Assembly: GCA_049302065.1 (NCBI GenBank)
Contig: JBAQLU010000202.1
Coordinates: 254 to 64,253, forward strand
Source of the DNA: Thermodesulfovibrionales bacterium
GTDB taxonomy: Bacteria > Nitrospirota > Thermodesulfovibrionia > Thermodesulfovibrionales > SM23-35
Length of the DNA: 64,000 nt
Reading direction: 5' to 3'
The position numbers were made by a program, and so were the translations under genes. The notes under the pieces are model-generated. The model saw nothing but the letters and a program-made list of their open reading frames with translations, was not told where the DNA came from and ran no database searches. Positions 1 to 64,000 of this stretch are shown in pieces. How positions within the stretch are numbered: position 1 is the stretch's first letter; the number at the start of each line of letters is the position of its first letter.

Positions 1-114
1 GGTATTTTTGCTATGTGCACCTACAAGCAGAGAGAATCGTTTTATACAGCAATATTGCGAATTCCCGCTTATAATCTTCATTCTTGCAGGGATTCAGGAA
101 GCAAGAAAACCAGT

Positions 115-141
115 AAAAAAGGGCTTGGTTATTCCAAGCCC
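115..141 (-). terminator. Rho-independent terminator downstream of the 177-620 gene
   Basis: GGGCTTGG (121-128) / CCAAGCCC (134-141) hairpin with a 5-nt loop. On the minus strand it is followed by a T6 run (115-120). It lies 36 nt past the stop codon. Confidence 0.6.
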
Positions 142-176
142 CTTCTTATTCGTTAGTAAATAAATAAGGCCTTAAA

Positions 177-620
177 TCAATCTATAGGCTCTATAATACA
201 AGGAACTTTCATCCCTTGAACTGTGTATCTGGTGTTTTCAGTGCGTACTCCTTCACCTGTGAGCATCAATCCTTCGCCTATGGGTTGTAAGAAACCGGAT
301 TCATCTTCGCCACGGGCTATCCATGTCGTCCATCTGGGATTTCCATTAACAAATCCGGGATACCCGCTCGTATTAAACCATCCAGGACCGCCACCGAATA
401 AATAAAGATCATAGGAGGTCTCTGCATTGTCACTATACAATGAACCAGTACCGTCATTGTTAAGACACACTTCCCAGTAATCACTGTCCGTATTGCCATA
501 TTCATCAGTTGCAATAATGTCATAGCAAATCAATTGATCAATTGAACATTTAGCAAATGCCATATTAGTGACTAATAACAAGGCTGCAACTAAAATTGCC
601 AGTCTAACCGCTACTTTCAT
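177..620 (-). CDS. Secreted/periplasmic hypothetical protein
   Basis: Track ORF 177..647. A GGAGAG Shine-Dalgarno 7 nt before the ATG at 620 favours the shorter start. MKVAVRLAILVAALLLVTNMAFA is a classical signal peptide. No family recognised. Confidence 0.6.
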   Translation of the reverse strand: MKVAVRLAILVAALLLVTNMAFAKCSIDQLICYDIIATDEYGNTDSDYWEVCLNNDGTGSLYSDNAETSYDLYLFGGGPGWFNTSGYPGFVNGNPRWTTWIARGEDESGFLQPIGEGLMLTGEGVRTENTRYTVQGMKVPCIIEPID

Positions 621-850
621 TTCTTTACTCTCCTTTCTTTTTTGCAAGATTTATCAAAATTACATAATTTGTGCAATGCACAAAAACTTTGTAAATTAAA
701 GCACACAAGGATGCCTTTGTCAATGAAATAGAATGAAGACCACAGGAAACCTTATCTTATTGATTTCCATTTGTAATGAGGTATTTTAAGGCAGGATTCA
801 AACATCAACATTTCAGGAAGGAGTGTTGCCTAATACTTATGAAAGGTACT

Positions 851-1825
851 CTATTCTTTTCGTTCTCCCATAATGAGAACTGTCTCCGGTAGATACTTTA
901 TAACAATATTCTTAAACCCTGTTTCTGCCAACCAGCGTTTTATCTCTCTGGGACTATAACACCGTCCTTTTTCTGTTCCTACAAGCATGTTTACTGAAAA
1001 TAGTGCGCTATGGGGCGGAGTTGTCCTTGTCTCGTTGATGGGGAATTCCTGAACCACAACCCTGCCACCAGGATTAATAGCTGTTTTACATTTACGAAGG
1101 AGAGCGATGTTCTCTTCTGCGGAAAAGGCATGGAAGATCTGGCTCAACAGAATCAGATCATACCCGGAACCAATGCTGTCAACATGAAAGTCGCCGGCAA
1201 TGAATCTGATCCCTCTCACGCCCTCACGACGGGCGACTTTTTTGGCAATTTTAATTGTCTCAGGAAGGTCAAAGACGGTTGATTTTACCCCTTTCCTTGC
1301 CATGGCAATAGCGTTCGTGCCCGGTCCTCCTCCCAGGTCAAGCATTGTTTTTACACCTTTAAGTCCTAATGCTTTGGATAGACTTTCCGTGCGGAGTACA
1401 GTGAGGTTATGCATCCCCATGATGAATGACTCGTGATCAAAACCACGCCGTGCAGGGCCGCCTCTCCTGACCACTTCATCCAAAGCAGAAAAGTTCTGCC
1501 ACATGGTAGAAGCATGTTTGACGATATCTCCCTGGTAAAGATGGGAACCTTTTACCAGATAGCGATTGCTTACCGGAGCATTCCGGTACCTGCCCATTCT
1601 GCTCTTACTGACGAGTCCGATACCCGTAAGAGCATCAAGCAGTATCTCTGTTGCCCGCAAGTCAATTCTCAGCTTTCTTGCAATCTCCGTTGCAGATGAT
1701 GCCTTTTTTAGGTTGTCAAATATCCTGAGGTTATTTGCTGTTAATATAACCCTTGATGAGATGAATCCCATATAGAGCTTTCTCAGTCCTGCCAAATCAT
1801 CCGGCACCATTTTTATTCCTCCCAT
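851..1825 (-). CDS. Class I SAM-dependent O-methyltransferase with N-terminal winged-helix/dimerisation domain
   Basis: 324-aa ORF. It has the glycine-rich SAM loop DLGGGPGTNAIAMA, followed by FDLPE and AGDFH motifs. The N-terminal ~100 aa resemble the dimerisation domain of Methyltransf_2-type O-methyltransferases. Confidence 0.75.
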   Translation of the reverse strand: MGGIKMVPDDLAGLRKLYMGFISSRVILTANNLRIFDNLKKASSATEIARKLRIDLRATEILLDALTGIGLVSKSRMGRYRNAPVSNRYLVKGSHLYQGDIVKHASTMWQNFSALDEVVRRGGPARRGFDHESFIMGMHNLTVLRTESLSKALGLKGVKTMLDLGGGPGTNAIAMARKGVKSTVFDLPETIKIAKKVARREGVRGIRFIAGDFHVDSIGSGYDLILLSQIFHAFSAEENIALLRKCKTAINPGGRVVVQEFPINETRTTPPHSALFSVNMLVGTEKGRCYSPREIKRWLAETGFKNIVIKYLPETVLIMGERKE

Positions 1826-1919
1826 GTGATCAGTTATCCTTTGAATCCTATTATAAATAATCCGGCACGACGATTCTATAACTCTCAGGGAGATGGCAGA
1901 AATCTTCCTTAAATCTCGC

Positions 1920-1956
1920 TTGACTTAATTATGGGCATATGCCTATAATTAACCAA
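1920..1956 (+). promoter_or_regulatory. Sigma70-type promoter (TTGACT-N18-TATAAT) with an embedded 28-bp palindromic operator; predicted leaderless transcript
   Basis: -35 TTGACT at 1920-1925 and -10 TATAAT at 1944-1949. The ATG at 1956 is 7 nt past the -10 and has no SD. Palindrome TTAATTATGGGC-ATAT-GCCTATAATTAA spans 1925-1952 with 1 mismatch. It is a near copy of the promoter at 10832. Confidence 0.55.
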
Positions 1957-2519
1957 TGCCAAGACCGAAGAAATATAGCTGTATCAAATGCAAACCTGAT
2001 GCTACCTATTTTAAGCCGATAGGCATTATTCATTCCCCGTTCAAGGATGTGCGTGGTATGCCCATCCAGCCGGCAGGCGCCAAGGGTGTTGCGGGAACTA
2101 TAGAAATTGAACCAGACTATATTGATGGCCTCAGAGATATCGAAGGCTTTTCTCATATTATCCTCATTTATCATTTCCACCTCTCCGGCGCATATTCTCT
2201 CTTGGTGAAACCTTTCCTGGATGACACGCTACGCGGTGTTTTTTCGACAAGGGCGCCGAGACGGCCAAATTCTATAGGCGTATCCGTAGTCAGACTGACA
2301 AGGGTGGAGGGGTGCATGCTTTTCATTGAAGATGTGGATATCGCAGATGGTACGCCTCTGCTGGATATAAAGCCTTATGTGCCGGAATTCGATGATAGAA
2401 AAGACGTGCGGACAGGGTGGCTCGCTCACAAGGCAGATAACGTACAATCGGCAAAAGCGGATGAAAGGTTTGGAAGAACAAAAGATACGGTTCAACAGAA
2501 CTCAAATAAAGGAACATGA
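1956..2519 (+). CDS. TsaA/YaeB (TrmO)-family methyltransferase-fold protein carrying a DUF134-like N-terminal 21-aa module
   Basis: Family blocks PIGIIHSPF, GFSHIILIYHFH, RRPNSIGVSVVRL and GTPLLDIKPY. The first 21 aa, MPRPKKYSCIKCKPDATYFKP, mirror MPRPKKFRCVKCKPDTNYFKP of the DUF134 protein at 10866. The stop overlaps the next start (ATGA). Confidence 0.7.
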   Translation: MPRPKKYSCIKCKPDATYFKPIGIIHSPFKDVRGMPIQPAGAKGVAGTIEIEPDYIDGLRDIEGFSHIILIYHFHLSGAYSLLVKPFLDDTLRGVFSTRAPRRPNSIGVSVVRLTRVEGCMLFIEDVDIADGTPLLDIKPYVPEFDDRKDVRTGWLAHKADNVQSAKADERFGRTKDTVQQNSNKGT

Positions 2520-3853
2520 TTCAGTCAATTACGACAAAAATTATTTTGGACAGTATTGCAGACGGGGTGTTTACTGTTGACGGAGATTGGAATATAACCT
2601 CTTTTAACCGGGCTGCCGAGCGAATAACAGGCATAACTTTCCAAAAGGCGATCGGCCAGAAATGCTTTGATGTTTTTCACGCCAATATTTGTCAGACGGC
2701 GTGTGCGTTGCGAGAGACGCTGAAGACCGGCAAAGAGATCATAGACCGGACGGTGAATATCCTTAACCATGAAGGAAAAGTTATTCCGGTCTCCATCAGC
2801 ACCGCTGTCTTGAAAGACGAAAGACGCAACATTATAGGCGGGGTGGAGACATTCAGGGATCTCTCAGCGTTGGAGGCTCTGAAAAAAGAAATCTCACGTC
2901 AATATTCAGTCGATGATATTATCAGCAAGAATCATAAAATCCAGGAGATTTTCGATATCCTTCAGGACATTGCTGAGAGTGAAAGCACTGTCCTGATTCA
3001 TGGAGAAAGCGGCACCGGCAAAGAACTTTTTGCCAGGGCAATCCATAATCTCAGCAGACGGAAAAAGTTCCCGTTTGTCGCAATAAATTGCGGAGCACTG
3101 CCTGACAACCTCCTGGAATCAGAACTCTTTGGATATAAAAAAGGCGCTTTTACCGATGCCAGAAAAGATAAGCCGGGTCGCTTTGCTATTGCTGAAGGTG
3201 GCACTATTTTTTTAGATGAAATCGGGGACCTCCCGCTTTTCCTTCAGGCCAAGCTTCTCCGTGTCCTGCAGGAGAAAGAGTATGAACCCCTGGGCGCTAT
3301 AAGCCCTGTAAAAGCAAATGTGCGTATCATTGCGGCCACAAATAAGAATCTTCAGTCGATGATTACCCAGGAAAAATTCAGAGAAGATCTTTTCTATCGC
3401 CTCAATATCGTAAAATTGGAACTCCCGCCACTTCGGGGCAGGAAAGAGGACATCCCTCTCCTTGTTGAGCACGTGATAAAAAAATTGAACCTGAAAAAAG
3501 GCAGGAATATAACGGGAATCTCGGACAGTGCACTACAGCTTTTTATGACCTATGATTTCCCTGGTAATATCAGGGAGCTTGAAAATCTTTTGGAGCATGC
3601 TTTTGTTATGTGCCGGAGCGGGGAGATCGGAAGCGGGCATCTGCCCGTGGAATTTCGAGATGCGGTAACAGTACCAAAAACCTCCGAAAATAATATCTCG
3701 TTGCGAGGCCGTTTCAAGGAATCCGAAGCAGAAATCGTCAGGGACACGTTAAAGAGGAACCATGGTCACCGTGGTCAAACGGCCAGAGAACTGGGGATAG
3801 ATTCAAGCACGCTCTGGAGGAAAATGAAACGGCTTGGCATAACGGACACGTAA
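2516..3853 (+). CDS. Sigma54-dependent transcriptional activator (PAS - AAA+ - Fis-type HTH)
   Basis: 445 aa. N-terminal PAS domain, Walker A GESGTGKE and Walker B TIFLDEIG. The sigma54-contact loop reads GAFTDA (canonical GAFTGA). C-terminal HTH TARELGIDSSTLWRKMKRLGI. Confidence 0.9.
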   Translation: MIQSITTKIILDSIADGVFTVDGDWNITSFNRAAERITGITFQKAIGQKCFDVFHANICQTACALRETLKTGKEIIDRTVNILNHEGKVIPVSISTAVLKDERRNIIGGVETFRDLSALEALKKEISRQYSVDDIISKNHKIQEIFDILQDIAESESTVLIHGESGTGKELFARAIHNLSRRKKFPFVAINCGALPDNLLESELFGYKKGAFTDARKDKPGRFAIAEGGTIFLDEIGDLPLFLQAKLLRVLQEKEYEPLGAISPVKANVRIIAATNKNLQSMITQEKFREDLFYRLNIVKLELPPLRGRKEDIPLLVEHVIKKLNLKKGRNITGISDSALQLFMTYDFPGNIRELENLLEHAFVMCRSGEIGSGHLPVEFRDAVTVPKTSENNISLRGRFKESEAEIVRDTLKRNHGHRGQTARELGIDSSTLWRKMKRLGITDT

Positions 3854-3860
3854 TAATTTT

Positions 3861-3901
3861 ATATTGCAATCCTGCATTGTCTCTTTGCAAGACATTGCAT
3901 T
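3861..3901. promoter_or_regulatory. Putative enhancer (UAS) for the sigma54 promoter at 3984
   Basis: ATATTGCAAT (3861-3870) plus the imperfect palindrome TTTGCAAG-AC-ATTGCATT (3884-3901). This is the same motif as at 8780-8816. Its centre lies about 93 bp upstream of the -24 GG. Confidence 0.5.
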
Positions 3902-3983
3902 TTAGCAGTATATTACTCAGCTTAAAATTGTTTCGTCAACTTAACCTTTTGATTTAGTTGGCTTATTTCGCTTAATCCCCATC

Positions 3984-3999
3984 TGGTATTTTTTTTGCT
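3984..3999 (+). promoter_or_regulatory. Sigma54 (-24/-12) promoter
   Basis: TGGTAT-TTTTT-TTGCT, with GG-N10-GC spacing exact. Intergenic and oriented toward the mrp/apbC-like gene. The conserved positions match the site at 8898. Confidence 0.6.
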
Positions 4000-4039
4000 T
4001 TATTCGGAGAGATACATATGTGATTCCCTGTATTCCTGT

Positions 4040-4135
4040 CGCAGGGATCCCATTTAGTACCTCCCCCTTGATGGAGAAACGAGGGATAGAGGACCGGTTG
4101 TTCAGTTTTCCCCCTCCTCTATCACCTCCCCTCAA
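4040..4135. repeat. C-run/G-run hairpin-rich repeat in the 5' UTR of the mrp-like gene
   Basis: CCCCC/GGGG-type segments (ctcccccttgatgg..., ttttccccctcctctatcacctcccctcaaggg) related to elements at 5371, 12739 and 61758. Track ORF 3941..4135 (-) is just a translation of this repeat. Confidence 0.35.
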
Positions 4136-4207
4136 GGGCGGTAGTGTATTATCAATATGCCTTGAGCCTGCTGAAGGATATAAAAATAAATAGTAAGGAG
4201 CTATGCA

Positions 4208-5098
4208 ATGGACAACGTTAGTGAAGGAAAAGAAGCCGCGAACATTTGTTCGTCAAAAAAACGTATCAGCAAGGATGATATCGAGGAACTTAAAGAGAAG
4301 CTTATGCTTGAGCAAAACCTTTGCGATGTAGACCATAAGATAATGGTCATGTCAGGTAAAGGCGGAGTAGGCAAGAGTTCTATTGCCGCGAATATCGCTG
4401 TCGGTCTTTCCCTGAAAGGGAAACAGGTCGGACTCATGGACATTGATATCCACGGACCGAGTATCCCGAAGATGGTCGGGCTTGAAGGGACACCGCTGAA
4501 ACAGTCTGAGGAAGGAATGATGCCTGTTGAATACAGCAATAATCTGAAAGTCATGTCTATCGGATTCCTGATCCGCGACAAGAAAGATGCGGTCATATGG
4601 AGGGCGCCGCTCAAGCACAGCATCATCAGGCAGTTTTTGACCGATGTCAGATGGGGAGATCTCGATTATCTTATTATTGATTGCCCGCCTGGGACCGGAG
4701 ACGAACTCATTTCGATAGCCCAGCTCCTTGAAGGAGCAGATGGCGCCGTTATTGTGACCACTCCTCAGGATGTTGCGCTCAACGATGTCAGGAAATCAAT
4801 TTCTTTCTGCCGTCACGTTGAGGTGCCTATTATCGGCGTAATAGAAAATATGAGCGGTTTTGTCTGTCCGCATTGCGGTATGTCTACTGATATTTTCAAA
4901 ACGGGCGGGGGAGAAAAAATGGCTTCGGAAATGGAAGTCCCTTTTTTGGGAAGGATACCGATCGACGCGAAAATAGTCGAACACAGTGATAGCGGAAGAC
5001 CTTTCTTACAATATGTTTCCGACTCTGAAACAGCGAAGGCGTTTGAATCCGTCATAGGCCCTCTTTTAAACCTGAACAAAGAGAAGGAGAGAAAATAA
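4208..5098 (+). CDS. Mrp/NBP35/ApbC-family Fe-S cluster carrier ATPase
   Basis: Deviant Walker A VMSGKGGVGKSS, DCPPGTGDE, and the CPHCG cluster-ligand motif. AAGGAG SD 7 nt upstream. Confidence 0.9.
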   Translation: MDNVSEGKEAANICSSKKRISKDDIEELKEKLMLEQNLCDVDHKIMVMSGKGGVGKSSIAANIAVGLSLKGKQVGLMDIDIHGPSIPKMVGLEGTPLKQSEEGMMPVEYSNNLKVMSIGFLIRDKKDAVIWRAPLKHSIIRQFLTDVRWGDLDYLIIDCPPGTGDELISIAQLLEGADGAVIVTTPQDVALNDVRKSISFCRHVEVPIIGVIENMSGFVCPHCGMSTDIFKTGGGEKMASEMEVPFLGRIPIDAKIVEHSDSGRPFLQYVSDSETAKAFESVIGPLLNLNKEKERK

Positions 5099-5099
5099 A

Positions 5100-5348
5100 G
5101 TGCCGATCTATGAATATCTTTGTGATGACTGCGGCAGGCGATTCGAGATAAACCAGTCGATGCGCGATCTTCCGATTGAAATATGTCCTGAATGCAAGGG
5201 AACTGTACGGAGGATCATTTCAGGAGGAAGCGGCTTTATTTTAAAGAGCCCCGGTTCCGAACCCCCTCTTCAGCCGCGCTGCGGGAAGAGCGAAACCTGC
5301 TGTGGCAGCAAAACACCCTGTGAGACGCCTTCCTGTGAATCCGGATAA
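5100..5348 (+). CDS. FmdB-family zinc-ribbon protein
   Basis: MPIYEYLCDDCGRRFE...CPECKG is the family signature. Cys-rich C-terminal tail. GTG start 1 nt after the mrp stop. Confidence 0.8.
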   Translation: MPIYEYLCDDCGRRFEINQSMRDLPIEICPECKGTVRRIISGGSGFILKSPGSEPPLQPRCGKSETCCGSKTPCETPSCESG

Positions 5349-5370
5349 TGGGATTAAGATAATTACTTTT

Positions 5371-5388
5371 CCCCTCTATCAAGAGGGG
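5371..5388. repeat. CCCCTCT-N4-AGAGGGG hairpin repeat (possible terminator after the FmdB-like gene)
   Basis: Perfect 7-bp stem. The same stem sequence recurs at 61758-61773. Confidence 0.5.
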
Positions 5389-5856
5389 ATTAAGGAGTGT
5401 GTTCCCGGCAGCAGTAGATGCAAGACTTCACCCTGTAAGGAATAAGCTCTTATTACGGCTAACACAAAGAAAGAGAGAATCTGAGGTATTCAAAATGTGT
5501 CTCACTTTCTCCCTAAAGTTGACAGGGCAGACACATCATCCGAAATTTTAAATACACCTGAAAACCCTCAGGTAGCGTGACATGCAACTTGTGCGGTTTT
5601 CCGGCACAAACCGACAGTCGTGCCGAGAACGGCGCCCACAGCATAAACCTCCATTCTCTTTGGCGCGGCGTGGGACGATGCCGTCTTGACACAACAGAAA
5701 ATAATCCTTGTCTTCCATAGGCATAACGAATTATCATTAAGCACTTTTTTGACTCGAAGAGGTCGGATAGACAGTGATAGCCCAAGCCGTTAATTTGATG
5801 AACTTCCTGAAGGGGCCGAAGCAGTTCATTATTCCCATCGTATTCAAGGCGGGTAG

Positions 5857-6545
5857 ATGAAAGAACTTATTCCCGTCGAAATAATCGAGAAAAAATCTAT
5901 CTGATTCGAGGCCACAAGGTCATGCTTGACAGCGATCTTGCCGAACTTTACGGCGTGGAAACGAAGCGACTCAATGAACAGGTTCACAGGAATCTAAAGC
6001 GATTTCCGGATGATTTCATGTTTCAGCTTACAGAGGAAGAAGCGGAATCTCTAAGGTCGCATTTTGCGACCTTAAAAAGCGGCAGGGGAAGACATCGAAA
6101 ATACTTACCCTATGCTTTTACCGAGCAGGGCGTTTCTATGCTCTCAAGTGTGTTGAACAGCGATCTGGCAATTGAGGTAAATGTCCAGATCATACGGACG
6201 TTTGTGAAGCTCCGCGAGATGCTGGAGCTTTTTAATCAATTCAGAGAGCGGGTCTTGAATCTCGATTCTTCCGTAACCGAGGAAATCCTGAAGCTTTATA
6301 TAGCGTACAAATCCTCAACGAACTTTGTTGATGTTGTGCCCCAGAAAAGCAGGTTGAGGCTCTCTATCAATATGCGTTTCAGCGAGATGGACGACCCGAA
6401 GGGTCTGTGCAAGGATGTGACGAATCTTGGCAGCTGGGGTAATGGAGACGTGGAGGACGGCCTCAGTTCAGCGGAGCAACTTGACGATGTAATGTATCTC
6501 GTTACTCAGTCGTTTGAGAAGAATCTGGATAATGAGGGGCAGTGA
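5857..6545 (+). pseudogene. Frameshifted, chimeric ORF6N (KilA-N-like) / DUF5655-like gene remnant
   Basis: ATG at 5857 gives MKELIPVEIIEKK, then a stop. The family sequence continues as IYLIRGHKVMLDSDLAELYGV in the next frame. The break is an A6 run (5890-5895) where A7 would restore the frame. The C-terminal half (YIAYKSSTNFVDVVPQKSRLRLSINM...DPKGL...WGNGD) resembles DUF5655 rather than an ORF6N C-terminus. Confidence 0.7.
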
Positions 6546-6762
6546 GGTTGATGAGAGGGGGAATTAAGTGATTGGAAAATGCAGAATGCAAGAAACAAGA
6601 CTTGACCCCACGCGTGCGTGGTGATAATCGATATAACAAATGTCATTGGAATCTCAGAGGTAAATGCTGAACAATGGGTGAATAGTCTGAAAGAAGCAGG
6701 TAAGCTTAAAGAAAGGCAATATAAGGAGAAAAAATATTATTCATGCCCTTTGGGGCGATAAA

Positions 6763-7512
6763 ATGGGAGGTATGAAGTCTGAAAGGTATGCAATCTTGAA
6801 TATGAAAATAACAGTCATATATGACAATAACTCTTATAAGGCAGGATTAGACGCCTCATGGGGTTTTTCCTGTTTTATAGAGGGAACTGAGAAAACTATA
6901 CTTTTTGATACCGGCAGTAACCCTTTTTTACTTTTGAGGAATATAAAGTGTTTGAAAATCGATCCTGGAGATATTGATTTGATTTTTCTTTCCCATATGC
7001 ATTGGGATCATATAGGTGGATTATATGGAATTATTGAAAATAACCCTGCTGTTACTGTTTTTCTGTTAGAATCTTTTTCCAAACGATATAAAGATGATAT
7101 TAAGAAATTTGGAACAAAAATATTTGAAGCCGGAAAACCTGTTAGAATCTGCAAGGATGTTTTTTCTACCGGTGAATTAGGGAAATCGATAAAAGAGCAA
7201 TCCTTGATTGTCCATACGAACAGAGGTTCAGTAGTGATAACCGGATGTGCGCATCCAGGCATTGTAACAATAATAAAAAAGGCAAAAGACATTATTAAGG
7301 ATGAAATATTATTGGTAATTGGTGGTTTTCATTTAGGAGCCGAAACTAAAATGGAAAAGATTGTCTCAAATATTAGGAAATTGGGTGTCCGATATGTCGG
7401 TCCCTGTCATTGTACAGGAGATAATGCAAAACAATTGTTCCAAAGAGTATATGGTGAAAATTCTATCCATGTAGGCGCAGGAAAAGTAATAAACATAAAT
7501 GATTTGAAATGA
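6763..7512 (+). CDS. MBL-fold metallo-hydrolase
   Basis: SHMHWDHIGG (HxHxDH) with later conserved His/Cys residues. The start is uncertain; MKITVIYDN at 6802 is an alternative. Confidence 0.8.
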   Translation: MGGMKSERYAILNMKITVIYDNNSYKAGLDASWGFSCFIEGTEKTILFDTGSNPFLLLRNIKCLKIDPGDIDLIFLSHMHWDHIGGLYGIIENNPAVTVFLLESFSKRYKDDIKKFGTKIFEAGKPVRICKDVFSTGELGKSIKEQSLIVHTNRGSVVITGCAHPGIVTIIKKAKDIIKDEILLVIGGFHLGAETKMEKIVSNIRKLGVRYVGPCHCTGDNAKQLFQRVYGENSIHVGAGKVININDLK

Positions 7513-7719
7513 AAACCTTGAATGAGATAGAAGATGGTATGAGTAACGGTAATCCTTGACGGTTTAGATGTGAGACAGCATTTTCATATTCTACAAACAA
7601 TCTTTCATAAACCAGAGGAAATAACCGCTTTGGAGCCTATAAGAGATGGATACGGAGAGGGCCTTTTTGTTGTACTTTCTGCTCAAAAAGAAGAAACAAT
7701 TTCAAGGAGGTAGTTCAAG

Positions 7720-8712
7720 TTGGTAAAGGACATCATCACGAAATCGTTAGACAGAAACATGCTCACCAAAGAAGAGATTGCTTTATTATTTAAGGTTCCC
7801 CTGTTCTCTGAAGAATCGGCGATGATCATTGCAGCATCCCGAAAAAAGAGCGAGTCAGCAAGCAGCGGGTTAGCTGAAGTTCATGCACAGGTGGGATTAA
7901 ATATAGCCCCATGTCCCAAGAACTGTGCTTTCTGTTCTTTCGCAGTCAGAAATAAGGTTTTCACTGAAAAGATTGAGATTTCGGTCGATGAAGCTGTTCA
8001 AAAAGCACAGCAGTTCGAAACCGATGGAGCAAATGCTGTTTTTGTTATGAGCACAGCGGATTATCCATTTGAAAAGTTTATCGATATTTCCCAGGAAATC
8101 AGAAAATCTCTTCATTCAGAAACAATACTTGTTGCAAATGTCGGTGATTTCACCAAAGAACAGGCAAGAAAATTGAAAGATACCGGGTTCTCTGGCATTT
8201 ATCATGCTGTTCGACTGGGCGAAGGAAAAGATACGAACATCCAGGTTGAAACAAGGCTGGAGACATTTAGAAATGCAAGAGAAGTCGGTTTGTCATTAGG
8301 AACGTGTGTAGAACCGGTTGGGAATGAACACAGCGTTGAGGAGTTAGTCGAAAAAACGATCATCACCCGTGATGCGAAACCTGTATACAGTGGTTCAGCA
8401 AGACGCATACCCATCCCTAATACCCAAATGGCGGAATACGGCATTGTCAGCGAGGCCAGGATGGCGCATATACTTGCTGTTGTGAGATTGGCGCTTGGAT
8501 ATGATATCCCAGGGAACTGTACTCATGAACCTAATGTCATAGGAGCAGCAGCCGGAGCGAATCTCTTGTGGGCTGAGGCTGGATCTAACCCCCGTGATAC
8601 GGAGAAGGAAACGGAAGGCAAACGTGGCATGACTGTAAGGGATTGTATGAAAGTATTAGAAGAAGCAGAATGGAAGGCGCTACAAGGTCCGTCAAAATTT
8701 TATGGAGCATAG
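7720..8712 (+). CDS. Radical SAM protein (BioB/HydE-like subgroup)
   Basis: CPKNCAFCSF (CxxxCxxC) near residue 65 and a TIM-barrel-length body. TTG start with an AAGGAGG SD 9 nt upstream. Confidence 0.8.
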   Translation: MVKDIITKSLDRNMLTKEEIALLFKVPLFSEESAMIIAASRKKSESASSGLAEVHAQVGLNIAPCPKNCAFCSFAVRNKVFTEKIEISVDEAVQKAQQFETDGANAVFVMSTADYPFEKFIDISQEIRKSLHSETILVANVGDFTKEQARKLKDTGFSGIYHAVRLGEGKDTNIQVETRLETFRNAREVGLSLGTCVEPVGNEHSVEELVEKTIITRDAKPVYSGSARRIPIPNTQMAEYGIVSEARMAHILAVVRLALGYDIPGNCTHEPNVIGAAAGANLLWAEAGSNPRDTEKETEGKRGMTVRDCMKVLEEAEWKALQGPSKFYGA

Positions 8713-8779
8713 ATTCTTTATTACAATAGCTAATCATCTCACCCTTACTTTTTAAATAATCGCACGTCAGGTTTATTGT

Positions 8780-8816
8780 GATATTGCATTCTATATTTGC
8801 AATACATTGCAAATAT
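8780..8816. promoter_or_regulatory. Putative enhancer (UAS): 24-bp perfect palindrome plus a half-site
   Basis: ATATTTGCAAT-AC-ATTGCAAATAT at 8793-8816 (11-2-11, perfect), preceded by the half-site ATATTGCAT (8781-8789). The centre lies about 95 bp upstream of the -24 GG at 8899. Confidence 0.55.
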
Positions 8817-8897
8817 GCAGTAGGTGATTTTTTATCCGCAAACATCCTCTATACGCTAACGTTTTGATTAATCTGCATATTTCAAATTATTCCTTCC

Positions 8898-8913
8898 TGG
8901 TATATTGTTTGCT
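8898..8913 (+). promoter_or_regulatory. Sigma54 (-24/-12) promoter
   Basis: TGGTAT-ATTGT-TTGCT with exact GG-N10-GC spacing, intergenic. The predicted TSS (about 8923-8926) falls almost on the ATG at 8928, so the mRNA would be nearly leaderless. Confidence 0.6.
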
Positions 8914-8927
8914 TTATGTATTTTGTT

Positions 8928-9293
8928 ATGAAAATAGCCATCCCAATATTCGAAAACAGGATTTCTCCACGGTTTGATTGTGCTCCGGGTTTCAGATTAT
9001 GCGAAATGGAAGGAGACAGGATAACGGGTATCCATGAGATATCCTGTGAGGGATGGAATGATATGGACAGGGTTTCCCGATTAAAGGTACTGGGAATTGA
9101 TACCCTTATTTGCGGTGGTATTCCGGATTATCTGCTCAGCGTCCTTGCGAACAGCGGTATCAAGGTTATCCCCTGGGTAGCGGGCGATACCAGCGAGGCA
9201 TTAACCCTTTTTCTCCGGGGGCAATTGAACTCGGGTACGGTCATCTGCCCGGGAAGGAAAAGACGCCGCTGCAAGAGAGGCATAAAGGTTTAG
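8928..9293 (+). CDS. NifX/NifB-C-terminal-family (FeMo-cofactor-binding fold) protein 1
   Basis: MKIAIPIFENRISPRFDCAPGF is a typical N-terminus for the family. The track start at 8916 adds 4 aa and is less likely. Confidence 0.75.
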   Translation: MKIAIPIFENRISPRFDCAPGFRLCEMEGDRITGIHEISCEGWNDMDRVSRLKVLGIDTLICGGIPDYLLSVLANSGIKVIPWVAGDTSEALTLFLRGQLNSGTVICPGRKRRRCKRGIKV

Positions 9294-9352
9294 ATGGATT
9301 TGATTGAGTTGAGGATTAAAACTGTGAAGCAGAAGAAAGAAGGTGGACAGAA

Positions 9353-9721
9353 ATGAAACTCTGTATTAGTTCTACGGGAAGTGGTCTGGAGTCAACGGTT
9401 GACCCCAGATTTGGAAGGTGTCGGTACTTTCTTTTGATTGACACCGAAACGATGAATGTCGAGACTGTGGGAAATCCCGCTTTTATAGCAGGCGGCGGAG
9501 CAGGGATACAGGCTGCCCAGTTGGTAGTTAATAAAGGGGCAAAAGTGGTTCTCACCGGAGATGTCGGACCGAATGCCTTTCAGGCCCTTCAAGCCGGCGG
9601 TGTAAAGATAGTTACAGGCGCTCAGGGTTCGGTCAAAGATGTAATTGAAAGATTTAACAAAGGTGAACTCGGGTATGCCGGAGCCGCTTCAGTTGAATCG
9701 CACGCCGGGATGAGGAGGTGA
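9353..9721 (+). CDS. NifX/NifB-C-terminal-family protein 2
   Basis: MKLCISSTG...VDPRFGRCRYFLLID...VVLTGDVGPNA are typical family blocks. Confidence 0.8.
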   Translation: MKLCISSTGSGLESTVDPRFGRCRYFLLIDTETMNVETVGNPAFIAGGGAGIQAAQLVVNKGAKVVLTGDVGPNAFQALQAGGVKIVTGAQGSVKDVIERFNKGELGYAGAASVESHAGMRR

Positions 9722-9726
9722 AGACT

Positions 9727-9942
9727 ATGCCGAGAGGAACTGGATCAGGATCAACGAATGCAGGAACTGGAATGGGATCGGGTAAGGGAAGGTGTGGAGG
9801 AGGAAGGGGAGGCAGCAGGTCCGGCGGTCCCGGAGGTGAATGCATCTGCCTCTCCTGCGGAGCGACAGCAATCCACCAGGCAGGCACTCCCTGTTATCAG
9901 GTGAAATGCCCCAAGTGTGGGGTAAGTATGGCAAGGAAATAA
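9727..9942 (+). CDS. DUF5320-family small Gly/Cys-rich protein
   Basis: MPRGTGSGSTNAGTGMGSGKGRCGGGRGG, then CICLSCG...CPKCG. GGAGG SD 8 nt upstream of the ATG at 9727. Confidence 0.7.
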   Translation: MPRGTGSGSTNAGTGMGSGKGRCGGGRGGSRSGGPGGECICLSCGATAIHQAGTPCYQVKCPKCGVSMARK

Positions 9943-9956
9943 GGAGACCGTCTTTT

Positions 9957-10835
9957 ATGATTATCTCAATTGCGAGCGGAAAAGGAGGAACGGGCAAGAC
10001 TACCTTAACCGCTGCATTCGCCCATCTTGCCGATAATGCCATGATTGCTGATTGCGACGTTGATGCAGCCGACCTTCATCTTATACTGACACCGGATATC
10101 ATCAGACAGGAGCCATTTTACGGAGGCCAACTGCCTTCTATTGATTATGATCGATGCACCCAGTGCGGGTTATGTGAACAACAATGCCGTTTTGGAGCCA
10201 TCCAGGCTGTAAAGGTCGATCCTGTCTCCTGCGAAGGTTGCGGGGTCTGTGCTTACGTTTGTCCTGAACAGGCCATATCCATGAAGGAAAGACTTTCCGG
10301 CAACTGGTTTTTATCTGAAACAAGAGAAGGCTGGATGGTTCACGCACGGCTGGGAATAGCAGCGGAAAATTCCGGGAAGCTTGTCTCCATGGTCCGTCAG
10401 CAGGCGAAGGAACTGGCTGAAAAGGAGAAGAAGAATCTCGTTATCATTGACGGTCCGCCCGGCATTGGTTGTCCGGTAATAGCCTCAATAGGCGGTGTAA
10501 ACCTTGTTCTTGTTGTGACAGAGCCGACCCTTTCGGGAATCCACGATTTAAAAAGGATTCTCGAAGTAGCAACCCATTTTAATATCCCGGCGATGGTATG
10601 CGTCAATAAATGTGATATCAATGCTGAAAATACCCTCGCCATAGAAGGTTATTGTGCGGGAAAAGGGATTGCTATAGCAGGCAGCATCCCATATGCACCG
10701 GAAGTAACCAAGGCTATGCTGAACGGGCTCTCCGTAGTGGAATATCCCTGTGCTCAAGTGACCGTCGAAGTGAAAAGGATATGGAGAAAGGTTGAAGAGT
10801 ATCTTTTTGCCGAGTCGCATAATCTTTTCGCTTGA
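9957..10835 (+). CDS. MinD/ParA-type P-loop ATPase with inserted 2x[4Fe-4S] ferredoxin domain
   Basis: IASGKGGTGKTT Walker A, plus CTQCGLCEQQC and CEGCGVCAYVCP ferredoxin motifs. The in-frame ATG at 9957 has an AAGGAGA SD. The track extension back to 9840 overlaps the DUF5320 gene. Confidence 0.85.
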   Translation: MIISIASGKGGTGKTTLTAAFAHLADNAMIADCDVDAADLHLILTPDIIRQEPFYGGQLPSIDYDRCTQCGLCEQQCRFGAIQAVKVDPVSCEGCGVCAYVCPEQAISMKERLSGNWFLSETREGWMVHARLGIAAENSGKLVSMVRQQAKELAEKEKKNLVIIDGPPGIGCPVIASIGGVNLVLVVTEPTLSGIHDLKRILEVATHFNIPAMVCVNKCDINAENTLAIEGYCAGKGIAIAGSIPYAPEVTKAMLNGLSVVEYPCAQVTVEVKRIWRKVEEYLFAESHNLFA

Positions 10836-10866
10836 TTTATTATGAGCTTATGCTCATAATAAACAA
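10832..10866 (+). promoter_or_regulatory. Sigma70-type promoter (TTGATT-N17-CATAAT) with an embedded 28-bp palindromic operator; predicted leaderless transcript
   Basis: -35 at 10832-10837 and -10 at 10855-10860. The ATG at 10866 has no SD. Perfect palindrome TTTATTATGAGC-TTAT-GCTCATAATAAA spans 10836-10863. Confidence 0.55.
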
Positions 10867-11156
10867 TGCCTCGGCCAAAAAAATTCAGATGTGTGAAGTG
10901 CAAACCAGATACTAATTATTTCAAACCAAGGGGAATTCCCCTGATAGAACTTGAGGAAGTCTCGATCTCAATGGATGAACTGGAGGCGCTCAGGCTTGCA
11001 GATTATGAAGAATTCTATCATGAAGAAGCCGCTGCAAATATGAAGATATCAAGGCAGACATTCGGAAGAATCTTGAATGCTGCACACAAAAAAGTTGCTG
11101 AATGTCTGTTAAAGGGCAAGGCATTGAAAATAGAGACTCAAAAAAAGGAGGAATAA
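10866..11156 (+). CDS. DUF134-family predicted DNA-binding protein
   Basis: N-terminus MPRPKKFRCVKCKPDTNYFKPRGIP, followed by an HTH-like ELEALRLADYEEFYHEEAAANMKISRQTFGRIL. Confidence 0.8.
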   Translation: MPRPKKFRCVKCKPDTNYFKPRGIPLIELEEVSISMDELEALRLADYEEFYHEEAAANMKISRQTFGRILNAAHKKVAECLLKGKALKIETQKKEE

Positions 11157-11158
11157 AG

Positions 11159-11539
11159 ATGAAAATATGTTTTCCGGTATCAAAAGTTAATGGGATGGAG
11201 AGCGAGGTTTACGGTCATTTCGGATCAGCGCCCGCATTCCTTGTTATCGAGACGGATGCTAACACCATAACAACAATTAATAACAAAGACCAGCATCATG
11301 TACACGGCGCGTGTAATCCAATGAAAGCCCTGAACAATCAGAACGTCGATGCAATCGTAGTTGGCGGAATCGGTGCAGGTGCATTGAGCAAGCTGAATCA
11401 ATTAGGGATTAAGGTTTTTCAGGCAAAGGCGTCAACTATTAAGGAAAATATTGCGATATTAAAGAATCAGAGCCTGCCTGAATTTTCAACATCACACTGT
11501 TGTTCAGGTCATAGCAAAATCGGTGGCTGTGGACATTAA
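11159..11539 (+). CDS. NifX/NifB-C-terminal-family protein 3
   Basis: MKICFPV...VYGHFGSAPAFLVIE...AIVVGGIGAGA. AAGGAGG SD upstream of the in-frame ATG at 11159. Confidence 0.8.
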   Translation: MKICFPVSKVNGMESEVYGHFGSAPAFLVIETDANTITTINNKDQHHVHGACNPMKALNNQNVDAIVVGGIGAGALSKLNQLGIKVFQAKASTIKENIAILKNQSLPEFSTSHCCSGHSKIGGCGH

Positions 11540-11563
11540 AATTTACCTCAGCAACTTTGTTAT

Positions 11564-11626
11564 TCCTGGAAAGCAGGAATCCAGAAAAAAGAAAAAACTG
11601 GATTCCGCATCAAGTGCGGAATGACA
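11564..11626. repeat. Intergenic hairpin repeat of the GGATTCCG...CGGAATGAC family
   Basis: CTGGAaagcaggaaTCCAG, then GGATTCCGCATCAAGTGCGGAATGAC. Related copies at 14572-14652 and 60544-60619. Confidence 0.6.
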
Positions 11627-11684
11627 AACTTGATCATTCATCTGAGCTTTACAGTATTACATAATAAATAAAAAGGAGGATTTT

Positions 11685-12056
11685 ATGGCAAAGAAAAGAA
11701 TTGCAATACTCGCATGCAAAAACATCAAGGGTATCAGTTGCGTAGCCGGCTGTCTGAAATGTTTTAAGGGCATTTCCGAGAAGGCGGGGGAATACGAGCG
11801 CTGGAAGGATTATGATATAGAAGTCATTGGCATGGATGACTGTGGCGGTTGTCCTGGTATCCTCATGCCGAAAGTTGCACTAATGATGGATATGGGTAAA
11901 TTATATGAAAGGGATTTTGATGCTATTCATCTTGGAACTTGTGTTATGAAGGCTACCCAGACTGCAAAGTGCCCCATTGATGTTGAAGATATTAAGAAAA
12001 AGATTGAAACAAAGTTTAAGAAAGAGGTGATCTTCGGCACGCATCCTTATGCGTAG
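11685..12056 (+). CDS. CGGC-domain protein
   Basis: DDCGGCPG motif plus N-terminal Cys residues. AAGGAGG SD. Confidence 0.75.
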   Translation: MAKKRIAILACKNIKGISCVAGCLKCFKGISEKAGEYERWKDYDIEVIGMDDCGGCPGILMPKVALMMDMGKLYERDFDAIHLGTCVMKATQTAKCPIDVEDIKKKIETKFKKEVIFGTHPYA

Positions 12057-12090
12057 CTGATCTGATTAACTTTCCTGGATACTTTAAACA

Positions 12091-12546
12091 ATGAGCATTT
12101 TAGTCTTCGGCATAGGTAACTTACTGCGCTCTGACGATGGAGTGGGTTTGCAGGTAATTGGAGCTCTCGGGGAGGAAAAGTTAGGAGATACTATTGATGT
12201 AATAGAAGGGTCTTCCTGTATCGATATCCTCGATGCATTAAAAGGTTACAGGAGAATCATTATTGTTGATGCGATACAGACCGGAGGTGAGCCTGGTACA
12301 ATCTATAAATTTTCCCTGGAAGATTTTAAAGATAAGCATACGATCCATTCTTACTCAACCCACCTGAATATGGATTTCCCCACTATGCTCGAATTGAGGG
12401 AAAAACTCTTTCCCGGTGAAATACCCTTAGATATCATAGTTATCGCAATAGAGGCAGAGGACATAACAACGATTTCGGATACCTGCACACCAAAGGTTCG
12501 GAAAGCTATACCAGAAGCTGTTGATATGATTAAGGGATTGATATAA
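12091..12546 (+). CDS. Hydrogenase maturation endopeptidase (HyaD/HybD/FrhD family)
   Basis: ILVFGIGNLLRSDDGVG N-terminal signature, IIIVDA and a downstream His. No hydrogenase structural gene in the window. Confidence 0.8.
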   Translation: MSILVFGIGNLLRSDDGVGLQVIGALGEEKLGDTIDVIEGSSCIDILDALKGYRRIIIVDAIQTGGEPGTIYKFSLEDFKDKHTIHSYSTHLNMDFPTMLELREKLFPGEIPLDIIVIAIEAEDITTISDTCTPKVRKAIPEAVDMIKGLI

Positions 12547-14548
12547 CGAGTTTATATAATTTCGGATATTCGTCTTTTGCAAGATATATATCTTCTTTTA
12601 AAAGCCTTACCCCCTCAGGCACATATTTCAAAAAATACTTCTTGCCTTTTGCAGAGGATAGAAAACCATATGCACCGAGTGCCTGCATATGACGCTGCAG
12701 GCGGCAAGGAAGTATGGATTCTCTGAATTCATTTTCAGTAATCCCCCTTAGTCCCCCTTTAGTAAATGGGGATTGAAGGGGATTTTGTGAGGCCGCATCC
12801 CCCTCAGCATTCAGAATAACATTCCCCCCCTTTTCTAAAGGGGGGGGAGGGGGGATTACTTGTTTAAGATAATAATCCAAAAGCCTTTCTCTCATATCAT
12901 CATTAAGGCGAAAATATGGATCCCATAAGAGTGAGACAACATCATAGGCTGGCGGGCCGATTCTTGCCCCCTGATAATCTATTATTCGTGGATTCCCTCC
13001 CTTTGTAATCATGATATTCTGTGACTGAAAATCACGGTGTATTACCGTCCTATGAAAAGAGTCGACCTTTTCAGCAAGTTTGTGGAAATCATCATTGAGT
13101 AAAAGCTCATTTGCTATTTTAATGTTTCTGATACCCCTGATAAATCTCTCAACAAAATAGCCTGTCTCCCATCTGAGATGTTCATAATCAAATATTCTCT
13201 TCCGGAGCAGAGGGCACTCTGATATATGTTCAGTCACTTCTGTGTGTATTAGGATGAGGATATCAATAACCTTTTTGTACATCTTTTCTATCATTCCCCG
13301 GTCTCGTGGACATTTCAGCCAGCTGTATAAAGAGAGATCACCAAAGTCTTCAAATAATGCGGTCTTGTTATCGGATGATATATCGATTAATTCAGGGACA
13401 GGAATAGAATGCCCTCTGAAGAAGTGTGTGTATTCAATATGCCTCTGAAAATCAGGATCTCCATCAGGAGACTGCATAAGCACTACTGAGTGTTTGTCGA
13501 GCTTGACCCTGGAATATTTCCTGTCAGATCCTCCTGTGCCAATGAGGAAAGAATTGCCTTCAGCTGAATCAAACAAATCTGACTCGCCGAGATCAATCTT
13601 GAATCCGGGACCGAGGATGCAGTTTTCGTAAAATTGCCCTTTATATGGATCAGGTCCTGTCCCCTGGAATGAAGTTAAAAAACATTGAGGAGTCTTGTCA
13701 TCCTGCCCCATTTTTGCGATCTCGGTTCCAGGCAGTACAATACAATTTCTCAGCGAAATGCCTTGACCTAATCTGCTGCCATTTTCAATAACCACATAGC
13801 CATCCATCTCAATATGCCCGCAGCCTTTTGCTGTTGGATGTATATAGACCATCTCGCCATTCCTTCTGAGTTCATTGATGACTGCTTTGGTATACGAAGA
13901 TGGTGTCCCGATGTCAGTCCAGTAACATCCACTTACATGAAATGTCCCGACTGTACCGCCTGCAGTTACAGCTTTCAACCAGGCATCTGTTACACTGGAA
14001 ACACCGGATGGGAGGAATCGGAGGAATTCCGGCTGGTAAACAGCTATGCCGGTAAAGGCCAAATTCTTTTTTTCCCCTGATGATGAGCTAAAACCTCTGA
14101 AGAAACCTCTTTCATCTATCGCAAGTTTATTAAATTCAGGATAATCATGCACAGCAAGGGTTACAAGATTATGGGATGTCAAATGAAAATCAATCAATTG
14201 CTGCAAATCAATATCAGAGACAATGTCTGCATTATGTACAAGGAACGTGCCGTCTTTGAGAAAATCCTCAGCATTTTTTAAAGCGCCACCTGTTCCGAGG
14301 ACAGGGTCTTCGGGAAAGAGTCTAATCTTATTACTGAATGCTGACTGCCTTATCCACTGCCTGATTGCCTCTTTTTTGTAATGAAGATTGACTCCTATTG
14401 ATGTGACAGGCAGTGCGGATATTTTTTTGAGGACGGATTCGAGCACAGGTTTCCCGAGAACCGGAAGTAATGGCTTCGGGATATTATTTGTGATCGGACG
14501 CAGCCTTTCCCCAAGTCCGGCAGCCAAAATGAATACTGAAAGGTTCAA
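12530..14548 (-). CDS. Bifunctional sugar-1-phosphate nucleotidyltransferase / anomeric sugar kinase (MurU/AmgK-like fusion), carrying an in-frame repeat insertion
   Basis: N-terminal ILAAGLGERLRPITNNIPKPLLPV (NTP-transferase), a central hexapeptide-like segment, and a C-terminal APH-type kinase (HRDFQSQNIMI, IDYQGARIGPPAYD). Adjacent to a DUF1343/NamZ-like gene. Confidence 0.65.
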   Translation of the reverse strand: MNLSVFILAAGLGERLRPITNNIPKPLLPVLGKPVLESVLKKISALPVTSIGVNLHYKKEAIRQWIRQSAFSNKIRLFPEDPVLGTGGALKNAEDFLKDGTFLVHNADIVSDIDLQQLIDFHLTSHNLVTLAVHDYPEFNKLAIDERGFFRGFSSSSGEKKNLAFTGIAVYQPEFLRFLPSGVSSVTDAWLKAVTAGGTVGTFHVSGCYWTDIGTPSSYTKAVINELRRNGEMVYIHPTAKGCGHIEMDGYVVIENGSRLGQGISLRNCIVLPGTEIAKMGQDDKTPQCFLTSFQGTGPDPYKGQFYENCILGPGFKIDLGESDLFDSAEGNSFLIGTGGSDRKYSRVKLDKHSVVLMQSPDGDPDFQRHIEYTHFFRGHSIPVPELIDISSDNKTALFEDFGDLSLYSWLKCPRDRGMIEKMYKKVIDILILIHTEVTEHISECPLLRKRIFDYEHLRWETGYFVERFIRGIRNIKIANELLLNDDFHKLAEKVDSFHRTVIHRDFQSQNIMITKGGNPRIIDYQGARIGPPAYDVVSLLWDPYFRLNDDMRERLLDYYLKQVIPPPPPLEKGGNVILNAEGDAASQNPLQSPFTKGGLRGITENEFRESILPCRLQRHMQALGAYGFLSSAKGKKYFLKYVPEGVRLLKEDIYLAKDEYPKLYKLVISIP
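12739..12858. repeat. 120-bp MITE-like element with 9-bp terminal inverted repeats, inserted in-frame in the kinase domain
   Basis: TAATCCCCC (12739-12747) and GGGGGATTA (12850-12858), with internal C-run/G-run hairpins. It translates to ...PPPPPLEKGGNVILNAEGDAASQNPLQSPFTKGGLRGI... Confidence 0.6.
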
Positions 14549-14571
14549 TGGTAATTCCTTTGCTGTTTTAC

Positions 14572-14652
14572 GTCATTCCGACTTATTCGGAATCTTTTTC
14601 TATATTTCCAGTGTAGCAATGAAGAAGGATTCCGGACAAGCTGGAATGACGG
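14572..14652. repeat. About 80-bp MITE-like repeat bounded by GTCATTCCG ... GGAATGAC
   Basis: GTCATTCCGACTTATTCGGAATC ... GGATTCCGGACAAGCTGGAATGAC. Same architecture as 60544-60619. Confidence 0.6.
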
Positions 14653-14676
14653 CTACACAAGATTTAACAATTCATT

Positions 14677-15870
14677 TTATTTGTACATCAAATATTTTTT
14701 TCTATACTGCTTATTGAATTGTAAACACTCTTCCTGCCACCATGCTTCCATCTTATCAAGTTTTTCACCTTTTTCTATATCTTTTCTCAGTCTGTCTGTT
14801 CCTGCGAGGATGTCAATTGGCATCTTCTCATGTTCATATTCGTACGGCGGTTGTTTCCATACAAAGTGCTCTGGATAAAGGTCATGAACAGCTTTAAGGA
14901 CAGCTACTCCGGTTTTAAATGGTTTAAATTTTCCCCTGTGAGTAACGTGGATCTGCGCTCCCCCGCACAATGTGACGGCGTGTTTCTGAAAGGTAGGCTG
15001 GAAATACATCGGCCTGAAAACAAGACCGGGAAGCTTGCATTCCTTAAGATGTCTTACAAGTCTGTCTGGCTCTATAAAAGGAGCGCCGAATATTTCAAAC
15101 GGCTTTGTGGTGCCTCTTCCTTCGCTGAGGTTCGTGCCTTCAAGCAGGCACATACCAGGATATACCAGAGAAGTATCAAGTGTCGGCATATTCGGTGAGG
15201 GCATGACCCAGGGGAGACCGGTTTCATCAAACCAGGTTTTTCTCTTCCAGCCCCGCATAGGAATGACATGAAAATCCAGAGACGGGTAAAATTCATTCCT
15301 CAGATAATTGCCAATTTCTCCGATTGTCATCCCATGCCGGACAGGAAGAGGACGCTGTCCGACAAATGAAGCAAAAGCCATATCTAAAACAGGGCCCTCT
15401 GTAAGATGACCGTTAATGGGATTCGGCCTGTCGATAATTATTACAGATTTGTTCATTTCCATGCATGCCTGCATGCAGAGTTCCATCGTCCATATGAATG
15501 TATAATAGCGCGAGCCGGCATCCTGCATATCTATCACCAGTACATCAATGTCTTTCAGCATAGATGGTCCAGGTTTGCGGGCATGACCATAGAGGCTGAA
15601 TACGGGAAGTCCTGTTTTTGTGTCACGAAAACCCTCCCATTCAATCATGTTGTCCTGTGTCTCACCACGGATGCCATGCTGTGGCCCGAAGAGCGCCTTT
15701 AATTTAAATTTATTAGATTTAATAAACAGGGGGACAGCGTGTTCGAGATTCTTATTAACAGACGCGGGATGAACAAGAAGACCGACCCGTGAGCCCTTTA
15801 ATTTTTTCGGCCATTTTTTATCGATTAAATCAAGTCCGATTCGAACTGCTAAATCAGCCATTTTGCTCAA
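14677..15870 (-). CDS. DUF1343 family protein (NamZ-type exo-beta-N-acetylmuramidase family)
   Basis: 397 aa. Blocks VGLLVHPASV, LFGPQHGIRG and DMQDAGSRYYTF are typical of DUF1343. Confidence 0.75.
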   Translation of the reverse strand: MSKMADLAVRIGLDLIDKKWPKKLKGSRVGLLVHPASVNKNLEHAVPLFIKSNKFKLKALFGPQHGIRGETQDNMIEWEGFRDTKTGLPVFSLYGHARKPGPSMLKDIDVLVIDMQDAGSRYYTFIWTMELCMQACMEMNKSVIIIDRPNPINGHLTEGPVLDMAFASFVGQRPLPVRHGMTIGEIGNYLRNEFYPSLDFHVIPMRGWKRKTWFDETGLPWVMPSPNMPTLDTSLVYPGMCLLEGTNLSEGRGTTKPFEIFGAPFIEPDRLVRHLKECKLPGLVFRPMYFQPTFQKHAVTLCGGAQIHVTHRGKFKPFKTGVAVLKAVHDLYPEHFVWKQPPYEYEHEKMPIDILAGTDRLRKDIEKGEKLDKMEAWWQEECLQFNKQYRKKYLMYK

Positions 15871-16342
15871 TTACATAACTTACCTTAATATCCATATCTT
15901 TTCGCAATGAGTGATAAACAGAGCAATATTTTTCCTGAGAAAGTGAGATTGCCCGGTCAAGCTTTTTGGGAGTTATGCCTTTGCCTGCAATGCGGATTTT
16001 CATATCAACGCCACTGAAATATTTCGGCGGGACAGGATTTCTCTCTCCGATGGTTTCGATCTCGAATTTTGTTATCTCAACCTTCATCTTCTTCAGAAAT
16101 AAAACTACATCTATGGCGAGGCAACCCGGAATGCTCATCAAAAGGCTGTCAGTCGGGATGCACCCCTCCTTTGCATCAGCATCGAAGTCAATTGCATAAC
16201 CGCGGATCCTTGCAGTGAAGACCAGGTCCTTCTCCCAGGTTAAAATTCCTCTGCTAATATTGGCGACATTTTCCTTGTATCCCTCTCCCTTTAGGGTTTT
16301 GTCCAAACCGGTAAGGGAACCTTCAGCTTCCTTTTCCTGCAT
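15854..16342 (-). CDS. OsmC/Ohr-family peroxiredoxin-like protein
   Basis: 162 aa with the OsmC fold pattern and Cys residues in EGCIPTD, PGCLAIDV and EKYCSVYHSL. Confidence 0.75.
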   Translation of the reverse strand: MQEKEAEGSLTGLDKTLKGEGYKENVANISRGILTWEKDLVFTARIRGYAIDFDADAKEGCIPTDSLLMSIPGCLAIDVVLFLKKMKVEITKFEIETIGERNPVPPKYFSGVDMKIRIAGKGITPKKLDRAISLSQEKYCSVYHSLRKDMDIKVSYVIEQNG

Positions 16343-16366
16343 ATTGTTTATTCTCCTTTAGTTTAC

Positions 16367-17125
16367 TTAAGGAATTGTATCAATTGAGGCAAACTTGGGT
16401 TCATGAAGCGGCAAGAGAATATCTGCCATATTTTTCACTTTAAGCACGATATCGTAAGCATCATATACATTGACATGAGTTCCGGGAGGTATTACTTCCA
16501 TCTCCATTGCCTTTATCTTTGGAGGCGGATTGAAATTTTCCATGATTAGACAGAAGCCTGTTATAGCAGCTTTCCCCTGTTCGGTGTCTATGAGGACTGT
16601 CATGCCACCTTCAGTATGTGCAGGGGTGTGAATCATTTTAATGCCGGGAAGGATTTCCGTATCCCCTGTGAGCTTTTTTATCTGACCTTTTTTTTCCACA
16701 TCTGTAATAAAATCTTCGTTGTAGCGGAAATCCAGCGGATGGGGATTATGTATTCTCTCCAGTTCTTTTTCATGGACATAGAATGTAGCGTTAATGCATT
16801 TATCATCGTTTTCACAATGGTCGTTATGTAAATGGGTATGTATAACAATATCGATATCTTCAGGCTTCAATCCCCATCGGCTCAACCCTTCCTCAAACTT
16901 GTAAATTTTTCCGCCGATTCCTTCCTCCCTGTCCCTGGTCTGCATTGGCGCCATTTCTCCTGTATCAACCAGTATTTTCTTGTCACCGCCCTCGAGATAC
17001 CAGCAATAGATGGGTATGGTATAAGGTTTTCCATAGTCATGCTGGTATGTCATCATGCCTTTATCAAAAGCCTTTGTCCCCATAACTATAGGATGTATTT
17101 TGTAGGTCTTAGCTTGCAAATTCAT
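16367..17125 (-). CDS. MBL-fold hydrolase (N-acyl-homoserine-lactonase-like subgroup)
   Basis: HTHLHNDHCEN (HxHxDH), plus later HTPAHTEG and a conserved Asp/His. Confidence 0.75.
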   Translation of the reverse strand: MNLQAKTYKIHPIVMGTKAFDKGMMTYQHDYGKPYTIPIYCWYLEGGDKKILVDTGEMAPMQTRDREEGIGGKIYKFEEGLSRWGLKPEDIDIVIHTHLHNDHCENDDKCINATFYVHEKELERIHNPHPLDFRYNEDFITDVEKKGQIKKLTGDTEILPGIKMIHTPAHTEGGMTVLIDTEQGKAAITGFCLIMENFNPPPKIKAMEMEVIPPGTHVNVYDAYDIVLKVKNMADILLPLHEPKFASIDTIP

Positions 17126-17137
17126 TGTCTTCTCTCC

Positions 17138-17407
17138 TTATCTTTTTATTATATCAAATCTTGCTATCTCTACCTTCATCTTCTTTAAAAATAACCTTAC
17201 GTCAATAGCCAGACAACTTGGTAGGCCCATCAATAGACTATCCGTTGGAATATATCCTTCCTTTGCATCAGCGTCAAAATCAATTGCATATCCACAAATC
17301 CTTGCCGTAAAGACTATGTCTTTTCCCCAGGTTAAAATCCCTCTGCTTGTGTTCGCTGCGTTTTTCTTATAGAGGTTTCGAGTTGAGCGGAGAACCCCGA
17401 ACTTCAT
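17138..17407 (-). pseudogene. Truncated paralogue of the OsmC gene (covers roughly residues 20-105 only)
   Basis: NTSRGILTWGKDIVFTARICGYAIDFDADAKEGYIPTDSLLMGLPSCLAIDVRLFLKKMKVEIARFDI aligns colinearly with the 15854-16342 product. It lacks the C-terminal third. Confidence 0.65.
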
Positions 17408-17689
17408 AGTCTTGCTACAACTTGTCTTTGATGTGGTAATATTATGTGTAAAATGTTAAGGGAGTAAGAAAAGGATATCTTGTGCATAGCAGATTCTTTA
17501 TCACATTGTCTTTCCCGTGAAATACAGGAAAGCGCAATATAAAGTTGACCTAAAATCCATGATGAATAAAAAGTTCTTTATAGTTTGGAAAAAGGAAATA
17601 TGTTATAAATTGTGTTACTATGTTGCTCAATTGACGAAAGAGTTATTTGATTATAGAAATATCCTAATTAATTAGGGGGGCAAGCAAAG

Positions 17690-17914
17690 ATGTCAGTGGT
17701 AAAATTAGACACAACCGGACTCAGATGTCCCGAGCCGATACTGAAGATTGCTGCAAAATTAATGGATATGAAGCCCGGTGATGTTCTTGAAGTGATCGGA
17801 GATTGTTCGACCTTTGAGCGAGATGTCCGTAACTGGTGTAAGAGGATGAAGAAGACACTTTTGTTTATCAAGGATGAAGGCGCCGGCAGGATAAGTTGTC
17901 AGATACAGTTTTAG
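17690..17914 (+). CDS. TusA/SirA-family sulfur-carrier protein
   Basis: 74 aa with LDTTGLRCPEPILK (the CPxP active-site motif). Confidence 0.85.
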   Translation: MSVVKLDTTGLRCPEPILKIAAKLMDMKPGDVLEVIGDCSTFERDVRNWCKRMKKTLLFIKDEGAGRISCQIQF

Positions 17915-18285
17915 ATATCTGGTGAGGAAATCAAGGCTTATCGAAAAAATGAGATGCTGGGGGTTTCTTAAATGCACTGAAAGGGAAGTCCTGTTTACAG
18001 GATGAATAATGATTTCTTCCGGTGATCCGACAGTCAAAATTCCTGAGAGATCGAGAGTCGAGTTGATTACCAAACTGGAGCATATGGCGAACATGAGCTT
18101 TTCTCTCCGGATTATTTTAGCAATATACTTAAACTTGTGAATAGAAAACAACCTATAAACTGAAATATTAGGATTTGTAATCTAATAAAAAGCTATTGAC
18201 ATTTTCAAAGGAACTATGATATTTTTTCACCTATCCAACGAATAGTACAAGTTCTCATATAGAATTTAAGGAAGGGGAACGGTTT

Positions 18286-19542
18286 ATGAGCGAATCAGCA
18301 AAATGGGATTGGGATACAAAAGATAAATTAGTAGCAAACCTCAATGATTGGAAAAAGAAGTTTATCGACCTTCGTGAATTAACCCCCTCTGATGACGGTG
18401 AAAAAATAGCCGCAGTAGTCCAGCCGGAAAAAGGAAAATTTACCACCTGTGTCAATGGAGATGTCTGGGAAGAGAAGTTTGAGAGAGTATACTCGCTTAA
18501 GTTCAAACCTGATAATCAGCTTATATCTTCAACATACAGAGATTATATATGGGCTTTAGCTGTTGATCATGAGATGTGGGAAGAAACATTTGATTTCATA
18601 TGGAACCTGACATTAACTCAGGATGGAAAAGGTATTGCCGTGAACATCAAACGGGATCCGCAACTTGGAGCTGCATTGAATGGACAGGTGTGGGAGGCCC
18701 TATATATGGATGCAAGACATCTTGCTGTAAGCCCAGATGGACAGAAGACTGCTTCATGTATTCAGACACAACCCATGAAGACATTAGATATTTTTACCTA
18801 TCAGAAAGGTATCTGGACCGTTGCAGTAGATGGAACTCCTTGGGAAAAGACTTTCTGGACTGTCTGGGGACCTGTCTTTAGCTCTGATAGTAATCATATA
18901 GCTGCATGCGTAAGGACAGGGTTTGCTCAATATAATATCGCAGTAGATGGAAACACATGGGAAGGGCCATTTGGTTTAGTGTGGGAGCCAATTTTTAAAC
19001 CAAATAGCAATGATGTCATTGCGCCTATCAGAACTCCGAAGGGCACTACACTCGCAATGAACGGAAAGCCGATCTGGGGATTTTTCTTCAATGTATGGCG
19101 TCAGAGATTCAGTCCCGATGGTCAAAAGTTAGCTGCGGTTGTTGTCCCCGCATTTTCTCGGTGGACAATTGCGGTTGATGGTACACCCTGGGGCACTACA
19201 TTCAGCGATGCAGTTCTCTCTCCAGTATTCAGCCCGAATAACAAACGGGTCGCTGCAGTAGTAAAAGATAACAACAGGTGGTTAGTTGCCATTGATGGTA
19301 CACCATGGGCAGAAAAATTCGATAACGTATGGGACCCTGTCTTTAGCCCTGATAGCAATACAGTGATAGCAAAGGCTGAAAGAAACGGTAAGTTTTATAT
19401 AGTTGTTGACGGTAAGGTTGGCAAAAAAGGGTACGAATATCTGTGGAATCCTGTTTTTAGCTCGGACGGAAAGAAATTGTTAATCCGCTGCGTTGATGGT
19501 GGAAAGTATTACCGGAAAGTAATTCCAATCAATGAAATATAA
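18286..19542 (+). CDS. Cytoplasmic beta-propeller-like protein built from about 9-10 PD40-like repeats
   Basis: Roughly 40-aa periodicity of (S/K)PD(G/S)xxIAxxV...(V/I)AVDGxPWxxxFxxVWxPVF. No signal peptide. Only 14 bp upstream of the HmcE-like gene. Confidence 0.6.
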   Translation: MSESAKWDWDTKDKLVANLNDWKKKFIDLRELTPSDDGEKIAAVVQPEKGKFTTCVNGDVWEEKFERVYSLKFKPDNQLISSTYRDYIWALAVDHEMWEETFDFIWNLTLTQDGKGIAVNIKRDPQLGAALNGQVWEALYMDARHLAVSPDGQKTASCIQTQPMKTLDIFTYQKGIWTVAVDGTPWEKTFWTVWGPVFSSDSNHIAACVRTGFAQYNIAVDGNTWEGPFGLVWEPIFKPNSNDVIAPIRTPKGTTLAMNGKPIWGFFFNVWRQRFSPDGQKLAAVVVPAFSRWTIAVDGTPWGTTFSDAVLSPVFSPNNKRVAAVVKDNNRWLVAIDGTPWAEKFDNVWDPVFSPDSNTVIAKAERNGKFYIVVDGKVGKKGYEYLWNPVFSSDGKKLLIRCVDGGKYYRKVIPINEI

Positions 19543-19556
19543 TGCAGGAGTGAGAA

Positions 19557-20231
19557 ATGTATGACTTTATAAAAGACCCGTCATTATATAATTTCGTGAG
19601 AGGACCATTAGTTTGGATTGCATTTTTTGTATTCATTGGTGGCAGTATCTATAAAATAAGAGAACTGCTTTTACTCGCCAAGAAAGAGAAAGTTGTTTAC
19701 CCCTACATGAGTTTAAAATTTACCCTCCGTTCCCTTTTACACTGGTTCGTACCATTTGCCAGTGCTAACTGGAGAAGGCGCCCTGTAATTACAATAGTGA
19801 CCTTTCTCTTCCATATCGGTCTTGTTTTGCTCCCCATATTCCTCCTTGCACATAACATCCTTATCTACGAATCCTGGAGGATAAGTTGGTGGACAGTTTC
19901 CGAAGGATTGGCAGATATCATGACTATGATAGTCATTGGTTGCTGCATTTTCTTTTTCCTGCGGAGAATTTTTGCTCCAGAAGTAAGATTTGTTACCTTT
20001 GCTGATGATTATTTAATACTCGCAATCGCCTTTTTACCTTTCCTTACCGGGTTCCTCGCATATCACCAGTGGTTATTGCCTCATAAAACCATAGTGATAC
20101 TTCATATGCTTTTTGGGGAAGTTATGTTAATTGCTATTCCGTTTACCAGGTTAGGGCATATGTTTTATTTCTTTTTAACACGGGCATATATGGGTTCTGA
20201 TCATGGTTATCGTCATTCAAAGGACTGGTAA
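19557..20231 (+). CDS. NarI/DsrM/HmcE-like dihaem cytochrome b membrane subunit
   Basis: 224 aa with five hydrophobic helices and conserved His residues (FLFHIG, LLAHN, ILHMLFGE, RLGHMFYF). Confidence 0.75.
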   Translation: MYDFIKDPSLYNFVRGPLVWIAFFVFIGGSIYKIRELLLLAKKEKVVYPYMSLKFTLRSLLHWFVPFASANWRRRPVITIVTFLFHIGLVLLPIFLLAHNILIYESWRISWWTVSEGLADIMTMIVIGCCIFFFLRRIFAPEVRFVTFADDYLILAIAFLPFLTGFLAYHQWLLPHKTIVILHMLFGEVMLIAIPFTRLGHMFYFFLTRAYMGSDHGYRHSKDW

Positions 20232-20256
20232 TTTTAAATTATGGAGGATTATATAG

Positions 20257-21639
20257 ATGGCTGAAGTAAGCATTAAAGAAAGCGTCAAGACAAAAGATTG
20301 GATTGAGCTGAAAAGAAAACCGGTTGCTGATCCAGGCTTTGATATAACTGTTAAAGATCTTACTCCGGAAAAGATAGAAAAAGCAGTAAATGCTGTTTTG
20401 AATATTGGGAAAAATGCAGGACGTTTCATGGCACCCTTAGAGACGTGTATTCACTGTGCGCTCTGTTCTGATGCATGTCATTGGTATCTCTCCCATGACA
20501 AAGACCCTACTTATGCACCTGTTGCCAAAGTTAAAATGACTCTTTGGGAGCTGATCAAAAGAAAAGGGAAGGTAAGCCCTGAATTCATGAAACAGGTTGC
20601 AAGGATTGTCTTTTGTGAATGCAATCTCTGCCGTCGTTGCAGCATGTATTGTCCCTTTGGGCTTGATATAGCCTATCAATTGGGCATGGTCCGCCGCATA
20701 TGTTTTATTCTTGGGTTAGTTCCTCAAAACATACTGGATCAGACCCATAGCCTTTCAGCTACCTTAACCCAGTTATGGATCACCCAGGGTGACTGGATCG
20801 ATACCATGCAGTGGCAGGAGGAGGAGGTAAGGGGGGAGATCAAGAATGTCCGGATTCCTATTGATAAGGAAGGGGCAGAGGTAATGTGGTGTCCTCTGGG
20901 AACAGAACCGAAAGTGGCAACCTATCATATTGCCCGTACAGCGAAGATCATGAATGTTGCGGGGATTGACTGGACTGTAGCTGCCCAGGATGGCTGGGAC
21001 AGTGCAAACATGGGGATGTTTATCCGTGACATGGAGACGATGCAGAGGGTTGTACGGGGCATTTATGACAATGCCATGAGGTTAAAGATCAAACGAATAG
21101 TACTGACTGAGTGAGGGCATCCACTGAATGCCACATGTTATGTGGCACCGCCGCTGATGGGATGGAAGGATAGTCCGATAGAGACATTGCATCCGATTGA
21201 GTTTTATTATGAGCTTGTTAGCACTGGAAAAATAAAGATAGATAAAAATAAGAAGATTAAAGGCCCTATTACCATTCAAGATCCGTGTAATCTTGTAAGG
21301 CTGAGAGGGAGAGCAGAGATGATCCGGTACCTTGTAAACGAGACATGTGAAGGTCCTATTATAGAAATGCAACCAAACCGTGAATATAATTATTGCTGTA
21401 ATGGCGGTGGAGGTGGAAATGCCATTGGCTCGCCATGGAAAGGCAATAGATGTGCAGGAGCCCGTATTAAGGCTGAGCAGATTAAGGCTACTGGGTGTCA
21501 CAATATTTGCGCCCCATGTCATAACTGTTATACCAGCATCAATGATGTAATAAAGTATTACAATCTCGAAGGTCATGCCATGTTTATGGATGAAATAATA
21601 ACCAATACCATGGAAGTTCCCGATGAATTTAAACCATGA
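20257..21639 (+). CDS. HdrD/DsrK/HmcF-like Fe-S (CCG-domain) oxidoreductase with an in-frame TGA (putative selenocysteine) at 21112-21114
   Basis: Track ORFs 20257..21114 and 21142..21639 are in the same frame, separated only by TGA. N-terminal half has CIHCALCSDAC and CNLCRRCSMYCP. C-terminal half has DPCNLVR...YCCNGGGG...CAPCHNC. The context is RIVLTE-[TGA]-GHPLNA. There is no SD or ATG for an independent second ORF. Confidence 0.65.
21129..21147 (+). other. SECIS-like hairpin 14 nt downstream of the in-frame TGA
   Basis: TGCCACAT-GTT-ATGTGGCA, an 8-bp perfect stem with a GUU loop. An alternative 5-bp hairpin GGCAT-ccactga-ATGCC lies at 21116-21132. Confidence 0.5.
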
Positions 21640-21666
21640 TAATAAGCCGGGAAGGATGAGAATATT

Positions 21667-23343
21667 ATGAAAAAAGGGTGGATTGTTTTTATTGTTGGAC
21701 TGTGCTATCTCATCTTGATTATTTACGGCATCGGCAGTATATATTCCAATGAAACCCCAATGGAGGTGAAGAAACCTGTTCAGAAAATCCCTGTTCAAAA
21801 ACTGGATGATAAAATTTCTATTGCCCATACAGCTATCTTTGGGGCATTGGAACGTCCGCAGGTGATTTTCGACCATAAGAAACATATTGATGAATTGATA
21901 AAGGATGGCAAAAAAGAATGGGAGACCTGTGACTCCTGCCATCCCTGGAATGAGGACAAAACGCAAATGTCCTTTATCTTCCCCAAAAAAGTTGCGAAAA
22001 AAGATAAAGATTCCTATATGAATGCTTACCACGATGAGTGCATGAATTGTCATAAAGAGAGAAGCCAGCAGAAAAAGAAGGGTGGCCCGGTGACCTGTGG
22101 CGATTGCCATCCGGAAAAGCTTTCCACAGTGCAATATAAATATCCGATCATGGAGTTCACTTACGAACATCATGACAACCACGATAAAAAATTAAAAGAA
22201 AAGAATATTCAGGATAGCTGTATTTACTGCCATCATATATATAATGAAGAAAGTGTTTATGAAAAAGGAAAGGAATGGTCATGTTATTACTGCCACGAGA
22301 TAGGTAGGAAGACAGGACCGGTTCTTGCAGTTGAGACAAGAATTATCGGTAAGAAAGGCCTCGGTTTAGAAAAAGTCTCCCACATGCGCTGCCTGAACTG
22401 CCATCTTTACTTTAAAAAGCAAGATGAAGGAAAGATCAAGGCAAAAGACGAAAAAGAAGCTCCCCTTGAATGTGTGAAATGCCATACTGGCAAATACAAG
22501 ACAGTTGCCGAACTGGAAAAGGTTCCACGCCCTGACAGCGGGCAGTCTGAAAAGGCATTTTTAGAGATAGAAAAGTCCAAGATGAAGGGGGTTCCGTTTG
22601 ACCATAAGGCCCATCAAACCAAATCCAAGACATGCAGGGGATGCCATCACGAAACACTGAACGCATGCAAGGAATGTCATACGCTTGTTGGAAATCCTGA
22701 CGGTAATAACGTCAATCTTGCCGGCGCTTACCATGATATTTCCTCTGAAAAAAGCTGTTCAGGATGTCATTTTGTGCAGCAATCTGCAAAAGATTGTAAT
22801 GGGTGCCACCATGCTCTTATGCCTGTTGATGCCCAGACAAAAGGACCAAAGAAAGCAATCTGTGCAATCTGCCATTCCGGAAAGCGCGAACTTCTTCCTG
22901 CAACAAAGCTTTCTGTGAAAGGACTCGATACAGAGAAGGTCAAAAAGGAGGTTGAAGTAAAGATTCTTGAGAGAGAATATGACCCTTCAAAATTACCTCA
23001 TGTGAAGATCATCGAAAAAATGACACAGATCTCGAACGATGACAAATTGGCTTCCTATTTCCACAGGAATCTCCAGACTCTCTGTGAAGGATGCCACCAC
23101 CAGAGCAGGGCCGAGGCTGAAGCCAAGAAAGACGAGCCGCCCTATTGCAGGAACTGCCATTCCATTGCTTTTGATCCGCAGCGCCTTAACAGGCCGCGGC
23201 TTCTTGCTGCTTATCATCGCCAGTGTATACAGTGTCATGAAAAGATGGAACTCAAGAAACCAAAGGAATGTAAGGAATGTCATAAGGAAAAGGAAGTGCG
23301 CCCGACGGATATTCTTTCAAAACCAGCGGAAACAAGCCGGTAG
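21667..23343 (+). CDS. 16-haem c-type cytochrome (HmcA-like) with N-terminal signal/anchor helix
   Basis: 558 aa. I count sixteen CxxCH motifs (CDSCH, CMNCH, CGDCH, CIYCH, CYYCH, CLNCH, CVKCH, CRGCH, CKECH, CSGCH, CNGCH, CAICH, CEGCH, CRNCH, CIQCH, CKECH). Hydrophobic N-terminus. Confidence 0.85.
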   Translation: MKKGWIVFIVGLCYLILIIYGIGSIYSNETPMEVKKPVQKIPVQKLDDKISIAHTAIFGALERPQVIFDHKKHIDELIKDGKKEWETCDSCHPWNEDKTQMSFIFPKKVAKKDKDSYMNAYHDECMNCHKERSQQKKKGGPVTCGDCHPEKLSTVQYKYPIMEFTYEHHDNHDKKLKEKNIQDSCIYCHHIYNEESVYEKGKEWSCYYCHEIGRKTGPVLAVETRIIGKKGLGLEKVSHMRCLNCHLYFKKQDEGKIKAKDEKEAPLECVKCHTGKYKTVAELEKVPRPDSGQSEKAFLEIEKSKMKGVPFDHKAHQTKSKTCRGCHHETLNACKECHTLVGNPDGNNVNLAGAYHDISSEKSCSGCHFVQQSAKDCNGCHHALMPVDAQTKGPKKAICAICHSGKRELLPATKLSVKGLDTEKVKKEVEVKILEREYDPSKLPHVKIIEKMTQISNDDKLASYFHRNLQTLCEGCHHQSRAEAEAKKDEPPYCRNCHSIAFDPQRLNRPRLLAAYHRQCIQCHEKMELKKPKECKECHKEKEVRPTDILSKPAETSR

Positions 23344-23369
23344 AAATCCGGTAGAAAGAGGAGGATTGG

Positions 23370-23483
23370 ATGTATATCTTTGAACAACTATTTTCCCATC
23401 ACGGATACGAATATGCTGTTGCCGTTTTGGCAATGTTTATTTTTATATTATTCTATTTTATCCTCACTTCAGAAAGAAAATAA
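23370..23483 (+). CDS. 37-aa single-helix membrane peptide (possible HmcD-like small subunit)
   Basis: Absent from the ORF track because it is under 60 aa. AGAGGAGG SD 5-6 nt before the ATG. MYIFEQLFSHHGYEYAVAVLAMFIFILFYFILTSERK has one hydrophobic helix. Confidence 0.45.
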   Translation: MYIFEQLFSHHGYEYAVAVLAMFIFILFYFILTSERK

Positions 23484-23502
23484 ATGGCATGGAGGCTAAC
23501 TC

Positions 23503-24531
23503 ATGAGTATTGATAGAAGAGAATTCCTGAAGCGCTCTTTAACCATGGCAGGCACTACATTGCTCAGTGGTGGAACCATAGCCCATGCTATAGATAAACG
23601 TGATCCGTCCATTCTCTCTACCGGCAACACAGCCAATGAAAGAAACTGGAAGTTATGGGTTGAGAAGTCTGAGACCCTTGTTCCTGAAAAATATGGAGTT
23701 CTTGTTGATACAACGGTCTGTATCGGATGCCGGAGATGTGAGTGGGCATGCAATGAATGGAATAAAAATCCAAACAGACCGATAAAAGAGTTTGAAGCGT
23801 CGGTATCTCAGCAAAAATCTGCTTTCGATACGGTGCGGAGAATGCACGCCGGAAATTTTACCGTAGTAAATCGCTATATGAGCTCCAAAGACGGAAAACC
23901 TATATATGTAAAAAGGCAGTGTATGCACTGCGATGATCCGGGGTGTTTATCTTCGTGCTTTGTTGATGCATACAGGAAGGCGAAAAACGGTCCGGTTCTC
24001 CATAATGCAGGAGTGTGTATAGGGTGCCGTTATTGTATGGTAGCCTGTCCTTTTGACGTGCCTGCCTATGAGTATTACGCACCCCTGAATCCGCAAATCA
24101 CAAAATGTACGTTCTGCTTCGATAGAATCTCGAAAGGAAGTGTGCCGGCCTGTGTCGAGATTTGCCCCGCCGGAGTACTGACCTTCGGAAAAAGAAACGA
24201 TCTCATGAAGCTTGCTTACGAAAGGATAGGAAATAGCCCTAATAAATATGTCGATCATGTATATGGAGAGCACGAGGTAGGAGGTACAAGCTGGCTCTAT
24301 CTGTCATCAGTTCCTTTCCACGAAATAGGTCTGAGAACAGATCTCGGGAAAACACCTATACCGGAACTAACCAAGGGGTTTCTTCTTGGAGTAAAGGTGT
24401 TCGAGATAGTCGCTGCATGGCCTCTTGTTTTCGGGGCCTATTATGCAATCTCAAAGGCTCGTGAAAAAACAAGATCGGGACATGAAACGTCTGTTGAAGG
24501 AAAGGGAGAAGGTCATGGCGAAAAACACTAA
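23503..24531 (+). CDS. Periplasmic 4x[4Fe-4S] ferredoxin subunit (HmcB/DsrO/NrfC-like) with Tat signal and C-terminal anchor helix
   Basis: DRREFLKRSL twin-arginine motif. Cys clusters CIGCRRCEWAC, CMHCDDPGCLSSC, CIGCRYCMVACP and CTFC...CVEICP. Hydrophobic VFEIVAAWPLVFGAYYAI near the C-terminus. Confidence 0.85.
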   Translation: MSIDRREFLKRSLTMAGTTLLSGGTIAHAIDKRDPSILSTGNTANERNWKLWVEKSETLVPEKYGVLVDTTVCIGCRRCEWACNEWNKNPNRPIKEFEASVSQQKSAFDTVRRMHAGNFTVVNRYMSSKDGKPIYVKRQCMHCDDPGCLSSCFVDAYRKAKNGPVLHNAGVCIGCRYCMVACPFDVPAYEYYAPLNPQITKCTFCFDRISKGSVPACVEICPAGVLTFGKRNDLMKLAYERIGNSPNKYVDHVYGEHEVGGTSWLYLSSVPFHEIGLRTDLGKTPIPELTKGFLLGVKVFEIVAAWPLVFGAYYAISKAREKTRSGHETSVEGKGEGHGEKH

Positions 24532-25729
24532 TTCTTGGTTTAGAGAAAAGATACTTCTTGGAAAATCCAATAGAGATTTTATTATCAGTTGTGCTACACC
24601 GGGGAATTTCATTGCAGGTTTTATTCTGTTCTATGCGGTTATCGTAATGATTTATCGTCTTTTCTTTGGCCTTGGACCAGCGACAAATCTAACAGATAAC
24701 TATCCATGGGGTTTCTGGATCGGATTTGATATACTTGTCGGAATCGCGTTAGCAGCTCCGGGTTTAACCCTTGGAACAGCAGTACATCTCTTTGGGATGA
24801 AGCAATATCACCATTTTGTACGTCCGGCGATTCTCTCAAGCCTTCTCGGGTATATTTTTGCGGTATTTGCACTTCTGTTTGACCTTGGCCGTTATTATCG
24901 CATCCCTTACCTCTTAGTATGGTCGTGGGGATTTTCTTCAGTATTGTTCTTAATAGGTTGGCACTTTACGCTTTATATTAATATTTGTCTCATTGAGTGG
25001 AGTCCTGCTCTCTTTGAATGGTTGAATCTCAGGAAGCTCCGGGAATTTTTTCAAAAGATGGCGATATGGGCAACCATTTTCGGAGTCATTATAGCCGGTG
25101 GCCATCAGTCTGCACTTGGTGGTTTGTATCTTATTGCTCCTGCAAAACTCCATCCCCTCTGGTATTCAATGTTCTTGCCTGTATTTTTCCTCCTGTCCGC
25201 TGTATTCGCAGGAATTTCTATGGTGATTTTTGAGAGTACCATTACCCACAGAGTTTTCAAAAGTCAGCTTAAAAATTTCAATCAAGCTGAATTTGACAAA
25301 CGCACCATTGGCCTCGGTACGGCAGCAGCAGCAGGTTTGTTCATCTATTTTATTCTAAAAATATTTGATATTGCTCATTATGGCAACTGGGCATATCTGA
25401 ATACTTTCTATGGATTCTGGTATTTGGTTGAGGTAATTGGGTTTGTTCTCCTGCCGGCTATGCTCTTTACATCGGGAGTAAGAAACCGGAATGCAAAGCT
25501 TATACGTCTTACAGGATTTTTGACCGTATGTGGTGTTATATTAAACCGATTGAATATATCTATCTTTGCATATAATTGGCAATTCCCCGCCTCAATGAAG
25601 TATTACCCAAAATGGATGGAGATTATGCTGTCAATCGGCGTGGTTACTATGGTAGTTATTGCCTATCGGTTTATTGTAAAACGGATGGCTATCATGCACG
25701 ATCACCCTGATTATGAATCAGGGCACTAA
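24515..25729 (+). CDS. NrfD/PsrC/HmcC/DsrP-like polytopic quinone-interacting membrane subunit
   Basis: Highly hydrophobic multi-helix protein. The in-frame ATG at 24515 with a GGGAGAAGG SD gives a 17-nt overlap with the upstream gene. The track start at 24425 is rejected. Confidence 0.8.
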   Translation: MAKNTNSWFREKILLGKSNRDFIISCATPGNFIAGFILFYAVIVMIYRLFFGLGPATNLTDNYPWGFWIGFDILVGIALAAPGLTLGTAVHLFGMKQYHHFVRPAILSSLLGYIFAVFALLFDLGRYYRIPYLLVWSWGFSSVLFLIGWHFTLYINICLIEWSPALFEWLNLRKLREFFQKMAIWATIFGVIIAGGHQSALGGLYLIAPAKLHPLWYSMFLPVFFLLSAVFAGISMVIFESTITHRVFKSQLKNFNQAEFDKRTIGLGTAAAAGLFIYFILKIFDIAHYGNWAYLNTFYGFWYLVEVIGFVLLPAMLFTSGVRNRNAKLIRLTGFLTVCGVILNRLNISIFAYNWQFPASMKYYPKWMEIMLSIGVVTMVVIAYRFIVKRMAIMHDHPDYESGH

Positions 25730-25833
25730 GTTGCTTAGATATTCTTTCTAATCATACCGTTACGAACGATAGAAAGAACTTACTGATAAGTTTATAACTA
25801 AGGATAGGTTGAATGTATTCCCTCAAGATAAAG

Positions 25834-25864
25834 CTATGCAAAAGGTCATTTACCTTCTGCATAG
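25834..25864. terminator. Hairpin between convergent genes (possible bidirectional terminator)
   Basis: CTATGCA-A-AAGGT-cattt-ACCTT-C-TGCATAG. T-rich only on the minus-strand side. Confidence 0.35.
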
Positions 25865-25886
25865 CTCCACACACTCCGGATAAACA

Positions 25887-26255
25887 TTATTTGAGAGAAA
25901 TACTTTTTGCGAGATTCACTTCGCCTTTCTTAGTGTAAACGACAACAACTTTGCCGCCGGCTTTGATATCCTGAAGGCTCTTTTTTTCGTTACCCTTCGC
26001 TATCTTTGTTTCCTTGTCTGTAACTGCAATAACCTCTATTGTCTTATCCTTAAATTTCTTTGTTACTGTAATAGTACCGGCGCCTTCATTTAGTGATTTT
26101 ACCACCCCGGTAATCTGAAATGTTTTAGATGCTTGCTGAAGCTTAAAATCTTGTGACTGCGCCTTTTGATTTTCAGACGCATAAGAAACTGTTGCGATAC
26201 AAAATACAAAAGAAAGAGCCAACAGAACACGTATGCATTTTTTCATGGAAATCAC
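25887..26255 (-). CDS. Small periplasmic hypothetical protein
   Basis: Signal peptide MKKCIRVLLALSFVFCIATVSYA. Lys-rich, beta-strand-like body. GGAGG SD. Confidence 0.6.
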   Translation of the reverse strand: MISMKKCIRVLLALSFVFCIATVSYASENQKAQSQDFKLQQASKTFQITGVVKSLNEGAGTITVTKKFKDKTIEVIAVTDKETKIAKGNEKKSLQDIKAGGKVVVVYTKKGEVNLAKSISLK

Positions 26256-26570
26256 CTCCTTTCGTGTATATGGTAATTAATACATTATTAATCTGATCTT
26301 TATTATGTGTTACAATTATACAAAAAATAAGCATTTCTGGAAAGATTTTTCTTAACAAGATTGATATCTTATTATGGTTCTTCACGCAATTGAGTGGGTG
26401 AATTTCTATCTTCGGAATCTTTCCTGCTTTTGAAGAAAGATTTCCAACACGCTTCGCTTGCGGAAATGACATGCACAATTAGTTATGACGACGTTATGTT
26501 TAAATGCTACATCTTAAATATAATTTTATGGTAAAATCTATGTAATTTTTTAAAGGAGTAATAAAGGCTT

Positions 26571-28301
26571 ATGAAAATGACAGGGGCTGAGATATTCATT
26601 GAAAGTCTGAAGAGAGAAGGGGTAAAGCATATTTTCGGGTATCCCGGTGGCGTGATTTTGAATATCTTTGACCTGCTTTATGATGACAAAGATATACAGT
26701 TAATTCTTACCAGACACGAACAGGGCGCAGTGCATGCAGCTGATGGTTATGCCCGCTCTACAGGGAAAGCGGGTGTCGTGCTGGTGACTTCAGGTCCGGG
26801 TGCTACCAATACGATTACCGGACTTGCTACAGCATCTATGGATTCAATACCGCTCGTTGTTTTTTCAGGGCAGGTTCCGACTATGCTCATCGGGAATGAT
26901 GCTTTCCAGGAAGCTGATATTGTGGGCATTTCCAGACCCTGTACAAAATATAATTTTCTTGCAAAAGATGTAAAAGACATTTCAAAGATTGTCAGAGAAT
27001 CTTTTCATATCGCTACAACAGGACGTCCGGGGCCGGTGCTTATTGATCTTCCCAAGGATGTAACATCAGCCAAGGCAGAGTTCACCTGGCCGGAAATCAA
27101 GATCAGGAGCTATAATCCAACACTTGAAGGCAACAAGTGGATGATCAACCAGGCAGCACAGTTAATAGCCAAGTCAAAGAGGGCTCTCATTGTTGCAGGT
27201 GGCGGTGTCATACTATCGGGAGCACACAGGGAGCTAAAGGAACTTGCTGAAATAGCGAACATACCTGTTACCATGACTCTCATGGGACTGGGAGGATTCC
27301 CCGGCACCCATTCACTTTCCCTCGGTATGCCGGGAATGCATGGGACATATTATGCGAATAAATCCATTCAGGAGTCTGATTTATTAATCGCTATAGGAAT
27401 GCGCTTTGATGACAGAGTGACCGGCAAACTCGATGCCTTTGCGCCAAATGCAAAAATTGTCCATATTGATATTGATCCGACTTCAATAAGGAAAAACGTA
27501 CGTGTTGATGTCCCTATCGTCGGTGATGTGAAAAAGGTGCTGACAGTTTTAAACAGGATAATGAAGGAAGATATCAAAGAGCAGTGGGAAGAAGTCCGAA
27601 AGGCCTGGCTGAAGCAGATAGAGGCCTGGAAACAGGAAAGGCCCATGAGCTATACATACGACGAAGAAGTAATAAAGCCTCAGTTTGTGGTCGAAAAGAT
27701 TTTTGAGCTTACCAAAGGAGATGCAATAATTTCTACCGAAGTCGGTCAGAACCAGATGTGGGCAGCCCAGTTCTATAAATTCGATAAACCCAGAATGTGG
27801 CTGACATCGGGGGGACTGGGCACCATGGGATATGGTTTCCCTGCTGCAATCGGCGCTCAGATTGCTCATCCGAACAAGCTGGTTATTGATATCGCTGGTG
27901 ATGGCAGCATACAGATGAATATTCAGGAACTTGCAACCGCGGTCATTAACAAGCTGCCGGTAAAGGTTGCAATACTCAATAACCGTTATCTCGGGATGGT
28001 ACGTCAGTGGCAGGAACTCTTCTTCGGGGAGCGATATTCACACACACATCTTGAAGTAGTCCCGGATTTTGTGAAACTGGCTGAAGCATATGGTGCAATA
28101 GGTCTCAGGGCTACGAAACCGAGTGAGGTTGAACCTGTCCTGAAAGAGGCTTTTAAGATAAAGAAGACGGTATTTATGGATTTTGTTGTTTACTGGAAGG
28201 AGAAAGTTTACCCCATGGTGCCTGCGGGCGCGCCGATCGATCAGATGCTCTTTGAGGAGAAGAAAGAGAAGGAAGAAAAGAAACTAAAGGCGGTGAAGTA
28301 G
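26571..28301 (+). CDS. ilvB: Acetolactate synthase (biosynthetic), large subunit
   Basis: 576 aa ThDP enzyme. Blocks [13 protein letters not shown], and [16 protein letters not shown]...NN for ThDP-Mg binding. Followed directly by the small subunit. Confidence 0.92.
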
Positions 28302-28790
28302 ATGCGGCATACAATATCACTTCTTGTAGAAAATAAATTTGGTGTCCTTTCCAGGATTTCCGGGCTTTTCAGCGGCAGAGGATATAACATAGAAAGTCTT
28401 TCAGTTGGTGAGACCATTGATCCTCTGATATCAAACATGACAATCGTTACAAGCGGCGATGACCAGATAATAGAACAGATAACAAAGCAGCTCAATAAGC
28501 TTATTGATGTCATAAAGGTTGTTGATATAACCGAACTTGACCATGTCGAAAGAGAGATGGTCCTGATTAAAGTTGCACCGAGGCAGCAGGATAAGGCAGA
28601 GGTTCTCAGGATTGCCGACATATTCAGGGGCAGGGTTGTAGATTCAAGCCAGAAAACATATACCATTGAGATCACCGGCGATGAAAAGAAGATAGAGGCT
28701 ATCATTGAGCTATTCAAACCAATGGGGATCAAGGAATTCGTTAGAACGGGAAAGATCGCCATTGCGCGCGAGGGTATTAAGAAAGTCTGA
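28302..28790 (+). CDS. ilvN: Acetolactate synthase small (regulatory, ACT-domain) subunit
   Basis: [33 protein letters not shown] is the family signature. The start abuts the ilvB stop. Confidence 0.92.
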
Positions 28791-29012
28791 TCCCCATCAG
28801 AAAATCCTGTAAACCTTAAATCCGTAAGCTCACGGTATAAATAATTTCGTATAGAAAGACTCAGCACACTTCTCAGTCGACTGGCGCGATGTTCTCAAAG
28901 AAACAAACACTCCAGGGCATCCTGATAATACTGCGGAGTACGACTCGGAATGGTCAAGTAAGCCCATAAAAGAAAGCCGCCCCCCTATCGACTAAACATT
29001 CCTCAACGTCAG

Positions 29013-29696
29013 TTATATCGCTTGTTCCAGCAGTTGACCATGCTCCTTTAACCAGGCCTTTGCCTTATCCATGGTCGAAGTTCGTGCGCGGACGATGTTC
29101 CAGAACCTGGGCGTGTGGTTGGCCTCCATGAGGTGGGCGAGTTCATGGACGATGACGTAGTCGATGACAAACATCGGCGCTTTAATCAGGCGCCAGTTAA
29201 AATTGACGTTGTCATTCAGGGTGCAGGAACCCCAACGGTAACGGTTGTCCACGATCTTGACCCCGGCAATATCAACGCCGAGGTCGCGGGCGTGAAGCTT
29301 CACTCGTGGGACAAGCTTTTCTTTGGCCTTGCCGATATACCATTCCAACAAGGCCTCTGTCCGCTTCTCCCCACGTGCAGCCGGAATAAGGAACCGCTGG
29401 CTGAACTGAACCCCGGCCAGCCCCGTTTTGACTACCTCGATCCGGTATTGACGGCCCAGATAGAGCGCAGATTCGCCGCTGACCAGTTCCTTCCCAGGGG
29501 CATGGGGCAGGTCCTGATATTTCTGCGAATGACCGATTTTTTCGTAAATCCATTGGCGCTTTGATTCCACCACCTGTTGGATTGTTTCGTCGGATATTCC
29601 TTCCGGAGCATGTACCGCTACCCTACGATCTCGCTCGACGGTGATGGTCAGTTTGCGTCGCTTGACAGATTTTTGGATGGTGTATACCAATTTCAT
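29013..29696 (-). CDS. DUF45/YgjP-type zinc metallopeptidase (M48-like)
   Basis: HELAHLMEANH (HExxH) near the C-terminus. Immediately downstream of hsdR, a common association. Confidence 0.8.
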   Translation of the reverse strand: MKLVYTIQKSVKRRKLTITVERDRRVAVHAPEGISDETIQQVVESKRQWIYEKIGHSQKYQDLPHAPGKELVSGESALYLGRQYRIEVVKTGLAGVQFSQRFLIPAARGEKRTEALLEWYIGKAKEKLVPRVKLHARDLGVDIAGVKIVDNRYRWGSCTLNDNVNFNWRLIKAPMFVIDYVIVHELAHLMEANHTPRFWNIVRARTSTMDKAKAWLKEHGQLLEQAI

Positions 29697-29700
29697 TCAA

Positions 29701-32700
29701 CTATTCCGCGTAGAGAATGATATCGTTTTTCTTCTCTGCGATTTCCATGAGCCGGCTGATGATATGTGCACGGTTCTTCACGATACGGGGGAGCTTTGCA
29801 AACTCCGGCGCAAGCAATATCTTTTGAAGCTCCGCCCTTAATTTACTGCGCGCAGGAATGCTCTCCCAGAAACCGGTGAGTTTCAACTCTCGCTCTACAG
29901 CCAGAAAAGCCTTCTGCGTCAGGTCAACCAAATGGCTGATCCTGTCCTCCCGGCTTATACCATAGGGCGGTGTCGCCTCAGCAACCTTCAACAGATCAAA
30001 GACATTTCCTGCAGTTCCTTCACCAAATATCTCCCGCTCAAACATACGGAAGAACGGCATTTGCTTCTTCCGGTGAAGCCCATAAGTCGGCTCCTTTCCG
30101 GCGTTGATGATCCGTGCCCTGAGCTTTTCGAGCTCTTCGTAAATCTTTTTCCAGTTGTTGCGGAACTCCTCAAAGATCTTCGCCAATGCCTCGGCAAAAG
30201 AGGCCTGCAAATCCGGGTCGTCGTCCAATTCTATGTCGAGGTGGTGGCGAATGGCGTGTTCAACCTCCGCAGCCTTGGTCTTGGTGCGGTTTCGTTTGCC
30301 CACCTGCTTCTCAAAGTCTTGATCAAGGATCGAGATCGGTTCGATCTTCACGTCGATCCCTTTTGACTCAAGCCAGGCGTCAGTAATACTACGCAGCTTG
30401 GGCGGGATGCCTTTCATGCTCAGCCGCTCGTCCCGAAAGTGCTTCCCGGCCAGCACATTGATCTCGTTAAGTGCATTGTAGTCACGCATGTACTCCAGAG
30501 CCTGCCTGGCAGGGAAAACCAGATTCAGGCACTTGGTCAGCTTCTTGAACGCCAGCATGAAGTCGAACCGCAGGTCTTCGTCATAAAACAGGTCGAAAAA
30601 CGCATCATGATCGGTCAGGTCTGTCAGGCCGTGCTTTTTGAGCAGGTCCATGATCGCCGCATGGCTCGCCTTGAGTTCGCGCAGTTCTTCCTCGGGAAAA
30701 CTGAGGGCATCGAGCACTTCCTTCTGTTCCCGCTCGTCGTAGTTGTCGATCGCCTTTTTGAGGTGGTGCCCGACACCGACATAATCGACCACAAAGCCCT
30801 TGTCCTTGGCTTCACCTGCCACGCGGTTCACACGGGCAATGGCCTGAAGGAGGCTGTGCGCAACGATCACCTTATCGAGATACATCACCTGTTCCACCGG
30901 CGCATCGAAGCCTGTCAGGAGCATGTTATTGACGATCACAATACCCATATCGCCCGTAACCCCTTCATCTTCATTACCAAAGGCCATCTTAAAGCTCTTG
31001 ATGCTGGTCTCGTGCTTTGACCTGTCCGAAAAGGCCTTGAGGTGCGGCAGGTCATTGTGGCTGCCAGAGATGATAACGTCTGTTTTCAGCCTTTTGAGTT
31101 GGTCAAGATCGAGCTTCTGCGGGTTGGCCTTTTCCAGATCAACAAAGGTATCCGCCAAGGCGGCATCGATATATGTTTTATATCGCACCGCAGCCTCTCG
31201 TGAGGTGGCAACTACCTGTGCCTTATATCCGTTGGGGAAGACATGCGTCAGGTAGTGGTCCACCATGTCTTTGGCCTTGGCCTCGATGGTAGTCTTGGAT
31301 TCCAGATAGGCATCGCGGGAGCCGTAACCAAGGATCTCCATACGCTGCTTCAGGTTATAGTCGCTGAACACATCCTCAAACGCCGCGTCCATCCCTTGCC
31401 GGTCCTTGACCTCGGCCTTATGCGTCCGGCCTTCATAAACGATCTCCAGGGTCACTCCGTCTTCGATAGACTGGCGCATGGTGTACTTGTCTATGTAGTC
31501 GCCGAAGACCCGTTCGGTCTTGTCAATGGGAGTGCCGGTGTAGCCTATCCGGGCAGCATTGGGCAGGCCTTTGTCAAAGTTTGCGCCAAGCTGCGCGTAT
31601 TGGGAACGGTGCGCCTCGTCGGTCATCACCAGAATGTTAGGGCTGGTGTTCAGCTCTGGGAAGACCTCGGTCAAGTCGGCTTCGCGGAACTTGTGGATCA
31701 TAGCCATGACCAGATCAGAGGAGTCTGAACGCAGGAGTTCCTTCAACTTTTTAATGCTGTCAGCTACTTTCACGGTAAAGCCGATGCTCTGGCTGGTCTC
31801 GGAGAGCTGGCCTTCCAGTTGGGTCCGGTCAGTAACAAAGACCACCTTCCAATGCGATAGATGGGCGTGGCGATACATCTCGCGCACCATAAACATCATG
31901 GTCAGCGATTTGCCCGATCCCTGAGTATGCCAGATGACGCCACTCCTCTCGCGCGGGCTCTTTCCTTCCAACAGTCGCTTGACCGCCAGTTTGACGGCGC
32001 GGAATTGCTGGTAGCGACCCACGATCTTGATGGTCTCGCCCTTATCGTTCGTTCCGAAGAGGGTAAAGGTTCGAATGAGGTCAAGCAGGTTGTCGCGGTC
32101 CAGCATCCCTGCAACCAGTCGCTGCTGATCATTCGGTCCGCTCGTGCCGTGATACAGGTCGTCAACGGTTCGGGGATAAGGGTCAGCCCAGCGATAGAAG
32201 TATTTCTCGCTGTGGGTTGTGATGGTGCCGAACTTTGCTTCCTGGCGGCAGGTGGCGATAACGATCTGGTTGTAATAAAACAGCGGTGCGCTGCCTTCGC
32301 CTTTTGCACCGCGCTGTTCGCTATATCGAAGCATCTGGTCAATGGCTTCAGGAATGGCGTCTTTCACCTTGGGTGATTTGCACTCGATTACAACCACAGG
32401 CAGGCCGTTCAGAAACAGCACGATGTCTGGGACGATGTGGTATTCAGTGCCAAGGATGCGCACCTTGAATTGGCAGACAGCAATAAAGCGGTTGTTGTAC
32501 CGATGTGTGAAGTCCACAAAACGAACTGTCGGACTTTTCTCGCCGGTCTGGCGGTTTTCGCTGACACTGGTGTTTTCGAGCAAGAGGGTGAAGACGTGGC
32601 GGTTGTTCTGGATCAGGCCAGTGCCAGGGAAACTGGCAGTGAGTTGCTTGACAACCTCTTCCACCTGATCGTCTTCCAACCAGTCATTGATGACTTTGAT

Positions 32701-32892
32701 TTGCTCACGCAAGACCGACAGCATCACCACTTCGGTAAAGCTCTGGCGAAAGCTGTCACTCGGGTGCTGTTTGCTGTCGAGGTCGAGGATTTCCCAGCCC
32801 AAGCCCGCAAGCTGGTCGAGTAAGGGTTTCTCGACGTGCTTGCGCTCGTCTATTCTCAAGTACGAAGTTTGAGGGGTAAAGTTTGAAGTCAC
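29701..32892 (-). CDS. hsdR: Type I restriction enzyme R subunit
   Basis: 1063 aa. N-terminal PD-(D/E)xK region VPDIVLFLNGLPVVVIECK, SF2 motifs HTQGSGKS and MTDEAHRSQ, and a helical C-terminus. GTG start overlaps the upstream stop (GTGA). Confidence 0.92.
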   Translation of the reverse strand: MTSNFTPQTSYLRIDERKHVEKPLLDQLAGLGWEILDLDSKQHPSDSFRQSFTEVVMLSVLREQIKVINDWLEDDQVEEVVKQLTASFPGTGLIQNNRHVFTLLLENTSVSENRQTGEKSPTVRFVDFTHRYNNRFIAVCQFKVRILGTEYHIVPDIVLFLNGLPVVVIECKSPKVKDAIPEAIDQMLRYSEQRGAKGEGSAPLFYYNQIVIATCRQEAKFGTITTHSEKYFYRWADPYPRTVDDLYHGTSGPNDQQRLVAGMLDRDNLLDLIRTFTLFGTNDKGETIKIVGRYQQFRAVKLAVKRLLEGKSPRERSGVIWHTQGSGKSLTMMFMVREMYRHAHLSHWKVVFVTDRTQLEGQLSETSQSIGFTVKVADSIKKLKELLRSDSSDLVMAMIHKFREADLTEVFPELNTSPNILVMTDEAHRSQYAQLGANFDKGLPNAARIGYTGTPIDKTERVFGDYIDKYTMRQSIEDGVTLEIVYEGRTHKAEVKDRQGMDAAFEDVFSDYNLKQRMEILGYGSRDAYLESKTTIEAKAKDMVDHYLTHVFPNGYKAQVVATSREAAVRYKTYIDAALADTFVDLEKANPQKLDLDQLKRLKTDVIISGSHNDLPHLKAFSDRSKHETSIKSFKMAFGNEDEGVTGDMGIVIVNNMLLTGFDAPVEQVMYLDKVIVAHSLLQAIARVNRVAGEAKDKGFVVDYVGVGHHLKKAIDNYDEREQKEVLDALSFPEEELRELKASHAAIMDLLKKHGLTDLTDHDAFFDLFYDEDLRFDFMLAFKKLTKCLNLVFPARQALEYMRDYNALNEINVLAGKHFRDERLSMKGIPPKLRSITDAWLESKGIDVKIEPISILDQDFEKQVGKRNRTKTKAAEVEHAIRHHLDIELDDDPDLQASFAEALAKIFEEFRNNWKKIYEELEKLRARIINAGKEPTYGLHRKKQMPFFRMFEREIFGEGTAGNVFDLLKVAEATPPYGISREDRISHLVDLTQKAFLAVERELKLTGFWESIPARSKLRAELQKILLAPEFAKLPRIVKNRAHIISRLMEIAEKKNDIILYAE

Positions 32893-33743
32893 GTTTTTTT
32901 CCTGGATAGTGGCAATGCCTTTTTTGATCCCGGCGGCAGGAAGCTCTCTCCGGTAACAATCTTTTTACCTGTTTTTGCTTCCAGTTCACGCCTTGCCTTT
33001 TTGGCAATGCCGCCGCCTTTTTTACCGGCAACCTTGTTTTCTTTCATTCCGGCGGCTTTCATGGTCTCCGCTATTTGCCGCGTGGAAAGTTCGGCAAGAG
33101 CGGTAAAGATCAGTTCGGCCTCGGTCATATGATCTCTGAGGTTTTGCGTTTTCAGCCCTTTCATTTCCTTATGCTTTTTTACGGAGACATCAGCCCATTC
33201 CTGATGAATAATATTGATCAATATAGCGTATTCCTCTTCTTCTTTAATCTCATGATCTTTCCAATAATCCGTCAGTTTGTTGCGGGTCTCCTGCCCCATC
33301 ATCCGCTGCTGAATCCATTTTTCGCTTCTTCCATGCTGTTGCCAGTATTCCCGCGCCCTGTCTAAAGAACGCGCCGGGTCCGCCATGTCCTGCATACGTT
33401 CATAGCCGACTTTAGCCAGCCATAGTTTGATCGGCTCCGCCTTGGGGCTGGGAACGGACTGGATAAGACGCAAAAGCGTTTCAGGATCAGCGACATCGGT
33501 AAGGTATTTTTTACCGTCGGCCGCTTCCATTTTCAGTCGGTGACAATTTGTCACCGACTGACTTCCTTCCTTTTTCAGCCGTTCCTTCAGTTTGTTCCAG
33601 TATTTCCGCGCAGTCTGGTAATCAGGCTGCTGGATTAACACCTGAATAATATCCACTACAGAGAAATACCATGTTTCAGATTTCTCATCATAAACTCTCC
33701 GTATTTTATAATCTTCAAATACAGCCAGCGAGTTTTCTTTCAT
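32889..33743 (-). CDS. Bro-N domain protein (antirepressor-like)
   Basis: LAVFEDYKIRRVYDEKSETWYFSVVDIIQVL matches the Bro-N pattern. Long helical C-terminal part. Translationally coupled to hsdR. Confidence 0.65.
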   Translation of the reverse strand: MKENSLAVFEDYKIRRVYDEKSETWYFSVVDIIQVLIQQPDYQTARKYWNKLKERLKKEGSQSVTNCHRLKMEAADGKKYLTDVADPETLLRLIQSVPSPKAEPIKLWLAKVGYERMQDMADPARSLDRAREYWQQHGRSEKWIQQRMMGQETRNKLTDYWKDHEIKEEEEYAILINIIHQEWADVSVKKHKEMKGLKTQNLRDHMTEAELIFTALAELSTRQIAETMKAAGMKENKVAGKKGGGIAKKARRELEAKTGKKIVTGESFLPPGSKKALPLSRKKT

Positions 33744-33769
33744 CTTCCGCTCCCTTTATCCCTTTTCTA

Positions 33770-33952
33770 TCAGGGTTTGATATAGGCATTCAGGCCGATG
33801 ATGACAGGTTTGTCGTTTACTTTGGCGGTGGTAACAGCATTTCCCCTCGTGCTCGCAACCACAAGTGTTTTGCCGGATGCCGACGGAGTGGGCGTTTCCA
33901 GGTCAATTTCGATATAAAGCTTGTTGTCCTTGATTTCAACTTTCATTGCCAT
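33770..33952 (-). CDS. 60-aa hypothetical protein
   Basis: AAGGAGA SD 7 nt before the ATG at 33952. MAMKVEIKDNKLYIEIDLETPTPSASGKTLVVAST... The track ORF upstream extension is read-through from the hsdR fragment. Confidence 0.5.
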   Translation of the reverse strand: MAMKVEIKDNKLYIEIDLETPTPSASGKTLVVASTRGNAVTTAKVNDKPVIIGLNAYIKP

Positions 33953-34016
33953 TGGTATATCTCCTTTTCTTGATTGATTTTGATTCCATTGCTTTGCTGC
34001 GTGCCTCAATGAAGCC

Positions 34017-34127
34017 GTCGAGGTCGAGAATCTCCCAGCCCAGCCCGGCAAGCTGGTCGAGCAAGGGTTCCTCGACGTGGTTGCGTTCGTCGAGTTTGAT
34101 GTGCTGATGTGTTTTGTCCAGGGTCAT
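34017..34127 (-). pseudogene. Remnant of an hsdR 5' end (first ~37 codons)
   Basis: MTLDKTHQHIKLDERNHVEEPLLDQLAGLGWEILDLD compares with hsdR ...YLRIDERKHVEKPLLDQLAGLGWEILDLD. The nucleotide sequences of 34017-34090 and 32775-32850 are visibly near-identical. Confidence 0.75.
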
Positions 34128-34159
34128 ATATTTGCCTATTTTAATAACCTACAGACCGC

Positions 34160-35269
34160 TTATCGTAAAGTTCTCGTCTCGATCTCTCGAACGAGGCTTT
34201 CGATGTCCTGCCCAGCAAAGGTATTATTTCTTCGCCAGCCAGATCTGATTTGTTTCTCAACATAAAGTTCCCTGTCCCTAGCACTTGCGCAGATGCGGTA
34301 GCTGGTTTTAGCAATTAATGTTGGGAACCCGTCCACAACCTGCCAGTCATGGATAGACGGAGCCAGTCTTCCGAGATGCGCGAGAAAAGCAGCTGTGGAC
34401 TCAAAGCGCTGTCGTGGTAACCTGTTACATGCTTTTGTAACCGTGCGACGTAATGGACCGCAAACCCACGGTGGTAGCGTCCCGCTATCAATGACACGGC
34501 CTCGCTCAATCTTAGCTGAGATGGTTTGAGTAGCGTAGATTGATCTATCAACATCTCCTTGAATTGCAAAATACTTCTTCTTTTCCCTCTTATTGAGCCA
34601 GGCGTTCTCGTCATATGGTAAGTAGCCTCCCAGAAGTTGAAACAGTAGTACCCCAACCTGGTAGAGATCGCCTGCGACACCGTACTGATTGCTGCTGATC
34701 GATTCCGGTGGTCGATATATTAGCGAGTGGCCAGACCCTGGAACTGTTTCCATTCCATGTGGTATTGCTTTGACCGATCCGAAATCGCCAATAAGTGCCC
34801 GTCCTCTTTGATCGATCAGGATGTTCTGTGGTTTCAAGTCCCGATGAAGAAGTCTATGGGAGTGTAAATCAACAAGCCCGGCCAAAACTTCCTGTGTGAG
34901 TTTCACTGCATGCTTGTTGCCAGAGACACCTCCCGTGCCAATGAGATCTTCCATGTCGCCGTTCGGATAAAACGGAGTAACGAAATAGGCGTACTCATGG
35001 TCGACGTATGCAGCATCGAGAATCTGAACCACGTGATCGGACCGAATGGCTGCCAAGTTACGTGGTTCTGCGTGGTACTGAGGGTCGTTTCCCCAGTAGT
35101 AAAATTTGACTGCGACTCTGCGATTATGGACCCGATTCTTGCCGAAGAACGTGTATCCGTTCGCTCCCTTGTCGCAGACCTTGTCAATGTCAATGCTTGC
35201 GGACAGGTCACCGAGCTTCAGTTTGATACTCTCCGGAATAGCGAGAAGATTTACATTAATTTTGCTCAT
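34160..35269 (-). CDS. Hanks-type Ser/Thr protein kinase with a unique C-terminal domain
   Basis: VAVKFY (catalytic Lys), HRDLKPQNILI, GDFGS and YRPPE. About 100 aa of C-terminal sequence with no recognised family. Confidence 0.85.
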   Translation of the reverse strand: MSKINVNLLAIPESIKLKLGDLSASIDIDKVCDKGANGYTFFGKNRVHNRRVAVKFYYWGNDPQYHAEPRNLAAIRSDHVVQILDAAYVDHEYAYFVTPFYPNGDMEDLIGTGGVSGNKHAVKLTQEVLAGLVDLHSHRLLHRDLKPQNILIDQRGRALIGDFGSVKAIPHGMETVPGSGHSLIYRPPESISSNQYGVAGDLYQVGVLLFQLLGGYLPYDENAWLNKREKKKYFAIQGDVDRSIYATQTISAKIERGRVIDSGTLPPWVCGPLRRTVTKACNRLPRQRFESTAAFLAHLGRLAPSIHDWQVVDGFPTLIAKTSYRICASARDRELYVEKQIRSGWRRNNTFAGQDIESLVREIETRTLR

Positions 35270-35682
35270 TCATCTTCCAGTGCGGTAAGGGCCGTGAAGA
35301 AGGCATCGCGTTGGTACTGATTGAGAGCAGCGGGCGCTGCATCGGGATTCTTCTTTGATACAGTTGCTATTGTCTGTGGTGACAACAGGTGTGTATCGCA
35401 TATTTCAATGAGCTGAATGATCCCCTCCATCTTAAAACTGACAGGTCCCCCCGCGAATTTACCCTTTCTCCCTCGCTTTTTGATCGCGATCCGGTCAATT
35501 CCATGGTATTTGATTAACGCAGTCATCGCATCCCGGAAGGCCCGTACTTGTCCAGAGTCCTCATCATCAGGTAGAGTGATCTTCCGTGGTTCGCTGTCAA
35601 TCAAGCTCCATGACGTCTGTGTGCCATCCAGAATAACAACTATTGCATCATGCCCTACCAATTCAATTCCGCAAATCTTCAT
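35266..35682 (-). CDS. 138-aa hypothetical protein (DUF3010-like by recollection)
   Basis: MKICGIELVGHDAIVVILDG... AGGGAGA SD. The stop overlaps the kinase start by 4 nt. The family assignment is from memory only. Confidence 0.5.
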   Translation of the reverse strand: MKICGIELVGHDAIVVILDGTQTSWSLIDSEPRKITLPDDEDSGQVRAFRDAMTALIKYHGIDRIAIKKRGRKGKFAGGPVSFKMEGIIQLIEICDTHLLSPQTIATVSKKNPDAAPAALNQYQRDAFFTALTALEDE

Positions 35683-35762
35683 TATCTCCCTTGCGAACGG
35701 GGCAATTCACGGCTTACCCCGAAGTCTTTTATGTTGGGTAGTTGCCCAATTGCCCAAACGAC

Positions 35763-36929
35763 TCAACCTCTACCCTTGGTATATTTCACGATTCGTGCCT
35801 TCTTTTCTTCAAAAGCTTTGATCGGCTCAGGGATCGGCGGAAATAGCTGATGGAAGCCGCCGTGGATATTGCAGGCCATCTTTAATAGTGAACTCAACAG
35901 ATTGTGTGAGCTTTGCTGCGTCTCGTGTATGTGCTGCTTCAAGCGTACAGTTGTGTCGCCGCTGTCATCAATATACTGTTGATCCACCTCGCCACCGTTG
36001 TGTTCGTACACGTGGCGACGATGAAACATCAGGGAGACGAAACGGCATTCGTTTTCTTTCATGCCCGAGCATACATCGATATCAAACCAGTTCCGGAGGG
36101 TCTCGCGCACCTCTGATAGATTGTGAAAGCGCTGCTTTAACAACCGGTTTTTTCGGCGCTCCGTTAGAGGTACCCTATCGGCCAGTTGTTTTGCATACTG
36201 CGCCACGAAGGAATCGAAAGATGACACAGCATCCCTGACGCAATCCTCTGGAGCATTGCCAGCGTTGAGGCGTTCACGTATGGTCGGCACTGTTTCGCCT
36301 TCGAAGTCTGCCAGATCATTGCGGGTTCCACACTTTGAGCAGTAGCCAAATCGGCCTAAGATATCGTTGAATTCCTCACAGGCCCTACAGGTGAATTTGC
36401 GCTGTTGACTTTGTTCGGACACATAGAAGCTGGGCTTTTCGCCTTCCTTGCCCACGGCTTCGGCGACCGCATCCATGTCGATCACGACTTCGCCATCCTC
36501 CACGGAATCCAGAGCCTCGCTCAGGACTTCACAGTAGTGACGCACATAGCGTAGTTGAGCTTCCGAAAGGAATTGATAGCCAGGTTCCGTGGTAGCGCAA
36601 TAAGGGCATATGTTGGGCAATGGGCCACTGCGCCAATACCCGTTGCAGTGCGGGCAGTGCTGCCCAAACTTGCCTTGACTATCGGAGGCAATGAATACAG
36701 GAAAGCAGCCGGGGATAGGCGGAGGGTTCCACGGCTGCCCTATTCCACCTAGTTGGATCTGAGCGACGGGCACACCTTGTGGCAAAGCGTATATCGCGAA
36801 GATCACCAGCGGCACAGGACGGCTTGAGCTAAAGCCCACTTGATACGAGCGATGGCCTTTATCGTCAGTCTTAATGCCGAAAGTGATTTTGCCCCCTGAG
36901 TGACCGATTTCCTCAAATTCGCTGACCAC
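35763..36929 (-). CDS. 388-aa hypothetical protein with two zinc-ribbon motifs
   Basis: CPHCNGYW-x-CPYC and CRACEEF-x-CSKCG pairs, with a helical C-terminal half. GTG start with a GGAGAG SD. Confidence 0.6.
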   Translation of the reverse strand: MVSEFEEIGHSGGKITFGIKTDDKGHRSYQVGFSSSRPVPLVIFAIYALPQGVPVAQIQLGGIGQPWNPPPIPGCFPVFIASDSQGKFGQHCPHCNGYWRSGPLPNICPYCATTEPGYQFLSEAQLRYVRHYCEVLSEALDSVEDGEVVIDMDAVAEAVGKEGEKPSFYVSEQSQQRKFTCRACEEFNDILGRFGYCSKCGTRNDLADFEGETVPTIRERLNAGNAPEDCVRDAVSSFDSFVAQYAKQLADRVPLTERRKNRLLKQRFHNLSEVRETLRNWFDIDVCSGMKENECRFVSLMFHRRHVYEHNGGEVDQQYIDDSGDTTVRLKQHIHETQQSSHNLLSSLLKMACNIHGGFHQLFPPIPEPIKAFEEKKARIVKYTKGRG

Positions 36930-36987
36930 GTTGCTCTCCTAATATACAAAGTCTAATAGAATTTATCGTATAATCCATGGTTTCCCA

Positions 36988-38265
36988 TCAAATCGCACTC
37001 TTCAGCAAAGCAGTAACGCGTTTCTTGCCCGTGAGCAGATCTTGCATGAGAGCGGTTTTGAGTCGCATCAGCTTCTCAAGATCAGCAGAAGATCTCTGAA
37101 GTGCACGGTCTGCATTACTCAAGGTTTTCGAAATCTGTGTTTGTTCCGCAACTGTTATAGGGACGGCGATTACGTACTCTCTGAAGAACTGAAGGCCAAT
37201 GGTGACAATAGTGCTACCAGAAGCGATGCCTTCGAACTTGGGTTTATCTCGCTGTAGCCAATAATACAGATAGTAATTATCGAGTTTTGCAGGTTTGCAG
37301 CGCCACGCCATGAAATGCTGGCTAACAGCCATATCGTCTGCGAGTATCGCGCTTTTTCCTACACCAGCATCTCGTGACAATACCACTGTCCCTTTCGGGT
37401 GTAAGACGGCGGACGAGTATCTGATTCCGAGGGCGCTGATTTTTTTATCTGTCTCTGTAATCAATACTTGATCAAGCTTGCTTGAATCAGCGAGGGAAAC
37501 CCATTTGATGCCACCGTTCCAATAAGCTGCCTTTCTCTTATTTGGAGTATGACCGCTACCTCGTGTAGCTAATGCGTCGAGCTGAACCACGTCCCACTCC
37601 ACCGGAATCCTGCCCAGCGAAGAGTCTTTGAATTTATGGGTTTGTTCGGAGCGGAGGTTGCCGTGTTCGTCGATGCCACGGGTGAGAAGGTCTTGCATCA
37701 GGCCGGTCTTGATGCGCTGCTGCTTGGCAATCAACGCCTCGGTCTGTTCAATCGCTCGGTCCACCGTCGAGAGTATCTCGGCGATTTTGGTTTGTTCGGG
37801 TTTCGACTGCGGCAACTCAAAAGAGATGCAAGATAGCTGAGCCTGATTTATCGATGGAACAGCACCGGACTGAACAAAAATAGCAAAGTCTAAATCTTCA
37901 AGTAAATAAAACAAAAATAAGGGAGCAATACCATGTGGTACAGCCGCCATCATATTATTATCAATACATGTTGGCCTTGTTAAAATTCGCCTGCGATTGA
38001 GTAAAAGAGCAGCTCCGACTTTAGCAAAGACAACAGAATTTTCCGGAAATGCTTTGAACGCATCGTTCCTTCTTGTTTTTTCGTCTATCCAATTATTAGC
38101 TTCTACAATCATCTTCTTGTTGCTCGGCAATTCCATATCACTAACTTTGATAAATGGATAATCGCCATCTTTCTGTCCTTGAAGTTCCTCTCGAAATCCA
38201 TTACCACCGGTAAATTTACAGACCTCGCCAAATGTTATGGATCGCCAGCCTTCCACGGCACTCAT
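36988..38265 (-). CDS. hsdS: Type I restriction enzyme specificity subunit
   Basis: Two target-recognition domains separated by conserved helices (EQTKIAEILSTVDRAIEQTEALIAKQQRIKTGLMQDLLTRG and ...LEKLMRLKTALMQDLLTGK). The ATG at 38265 is chosen because the track start at 38403 overlaps the fic gene. Confidence 0.88.
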   Translation of the reverse strand: MSAVEGWRSITFGEVCKFTGGNGFREELQGQKDGDYPFIKVSDMELPSNKKMIVEANNWIDEKTRRNDAFKAFPENSVVFAKVGAALLLNRRRILTRPTCIDNNMMAAVPHGIAPLFLFYLLEDLDFAIFVQSGAVPSINQAQLSCISFELPQSKPEQTKIAEILSTVDRAIEQTEALIAKQQRIKTGLMQDLLTRGIDEHGNLRSEQTHKFKDSSLGRIPVEWDVVQLDALATRGSGHTPNKRKAAYWNGGIKWVSLADSSKLDQVLITETDKKISALGIRYSSAVLHPKGTVVLSRDAGVGKSAILADDMAVSQHFMAWRCKPAKLDNYYLYYWLQRDKPKFEGIASGSTIVTIGLQFFREYVIAVPITVAEQTQISKTLSNADRALQRSSADLEKLMRLKTALMQDLLTGKKRVTALLKSAI

Positions 38266-38305
38266 TTCACTCTTCCCCCTGCAAACTTCACCCCTGATCC
38301 TGCAC

Positions 38306-39523
38306 TCATCTCGCCAATGTCGGATACAGGTCCGGGAAAAAAAATCCTGCCGCATGGATGGGAAATCCCAATCTGACCTCTCCCTTCGGAGTGTCCGAAA
38401 CAAGCAATCCCTCCTCGAGAAGCAGCCCTAGAAGATTTCGTCCTGTCCGTTCCTTCAGACCGGAGGCATGAATGACGTCACCCCGCGTTGAAACACCGTG
38501 TATCAGGACTTCCTGAAGCATCCGGGACGCCTCGGGCCGGAGCGGTTGTTTTTTCCCCGACGGGCCGGGGACCATGCCCCTGTTTCGAAGATCGACATAG
38601 TGCCTGATCCGTTGGATGAGTTCTTCCAACTTAAGTAGATTGCCCATATATTCCACCTGGTCAAGGCAGATTTCGAGAAAAAAACGGCAGAACAGTATCA
38701 GCCCTTCATTCGACAGATTCCCCCTGCCGTCGAGGTCATTTTGCCGGGGTGCATCCGCCCAGGTCAGCGCCGCCTTATAATCGACGTTCCGGCGGGCAAG
38801 TCCGCGGCTCACTGACCAGAGACCGTAACCAAGGACGGGAATCCGTTGGAAATAGGCCTCTGTGAAAAGACGTGCAACACGGCCGTTGCCGTCAAGAAAG
38901 GGATGAATCCACATGAGTCGATGGTGTGCGGCTGCTGCCGCAACGAGCTTTGTCGCGCCATGATGACGGTCCGGCGCATAAAATTCCTTGAACCGGTCAA
39001 GAAATGTATCCAGAGAGTCGCTTTCCGGCGGCAGATGGCGTCCGACTTTTACCGCTTCTTTGCGAAACTCGCCCGGGAAAACCCGGCTTTCGCGCCCTGT
39101 ATCAGGGTCTTTCACGATCAGATATTCCTCCGGCAGTTGCTTATAAAATTCCCTGTGAAGATGGCAAAGGAATGTTCGACCAGCGATATTGATTCCGGGT
39201 TCTTCCTGTAATCTTTTTTCCATATCCCTTTGAACGGTAATATGGGCAACACTCTCCAACTGGAGGTTATGCTTTGCCGGTTCGGTATCGTACTGCCTCT
39301 GCATTGCGCGGACAATGTCATAAGGATGCGTGTTATGGCCCTCGATCAGATTGGAATAATAACTGTTAATGATCCGGAGCAATTCATGCAGAGAATTGAG
39401 CGTGACAGGATGCTGCCGGCTGCCAAGGGCCGCTGATTTCTGGATTACAACAAGGGCAAGGTCATGAAGCTCCTCAGCCCTTTCGGGATACAGGGGTGTC
39501 ATTTTGTGTATTTGCGAAGTCAT
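38306..39523 (-). CDS. Fic-family protein with C-terminal winged-helix
   Basis: HPFLDGNGRVARL (HxFx[D/E]GNGRxxR). The start is uncertain. The track start at 39565 is a TTG lying in a repeat-bearing AT-rich spacer, and the first ATG is at 39523. Confidence 0.85.
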   Translation of the reverse strand: MTSQIHKMTPLYPERAEELHDLALVVIQKSAALGSRQHPVTLNSLHELLRIINSYYSNLIEGHNTHPYDIVRAMQRQYDTEPAKHNLQLESVAHITVQRDMEKRLQEEPGINIAGRTFLCHLHREFYKQLPEEYLIVKDPDTGRESRVFPGEFRKEAVKVGRHLPPESDSLDTFLDRFKEFYAPDRHHGATKLVAAAAAHHRLMWIHPFLDGNGRVARLFTEAYFQRIPVLGYGLWSVSRGLARRNVDYKAALTWADAPRQNDLDGRGNLSNEGLILFCRFFLEICLDQVEYMGNLLKLEELIQRIRHYVDLRNRGMVPGPSGKKQPLRPEASRMLQEVLIHGVSTRGDVIHASGLKERTGRNLLGLLLEEGLLVSDTPKGEVRLGFPIHAAGFFFPDLYPTLAR

Positions 39524-39570
39524 ATCTATCGTATTATTGCCGATATTATTACCTATTCTTAACAATTCTA

Positions 39571-39599
39571 AGTATATATTAAATAATAATAATTAACAA
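39571..39599 (-). promoter_or_regulatory. Possible internal sigma70-type promoter in the AT-rich hsdM-fic spacer
   Basis: On the minus strand, TTGTTA-N17-TATACT. Flanked by three ATCGGCAA(A/T)A direct repeats. Confidence 0.3.
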
Positions 39600-39650
39600 T
39601 ACAAAAGAATACTATTGATACTTTATTGCCGATATATTTGCCGATGTTTT

Positions 39651-42341
39651 TCAAGCCTCCCCCAAATACCCCAACCCTGCCAGGAACCCCTCAAGCACCT
39701 TCAGCGTCTCACCACGCGCACGTTCCAACTCCCGGCTTGAGACGGCGTATTTGTCCCAAAGGTTTTCAACGACCTGAACCAGCCCACGCTTTTCGGCGTT
39801 GAGGTAACGATTCAGTTCGCTGTTGGCCAAGTCGTAGATCTTTTTCAGGATTAACTGACGAGCCTGTTCCTCGGTAAGCTGCCCGCCGATGGAGGCGAAA
39901 AGGGCGTCGGTTTTGGCAAGGCGTTCTTCGAGTACTGTCTTGTCCTTGTTCAGGGCTGTGATCTTCTTCTTGTCGACCTTGTTGGCGCTATCGAGATTTG
40001 TCAGTTGGGTGTCCACCTGTTGGATCAATTCCCGGCTCTCTGCCTTGAACTCATCGCCACCCAGGCGCTTGAGCTGGAGCTTGAGTTCCAGTTCATCGGC
40101 TTTGGTTTTGAGCGCGGACTTGCTGTCCTTGATGCGCTTCTCTATGGTGGTGACGGCCTTTTCCTGTGCTTGCAGATTTTTCAGCTCTTTGAGGGCAGAA
40201 TCGCCCTTGCTGTTTTGCAGATCGTCGATCAGTTCCTTAAGCGCTTTTTTAATGACAGCGGCAGTAACTGTCTCATCCTCTTCCGGTTCATAAGCAGCCA
40301 CTTCCTGCGCTGCTTCTACTGCCTCGGCAAGTTCACTCTGGGCCTCGCTGATCTGCGCTTCCAGCTTTTCGATATCATCGGCTTCCTTCTGGAAAAACTC
40401 CGCTATCAGGTAATCATCGGGAATCAGGCTGTGATGCCAGCCAATGGAGATGATGGTCTTGAGGTCGTAGCGTATCTGCTGCCACCAGTTCACGAACACT
40501 CCGGCGCTCTTGAATTCATCGAGTACGCTCAAGGGAATGAGCTTGGTCTTAAGCGTGGTCAATAGCTCGTGCCGCACCTCGGGCATCTTTTTGCCGTCGC
40601 GCAACTGGGCAAAGTCATTTCGGGCTACATTCCACCAGGCTTCGAGCGCGTCGTGATGGCTTGTAAGAGTTTGCTGGAGAGCGGGGTTGTCTTCGAGAGT
40701 GGTTTTGATCGCGTGCCTGGCCTCGATTCCCGCATTGAAAACAAGATAGCCAGGGCGCGCGGGCTTAAAGAGCGTGTCAGGATTTATCCCGAAGCGGCTG
40801 AAATCATCATTCAGCGCATAGACTTCGGACTCGGGTGTGCCACCAATGAGATGTGCCTGCACATCCTCGGGTTCAGGATCTGGAGTGTTGTCCACGTAGC
40901 GCCGGATGTTCAGGTTGTAGTCGTGCTTATTAACAATCTCATCCTTACTGACCAGGCGGCTGTATTTGGGAATCTCCAGCTTGCGGGTAAAGACAAAATC
41001 TATCTTCTCTATGTCTTCAGGTCGCAGTTTGTTCTGGGCCTTGCCCTCGGCGTATTCGCGGTCAGCATTGATGAACAGCACCTTGTCCTTCATGATGTCA
41101 GGTTTGTTCTTGCTACATAGGAGCACACAGGCGGGGATGCCCGTGCCGTAGAACAGGCCCGGGGGCAAGCTTATGATAGCCTCGATCATATCGTCATTGA
41201 TAAAGATCTCGCGGATCAGCTTTTCCTTACCCCCGCGAAACAGCACGCCGTGGGGCATGATGGTGGCCATGTGGCCGCGGGTCTTGAGGCTGGCGAGCAT
41301 GTGTTGCACGAACATCAGGTCTGCTTTCTTGCCGGTCTCAGGGCACCATTCGCGGAAGCGGCTGGGGAATTTCATGTTCGCCCTGCTGTAGTTCTGCGAG
41401 AAGGGTGGATTGGCTAACACGCGGTCAAACTTTCTCACCTGCCCTTTATCAAGGATCAGAGGGTCCTCCAGGGTGTCCCCGTTCTCGATCGTGAAGCGGG
41501 TGATGTTGTGGAGGATCATGTTCATGTTGCAGATCGACCAGACCGTGCCGTTTGAGTCCTGGCCAAAGAGGGCGAGATCGTTCGGGTCCTGCCCCTGTTC
41601 TTCCACATACTGATGAGACTGTATCAGGAAGCCGCCGGAACCGCACGTGGGGTCGTAGATTTCATTGCCTGCCTTGGGCTTGGTGAGCTGCACCAGCAAG
41701 CGGACCACTTCTGCAGGCGTATAGAATTCACCCCCTTTCTTGCCGGCACTGTCAGCAAAGTACTTGATCAAATATTCGTAGGCCGCGCCAAGGAGATCGG
41801 GGAATTCGAAGTTTTCATTCACCAGCACGAACCGGGGATCATTGAAGTGATCGAGCAAATCCTTCCACTTCTGGTCCGGGATTTTGGTCTTGCCTTTGAC
41901 CGCGTTGAAGTCGATGTTGTTTTTGAGCACGCCGGCAAGGGCATCGTTCTCCTCTTCCACCGCTGCGATTGCCTTGTTCAGCATGTTGCCGATGTCGTGC
42001 TTGAGGTCCTTCAATGCCGGTACCCGGTCGCCGTTCTCGTCGATCCAGGACTCATGCCAGCGGGCGCGCACAGGAACGAAAAACGTCTCGCCATAGGAGG
42101 TCTTGTCTTCCAGCAGTTCCTTAATCAGCTCGGGCTTGTCTTTCAGATGGGCGAAATCCTTCTTGCGCAATTGCTCGCGCTTGCGGTCGAACTCGTCAGA
42201 GAGGCGCTTCAGAAACAGCATCCCGAAGATGAATTCTTTGAATTCAGAGGCATCCATCTTACCACGCAGGATGTCTGCGGCTTTGAACAGAAATGATTCG
42301 AGCTGGGAGAGGGTGATTTTATCAGTGATCAAGACTGGCAA
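39651..42341 (-). CDS. hsdM: Type I R-M N6-adenine DNA methyltransferase subunit with a ~400-aa coiled-coil C-terminal extension
   Basis: HsdM_N-like N-terminus, [13 protein letters not shown] motif and LANPPFS catalytic motif. The C-terminal half is Glu/Lys/Leu-rich heptad-like sequence. Confidence 0.9.
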
Positions 42342-42567
42342 CCTTTCAGAAAGTTCAACATATTAACGGCCTGTCTTCTCACTTTCTATCTTATCCCCAT
42401 GTTGAAAAAGTGATTAATGATAATACGTTATGTCGATCAAAGACAAGGCCTATTTGCTTTTTGGGTCAAGACGAAAGTGTTCCGTGCCTATCAAAAGCAG
42501 GGACGAGGGCTTTTTTATTGCACATCATTGGATGATGCAGGTTCAACACTGGCTTTCAAATCTGAAT

Positions 42568-43614
42568 TTACAATAGTTGTCCTGATTTAATTATTCCGTA
42601 AACCTTTTCGACAGATAAGTCCTTCATACACTTCATGTCGTCACATGATTTCCTGAAACAGGGTGAACAAAGAATGTCTTCCCTAATAATAGTATGCCCT
42701 TTACCGTAGGGGCCTGTTCTGAATGGATCGGTGGGACCGAAAACAGCAAAGACCGGGACATTCAGTGCTGCAGCAATATGCATCGGACCTGAGTCATTGC
42801 TGACAGTAAAATTCGCTCTGCTTATTATGGCTATCAGTTCTCTGAGATTCGTTTTGCCTGCTAATGATACAGCCCTGCCACCTGACAGGGAAACGATTTC
42901 ATCAGCAATAGCTTTATCACTTTTGCTCCCGACAATAATTGATTCGATAGGAAGAAGAGAAGCAAGTTTCCCGAACTTTTCTGCAGGCCATATTTTTGTC
43001 TTCCACCGCGCACCGGGGACTATGACGATATAGTCTTTTAAGGATGAGAGATCAGGGATGAAGGATAAAGAAGAGTCAGAAGGAGGGAACGGGAAAGAGA
43101 TATCTGCAATATTGCATCCTAAAGATTCAGCGACTTTCAGATATCTGTCGACAGCATGGATATCCTTTCCGCCTGCAACTTTATGGGTATAGAAAACACT
43201 GCTTCCCTCTCTTGCCTCCCTAAACCCAATTCTTACCGGAGCACCGGTAGCGCCAGTAATGACACCACTTCTCAGGAGACCCTGCAGATCGACTACAAGG
43301 TCGTATTTTTCCTGTTTCAACTTTTTAAACAAGACTTTGATTTCCTGGATTGTGCTCTTTACATTCTGAATGTTTTTCCAGGAGTCTTTATCGATTACCC
43401 ATAGCTTGTTGATCATTGGATGGCTTTCAAGAATGCCTTCAAGCCCTTTTGCAATAATCCAGTGTATCTCAGATTTTGGCAAACAGGTTTTCACTGCATT
43501 TAGAAAAGGAAGGCTGTGTATAACATCACCGAGAGAGCTTGGTTTGACAATGAGGATTTTCTGAATTTGCGATGTCAGCTCTGTAAGTTCTTGGTTCATA
43601 AAACTTTTACTCAC
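42568..43614 (-). CDS. Glycosyltransferase family 9 (LPS heptosyltransferase)
   Basis: ILIVKPSSLGDVIHSLP and VSNDSGPMHIAAAL blocks. Confidence 0.85.
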   Translation of the reverse strand: MSKSFMNQELTELTSQIQKILIVKPSSLGDVIHSLPFLNAVKTCLPKSEIHWIIAKGLEGILESHPMINKLWVIDKDSWKNIQNVKSTIQEIKVLFKKLKQEKYDLVVDLQGLLRSGVITGATGAPVRIGFREAREGSSVFYTHKVAGGKDIHAVDRYLKVAESLGCNIADISFPFPPSDSSLSFIPDLSSLKDYIVIVPGARWKTKIWPAEKFGKLASLLPIESIIVGSKSDKAIADEIVSLSGGRAVSLAGKTNLRELIAIISRANFTVSNDSGPMHIAAALNVPVFAVFGPTDPFRTGPYGKGHTIIREDILCSPCFRKSCDDMKCMKDLSVEKVYGIIKSGQLL

Positions 43615-43651
43615 CCCCGGCCCCTCTTTTTAGAAGGGACACGTCTTAACC

Positions 43652-45208
43652 TTAACTCCTATTCTTTTGCTTTATTATCCAATTGACTGTCTCTGTAAGG
43701 TTCTTCGCAATAAAATCAGCATCTTGTGATTCTTTCAATTCTCCTGTCTGAACCAGTATGCCTTTTGCACCGACAGCCTTCGCAAGGAGCATATCAGCTT
43801 CTTTATCACCAACTACGTATGATTTTTTCAGGTTGATTCCATGTTGGGCCCTTGCCCTGAGAAGCATCTCAGGCTCGGGTTTTCTGCATGGGCAATGTTC
43901 ATCAGGATGATGAGGGCAGTAATAAAAATCATCAAATCCATACTCTTTCATGAACATATTGTTAACGTCTTTCACAAACCCCTCGTCAACTATGCCTCTT
44001 GCAATACCGGATTGATTGGAAATGCCGATAAGTTGCATGCTTTTTTCTTTTAAACGATTTATTGTATTTATGTCTTCAAAGATATGAAGGTCATCATACT
44101 TATTTGTATACCCTTTGTCTCTATTTAAGGTCCCGTCTCTGTCAAAAAACACTGCAGAGTTATTCGGCAGTATCTTTTTAATATCATAATAAACTTCATC
44201 TGATGTTATCGCATACATGCATCTCAGATCATTCGTTTTACATGAGCGCTCAAAACATGGACTGCATGAAAGATCAGGCTTTATTACTATGCGGTTATTC
44301 CCATCAACTCCGGGAGGCGGCCCTGTTAATACAGGATCGGTTGACCCGAATATTGCTATCAGAGGTGTTCTGACTGCATATGCAATATGCATTGGCCCTG
44401 AATCATTTGTGACAAAGACATCACATTCTGAAATCAGAGAAATAAGCTCTCTGAGGGATGTCTTTCCAGCCAGGCTCAGGAGGGAGTCCGGTGTCCGGAA
44501 GCCGGGTATCACTTTTTTGTATATCTCATCTGCGATATCGACTTCTGTCTTTCCACCAAAAATAATTGCACTTCCACCTGTATCACTTATAAACCAGGTT
44601 GCAATTTCGGCAAACCTGTCAGGAAACCATCTCTTTGCTGAGCCATATGTAGCACCAGGGTTAATCGCTAATATTGGTTTCCTTATGTGTTTTAACATTT
44701 CACGCGCATGCAATCTCTCTTCAAGCTTAAGGTAAATGTATGGTTCTGAATATCCGGATTTTAATCCTAACTGTTCAAGAAGGTTCAGGTAGTAATAAAT
44801 TTGATGTGCTTTATCTTTAGTATGAGGCAGTGGCAGGGCAGAGGTTAAAAGAAAGCCTCTGCCATCTCTGTTATACCCAAAACGGTTCCTTATCCCTGCA
44901 AGAAAGGTTATCAGGGCGGCATCAAAGGCATTCTGGAACAGGATAGCACTGCAAAAATCTTTTTTGTTCAACATTCTTGAGAGTTTCAGCTTTCCGATAA
45001 TCCCTTTGTGGTTATCATCATAGAGGATAACTTCATCAATATTCGGATTATTCTCAAAAACAGGAGCCACCCATGGTTTCACGAGGAGAGAGATTTTTGT
45101 CTCCGGCAAAGCCTTCCTCAAAGCTGTTAATGCAGGAAGGGTCATAACACCATCCCCTATCCAGTTTACTCCTCTCACGAGAAGATTCCTGCAAGATCTG
45201 TCAAACAT
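43652..45208 (-). CDS. Fusion of GT9 heptosyltransferase (WaaF-like) and D,D-heptose 1,7-bisphosphate phosphatase (GmhB-like HAD)
   Basis: N-terminal part has LVRGVNWIGDGVMTLPAL and VTNDSGPMHIAYAV. C-terminal part has FFDRDGTLN, GISNQSG, CPHHPDEHCPCRKP and VVGDKEADM. Confidence 0.85.
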   Translation of the reverse strand: MFDRSCRNLLVRGVNWIGDGVMTLPALTALRKALPETKISLLVKPWVAPVFENNPNIDEVILYDDNHKGIIGKLKLSRMLNKKDFCSAILFQNAFDAALITFLAGIRNRFGYNRDGRGFLLTSALPLPHTKDKAHQIYYYLNLLEQLGLKSGYSEPYIYLKLEERLHAREMLKHIRKPILAINPGATYGSAKRWFPDRFAEIATWFISDTGGSAIIFGGKTEVDIADEIYKKVIPGFRTPDSLLSLAGKTSLRELISLISECDVFVTNDSGPMHIAYAVRTPLIAIFGSTDPVLTGPPPGVDGNNRIVIKPDLSCSPCFERSCKTNDLRCMYAITSDEVYYDIKKILPNNSAVFFDRDGTLNRDKGYTNKYDDLHIFEDINTINRLKEKSMQLIGISNQSGIARGIVDEGFVKDVNNMFMKEYGFDDFYYCPHHPDEHCPCRKPEPEMLLRARAQHGINLKKSYVVGDKEADMLLAKAVGAKGILVQTGELKESQDADFIAKNLTETVNWIIKQKNRS

Positions 45209-45273
45209 AAATTATTGTAACATTTCGTTGCTGTTTTCTTGAGATTCCCAAGAGGTATCGCTATACTTTAACT

Positions 45274-46116
45274 ATGTACAAAAGGATCCTTGCTGCGGTG
45301 AACGAGTTTACCAATTCAGAGATAGCAGCGAGGTATGCCATAGCCCTTGCGAAATCCAGCCAGGCCAAGCTCTCCCTGGTATTTGTTGCTGAAGATAAAC
45401 TGAACGGCGCCGCATTCAGACATGCTGAGAATGCGCTTGAGAGACTTTTCATAGATGCTGAAGATCAGGGCATTGAGGTCGAAAGTATAACTGAAAAGGG
45501 AAGTCCATTCGAAAAAATAAGTGATATTGTGAGGAAAGGCAGGATTGATATTGTTTTTACAGCTACAAGAAGAGAGGATATAGAGAAAAGATATTTTAAA
45601 AAAACACTTGCAAGAGAGTTTATGGTTAAACTGCCGTGCTCTGTGGCAATGGCAAGGATAGTCCACATGGGAAGGACACATCCCAAAAATATCCTTGTGC
45701 CGTTGAGAGGTCAAATGACTCATCTTGAAGAAAGAGGGTGCTTTGCAGCAAGGCTTGCAGAGGTGTTCAATGCCTCAGTAACGCTTTTCCATTTATCAAA
45801 TCCTATAACAAGCTTTTTCCATGGAGAGATCCACCTGAAACCTGCCCAGAGAGATAAGCGAATCCCAAGGGATATAGAGCAGTTCACTGAATGCTTATAC
45901 AGATATCAAATACACCATGAGAAAAAGACAGGGTATGGCGCTGTTTCAAGATCTATAACCATAGAAGCTGCCCATAGACGAAATGACCTTATCATCATGG
46001 GAGCAAGTGAACGGTCCATTTTGAGAAGTATTATAAGCGGCAATCCTGTTGAAGAAGTCCTCCGGGAAACTCCCTCGAATCTGATAATCCTCAAACCAAG
46101 ACTTGAACATCTGTGA
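45274..46116 (+). CDS. Tandem universal stress protein (UspA-family) domains
   Basis: 280 aa with two Usp-like halves, each ending in a G-x2-G...S motif region (IIMGASERSILRSIISGNPVEEV). Confidence 0.75.
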   Translation: MYKRILAAVNEFTNSEIAARYAIALAKSSQAKLSLVFVAEDKLNGAAFRHAENALERLFIDAEDQGIEVESITEKGSPFEKISDIVRKGRIDIVFTATRREDIEKRYFKKTLAREFMVKLPCSVAMARIVHMGRTHPKNILVPLRGQMTHLEERGCFAARLAEVFNASVTLFHLSNPITSFFHGEIHLKPAQRDKRIPRDIEQFTECLYRYQIHHEKKTGYGAVSRSITIEAAHRRNDLIIMGASERSILRSIISGNPVEEVLRETPSNLIILKPRLEHL

Positions 46117-48779
46117 AAATACAAAGCCTGTCAAAAGCAGAAGTTTTAAGAACCCTTGTTAGTTCTGATAAAGGTCTATCTCATGAAGACGCTCAGAGAC
46201 GTCTCAATGAGTACGGTCTTAATGAAATAAAAGATGTCAGAAAAAAGCCTCTTTATTTGAAGCTTGTCTCTCAATTCATTCATTTCTTAGCCATCCTCCT
46301 CTGGATCGCCGCTGCCTTAAGTTTTTTATCAGAGTATCTCCATCCCGGTGAAGGTATGCTCACCCTCGGTTTTGCAATCATAGCGGTTATATTTATAAAT
46401 GCGGTTTTTACTTTTATTCAGGAATACCGTGCTGAAAAGGCGCTTGAAGCTCTCAAGAAGATGTTGCCTTTTTATGTAAAGGTTTTCAGAGACGGAAATG
46501 AAAAAGAGATTCATGCAAGAGAAGTAGTCCCCGGTGATGTTTTCCTCTTGAATGAAGGGGACAAGATTCCTGCTGATTCGAGACTTATAGATGCCTCTGA
46601 ATTAAAGGTGAATAATGCACCGCTCACAGGTGAATCTGAACCAGTGATGCGGGATCCACAGTCTTTTGATGGTGAACTTATCGAAAGTCCGAATATTCTC
46701 TTCGCAGGGACAACGGTTATCAGTGGCTCAGGAAAGGCAGTAGCATTTGCAACAGGGATGACTACGGAGTTCGGCCGCATCGCTCACTTAACAAGTGCTG
46801 TTGAGGCAGGGATCAGCCCTCTCCAGAAAGAGATTACAAGGGCGACGAGACTTGTTGCCACAATAGCTTCGGCAGTTGGTCTGTCCTTTTTTGTTCTCGG
46901 TTTTTTGATAGGCAGAAATTTCTGGGACAATTTTATCTTTGCTATTGGAATAACCGTTGCCCTTATCCCTGAAGGCATGCTTCCCACAATGACGCTCTCT
47001 CTTGCGATGGGAAGTCAGAGGATGGCGAAGAGAAAGGCGTTAATAAAAACGCTTACGTCTGTTGAGACACTCGGCGCTGTAAGCGTCATCTGCACAGATA
47101 AGACAGGTACACTTACACAGAATAAAATGGCTGTAACAAAATTATGGGTTAATGACAGGATAGTTGATGTAAAAGATTTATATTTATATAAGGATAAGAC
47201 ATATGAACTCTTAAGAATAGCCTATTATTGCAACAATGCTCGATTCATGGACGGGCAATATAAGGGCGAGCCGACTGAAGTTGCGCTTCTGAAGGCTGTG
47301 AGGGAAGCCCTTGGGGATTTAAAGTCAGAACGGATAAAAGAGTTTCCGTTTGATTCAGAGCGGAAACGGATGACGACAGTTAATATGATCGAAGGGAAAC
47401 AATTTGTTTTCACAAAGGGGGCTATAGAAGGGCTTTTGCCGTTATGCAGTCACTTGCTGATGAACGGAGAAAAAGTGCCTGCAGACGAAGACCTCGCAAA
47501 AAATATTATTGATGCATCTCATGCAATGATGGATATGGGACTGAGGGTGCTCTCATTTGCTTATAGAGAGATAGAAAGCATTAATAATATAAGCATGGTT
47601 AAGGGGGCAGACATTGAAAACAGCATGGTATTTGCCGGATTGATTGGCCTTGAAGACCCTCCAAGACCGGAAGTTTCTGAAGCAATAAAAAAATGTACTG
47701 AAGCAGGGATAAAAGTAATCATGATTACCGGAGACGGGAGCAGAACTGCGGGCGCAATTGCAAGGGAAATAGGTCTTATTAAAGGTGCCCCTGTTGTTGT
47801 TGAAGGACATGGATTCAATCAGATGAGTGATACTGAACTGAGAGCAAAACTCCTGGAAAAAGAAGTCATATTTGCGCGAATGACGCCGAAAGATAAAATG
47901 AGGATTGTCTCGATCTTGAAAGACGAAGGTGAGATAGTTGCTGTAACAGGTGACGGCGTGAATGATGCACCTGCTCTCAAGAAGGCAGATATCGGCATAG
48001 CAATGGGGATATCAGGCACTGATGTGGCTAAAGAGGCCTCGGACATGATTCTCCTTGATGACAATTTTGCGACTATTGTCAATGCAGTTGAAGAGGGGAG
48101 GACTGTATATGAGAATATAAAAAAATTCATCACCTATATCTTTGCATCAAATATACCGGAGGCAGTACCTTATCTTGCTTATATCCTGTTCAAAATTCCA
48201 CTTCCTCTGACAATAATCCAGATACTTGCAGTAGACCTCGGTACTGATATGCTGCCTGCACTTGCGCTTGGGGCAGAGAAGCCAACACCCGGTATAATGA
48301 AACAGCCACCGCGAAAATTAAAAGAACGGCTTTTGGACCTTCCCTTAATCATCAGGTCCTATCTATTTCTCGGTCCTATGGAGGCTATCGCATGTATGTT
48401 CGGATTTTTCTGGATTTTGTATAATGGTGGATGGATATGGGGAGTAATGCTCCATCCAAATGACATGCTTTATCTTCAGGCAACAACAGCATGCCTTACA
48501 GCAATAATAATCACGCAGATAGGGAATGTCTTTGCATGTCGTTCGTCAAAGGACTCTATATTCAGCATAGGGTTTTTCTCAAACAAGCTTATATTCGCTG
48601 CTATCATGGCTGAACTCCTGCTTCAGCTGTTTATCGTGTACCATCCCTTTGGAAACAGGATTTTTGGTACAGCTCCATTAGGTCTGGATGTTTGGCTGAT
48701 TCTTATTCCCTTCAGCATTCTGTTGCTTGCAGCAGAAGAACTGAGGAAAGTTTATGTAAGGAAACATGAAGTTAAATAA
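46113..48779 (+). CDS. P2-type cation-transporting P-type ATPase
   Basis: LTGESEP, CTDKTGTLTQN, TGDGVNDAPALKKADIG and IPEGMLPT, with 10 predicted helices. GTG start overlaps the usp stop. Confidence 0.9.
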   Translation: MKIQSLSKAEVLRTLVSSDKGLSHEDAQRRLNEYGLNEIKDVRKKPLYLKLVSQFIHFLAILLWIAAALSFLSEYLHPGEGMLTLGFAIIAVIFINAVFTFIQEYRAEKALEALKKMLPFYVKVFRDGNEKEIHAREVVPGDVFLLNEGDKIPADSRLIDASELKVNNAPLTGESEPVMRDPQSFDGELIESPNILFAGTTVISGSGKAVAFATGMTTEFGRIAHLTSAVEAGISPLQKEITRATRLVATIASAVGLSFFVLGFLIGRNFWDNFIFAIGITVALIPEGMLPTMTLSLAMGSQRMAKRKALIKTLTSVETLGAVSVICTDKTGTLTQNKMAVTKLWVNDRIVDVKDLYLYKDKTYELLRIAYYCNNARFMDGQYKGEPTEVALLKAVREALGDLKSERIKEFPFDSERKRMTTVNMIEGKQFVFTKGAIEGLLPLCSHLLMNGEKVPADEDLAKNIIDASHAMMDMGLRVLSFAYREIESINNISMVKGADIENSMVFAGLIGLEDPPRPEVSEAIKKCTEAGIKVIMITGDGSRTAGAIAREIGLIKGAPVVVEGHGFNQMSDTELRAKLLEKEVIFARMTPKDKMRIVSILKDEGEIVAVTGDGVNDAPALKKADIGIAMGISGTDVAKEASDMILLDDNFATIVNAVEEGRTVYENIKKFITYIFASNIPEAVPYLAYILFKIPLPLTIIQILAVDLGTDMLPALALGAEKPTPGIMKQPPRKLKERLLDLPLIIRSYLFLGPMEAIACMFGFFWILYNGGWIWGVMLHPNDMLYLQATTACLTAIIITQIGNVFACRSSKDSIFSIGFFSNKLIFAAIMAELLLQLFIVYHPFGNRIFGTAPLGLDVWLILIPFSILLLAAEELRKVYVRKHEVK

Positions 48780-48807
48780 AAGTTAGCTGTTCCCCTTGCC
48801 CGGATCA

Positions 48808-49872
48808 TTATTTTCTTAAGCGGATGACTTTTTCAGTGTTCTCCAGTATCAGTTGAGGAAAACCATGTGCCTGTTTGATTCTCACATCTCTGTCAAAAGG
48901 ATTTTTTGTCCTGCATATCTTTATATATTCCCCGGGTGTAATATCATGGGTAACCAGGGGAAGATGCGGCCAGCTGTCGATGGGGATAGGGAAATCAGAG
49001 CCGTGCACAAGCCACTCAGATGGAAAGGTTTCGAGGATTTCGGATATGAACGGCAGCCTTGTTGATAAGGAGAGTGCAGAAGTATCTGCCCACAGCCGTA
49101 TGCCGTCTGAATTTACACTCTTCATGAAGGAATAAAAGTCCCGAATCATATTTTTGTCGATAATAGGGAATACCGGGGTGGCACAATGTGCTGCGATCAC
49201 AGTAACCCCGCACTCAAGCGGTCTTTCAAGGTTCCTGTAATTATCCAGTCCCTTTTCCCGAATGCCTTCAGGAAAGGAATACTCAGGCCCCACATGACAG
49301 AGGAGGGGTATATTTGCTGAATGCAGTGCGTTATAGAAATCCCTGTGGCTTGCGTCCATTAGATGCACATGCTGTGTTGAGGGGATCAGTTTTATGAGAA
49401 CGGCTTCTGTCCGGTTAAGAACATATTCGAGTTCCTTATCCCAGTCTTTCCTGTTTGGGCTTACCGATGCTCCAAAGAAAAACCTTTTGGCTGATCCTTC
49501 ATCCTGCAGCCGCCTGTTCAACTCCTTAACTTTCTCTGATAGAAACCTGTTTGAAACCCACAGGTCTGTTTTCCGTTCATCGAGCTCTCCTGTTTTTGGT
49601 GAATAGACCGCATCAAGAGCGAGAAGAACGATCCCATCAATTTCTTCAGACGTAAGCAGCAATTTATGAATAAATCCGAAATATTCATCTGTTGAAATTG
49701 TCCGGTCATTGTTTAAATCAGCTTCCATCCTCACCAGGTCATCTTCAAGCAGGTTATAGAGAATCCTCGTGAACCAGTGCTGGTTATCTTCTGCATTAAA
49801 GTAGACTTCTGTGTCGACCTTGCGTATATCTGTTCCTTTACCGGTTGCGTGACAATGTATGTCTATCCTCAT
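48808..49872 (-). CDS. Amidohydrolase-2-type (TIM-barrel) metal-dependent hydrolase
   Basis: MRIDIHCHA N-terminal metal motif. GAGAGGA SD before the ATG at 49872. Further conserved His/Asp residues (AAHCATP, HGSDFP). Confidence 0.7.
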   Translation of the reverse strand: MRIDIHCHATGKGTDIRKVDTEVYFNAEDNQHWFTRILYNLLEDDLVRMEADLNNDRTISTDEYFGFIHKLLLTSEEIDGIVLLALDAVYSPKTGELDERKTDLWVSNRFLSEKVKELNRRLQDEGSAKRFFFGASVSPNRKDWDKELEYVLNRTEAVLIKLIPSTQHVHLMDASHRDFYNALHSANIPLLCHVGPEYSFPEGIREKGLDNYRNLERPLECGVTVIAAHCATPVFPIIDKNMIRDFYSFMKSVNSDGIRLWADTSALSLSTRLPFISEILETFPSEWLVHGSDFPIPIDSWPHLPLVTHDITPGEYIKICRTKNPFDRDVRIKQAHGFPQLILENTEKVIRLRK

Positions 49873-49922
49873 ATTTATTCCTCTCAATCAGGTCTTATGC
49901 AAAATAGTCTTTCAGATAATGC

Positions 49923-51032
49923 TTAGAAATCTACATGTTCTTCACCTAATTGTTTAATCGCACCATCTTCCCACGCCATCAATCTGACGTAGTGAATTCT
50001 GTTTTTATTGTTCTTTTGAGTTTCAATAAATGTGTACGGTTTATTTTTGTCACACCATGAACCACAGTTCGCATATATTCTATCCTCTACAAACCAGGAA
50101 TCTTTATCAATCTCACTGTCGTGAGAGTGTCCAAAAATAATGATATTCGTATCCCCTTTTTTGCTGATCGTATCTGCAAGATCGCCGAGATACCCGATCT
50201 CTGCCATTACAGATTTGAAGGCTATGCCCTTCCCATGATATGTTTCCCACTGTTCATACAGATTTGCATATTTATCTTTAATATCCTTTACCTTAACAGC
50301 ATATGCCCTGTTCATTCTTATCTCTTCATTTTCACTTATATGCGCCTCTTCCAAAATAGCTTCAAATACTGATTCCGGGAGTTTCTGTGGGCCGAGCATC
50401 TCCAAAAAATCATCAATATATGTCCAGTAATGACGATCTGCACTCCCTGTTTTGGATGCTTTTGTTGCGACAACACGAGATATGAAATACCCGATTGGCA
50501 ATCTGTTTCCAGGGTTATTAACCGGATCCGGTGCATTGAACATTGCATGTGCGCTTCCGTGTTCTGCCAGGAGACGACTGGTTCTATAGATGCTCTTATT
50601 TGCTGCGCTTCCGCCAAAAACGATTCCCGGAAAGTATTTCTTGATAATTTCCCCGGTAATATGCATATCATGATTGCCTGGCATATAAATGACTTTTTTA
50701 CCTTCCTTTGAAGCAAGAGCCCTGAGGTTTTCAACAATATCTTTATTATGTTCAGCTTCTATAATCTCATTGAATGTGGGAGGCACTTCATTGATTGGGC
50801 AGACCCAGTTATCCATAGTGTCACCGAGCAAGATTATTTCCTGAACATCACCTGCTGAAATTAAGTAGCCCAAAAAATCTGCAAAGGCTTTTGCCTCTTT
50901 CTGCCCAAGCCAGTCATAGACATTTTCTGAATTCAGACTTCTGCCTGCTCCCATATGAATATCGCTGACATAAATGCGCTTTTCTGATTTAGAATCCGGA
51001 GATATTTTTGTTTTTGCCATTCTCGCCTCCAT
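49923..51032 (-). CDS. Calcineurin-like metallophosphoesterase (LpxH-like layout)
   Basis: SDIHMG, LLGDTMDNW, PGNHD and FGHSH motifs. Confidence 0.8.
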   Translation of the reverse strand: MEARMAKTKISPDSKSEKRIYVSDIHMGAGRSLNSENVYDWLGQKEAKAFADFLGYLISAGDVQEIILLGDTMDNWVCPINEVPPTFNEIIEAEHNKDIVENLRALASKEGKKVIYMPGNHDMHITGEIIKKYFPGIVFGGSAANKSIYRTSRLLAEHGSAHAMFNAPDPVNNPGNRLPIGYFISRVVATKASKTGSADRHYWTYIDDFLEMLGPQKLPESVFEAILEEAHISENEEIRMNRAYAVKVKDIKDKYANLYEQWETYHGKGIAFKSVMAEIGYLGDLADTISKKGDTNIIIFGHSHDSEIDKDSWFVEDRIYANCGSWCDKNKPYTFIETQKNNKNRIHYVRLMAWEDGAIKQLGEEHVDF

Positions 51033-51068
51033 ATATGATTACGTTAAAGTTTCCCAATTATTCATACT

Positions 51069-52400
51069 TCAGGACCTTTTCAGTGTGATGTGCATGGTAT
51101 CTTCCACGCCGATATAAATAAGACCGTACCCGTTTGTTGTTCTTTTAGTGACATCCAGACGGAACTGATAGGCGCATGTCGGCATCTTGGCAGCAGTGTA
51201 TGTTGCCGCAGCATAATTAACTGTGAATACCCCGCCGTTCCAATGCCGTGTGGGGCCGATATGGTTTGGGTTTGAATAATTGTCTGTTCCATTAGCGGGT
51301 ACGGGAGATACAACGACATTGTGCCCGTACATAGCATTCAGCACATACTCTCTGAGATGGCCATTGCTGTCGCTTGCCTCAAATTCGATGCTCAGATCCC
51401 CTGAGGTGAAATCAACAATGTCGCAGACGTTTACATCGCTACCGTTGTGTTTAATCTTGTTTAACTTTGATACAGGAGGAGTGTTATCAAGCATGAGTTT
51501 CAGGGTTCCATAGGATGGGTCGATGAACAATGCAACAGAAGGCGCCAGGACAGTACCTGCTGCATTCCATTTAAATCCCTGTATCCTGAGCGTAACCCTT
51601 CCATTAATGACTTTTGTTGTATCCCATTTGGCAATCAGGTCAGGGAATATCCATGGCTGTCCCGGCTTTTCAATATAAGGCATCTTGTAGACATTGCTTT
51701 GCCCGCCCTCAGTAAAAGGCCCCATGGCCACTGTTATCCAGTTTCCGCCATCCGGGCTGAACTCATAGTAACTGTTGTAAAGAGGGTCTGAGATGTCGGA
51801 AAAGTTTATGCCGTCTGATGAATACTGTATCTTGTACCGTACAGTATCAGTAAACTGTCCGAACCATCCTGCTATATCAATGGTTGAGCCAAAAGGCGAA
51901 TTTGCCTCTCTGCTGTTGGGCGCAGCCGGATTGATATCAGGATAAGCATAGCCGCTTGCTCCTGCGCCGGTTGTGTGTATATTATTGACTCCGATAACAC
52001 CAACCCTTGTAAAAACGAAAAGGGTGTCATACGGTCTCCCTGTGGGCGTAGGCATAATGGATATGCAGTTTTCCGCTTCTAATGTAACAGAGAGAATATC
52101 GCCGATGTTCCATCTCGTCTCTGTTGCCGGATTTTCATTGTAGATAACCTTGTCAGCTCCATCTATTTTTTGGGTTGCCTTAAATATAATATCCGGCCGG
52201 TTCCCCGGGATTGAGATATCATAAGACCATGCAAAGGTCAGATTAAAATTGCCGTTAAGATCCGTTAGTCCCTCAACTACTAAATCGGTGTTATATCCTG
52301 CGCCGACTTTGTCTATTTCATATGCTTTCACAAGGGCCATGGGAACGCCTAACTTAGTATCTTTATTTACAACCTTTCCCTGGATATTAAAAGTAGCCAT
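51069..52400 (-). CDS. Hypothetical protein with N-terminal carboxypeptidase-regulatory-like beta-sandwich
   Basis: AAGGAGA SD 6 nt before the ATG at 52400. NIQGKVVNKDTKLGVPMALVKAY pattern. No signal peptide. The remainder is unrecognised. Confidence 0.55.
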   Translation of the reverse strand: MATFNIQGKVVNKDTKLGVPMALVKAYEIDKVGAGYNTDLVVEGLTDLNGNFNLTFAWSYDISIPGNRPDIIFKATQKIDGADKVIYNENPATETRWNIGDILSVTLEAENCISIMPTPTGRPYDTLFVFTRVGVIGVNNIHTTGAGASGYAYPDINPAAPNSREANSPFGSTIDIAGWFGQFTDTVRYKIQYSSDGINFSDISDPLYNSYYEFSPDGGNWITVAMGPFTEGGQSNVYKMPYIEKPGQPWIFPDLIAKWDTTKVINGRVTLRIQGFKWNAAGTVLAPSVALFIDPSYGTLKLMLDNTPPVSKLNKIKHNGSDVNVCDIVDFTSGDLSIEFEASDSNGHLREYVLNAMYGHNVVVSPVPANGTDNYSNPNHIGPTRHWNGGVFTVNYAAATYTAAKMPTCAYQFRLDVTKRTTNGYGLIYIGVEDTMHITLKRS

Positions 52401-52446
52401 GTTCAATCTCCTTTTTTCTCAATAACTGTTAAATGTAAGATTTATT

Positions 52447-53727
52447 TTATTTGCAAATTTTCCAGATATATTTGAGATCATCCGTCAGTATCTCCGCAGG
52501 TATTTGATGCAAAGCAGTTTCTGTAGCGCCCATTTCTTTAAAGAAAATCCTTTGGTTTCCAACCAGTCCTGTTTCCGGTATGTCTTCCTTCTCATTTAAT
52601 GAGACAACCTTCACAACACCGAACTTGGCAGGAAGCTCAATTTTGCGCACGTCTATCTCCAGCAGATCATTTGGGCTCAGCTTATCTTTAATACACTTTA
52701 AAGGCTTCTCATTATCATCAAAAAAGGCTGCCATTATCCTGAGATATTTTGCTGTCGGATTGATGATCTGGAGAATAGTTTTTGCGCCTTCCCTTGAGTC
52801 AAATGTGCCTATTATATAAGGACTTAAGATCCCGCCAGATGGTGTGAATATTATGGGACGCTCTTTTTCCACAGTCGCCACAAAGGAAATGCCGCCGGCA
52901 ACATCCTTATTGAGCTTTAAAGAGATATCCACATTCTTTTTTATCCGTTCCGATGCGCCTTTAAGTGGAGGCGTGAATGTTAGCGTAAGCAACCTGAATT
53001 CCCTCGGCTTCAGTACAAAATTTCCGTGATTTTCAACACCTTTAACCGATGGTTTCCAGTCCTCAGGCAGACCCTTAATGATCAATTCAGCGTTCATCTT
53101 TTCTTTTTTTGGATTTGCAACGATAAATTTCAATGAATACGGTTGACCAAAGACCGTCTGGACATTGGTAAAGTTATTCCTTGCATCATTGTTGCTGGTA
53201 TTCGAATCTCCTGAGTGCTCAATCTTCACCCAAACACAAAAGTGATCAAAATCACCAACTGTATAGCCTCCCCATTTACCTGCGTTGCTTTCAGACAAAT
53301 CCCTCAGGTCCCATTCAACCTCTATTGTCTTTTCTGCATCTGCAGTCCCTGCCTGGGTCAGGTTAATGCCTGTTACAGCGCTGATCTCCTTGAAATCCGG
53401 GTATGATGCCCATCCCCATGCCCCGTAAGGTGCGTATGCAAATCTTACGGTGATATTGCTTACAGAAGTTGATCCCAGATTTCTGATTTTTGCAAAGAGC
53501 CTGTTCTTTATCCCTTTTGAAGGCTCGCCGGCTTCATTAAGTATCCCGTCTCCATCATTGTCTGTCCAGATATCTGTTGTCTGCCAAGGTGGTGGTGAGC
53601 CCGGAGGACTGCCCCAGTCGTTAATTGATGGGTCAGTGGCTGTAAGACCTGAGGATGCAAGAAAGCATGATAATACAAAGGACAATACAGTCAGGATTAA
53701 TACCTTCTGATTTCTGCACGGTTTCAT
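52447..53727 (-). CDS. Secreted hypothetical multi-domain protein
   Basis: Signal peptide, a DNDGDGILNE calcium-binding-like loop, and a CARDB/Ig-like segment (IRNLGSTSVSNITVRFAY). Confidence 0.6.
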   Translation of the reverse strand: MKPCRNQKVLILTVLSFVLSCFLASSGLTATDPSINDWGSPPGSPPPWQTTDIWTDNDGDGILNEAGEPSKGIKNRLFAKIRNLGSTSVSNITVRFAYAPYGAWGWASYPDFKEISAVTGINLTQAGTADAEKTIEVEWDLRDLSESNAGKWGGYTVGDFDHFCVWVKIEHSGDSNTSNNDARNNFTNVQTVFGQPYSLKFIVANPKKEKMNAELIIKGLPEDWKPSVKGVENHGNFVLKPREFRLLTLTFTPPLKGASERIKKNVDISLKLNKDVAGGISFVATVEKERPIIFTPSGGILSPYIIGTFDSREGAKTILQIINPTAKYLRIMAAFFDDNEKPLKCIKDKLSPNDLLEIDVRKIELPAKFGVVKVVSLNEKEDIPETGLVGNQRIFFKEMGATETALHQIPAEILTDDLKYIWKICK

Positions 53728-53785
53728 CTTATTTCCCTCCTTGGGGTTTTTCTGTTTATAAAATGCCCTAAAAATCTCCTGAAAA

Positions 53786-54574
53786 CTATTTCATTTCTTT
53801 CACACACCTGAAACCCAGCCACTCGGCGCCGTTCCTTTCGTTCTCTGCTTTTGTACACCAGCGTACGGTTGTGCGTACAAATACCGCCCTGCTTAAAAAG
53901 GCGCCACCCCGCATGACTTTGCATCTCTCACCTCTGAATCCCCACTCACCATCGCACATTTCCCAGACATTACCTGCCATATCATGAACACCGTATGGAC
54001 TGACACCCTTTGGGAATTGGCCAACAGGCGAGGGTAGAGCCAGGCCATATTCTGCTGTGTTTGCATAACCCACCCTGAATTCATTTCCCCATGGCCACCA
54101 CCTTTCATCTGTCCCCCGGGCTGCCTTCTCCCATTCAGATTCTTTGGGAAGCCTCTTCCGTGCCCAATTGCAGTAAGCCGCTGCATCTGCCCAGTTGACT
54201 CCTACCACCGGCTGAGCCGGCTGATTGTATGACCTCCAGCCCCAGTACCTCGGCATCCTGTGCCCTGTTTCCCTCATGAACTTCTCATACTGTCTGTTTG
54301 TAACCTCATATTTATCTATATAGAAGCCTGGAAGGTGTATGATTTTTTTGTAGAGTTCCGACTCAAAGATATCCACCCTGTAGCCATCATATCTATAGAC
54401 CTTCTCAAGGGTTGCCTTATCAATTCCCATGGTAAAGCTGCCGGCAGGGATGAAGACCATAGTGGACTCATCTCGGGGTGTATTAATATCTCTGTTCTGT
54501 CCGTATGCAGAGGGTAATAACATGACCAGAATGATCAAGCATAGGGCAAGGATGATACCTGAGACATTGTTCAT
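53786..54574 (-). CDS. Formylglycine-generating-enzyme (SUMF1) fold protein, exported/anchored
   Basis: FYIDKYEVTNRQY, PVVGVNW, GVHDMAGNVWEM and RGGAF blocks, with an N-terminal hydrophobic helix. Confidence 0.8.
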   Translation of the reverse strand: MNNVSGIILALCLIILVMLLPSAYGQNRDINTPRDESTMVFIPAGSFTMGIDKATLEKVYRYDGYRVDIFESELYKKIIHLPGFYIDKYEVTNRQYEKFMRETGHRMPRYWGWRSYNQPAQPVVGVNWADAAAYCNWARKRLPKESEWEKAARGTDERWWPWGNEFRVGYANTAEYGLALPSPVGQFPKGVSPYGVHDMAGNVWEMCDGEWGFRGERCKVMRGGAFLSRAVFVRTTVRWCTKAENERNGAEWLGFRCVKEMK

Positions 54575-54575
54575 C

Positions 54576-55073
54576 TCAATGCCCTCCTTTAGGTGTCAGT
54601 TCCCACAGGATGGTGCGTTGCCCTAAAGAAGCTCCCTTTGTTACCTCTTCATATCCTTCTTTTTCGAGTTTAACCGTAAACTGTTTACCCCATGCATTCG
54701 AGATAGTGAGAGAAACCACGCCTTCAGAGTCTGTGATCCCTTCAGATATCTTTTTATCCCCTTCGTATATGCTTACTCTTACATCCTTGATTTTCGTTAT
54801 TACGTTCAGATCCATCTGAATGTCGGATTTAAGGATGTAGTCTTTCTTTACCGTTGATTCAGGTATTTTTTTGCATATAGTCGAATAGGAATAGTAAAGG
54901 GTGCTGTAGATTATAATGAACCCTGCCAATGCACCGCCTGCCTGATAACCTGCCTTTTTGATTATGGCTGTAGATTTGAGAACCTTAAAAAGGACTATGG
55001 CAGCTATAAGGCTCAGAGAAAAAATAAGGGTCAGTATGAATACTATGTCATAGGTATCTTTTATCTTCTCCAT
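54576..55073 (-). CDS. Two-helix membrane protein with C-terminal beta-sandwich (carboxypeptidase-regulatory-like) domain
   Basis: Hydrophobic segments IVFILTLIFSLSLIAAIVLF and GGALAGFIIIYSTLYY. C-terminal VRVSIYEGDKKISEGITDSEGVVSLTI. Confidence 0.55.
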   Translation of the reverse strand: MEKIKDTYDIVFILTLIFSLSLIAAIVLFKVLKSTAIIKKAGYQAGGALAGFIIIYSTLYYSYSTICKKIPESTVKKDYILKSDIQMDLNVITKIKDVRVSIYEGDKKISEGITDSEGVVSLTISNAWGKQFTVKLEKEGYEEVTKGASLGQRTILWELTPKGGH

Positions 55074-55176
55074 ATGCTACTCCGAAGTCGATTATTACAG
55101 TAACCAGTTCCGGCATGGTACAAATACTTTTAAGGTACCAATGCTTATAATCTCCTATAGAAAATATCATCCATAT

Positions 55177-56052
55177 TTAAACCTTAAACTCTCCTGTATC
55201 CACCCACTCTTTCTTCAATATTGACCAAAAGTCTACAGCAAGACCTTTTAGAACATATTCATATGGTAACCAGCCATAGCCTGCATTTCCCCAGTCGGTT
55301 CCCCAGGAATTTCTTATGAGGAGAGCGCCTGTTGTTTCTGCTCCGCATGAACCTGAATTTTTGATTTTCATCTTGTCATCATATCCGGCGGCAACGATGG
55401 CATGCCCTCCTAATATCTTTTCTCCCTTGCACGGATAAGGTATCTTCCCTGTCTTATTCGCCTGACTTATGGAGCTGTATACAGTGAAGCCGAACATTGA
55501 AGGATGACCTGCTGCGAGGTATGACTTTATTTGATTCAGCAGGATATTCTTTGCGATACCCGGAGGATCATGTCTGAAATATTTCAGGGTCTGGTAATTT
55601 TGTGCGAACGCATAACAGAATGCAGTTGGTTCAATATCAAAGTCCGATATTTCATATGGCCAGTACTCCTCCGGCGGAACCCCGAATAAAACAAGTGCAC
55701 CCATAGTGCTGCGCAGAAATGCGCCGGTATCTCCAGTCCAGTGAAGAAGGTTACGGGTAATCTTGTAAAGAAACAGTCGTGACGCATCAATATATTTTCC
55801 AAATGCCCTGTTTTCATAATATTCCACAACTCCAGCTCCTGCCTGAGCAGTACATGATCCGAGTGATCCCTGATCATCAACAGGTGAGCACCATACCCTT
55901 AAATCAACTGCTGCAGGAATTTTCAGAGTTCTCTTAAGAAGCCTTGTCGGCGCAAGGACTTGATAAATCTCCTCGTGCTTTTCCGTGTAATCCCTGAAAT
56001 CCGGATAGTCAGGAAGCCAACCCATGCCTGATATTTCACTAAAATGGTGCAT
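55177..56052 (-). CDS. Papain-like (C1 family) cysteine peptidase, no signal peptide
   Basis: DQGSLGSCTAQA (catalytic Cys), GGHAIVAAGYD (His) and IRNSWG. Confidence 0.85.
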   Translation of the reverse strand: MHHFSEISGMGWLPDYPDFRDYTEKHEEIYQVLAPTRLLKRTLKIPAAVDLRVWCSPVDDQGSLGSCTAQAGAGVVEYYENRAFGKYIDASRLFLYKITRNLLHWTGDTGAFLRSTMGALVLFGVPPEEYWPYEISDFDIEPTAFCYAFAQNYQTLKYFRHDPPGIAKNILLNQIKSYLAAGHPSMFGFTVYSSISQANKTGKIPYPCKGEKILGGHAIVAAGYDDKMKIKNSGSCGAETTGALLIRNSWGTDWGNAGYGWLPYEYVLKGLAVDFWSILKKEWVDTGEFKV

Positions 56053-56371
56053 AATACCTCCTTGTCAGAAACATTGTTTAGGTACATTAATAAAATAAAG
56101 CACTTGCTAATATTATTATAAAGAATAAAACACAAATGTAAAGCAATATTTTTAGTTAAATTATCTGTTTGAATGTTTTTATCGAAAGTATTTTGTGAAA
56201 TAAATTGGCATGTTGGAAGGATACACAGCTTTTATCATATTTATTCTAATTAATTTAATTTCAATAAACAGAATAAATGATAATTATCTTATGCTTAATT
56301 ATTATAGTGGGTATAAAAGAAGTGATTTTTACAATCTAATGAAACTAAAGTGTAAAAAGGCGGAGAAAAAA

Positions 56372-57127
56372 CTAAGAAGATTTGTCGATCAGAGCTATTA
56401 AGGAATCGGCATCTTTGGAGCCGGGGATAACAAGACCATTCGGAAGAATAATTGCCGGGGTGCCTCTTATACCGAGTTTTTCAGCAAGCTTTATATTTTC
56501 ATCAAGTGCAGATGTCTCACACTTTGGCGCAGGTAAAGTTTTCTTTGCAAAAGCATCCTCAAGGAGGGCAAGGGATTTTTCACATACGATTGTTTTAGAT
56601 TTCTCATATGCACCTTTGTGCATTGGCAACGGATATAATTTTATAAAAAAGGCAATATCTTTTCTTTTCTCTATGACCTTCTTCATCTCCTGATGAAGTT
56701 TTTCACAGTAGGGTCAGTCAGGGTCATCGAAGACAATGACACGATACTTCGCATCCTTATCTCCTAATACAAGGGCGTCATCGAGTGGAATTGATGACAC
56801 ATCTACTTTATTAAGTTCGCTGGTTCTCTCCTGTGTTAAATTTGTTTTTGTCTTCAAGTCTAGAACAGAACCAAAAACAGCGAAATTCCTGGAAGAATCA
56901 AGATAAATTATCCCTTTCTGGCCTTTTGCTTCTACAGCGATCTCCCATAATCCCTGAATCTTTGCCGGACGAACCTCGAGAATCTTTACATCAGGGATTA
57001 CGTCCTTTAGTGCATTTTGCGCATCTTCATTTGTTATCTTCGCACTCTCTTCTGCACCAAATACGTAAGGAATATTTGAGATTATGGCTGTAGTTGCCAG
57101 GAGAAGAATAATAAGTAATTTTTGCAT
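56372..57127 (-). CDS. DsbC/DsbG-like periplasmic thiol:disulfide interchange protein with an in-frame TGA (putative Sec) giving a UxxC redox motif
   Basis: Track ORFs 56714..57184 and 56372..56686 share a frame. Read-through gives VIVFDDPD-[TGA]-PYCEKLHQEM, which is the CxxC position of DsbC/G. Signal peptide MQKLLIILLLATTAIISNIPYVFG starts at 57127. Confidence 0.7.
56681..56698 (-). other. SECIS-like hairpin 15 nt downstream of the in-frame TGA
   Basis: mRNA sequence CUUCAUC-AGGA-GAUGAAG, a perfect 7-bp stem with a G-containing tetraloop. Confidence 0.5.
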
Positions 57128-57202
57128 TGAGTAGTATAACATACTTCTATAATAAAAAGTAAATAAAAATTTCATGAACATCAATTTGTATAAATAGTTT
57201 GA

Positions 57203-58264
57203 TCAAAGTTCCTTGAGCCTTTCAGTCTGGTAATGGGTAATCAGGCTTTCCAGTATCTCATCAATGTCTCCCTCAAGCACGCGGTCAAGTTTATGAAGTG
57301 TAAAGCCAATCCTGTGGTCAGTAACGCGGTTCTGGGGGAAATTGTATGTCCTTATCTTTTCACTCCTGTCTCCTGAGCCTACCTGTGATTTCCTATCTGA
57401 TGCCCTCTCTTTTTCCTGCCTTTCCATCTCGATCTCATAAAGCCTTGAACGGAGAACCTTCATGGCTTTTTCCCTATTCTTGATCTGTGAGCGTTCGTCC
57501 TGGCACTGGACAACCAGTCCTGTAGGGACATGGACAATCCTGACAGCAGAATATGTGGTGTTAACCCCCTGTCCACCGGGACCTGAGGAGCAGAATGTAT
57601 CTACTCTCAGATCTTTTTCTTCAACCTTGATGTCAACCTCCTGGGCTTCGGGCAGGACAGCAACTGTTGCTGCAGATGTATGAATCCTTCCGGAGGCTTC
57701 TGTGACAGGTACCCGCTGAACTCTGTGAACGCCGCTTTCATACTTGAGCCTGCTGTATGCGTTTTTACCTAATATTGAAATTATTACTTCCTTGATCCCC
57801 CCAAGGCCTGTTGAGTTAAGATCAATTGTCTCAATCTTCCATCTTCTTTGTTCAGCGTATTTCATATACATGCGAAGGAGCTCTGCTGCAAAGAGGGCAG
57901 CTTCTTCACCGCCGGTGCCTGCCCGTATCTCAAGTATTACATTCTTTTCATCACGGGGATCTTTTGGAAGCAGCATTAGCTTGAGTTCTTCTTCTATCCC
58001 GGGTTTTTTCTCTCTGAGTTCATGAAGTTCTGCCTCTGCAAGTTCACGCAGGTCTCCGTCACCACTTTTCAGGATATCTTCTGCGCCTTCAATATCAGAG
58101 AGGAGCTTGTTGTATTCCCTTATCTTCCCGACAAGCGGCAGAAGATCAGACTGTTCTTTTGCATATTTCTGGAGTTCAGAGGGTTTTGAGAAGATCTCCG
58201 GTTCCATCAGCAGTCTCGTCAATTCTTCATATTTGTTTTCTATGGTTTTAAGTTTCTCAAACAT
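57203..58264 (-). CDS. prfA: Peptide chain release factor 1
   Basis: PVT tripeptide ([14 protein letters not shown]) and a GGQ motif ([10 protein letters not shown]). The start is probably [12 protein letters not shown] at 58264; the track gives 58282. Confidence 0.92.
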
Positions 58265-59135
58265 TTGCGTCCTCAAGTACAAGAACTTCTTCGAGCGCTT
58301 TAATAGCTACCTCGATCTGCGCTTCGTCAGGCTCTCTTGTTGTGAGCCGCTGCAGGAATAAACCGGGCTGTATTAATATATGCATAATCTGATTATGTTT
58401 CATCTTTGCAGAGAGTCTAAGAAATTCATATGAGAGTCCGGCAATCAAAGGAATGAGGACGAGCCTTGAAAGGAATTTATAAATGAACGACCATGACTGC
58501 GGAATAAATGAAAATGTAAAAATACTTATGACCATAACAATAAGAAGAAAACTCGTTCCGCAGCGGGGATGCAGGGGGCTGTAATCTTTTATATTCTTTA
58601 ACGTCAGTTCTTTCCCATTCTCATAAGCATGGATTACCTTGTGCTCAGCGCCGTGGTACTCGAATATCCTCCTCATTTCTTTCCACGTGCCGATTGCAAT
58701 AATATAGAGCAGAAAAATGAATACCCTGATGATGCCGTCAACAAGATTGAACATGAATGAGCTTGTTGCTACAGATGCAAATACAGCTCCGAGGAGTTTT
58801 GTTGCATACAGCGGGAGGAGTATAAACAGGGCTATCCCTATAATAATGGATAAACCGATAGTAGCAGTGATCGCAACAGGACTTAAAGGTTTTCCTTCTT
58901 CCTCTTCATACGCCTTGTTTGCCGAAAATTCAATCGCCTTAATGCCAATAAACATAGCGTGAAACAGGGCAATAAAACCCCTTACTATGGGGAGAAGTAG
59001 AATCTTCGGAAGTTCTGACAGCTTCTCCTTTTTTACGTGGATTTCCCCTTTAGGGCCCCGGACTGCAACTGTCCAGCCCTTTTTGCCCTTCATCATGACA
59101 CCTTCAATAACTGCCTGTCCGCCTACGTTTTTCAT
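58257..59135 (-). CDS. DUF1385-family membrane protein
   Basis: [15 protein letters not shown]-terminus and [13 protein letters not shown] motif. Classic position upstream of prfA. Confidence 0.85.
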
Positions 59136-59146
59136 ATCAAATTCTA

Positions 59147-59345
59147 AACCACAGAGAACACAGAGGAAAAATTAGGTAATTTGAAAACCCCTGATAGTTT
59201 TGAGTATCGTCCTATGTTCTCAACAGAATCGATGCGTAATATACTATTCATTGAGTAAAAAACAATGAGTTCACCGGGTAGAAGATGTAAGGATATCTTA
59301 TTGATTCCACGAGGTATAGTTTTTTACTCTGTGTGCTCTGTGGTT
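59147..59345. repeat. About 200-bp element bounded by 17-19-bp inverted repeats (MITE-like)
   Basis: AACCACAGAGAACACAGAG (59147-59165) versus CTCTGTGTGCTCTGTGGTT (59327-59345), with 1 mismatch. AT-rich, non-coding interior. Confidence 0.5.
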
Positions 59346-59372
59346 AATCGCCTTTCTCTTATCTCGTTATTC

Positions 59373-59411
59373 AAAAAAAAGCCGTTAGCCATAAAACAAT
59401 AGACTAACGAC
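59373..59411 (-). terminator. Rho-independent terminator of rpmE
   Basis: The minus strand reads GTCGTTAG-loop-CTAACGGC followed by T8. It begins 19 nt after the stop. Confidence 0.55.
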
Positions 59412-59429
59412 TATTCCCTGTTAGCGTAT

Positions 59430-59651
59430 CTACTTTTTGGTGCGCGCAGCTTCAGCCTTTGCGTACTTTCTCTTGAACTTCTCTACTCTTCCTTCAGCGT
59501 CAACGATCTTCTGTTTCCCTGTGAAAAACGGATGACACTTAGAGCAGATATCTACCTGGATCTGCTGCCTTGTTGACTTTGTTGTGAATTTCTCACCGCA
59601 GGCACAGACAACCACCGTTTCTTTATATGCTGGATGAATACCTTCTTTCAA
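59430..59651 (-). CDS. rpmE: 50S ribosomal protein L31
   Basis: [27 protein letters not shown]...[13 protein letters not shown]. Confidence 0.95.
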
Positions 59652-59833
59652 ACTGAACCTCCTTAGAATTAGGTTGAACTATATATTAATAAATTGAATA
59701 TATTTTTCGCAAGATACCTTGTAGGAAAAGATTATAGCTGGTATTATTTAGAGTATGAATATACCAGAACTGCTTGAAATAATAAAGAAAACCGAATCTG
59801 CCATAGGATATCGAAGAAGAAAAGAAAAATTCC

Positions 59834-60250
59834 ATGAAGAGTTATCGTAAAGAATTGTGGTTCAATGTTCCGGCACGCCGGGCTTTTATCAATATTACTC
59901 CTGAGGTAGAGAAGTGTCTCAGGGAAAGTGATATTAAGGAGGGGTTAATCCTTGTCAATGCCATGCATATAACCGCATCTGTTTTTATAAACGATGATGA
60001 ATCAGGACTTCACCATGATTATGATATCTGGCTTGAGAAACTCGCACCCCATGAACCGGTTTCTCAATACCGTCATAACGTTGGAGAGGATAATGCCGAT
60101 GCCCATATGAAGCGCCAGATCATGGGCAGGGAGGTTGTGGTTGCTATCACAAATGGAAAACTCGACTTCGGCCCATGGGAGCAGATATTTTACGGTGAAT
60201 TTGACGGCAGACGGAAAAAGAGGGTGCTTGTGAAGATAATCGGGGAATGA
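59834..60250 (+). CDS. YjbQ/UPF0047-family protein (secondary thiamine-phosphate synthase family)
   Basis: 138 aa with [34 protein letters not shown] and [16 protein letters not shown] blocks. Confidence 0.85.
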
Positions 60251-60346
60251 AGTTTGCGTTGCTTCCTTCATGTAAGCTTCCTGAATAAATTTGCTAAAAT
60301 AGTAAATATTTCAACTAATAATCAATGAGCGTAAAGGAGTAGCGAT

Positions 60347-60478
60347 ATGGTGAAAAAATTAATTTTAGCAGTCTTAATCATTATTCATTTGACAGCATTA
60401 ACAGGTTGCCACACATTTCATGGAGTAGGGCAGGATATAGAAAGTGCTGGAGAGTCGATTCAAAAAGCTACTGATTAA
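60347..60478 (+). CDS. Entericidin-type small lipoprotein (43 aa)
   Basis: Not in the ORF track. AAAGGAG SD. MVKKLILAVLIIIHLTALTGC has the LTGC lipobox, followed by HTFHGVGQDIESAGESIQKATD, typical of EcnA/B. Confidence 0.7.
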   Translation: MVKKLILAVLIIIHLTALTGCHTFHGVGQDIESAGESIQKATD

Positions 60479-60543
60479 AAAATAAAGGCTATTCAATAAC
60501 TATTATTTTTTAAAGATTATTAATAAACTACAGCGTATTTTTT

Positions 60544-60619
60544 GTCATTCCCGAAGTTCGTAATCGGGAATCCATAGTTTTTAATGCTTTCTGGATTCCG
60601 GATCAAGTCCGGAATGACG
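60544..60619. repeat. About 76-bp MITE-like repeat bounded by GTCATTCC ... GGAATGAC
   Basis: GTCATTCCCGAAGTTCGTAATCGGGAATCC ... GGATTCCGGATCAAGTCCGGAATGAC. Confidence 0.6.
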
Positions 60620-60684
60620 ACTAAAAGCCATTGATTAGCGGTTTTTATTGAAAAGTTCGTTGTAGTGATAAATATAATCGTGAT

Positions 60685-61731
60685 ATGAAAAAACTTGCTA
60701 TCACAATGGGAGACCCGGGAGGGGTAGGGCCGGAGATAATTGTAAAGGCACTGAACTCTCCTGAGGTAAAAAATCTTTGTGTCCCAATAGTTATTGGGGA
60801 TGCATCTGTAATAGAAGAAGCGTTAAAGCTTTGCAAAAGCCCTCTGAGTTTACGGATTATCAGATCACCGGAAGAAGCAATTACAACTAAAGGACTTATA
60901 AATTTTATTCATGTACCGCCGCCTCACCCTCCTTTTCCGCACTCGGGCGGATTCGCTGAGGCGAAACAAAAGTGGGGAAAGGAAAAATCCAAAGTTGAAA
61001 CTTTTAAGAAGAATAAACCTACTGCAGAGGGTGGCAGGGCTTGCGTGGGCTATATAAGAAAGGCCGCTAAGTTTGCGTTGAGCAAGCAGGTTGATGGCAT
61101 GGTTACTGCTCCGATATCGAAGGAAGCTTTAAAAATGGCTGGTTTAAAATGGCCGGGGCACACAGAGATGCTTGCTGATCTCACCAGAACAAGGGATTAT
61201 GCAATGATGCTTGTTGGCGGGCCTTTGAGGGTTATTCTTGTCACCATTCATACTGCATTAAAGAATGTACCTGATCTGATTACCAAACAAAAAATAGCAA
61301 AAACACTCCATCTTGCTCAAAGGGCATGTGACATGCTCAGGATTAAAAAGCCAAAGATTGCTGTTGCAGGGCTGAATCCTCATGCTGGAGAGGCAGGAAT
61401 ATTCGGAGATGAGGAAATAAAAAAAATTATTCCAGCAATCAGACAAGCAATGAATGAAGGCATTCCTGTCTCTGGCCCTTATCCGCCGGACACTATTTTC
61501 CATAAGGCATATAAAGGTGAAGTGGATATCATTGTCTGCATGTATCATGACCAGGGATTGATTCCCTTGAAGATGATTGCCTTTGATAAAGGTGTGAATG
61601 TTACAGTCGGCCTGCCTTTTATCCGTACTTCACCAGACCACGGGACAGCATATGATATAGCATGGAAGGGTATTGCAGATCCATCGAGCATGAGTGAGGC
61701 GATAAAACTGGCGGTAAAGTTAAAGGCATAG
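60685..61731 (+). CDS. pdxA: 4-hydroxythreonine-4-phosphate dehydrogenase, with a ~29-aa in-frame insertion
   Basis: GDPGGVGPEI, TAPISKEA, GHTEML, NPHAGE and FIRTSPDHGTA blocks. The segment PPPHPPFPHSGGFAEAKQKWGKEKSKVET has no counterpart in the PdxA sequences I recall. Confidence 0.88.
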   Translation: MKKLAITMGDPGGVGPEIIVKALNSPEVKNLCVPIVIGDASVIEEALKLCKSPLSLRIIRSPEEAITTKGLINFIHVPPPHPPFPHSGGFAEAKQKWGKEKSKVETFKKNKPTAEGGRACVGYIRKAAKFALSKQVDGMVTAPISKEALKMAGLKWPGHTEMLADLTRTRDYAMMLVGGPLRVILVTIHTALKNVPDLITKQKIAKTLHLAQRACDMLRIKKPKIAVAGLNPHAGEAGIFGDEEIKKIIPAIRQAMNEGIPVSGPYPPDTIFHKAYKGEVDIIVCMYHDQGLIPLKMIAFDKGVNVTVGLPFIRTSPDHGTAYDIAWKGIADPSSMSEAIKLAVKLKA

Positions 61732-61757
61732 TAAGGAAAGGGATACACACCCCTGCA

Positions 61758-61773
61758 CCCCTCTCAAGAGGGG
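61758..61773. repeat. CCCCTCT-CA-AGAGGGG hairpin repeat after pdxA
   Basis: Same stem as 5371-5388. Confidence 0.5.
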
Positions 61774-61907
61774 ACTAAGAAAGATTCCGGACCCTCCACA
61801 CAGACGGCCGGACAAGCAAGCCGGACAACGACAAACCAAGACTTTATGGACAGGCTCATATTAACCATTTTTTATAAATGTTATGATAACTGGAATATTG
61901 TCATAAA

Positions 61908-63134
61908 ATGGGCCTGAATAAAAAACATATTATCAGTTGGACACTCTTTGATTTTGCAAACTCGAGCTACTCTGCTGTAATAATTGCTGTTGTATTCCCT
62001 GTATATTACGCCAATGTTATTGTTGGAAATGATGCAGGCATTGGAGACTTGTGGTGGGGAAGGGCTATATCAGTCAGTATGGCGGTTGTTGCCTTAAGTT
62101 CACCTTTCCTTGGCGGTATATCAGATTATGGAGGCCTCAGAAAAAAATTCCTGTTCCTCTATACCGCTTTAAGTGTAAGCGCAATCGCGAGTCTCTTCAT
62201 TCTTGAAAAAGGAATGGTCGTGGAAGGATTCATGTTGATTGTCGCTGCTAACATCGGCATGGAAGGAGGTCTTGTCTTCTACAACTCTTTCCTGCCGCGG
62301 ATAGCGCCTCGTGAATATCAGGGCAGGGTCTCTGCCTGGGGATTCATGGTCGGTTATGCAGGCTCTATCTTATCGCTCCTGATAGCCATCCCGTTAGTGA
62401 AGGCAGGTCAATTTAAGGTAACATGGGTTATGGTTGCTTTTTTCTTTGCGATTTGCTCTTTGCCAGCCTTTGCTTTTTTACCTGCAGACAGAAGGACAAA
62501 TCTCTCAATGGTTCATTCAGCAATGATGGGTCTTCGATATACCACAAAAACTCTGAAGGAAATATGGAAAAGAACAGAGCCGAGAAAGTTTTTGTTTTCT
62601 TATCTTATATATGAAGACGGAGTAAACACTGTAATAGTATTTTCAAGCATATTTGCGGCTACTACCCTTGGATTCAAACCGCAGGAGTTGATTTTTCTTT
62701 ATCTTGTTGTTCAGTCAACAGCCCTTCTGGGTTCTTTGGTCATGGCGAAACCAATTGATTCCTGGGGACCGAAAAAGGTTGTTGTACTGTCACTCCTCAT
62801 GTGGTCATCTGTTGCAATTCTTGCCTTCTTTATTCAGACAAAAACCCATTTCTGGATGCTTGCTTCATTGGCTGGACTTGGACTTGGAACAGTCCAGGCA
62901 GCTTCACGGGCATTTTATACCCAGTTTATCCCGGAAGGAAGGGAAGCCGAATATTTTGGCGTTTATTCTTTGGTTGGTAAATCATCTGCTATTCTCGGGC
63001 CATTGGTCTTTGGGTATATATCGACAACATTTGGCAGTCAAAGGCCTGCTATACTTTCAGTAGCTGCATTTTTTCTCATTGGTTTAGTAATCCTGAAATT
63101 TGTGAGAGGAGGCGGACCGAACGTTAAGACCTGA
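61908..63134 (+). CDS. MFS transporter (UMF1/Atg22-like subgroup)
   Basis: 408 aa, about 12 hydrophobic helices. WTLFDFANSSYS N-terminal motif. Confidence 0.8.
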   Translation: MGLNKKHIISWTLFDFANSSYSAVIIAVVFPVYYANVIVGNDAGIGDLWWGRAISVSMAVVALSSPFLGGISDYGGLRKKFLFLYTALSVSAIASLFILEKGMVVEGFMLIVAANIGMEGGLVFYNSFLPRIAPREYQGRVSAWGFMVGYAGSILSLLIAIPLVKAGQFKVTWVMVAFFFAICSLPAFAFLPADRRTNLSMVHSAMMGLRYTTKTLKEIWKRTEPRKFLFSYLIYEDGVNTVIVFSSIFAATTLGFKPQELIFLYLVVQSTALLGSLVMAKPIDSWGPKKVVVLSLLMWSSVAILAFFIQTKTHFWMLASLAGLGLGTVQAASRAFYTQFIPEGREAEYFGVYSLVGKSSAILGPLVFGYISTTFGSQRPAILSVAAFFLIGLVILKFVRGGGPNVKT

Positions 63135-63154
63135 ATTGGATAATCTTTGTAGCC

Positions 63155-63197
63155 GCAGGCTTCCCGCCTCGGCGGGTCGCCCGAGGAGACAGCCTGC
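63155..63197. repeat. GC-rich nested hairpin element
   Basis: GCAGGCT...AGCCTGC outer stem enclosing CCCGCC-tc-GGCGGG / CCTCGG...CCGAGG. Sharply GC-rich in an AT-rich spacer. Confidence 0.45.
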
Positions 63198-63233
63198 GTT
63201 TCAATGGAAATCAAAGAAAGATAAAATTATCAA

Positions 63234-63995
63234 ATGGCAAAAAAACATCTTGGACAACACTTTCTTTATGATCCTTCAATAATCGAAAGGATTATTGAGG
63301 CTGCACAGCTTGATCCTGAGGATCTTGTCGTTGAGATAGGGCCTGGACCGGGTAAAATGACAAGGGTACTATCTGGAAAGGCAGAACAGGTCATTGCAAT
63401 TGAACTTGACGACAAATTGTATGAAAAATTAAAGACCGGACTTGCCGGTTACAATAATATCCAGCTAATACATGGAGATGCCCTTGAATATCCTTACGAG
63501 AACCTTCCTGAGTTCAAGGTTGTTGCGAATATACCTTACTATATTACTACTCCCATTATCTTCAAACTCCTCGATGCAAGAAAATACCTCAGGACCATAA
63601 CTCTGACTGTCCAGAAAGAGATTGCTGAGAGAATAGTGGCAGGGCCTGGTGGCAAAGATTACGGTGTGCTTTCGATCATGGTTCAGTATTATGCAAAACC
63701 AAGCCTTAAATTCATGATACCTAAAGAGGCATTCAGACCGGTTCCAAAGGTTGACTCTGCTGTTGTTCATATTAGAATCCTTAAGGAACCTTCTGTTTAT
63801 GTGAAAGATCAGGAATTTTTCTTCAAGGTGGTAAAAACTGCTTTCTCCCAAAGACGAAAAATGATCTCAAATTCACTAAAGAGTATAAGGTTAGATGTTA
63901 CTGAATGGCTGGATAAGGCGGGAATAGATCCGCAGAGAAGACCTGAGACACTGAGTATCGAGGAATTTGCACGTCTTGCGGATATGCCTCTTTGA
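63234..63995 (+). CDS. rsmA: 16S rRNA (adenine1518/1519-N6)-dimethyltransferase
   Basis: LGQHFL, VVEIGPGPGKMT and ANIPYYITTP. pdxA-rsmA linkage is conserved in many bacteria. Confidence 0.92.
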   Translation: MAKKHLGQHFLYDPSIIERIIEAAQLDPEDLVVEIGPGPGKMTRVLSGKAEQVIAIELDDKLYEKLKTGLAGYNNIQLIHGDALEYPYENLPEFKVVANIPYYITTPIIFKLLDARKYLRTITLTVQKEIAERIVAGPGGKDYGVLSIMVQYYAKPSLKFMIPKEAFRPVPKVDSAVVHIRILKEPSVYVKDQEFFFKVVKTAFSQRRKMISNSLKSIRLDVTEWLDKAGIDPQRRPETLSIEEFARLADMPL

Positions 63996-64000
63996 AAGCA

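Follow-up and report, generated by a model that had tools for sequence, protein, structure and literature searches.

A DUF3010–kinase gene pair and a zinc-ribbon gene as separate cargo of a type I restriction-modification operon in a Thermodesulfovibrionales bacterium

Introduction

To our knowledge, no more than a handful of kinase-based immune systems are known in bacteria, either single-gene or large and multi-gene, and the way in which these sense infection is poorly understood. Stk2 of Staphylococcus, PD-T4-6 of E. coli and the 933W Stk of Stx phage resemble the system described here in being defined by a Hanks-type Ser/Thr kinase whose catalytic core is intact and which carries a small additional C-terminal domain, and in being found in accessory or defence contexts. 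They are all single genes, whereas the kinase described here is always accompanied by a partner with a RuvC fold, and the similarity to them is limited to the generic kinase domain. HipBA offers a parallel of another type, in that a small upstream gene overlaps that of a downstream Ser/Thr kinase and the kinase is never orphaned while its small partner can be. Cargo genes embedded in type I restriction-modification (R-M) operons are also known, one example being the PrrC anticodon nuclease. Finally, the MADS system joins HsdM-like and HsdS-like genes to a kinase, and its MacSyFinder model has MAD7 and MAD8 as mandatory components (bioRxiv 10.1101/2023.03.30.534895).

The locus that we compare with these systems lies in a 64,000-nucleotide stretch of a Thermodesulfovibrionales bacterium contig (JBAQLU010000202.1; hereafter the window). 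A sequence-only reading of this DNA had proposed that a zinc-ribbon gene, a small gene (identified here as DUF3010) and a kinase gene together form an undescribed defence cassette. Relatives of these genes are indeed found among defence genes elsewhere, but the three do not behave as one unit.

Organization of the locus

All three genes are present as co-directional ORFs on the minus strand between hsdS and hsdR, as had been claimed. The zinc-ribbon gene (35763–36929) codes for 388 aa from a GTG start, with an N-terminus that agrees with those of its homologues; the DUF3010 gene (35266–35682) codes for 138 aa (PF11215, E-value 1.5e-40) and the kinase gene (34160–35269) for 369 aa (Pfam Pkinase, 5.9e-34). 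The flanking genes, also on the minus strand, are those of a canonical type I R-M system by profile matches, with hsdM (39651–42341; MTase_I, 7.6e-281), hsdS (36988–38265; Specificity_I, 1.1e-80) and hsdR (29701–32892; REase_I, 1e-117) all present, and hsdS and hsdR mark the upstream and downstream boundaries, respectively, of a cargo slot. The hsdS ORF extends to 38403, and its likely start is M47 at 38265, with HMM matches beginning at approximately residue 49. The R-M island as a whole (~29000–42400) has a G+C content of 0.50–0.55 compared with 0.40–0.45 in its flanks.

There are other insertions in this operon. First, a Fic/SoFic-like gene is embedded at 38306–39565 (minus strand; Fic 6.6e-15, SoFic 2.3e-29). 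Second, a remnant of an hsdR 5′ end (34028–34127, minus strand) lies 30 nt past the kinase stop; aligned to the true hsdR start (32790–32892), most columns are identical and the reading frame is kept (DERxHVExPLLDQLAGLGWEILDLD). Between this remnant and hsdR is a further minus-strand cargo unit (32889–33952), which consists of a 60-aa ORF (33770–33952, found by sequence inspection) and a Bro-N protein gene (32889–33743; Bro-N 8.6e-8, PDC-S13 1.8e-119). The Fic and Bro-N genes had both been recognized from the letters, and altogether there are at least four cargo units between the hsd genes: Fic, the zinc-ribbon gene, the DUF3010–kinase pair, and the 60-aa ORF with Bro-N. As with PrrC-type cargo, these are non-R-M genes that lie between hsd genes and share their orientation, although none of the zinc-ribbon, DUF3010 and kinase proteins resembles PrrC or RloC. 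Searches of Pfam, PADLOC and NCBIfam found no R-M domain in any of these three proteins, in agreement with the earlier claim that they have no role in restriction chemistry, and since both modules occur without R-M genes elsewhere, there is no sign that they depend functionally on the R-M enzyme.

Conservation of the pair

There are several reasons for supposing that the zinc-ribbon, DUF3010 and kinase genes constitute a single three-gene defence system. They are adjacent and co-directional, with intergenic gaps around the zinc-ribbon gene and the DUF3010–kinase pair of just 58 and 80 nt; a minus-strand scan for promoters and terminators inside the cassette detected none, with counts under shuffle expectation, and expression of the three genes may ride on the R-M operon; and the same trio is present on a closely related 3,938-nt contig (P0001, P0121 and P0241), whose proteins are 89–96% identical to those of the window. 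This near-identical contig is the only recurrence of the trio, however, and the expectation that the three genes would co-occur in other genomes was not borne out. None of the 25 other pair loci has the zinc-ribbon gene, which stands alone with neither DUF3010 nor the kinase in seven of seven independent contexts, and the pair is preceded by a different gene at every locus (SDH protease, DUF4145, Abi_alpha, NADAR, SEFIR/TIR, HEPN_Apea and unknowns). A three-gene system is thus very improbable. An apparent second trio, with DUF3010 (P0124) and a zinc-ribbon gene (P0110) on one 2,402-nt contig, was rejected, and the upstream gene there codes for a SEFIR/TIR protein.

In contrast to the trio, the DUF3010–kinase pair is conserved. 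All 25 of the other non-redundant loci have DUF3010 immediately upstream of the kinase (loci with upstream DNA being L009, L014, L015, L094–L115, L120, L129 and L130), and the pair is spread across Nitrospirota, Alpha-, Beta- and Deltaproteobacteria, and Clostridia. The 4-nt stop/start overlap noticed previously in the window is an ATGA at 35266–35269, and the same overlap is seen in 15 of 23 junctions (22 other loci and the window), all of which fall between −16 and +8 nt. An all-versus-all blastp comparison of 196 ORFs neighbouring the pair revealed no other common gene except at one duplicate locus, and tblastn with the hsdM, hsdS and hsdR of the window found no homologue in the other pair loci searched. 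We regard DUF3010 and the kinase as an obligate, translationally coupled pair that is separate from the zinc-ribbon gene. We note that when the genome collection was scanned with the whole kinase alignment, the matches listed were mostly unrelated kinases, picked up through the generic LHRDLKPQN segment, with L014 and L015 useful among them, and that six C-terminal sequences served as queries in the metagenome scan.

A kinase without DUF3010 was never seen among loci with upstream DNA, while DUF3010 is sometimes alone, and in one locus an intact DUF3010 gene sits beside a decayed kinase. Such an asymmetry is what one would expect if the kinase were a toxin and DUF3010 its keeper.

The kinase

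The catalytic motifs of the kinase are all intact. VAVK, HRDLKPQN, DFG and PPE are present as had been reported, catalytic motifs were found in 24 of 24 kinases checked, and residues K55, H142, D144, K146, N149 and D162-F-G do not vary among 33 family members. The C-terminal domain is smaller than the ~100 aa originally proposed. A profile of residues 222–369 aligns weakly with the last PknB C-lobe helices up to about residue 305, and so the family-specific segment is approximately 65 aa (roughly residues 306–369), with W309, R325, K339 and W345 invariant.

The claim that the trio matches no named defence system stands, as PADLOC-DB 2.0, NCBIfam, Pfam and PHROGs give generic kinase similarity only. 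PD-T4-6 models in PADLOC match the kinase core only (5e-27 to 1e-10, e.g. positions 57–216 of 327), and because PD-T4-6 HMMs are unspecific and pick up ordinary PknB-like kinases (PMC11514479) these matches are not evidence of membership. The sole phage relative of the kinase is a 933W-type Stk at 25% identity.

The best PADLOC match is mad6 (1.9e-39), and MADS likewise has HsdM- and HsdS-type genes together with a kinase (bioRxiv 10.1101/2023.03.30.534895); with a type III-like methyltransferase flanking one other pair locus, it could be argued that the kinase belongs to or regulates methylation, in a MADS-like or BREX-like variant of R-M. The mad6 match is restricted to the kinase domain (HMM positions 49–316 of 659), however, and the NCBIfam antiphage_MADS6 equivalog scores 83.4 bits against a cutoff of 460, with only residues 121–229 aligned. 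PADLOC profiles for mad7 and mad8, the mandatory components, have no match among the operon genes, and hsdM, hsdS and hsdR are much better matched by ordinary type I models than by those for mad2 or mad5. Furthermore, MAD6 is ~660 aa compared with 369 aa here, the HsdR is normal, the pair is mobile and not tied to methylation genes, and tblastn found homologues of the window's hsd genes in none of the other pair loci searched. We reject membership in MADS, and a place for the kinase in methylation is hardly credible.

The DUF3010 protein

The AF2 model of DUF3010 (pLDDT 91.7) is predicted to have an RNase H-like/RuvC fold, with Foldseek matches to RuvC (7w8d; E 1.1e-6, TM 0.69–0.74) as well as to RuvX and poxvirus resolvases; its sequence has no match to PDB chains. 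The catalytic carboxylates of RuvC are D7, E66, D/H138 and D141 (RuvC numbering). An alignment by eye, using the sequence and the register of predicted secondary structure, suggests that only the first of these (D/E7) is kept in DUF3010. In this by-eye register the E66 position is occupied by a near-invariant lysine (K68), and the C-terminal DxxD corresponds to Q124xxA127. Three of the four catalytic positions thus appear to be substituted, and DUF3010 differs further from the resolvases in having a conserved basic, Gly-rich loop (KKRGKKGxFAGGP). DUF3010 was previously predicted to be RNase H-like with conserved acidic residues (PMC3985635), and E86 is invariant or nearly so, as is D/E7, although the RuvC position corresponding to E86 is non-catalytic. 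No invariant Ser or Thr is present.

These features bear on the question of which protein of the pair is the effector. One possibility is that DUF3010 acts as a RuvC-like endonuclease on the DNA of phage or host, with the kinase sensing infection via its C-terminal domain and activating the nuclease by phosphorylation. The RuvC fold (E 1e-6), the conserved acidic residues, and the four invariant residues of a family-specific kinase C-terminal domain are in keeping with this, as are the solo DUF3010 genes, which imply an autonomous activity. Nonetheless, because Lys replaces E66 and QxxA replaces DxxD, nuclease activity is doubtful, and the lack of an invariant Ser or Thr argues against activation in this manner. 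Moreover, a kinase that is never alone beside a DUF3010 that often is provides a better fit to a dangerous kinase than to a dangerous nuclease. A nuclease system is in our view unlikely.

Solo DUF3010 genes occur in Pseudomonas, Vibrionaceae, Dissulfurispiraceae and one Roseobacter plasmid. In Pseudomonas and Vibrionaceae they are syntenic and apparently vertically inherited, which argues for an independent function of DUF3010 beyond that of an antitoxin. We found nothing about defence in the open-access literature on 'DUF3010'. An apparent R-M association of a Photobacterium DUF3010 (PMC10441182) was discounted, as DUF3010, DUF3820 and NUDIX genes represent an ordinary Vibrionaceae solo-gene context.

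The zinc-ribbon protein

The 388-aa protein starts with a beta domain, which is followed by two C4 zinc ribbons and by a helical C-terminal domain (AF2 model, pLDDT 83). The two ribbons recognized in the sequence-only reading are strongly conserved, with all eight cysteines (C92/C95/C108/C111 and C181/C184/C197/C200) invariant even among members with just 27–54% identity. The family is large and uniform, with 1,309 clusters at 90% identity and 1,142 at 50% identity (E≤1e-3), and its members are all ~350–390 aa. No family assignment was obtained from Pfam, PADLOC, NCBIfam or PHROG, and Foldseek found no match at E≤1e-3 in the PDB or BFVD.

A motif in the helical C-terminal domain, R305-x4-H310, is invariant across 27 members with identities as low as 27% and conforms to the R-x4-6-H pattern of HEPN domains. 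Pfam HEPN models did not match the family (40 members at E≤10 and 10 at E≤0.05), the best HEPN-labelled Foldseek match has a probability of 0.30, and the hhalign probability is 0.1%. A HEPN-like nature of this domain, suggested by the R-x4-H motif alone, is no more than a lead, and the protein is possibly a zinc-ribbon-gated HEPN-like RNase. We consider that it is probably a single-gene effector.

Genomic neighbourhoods

Both modules keep company with defence genes, such that their roles are suggested through guilt by association. The neighbours of the zinc-ribbon gene include SIR2+DUF87(HerA), AAA_13, NERD-UvrD, SoFic and KAP NTPase genes, M78+DUF4411, type II R-M, and PIN-TPR. Those of the pair include IetA/IetS (8e-279), PDC-S31, PDC-S32, PDC-S71, PD-T7-4, R-M methyltransferases and a GajB-like helicase, together with Abi_alpha, a DarT1 NADAR antitoxin, HEPN_Apea, DUF4145, GIY-YIG and SEFIR/TIR genes, and MNT/HepT and PIN toxin-antitoxin pairs. 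In two loci IetAS is downstream of the pair, and the kinases of these two are only 33% identical.

Alternatively, the pair could serve to stabilize mobile islands, either as a toxin-antitoxin or addiction module or as two housekeeping regulators, having no anti-phage role and hitch-hiking in defence islands. The small upstream gene with its 4-nt overlap is a toxin-antitoxin-like architecture, classical toxin-antitoxin pairs adjoin the pair, some DUF3010 genes are orphans and some kinases are decayed, and the surroundings at some pair loci (L014 and L096) are those of ordinary metabolism. The resemblance to HipBA is one of gene architecture only, as the kinase is Hanks-type (Pkinase) and not of the HipA fold, and its partner has a RuvC fold and is not a DNA-binding HTH repressor. 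Against this alternative, the recurrent neighbours are dedicated defence genes, and the nearest kinases with an assigned role (mad6, and 933W Stk at 25% identity) are defence-linked. Many toxin-antitoxin-like modules of defence islands also turn out to be abortive-infection systems, and a module lacking any anti-phage role seems rather improbable.

Discussion

Our best reading, which we rate at about an even chance, is that the hsdS–hsdR gap is a parking slot for several unrelated mobile cargo units, and that the trio represents two of these, both candidate conflict modules: a zinc-ribbon gene, probably for an effector, that moves alone through defence islands, and the DUF3010–kinase pair. For the pair, a kinase-based unit of the abortive-infection or toxin-antitoxin-like kind is most likely, and it is from context that we infer this function, including an anti-phage role, toxicity, a physical interaction between DUF3010 and the kinase, and a sensing partner. 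In such a unit the kinase would be the harmful, executive component, as in abortive infection of the Stk2, 933W Stk and PD-T4-6 type, and the RuvC-like DUF3010 would bind it and either hold it off or switch it on. A nucleic-acid structure or some product of the phage could act as the trigger, and the activated kinase would then phosphorylate host or phage targets, leading to growth arrest of the infected cell.

A more tentative proposal is that the pair is a new and widespread anti-phage system in which a degenerate RuvC-fold sensor gates a Hanks kinase, and that the zinc-ribbon family is a second new single-gene effector. DUF3010 would in that case sense phage DNA intermediates or phage proteins, and the kinase would execute abortive infection. 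In a bolder variant, the pair would serve as a portable signalling unit able to plug into adjacent effectors that vary between loci, for which IetAS in two loci could be examples.

With its kinase strictly tied to a RuvC-fold protein, and with a range that takes in Nitrospirota, Clostridia and Proteobacteria, the pair would provide a compact two-protein model for the sensing and control of kinase-based immunity. The zinc-ribbon family, which is absent from all domain databases queried and consistently located in defence islands, is dark matter of the type sought by defence-discovery screens. The hsdS–hsdR gap, with its cargo units and leftover hsdR 5′ end, acts as an accretion site.

Organization of the type I R-M island

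The segment from ~29.0 to 42.4 kb (minus strand) has a G+C fraction of 0.50–0.55 compared with 0.40–0.45 in its flanks, and lies between ilvBN on one side and heptosyltransferase genes on the other in this Thermodesulfovibrionales MAG; an exact-sequence look-up returned NCBI MFZ3138218/9. Profile matches identify the island as an R-M operon with ordinary type I genes. All of its genes are on the minus strand, in the order hsdM (39651–42341; MTase_I, 7.6e-281), a Fic/SoFic-like gene (38306–39565; SoFic, 2.3e-29), hsdS (36988 to ~38265; Specificity_I, 1.1e-80), genes for a 388-aa zinc-ribbon protein (35763–36929), a 138-aa DUF3010 protein (35266–35682) and a 369-aa Hanks-type kinase (34160–35269), a ~100-nt remnant of the 5′ end of hsdR (34028–34127), a 60-aa ORF with a Bro-N/PDC-S13 gene (32889–33952), hsdR itself (29701–32892; REase_I, 1e-117) and a YgjP-like metallopeptidase gene (29013–29696). 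The remnant lies 30 nt past the kinase stop and aligns to the real hsdR start (32790–32892), matching it in most aligned columns with the frame kept. The unit of 60-aa ORF and Bro-N gene therefore has the look of a later insertion, and the hsdS–hsdR gap that of a repeated site of cargo accretion.

Several other features of the operon are of note. The 60-aa ORF (33770–33952) has a ribosome-binding site (AAGGAG) upstream and is followed by the Bro-N gene, whose product matches the PADLOC candidate PDC-S13 over nearly its full length (1.8e-119); a 4-nt overlap joins the Bro-N stop to the hsdR start. The Fic-domain gene is a fourth non-R-M cargo gene. The mechanically called hsdS ORF (36988–38403) has a TTG start and overlaps the Fic gene by 98 nt; its true start is probably Met47 (38265), since profile matches begin near residue 49. 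At 896 aa HsdM is unusually long and has a charged C-terminal extension of ~250 aa that is coiled-coil-like in appearance, and one PADLOC MTase_I model still matches it over residues 7–757.

The three cargo genes form two independent modules

The sequence-only reading had proposed the three genes between hsdS and hsdR as a single candidate for an undescribed defence cassette. All the features it described are confirmed: the three ORFs are present at the coordinates given, the 138-aa gene and the 369-aa gene do overlap by 4 nt (ATGA), the kinase has all of its VAVK, HRDLKPQN, DFG and PPE motifs (Pkinase, 5.9e-34), and the two CxxC...CxxC ribbons are there, with eight cysteines invariant even in family members 27–54% identical. 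The kinase-specific C-terminal part is shorter than claimed, ~65 aa and not ~100 aa, because the C-lobe helices reach approximately residue 305. The genes are undescribed defence candidates as two separate modules, but not as one three-gene system.

We collected kinase loci by exact-protein look-up (L009), a genome-collection scan (L014 from Burkholderiales and L015 from Anoxynatronum, among the matches listed), a metagenome scan that took the C-terminal region specific to this kinase as its seed (L094–L116), viral-contig scans (L119, L120) and annotated plasmids (L129 from Rhizobium, L130 being Cupriavidus pHG1). The DUF3010 gene is directly upstream of the kinase in all 25 non-redundant loci with upstream DNA, including L094, where the kinase looks split, and L130, where DUF3010 is split. 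The ATGA overlap recurs in 15 of 23 measured pairs (22 loci plus the window), with all 23 junctions between −16 and +8 nt, and a kinase without DUF3010 was never seen. All-versus-all blastp of 196 neighbouring ORFs revealed no other gene common to the pair loci, apart from a match between L103 and L105, which are one and the same locus. The zinc-ribbon gene is absent from all 25 pair loci, and the pair from seven independent zinc-ribbon contexts (L001, L002/3, L004, L117, L118, L121–123 and L124). The one other occurrence of the trio as such is on a contig of 3,938 nt, with 89–96% identity between its three proteins and those of the window; in a suspected second instance the gene upstream of DUF3010 encodes a SEFIR/TIR protein. 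We conclude with high confidence that these are two independent modules, one a single gene that stands alone and the other an obligate pair.

The kinase and DUF3010

Kinase homologues form a uniform family of ~365–370 aa (732 clusters at E≤1e-30) in which neither the catalytic residues nor a number of positions in the C-terminal part vary; the VAxK lysine, HRDLKxxN and DFG are kept in 24/24 kinases checked. The only phage relatives are Stx-phage 933W-type Stk proteins, with 25% identity.

The partner matches PF11215 (1.5e-40), a family that Majorek et al. 2014 (PMC3985635) placed, by prediction, among RNase H-like proteins related to resolvases. No PDB chain matches it at the sequence level; the best PDB fold matches of its AlphaFold model (pLDDT 91.7, built on 37 sequences) are RuvC (E 1.1e-6, TM 0.69–0.74), RuvX and poxvirus resolvases. 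The first-strand acid (D/E7) is retained in alignments, a near-invariant lysine (K68) is at the position of RuvC E66 as placed by sequence and secondary-structure register and not by side-chain superposition, and by the same register Q124-x-x-A127 replaces the C-terminal DxxD. Conservation extends to K84, to E86 and to a basic loop rich in glycine, KKRGKKGxFAGGP, the sole low-confidence part of the model.

Kinase-less DUF3010 genes are syntenic and core-like in Pseudomonas (L010–L013) and Vibrionaceae (L126, Salinivibrio), and these conserved chromosomal neighbourhoods suggest that DUF3010 has a kinase-independent role. Others are on a Roseobacter plasmid (L125) and in Dissulfurispiraceae (65% identity to the window protein), and one solo example adjoins DUF3820 plus NUDIX and Ada-type methyltransferase genes. 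In L128 (10001–11598) DUF3010 is intact and the adjoining kinase has decayed into 245-aa and 89-aa pieces, whereas in pHG1 (6521–6934) DUF3010 is split into 60-aa and 72-aa ORFs beside an intact kinase; decay of the pair is thus seen in both directions. DUF3010 has no match among 50,697 phage records, and sequenced phages thus do not carry the pair. Of the open-access papers searched, only two mention DUF3010, neither of them about defence.

Neighbourhood of the pair

Genes adjoining the pair or close to it include PDC-S31, PDC-S71, PD-T7-4, PDC-S32 and PDC-S09 (PADLOC), with a type III-like methyltransferase plus UvrD/GajB-like helicase set, Abi_alpha, a DarT1-associated NADAR antitoxin, HEPN_Apea, DUF4145, GIY-YIG, an SDH/ClpP-type protease, SEFIR/TIR, and MNT/HepT and PIN/RHH toxin-antitoxin (TA) pairs. 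IetA/IetS (E 8e-279) are near the pair in L009 and again in Cupriavidus pHG1, which may represent a recurrent four-gene arrangement or a defence-island coincidence. In both loci (L009 9519–14903; C. necator pHG1, L130, 6521–12385) IetA (AAA ATPase) and IetS (S8 protease) come after the pair and share its strand, and the two kinases are just 33% identical to each other. The surroundings in L014 and L096 are purely metabolic, and the link of the pair to defence is one of guilt by association.

In L015 (110–2703) three genes precede the pair, encoding a protein of 138 aa, a HEPN_Apea/MAE_28990-like protein whose Rx4H motif reads FRNDVAH, and a protein of 270 aa whose N-terminal part includes a hydrophobic segment, and IS elements are downstream. 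Contigs classed as viral by IMG/VR carry the pair (L119, L120) or the zinc-ribbon gene (L117, L118); these may be defence genes of prophages or islands put in the wrong class.

The zinc-ribbon protein

The zinc-ribbon protein belongs to a very large, uncharacterised family (at 90% identity 1,309 clusters, and at 50% identity with E≤1e-3 still 1,142) whose members are nearly all 350–390 aa, all labelled 'hypothetical' and without a Pfam domain. Its AlphaFold model (pLDDT 83) opens with an N-terminal beta domain and zinc ribbon 1 (C92/C95/C108/C111), followed by a helix, a linker without order (161–174), zinc ribbon 2 (C181/C184/C197/C200) and a helical domain (205–387). Invariant across divergent members are D83, R100, P109, Y110, Q125, Q176, G192, the eight cysteines, and R305 and H310, which sit within F-x-R-R-H-x-x-x-H.

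HEPN RNases have this R-x4-H spacing, but a HEPN assignment finds no profile or fold support: Pfam gives just weak zinc-ribbon matches in 50 members, Foldseek against PDB and BFVD gives no fold match at E≤1e-3 and places a MAE_28990-like HEPN phage protein at a probability of 0.30, and in an hhalign comparison with a HEPN_Apea-like neighbour the motifs align at a probability of 0.1%. The family's neighbours are defence-rich, and include SIR2 plus DUF87/HerA, AAA_13, DUF4238 and Nmad2/3; NERD-UvrD, AAA_13 and SoFic; M78 plus DUF4411; and type II R-M with Vsr/HNH, KAP NTPase and PIN-TPR.

Relationship to known systems

For none of the three genes was a match to a named system found beyond generic kinase similarity. 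The best PADLOC match of the kinase is mad6 (1.9e-39), from the methylation-associated defence system (MADS). Membership of MADS is rejected: the NCBIfam MAD6 equivalog score is 83 where the cutoff is 460, hsdM, hsdS and hsdR are of the ordinary type I kind, and MAD7 and MAD8, which are mandatory according to the MADS authors (bioRxiv 10.1101/2023.03.30.534895), are missing. PD-T4-6 models match the kinase core only, and these HMMs are unspecific (PMC11514479).

The closest analogues of the pair in how it would work are the Abi systems made of a single kinase gene (Stk2, 933W Stk, PD-T4-6) and the TA modules with a kinase toxin (HipBA); from all of these it differs in the obligate RuvC-fold partner of its kinase. 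The kinase would be the dangerous component and DUF3010 its keeper or switch, an expectation raised by the asymmetry of the pair, in which DUF3010 but never the kinase is seen alone, and by the small gene coming first and overlapping; our confidence in such a kinase-toxin and RuvC-like-keeper mechanism is low to moderate. With moderate confidence both modules are conflict or defence genes, and the pair would represent a kinase-based defence or TA system.
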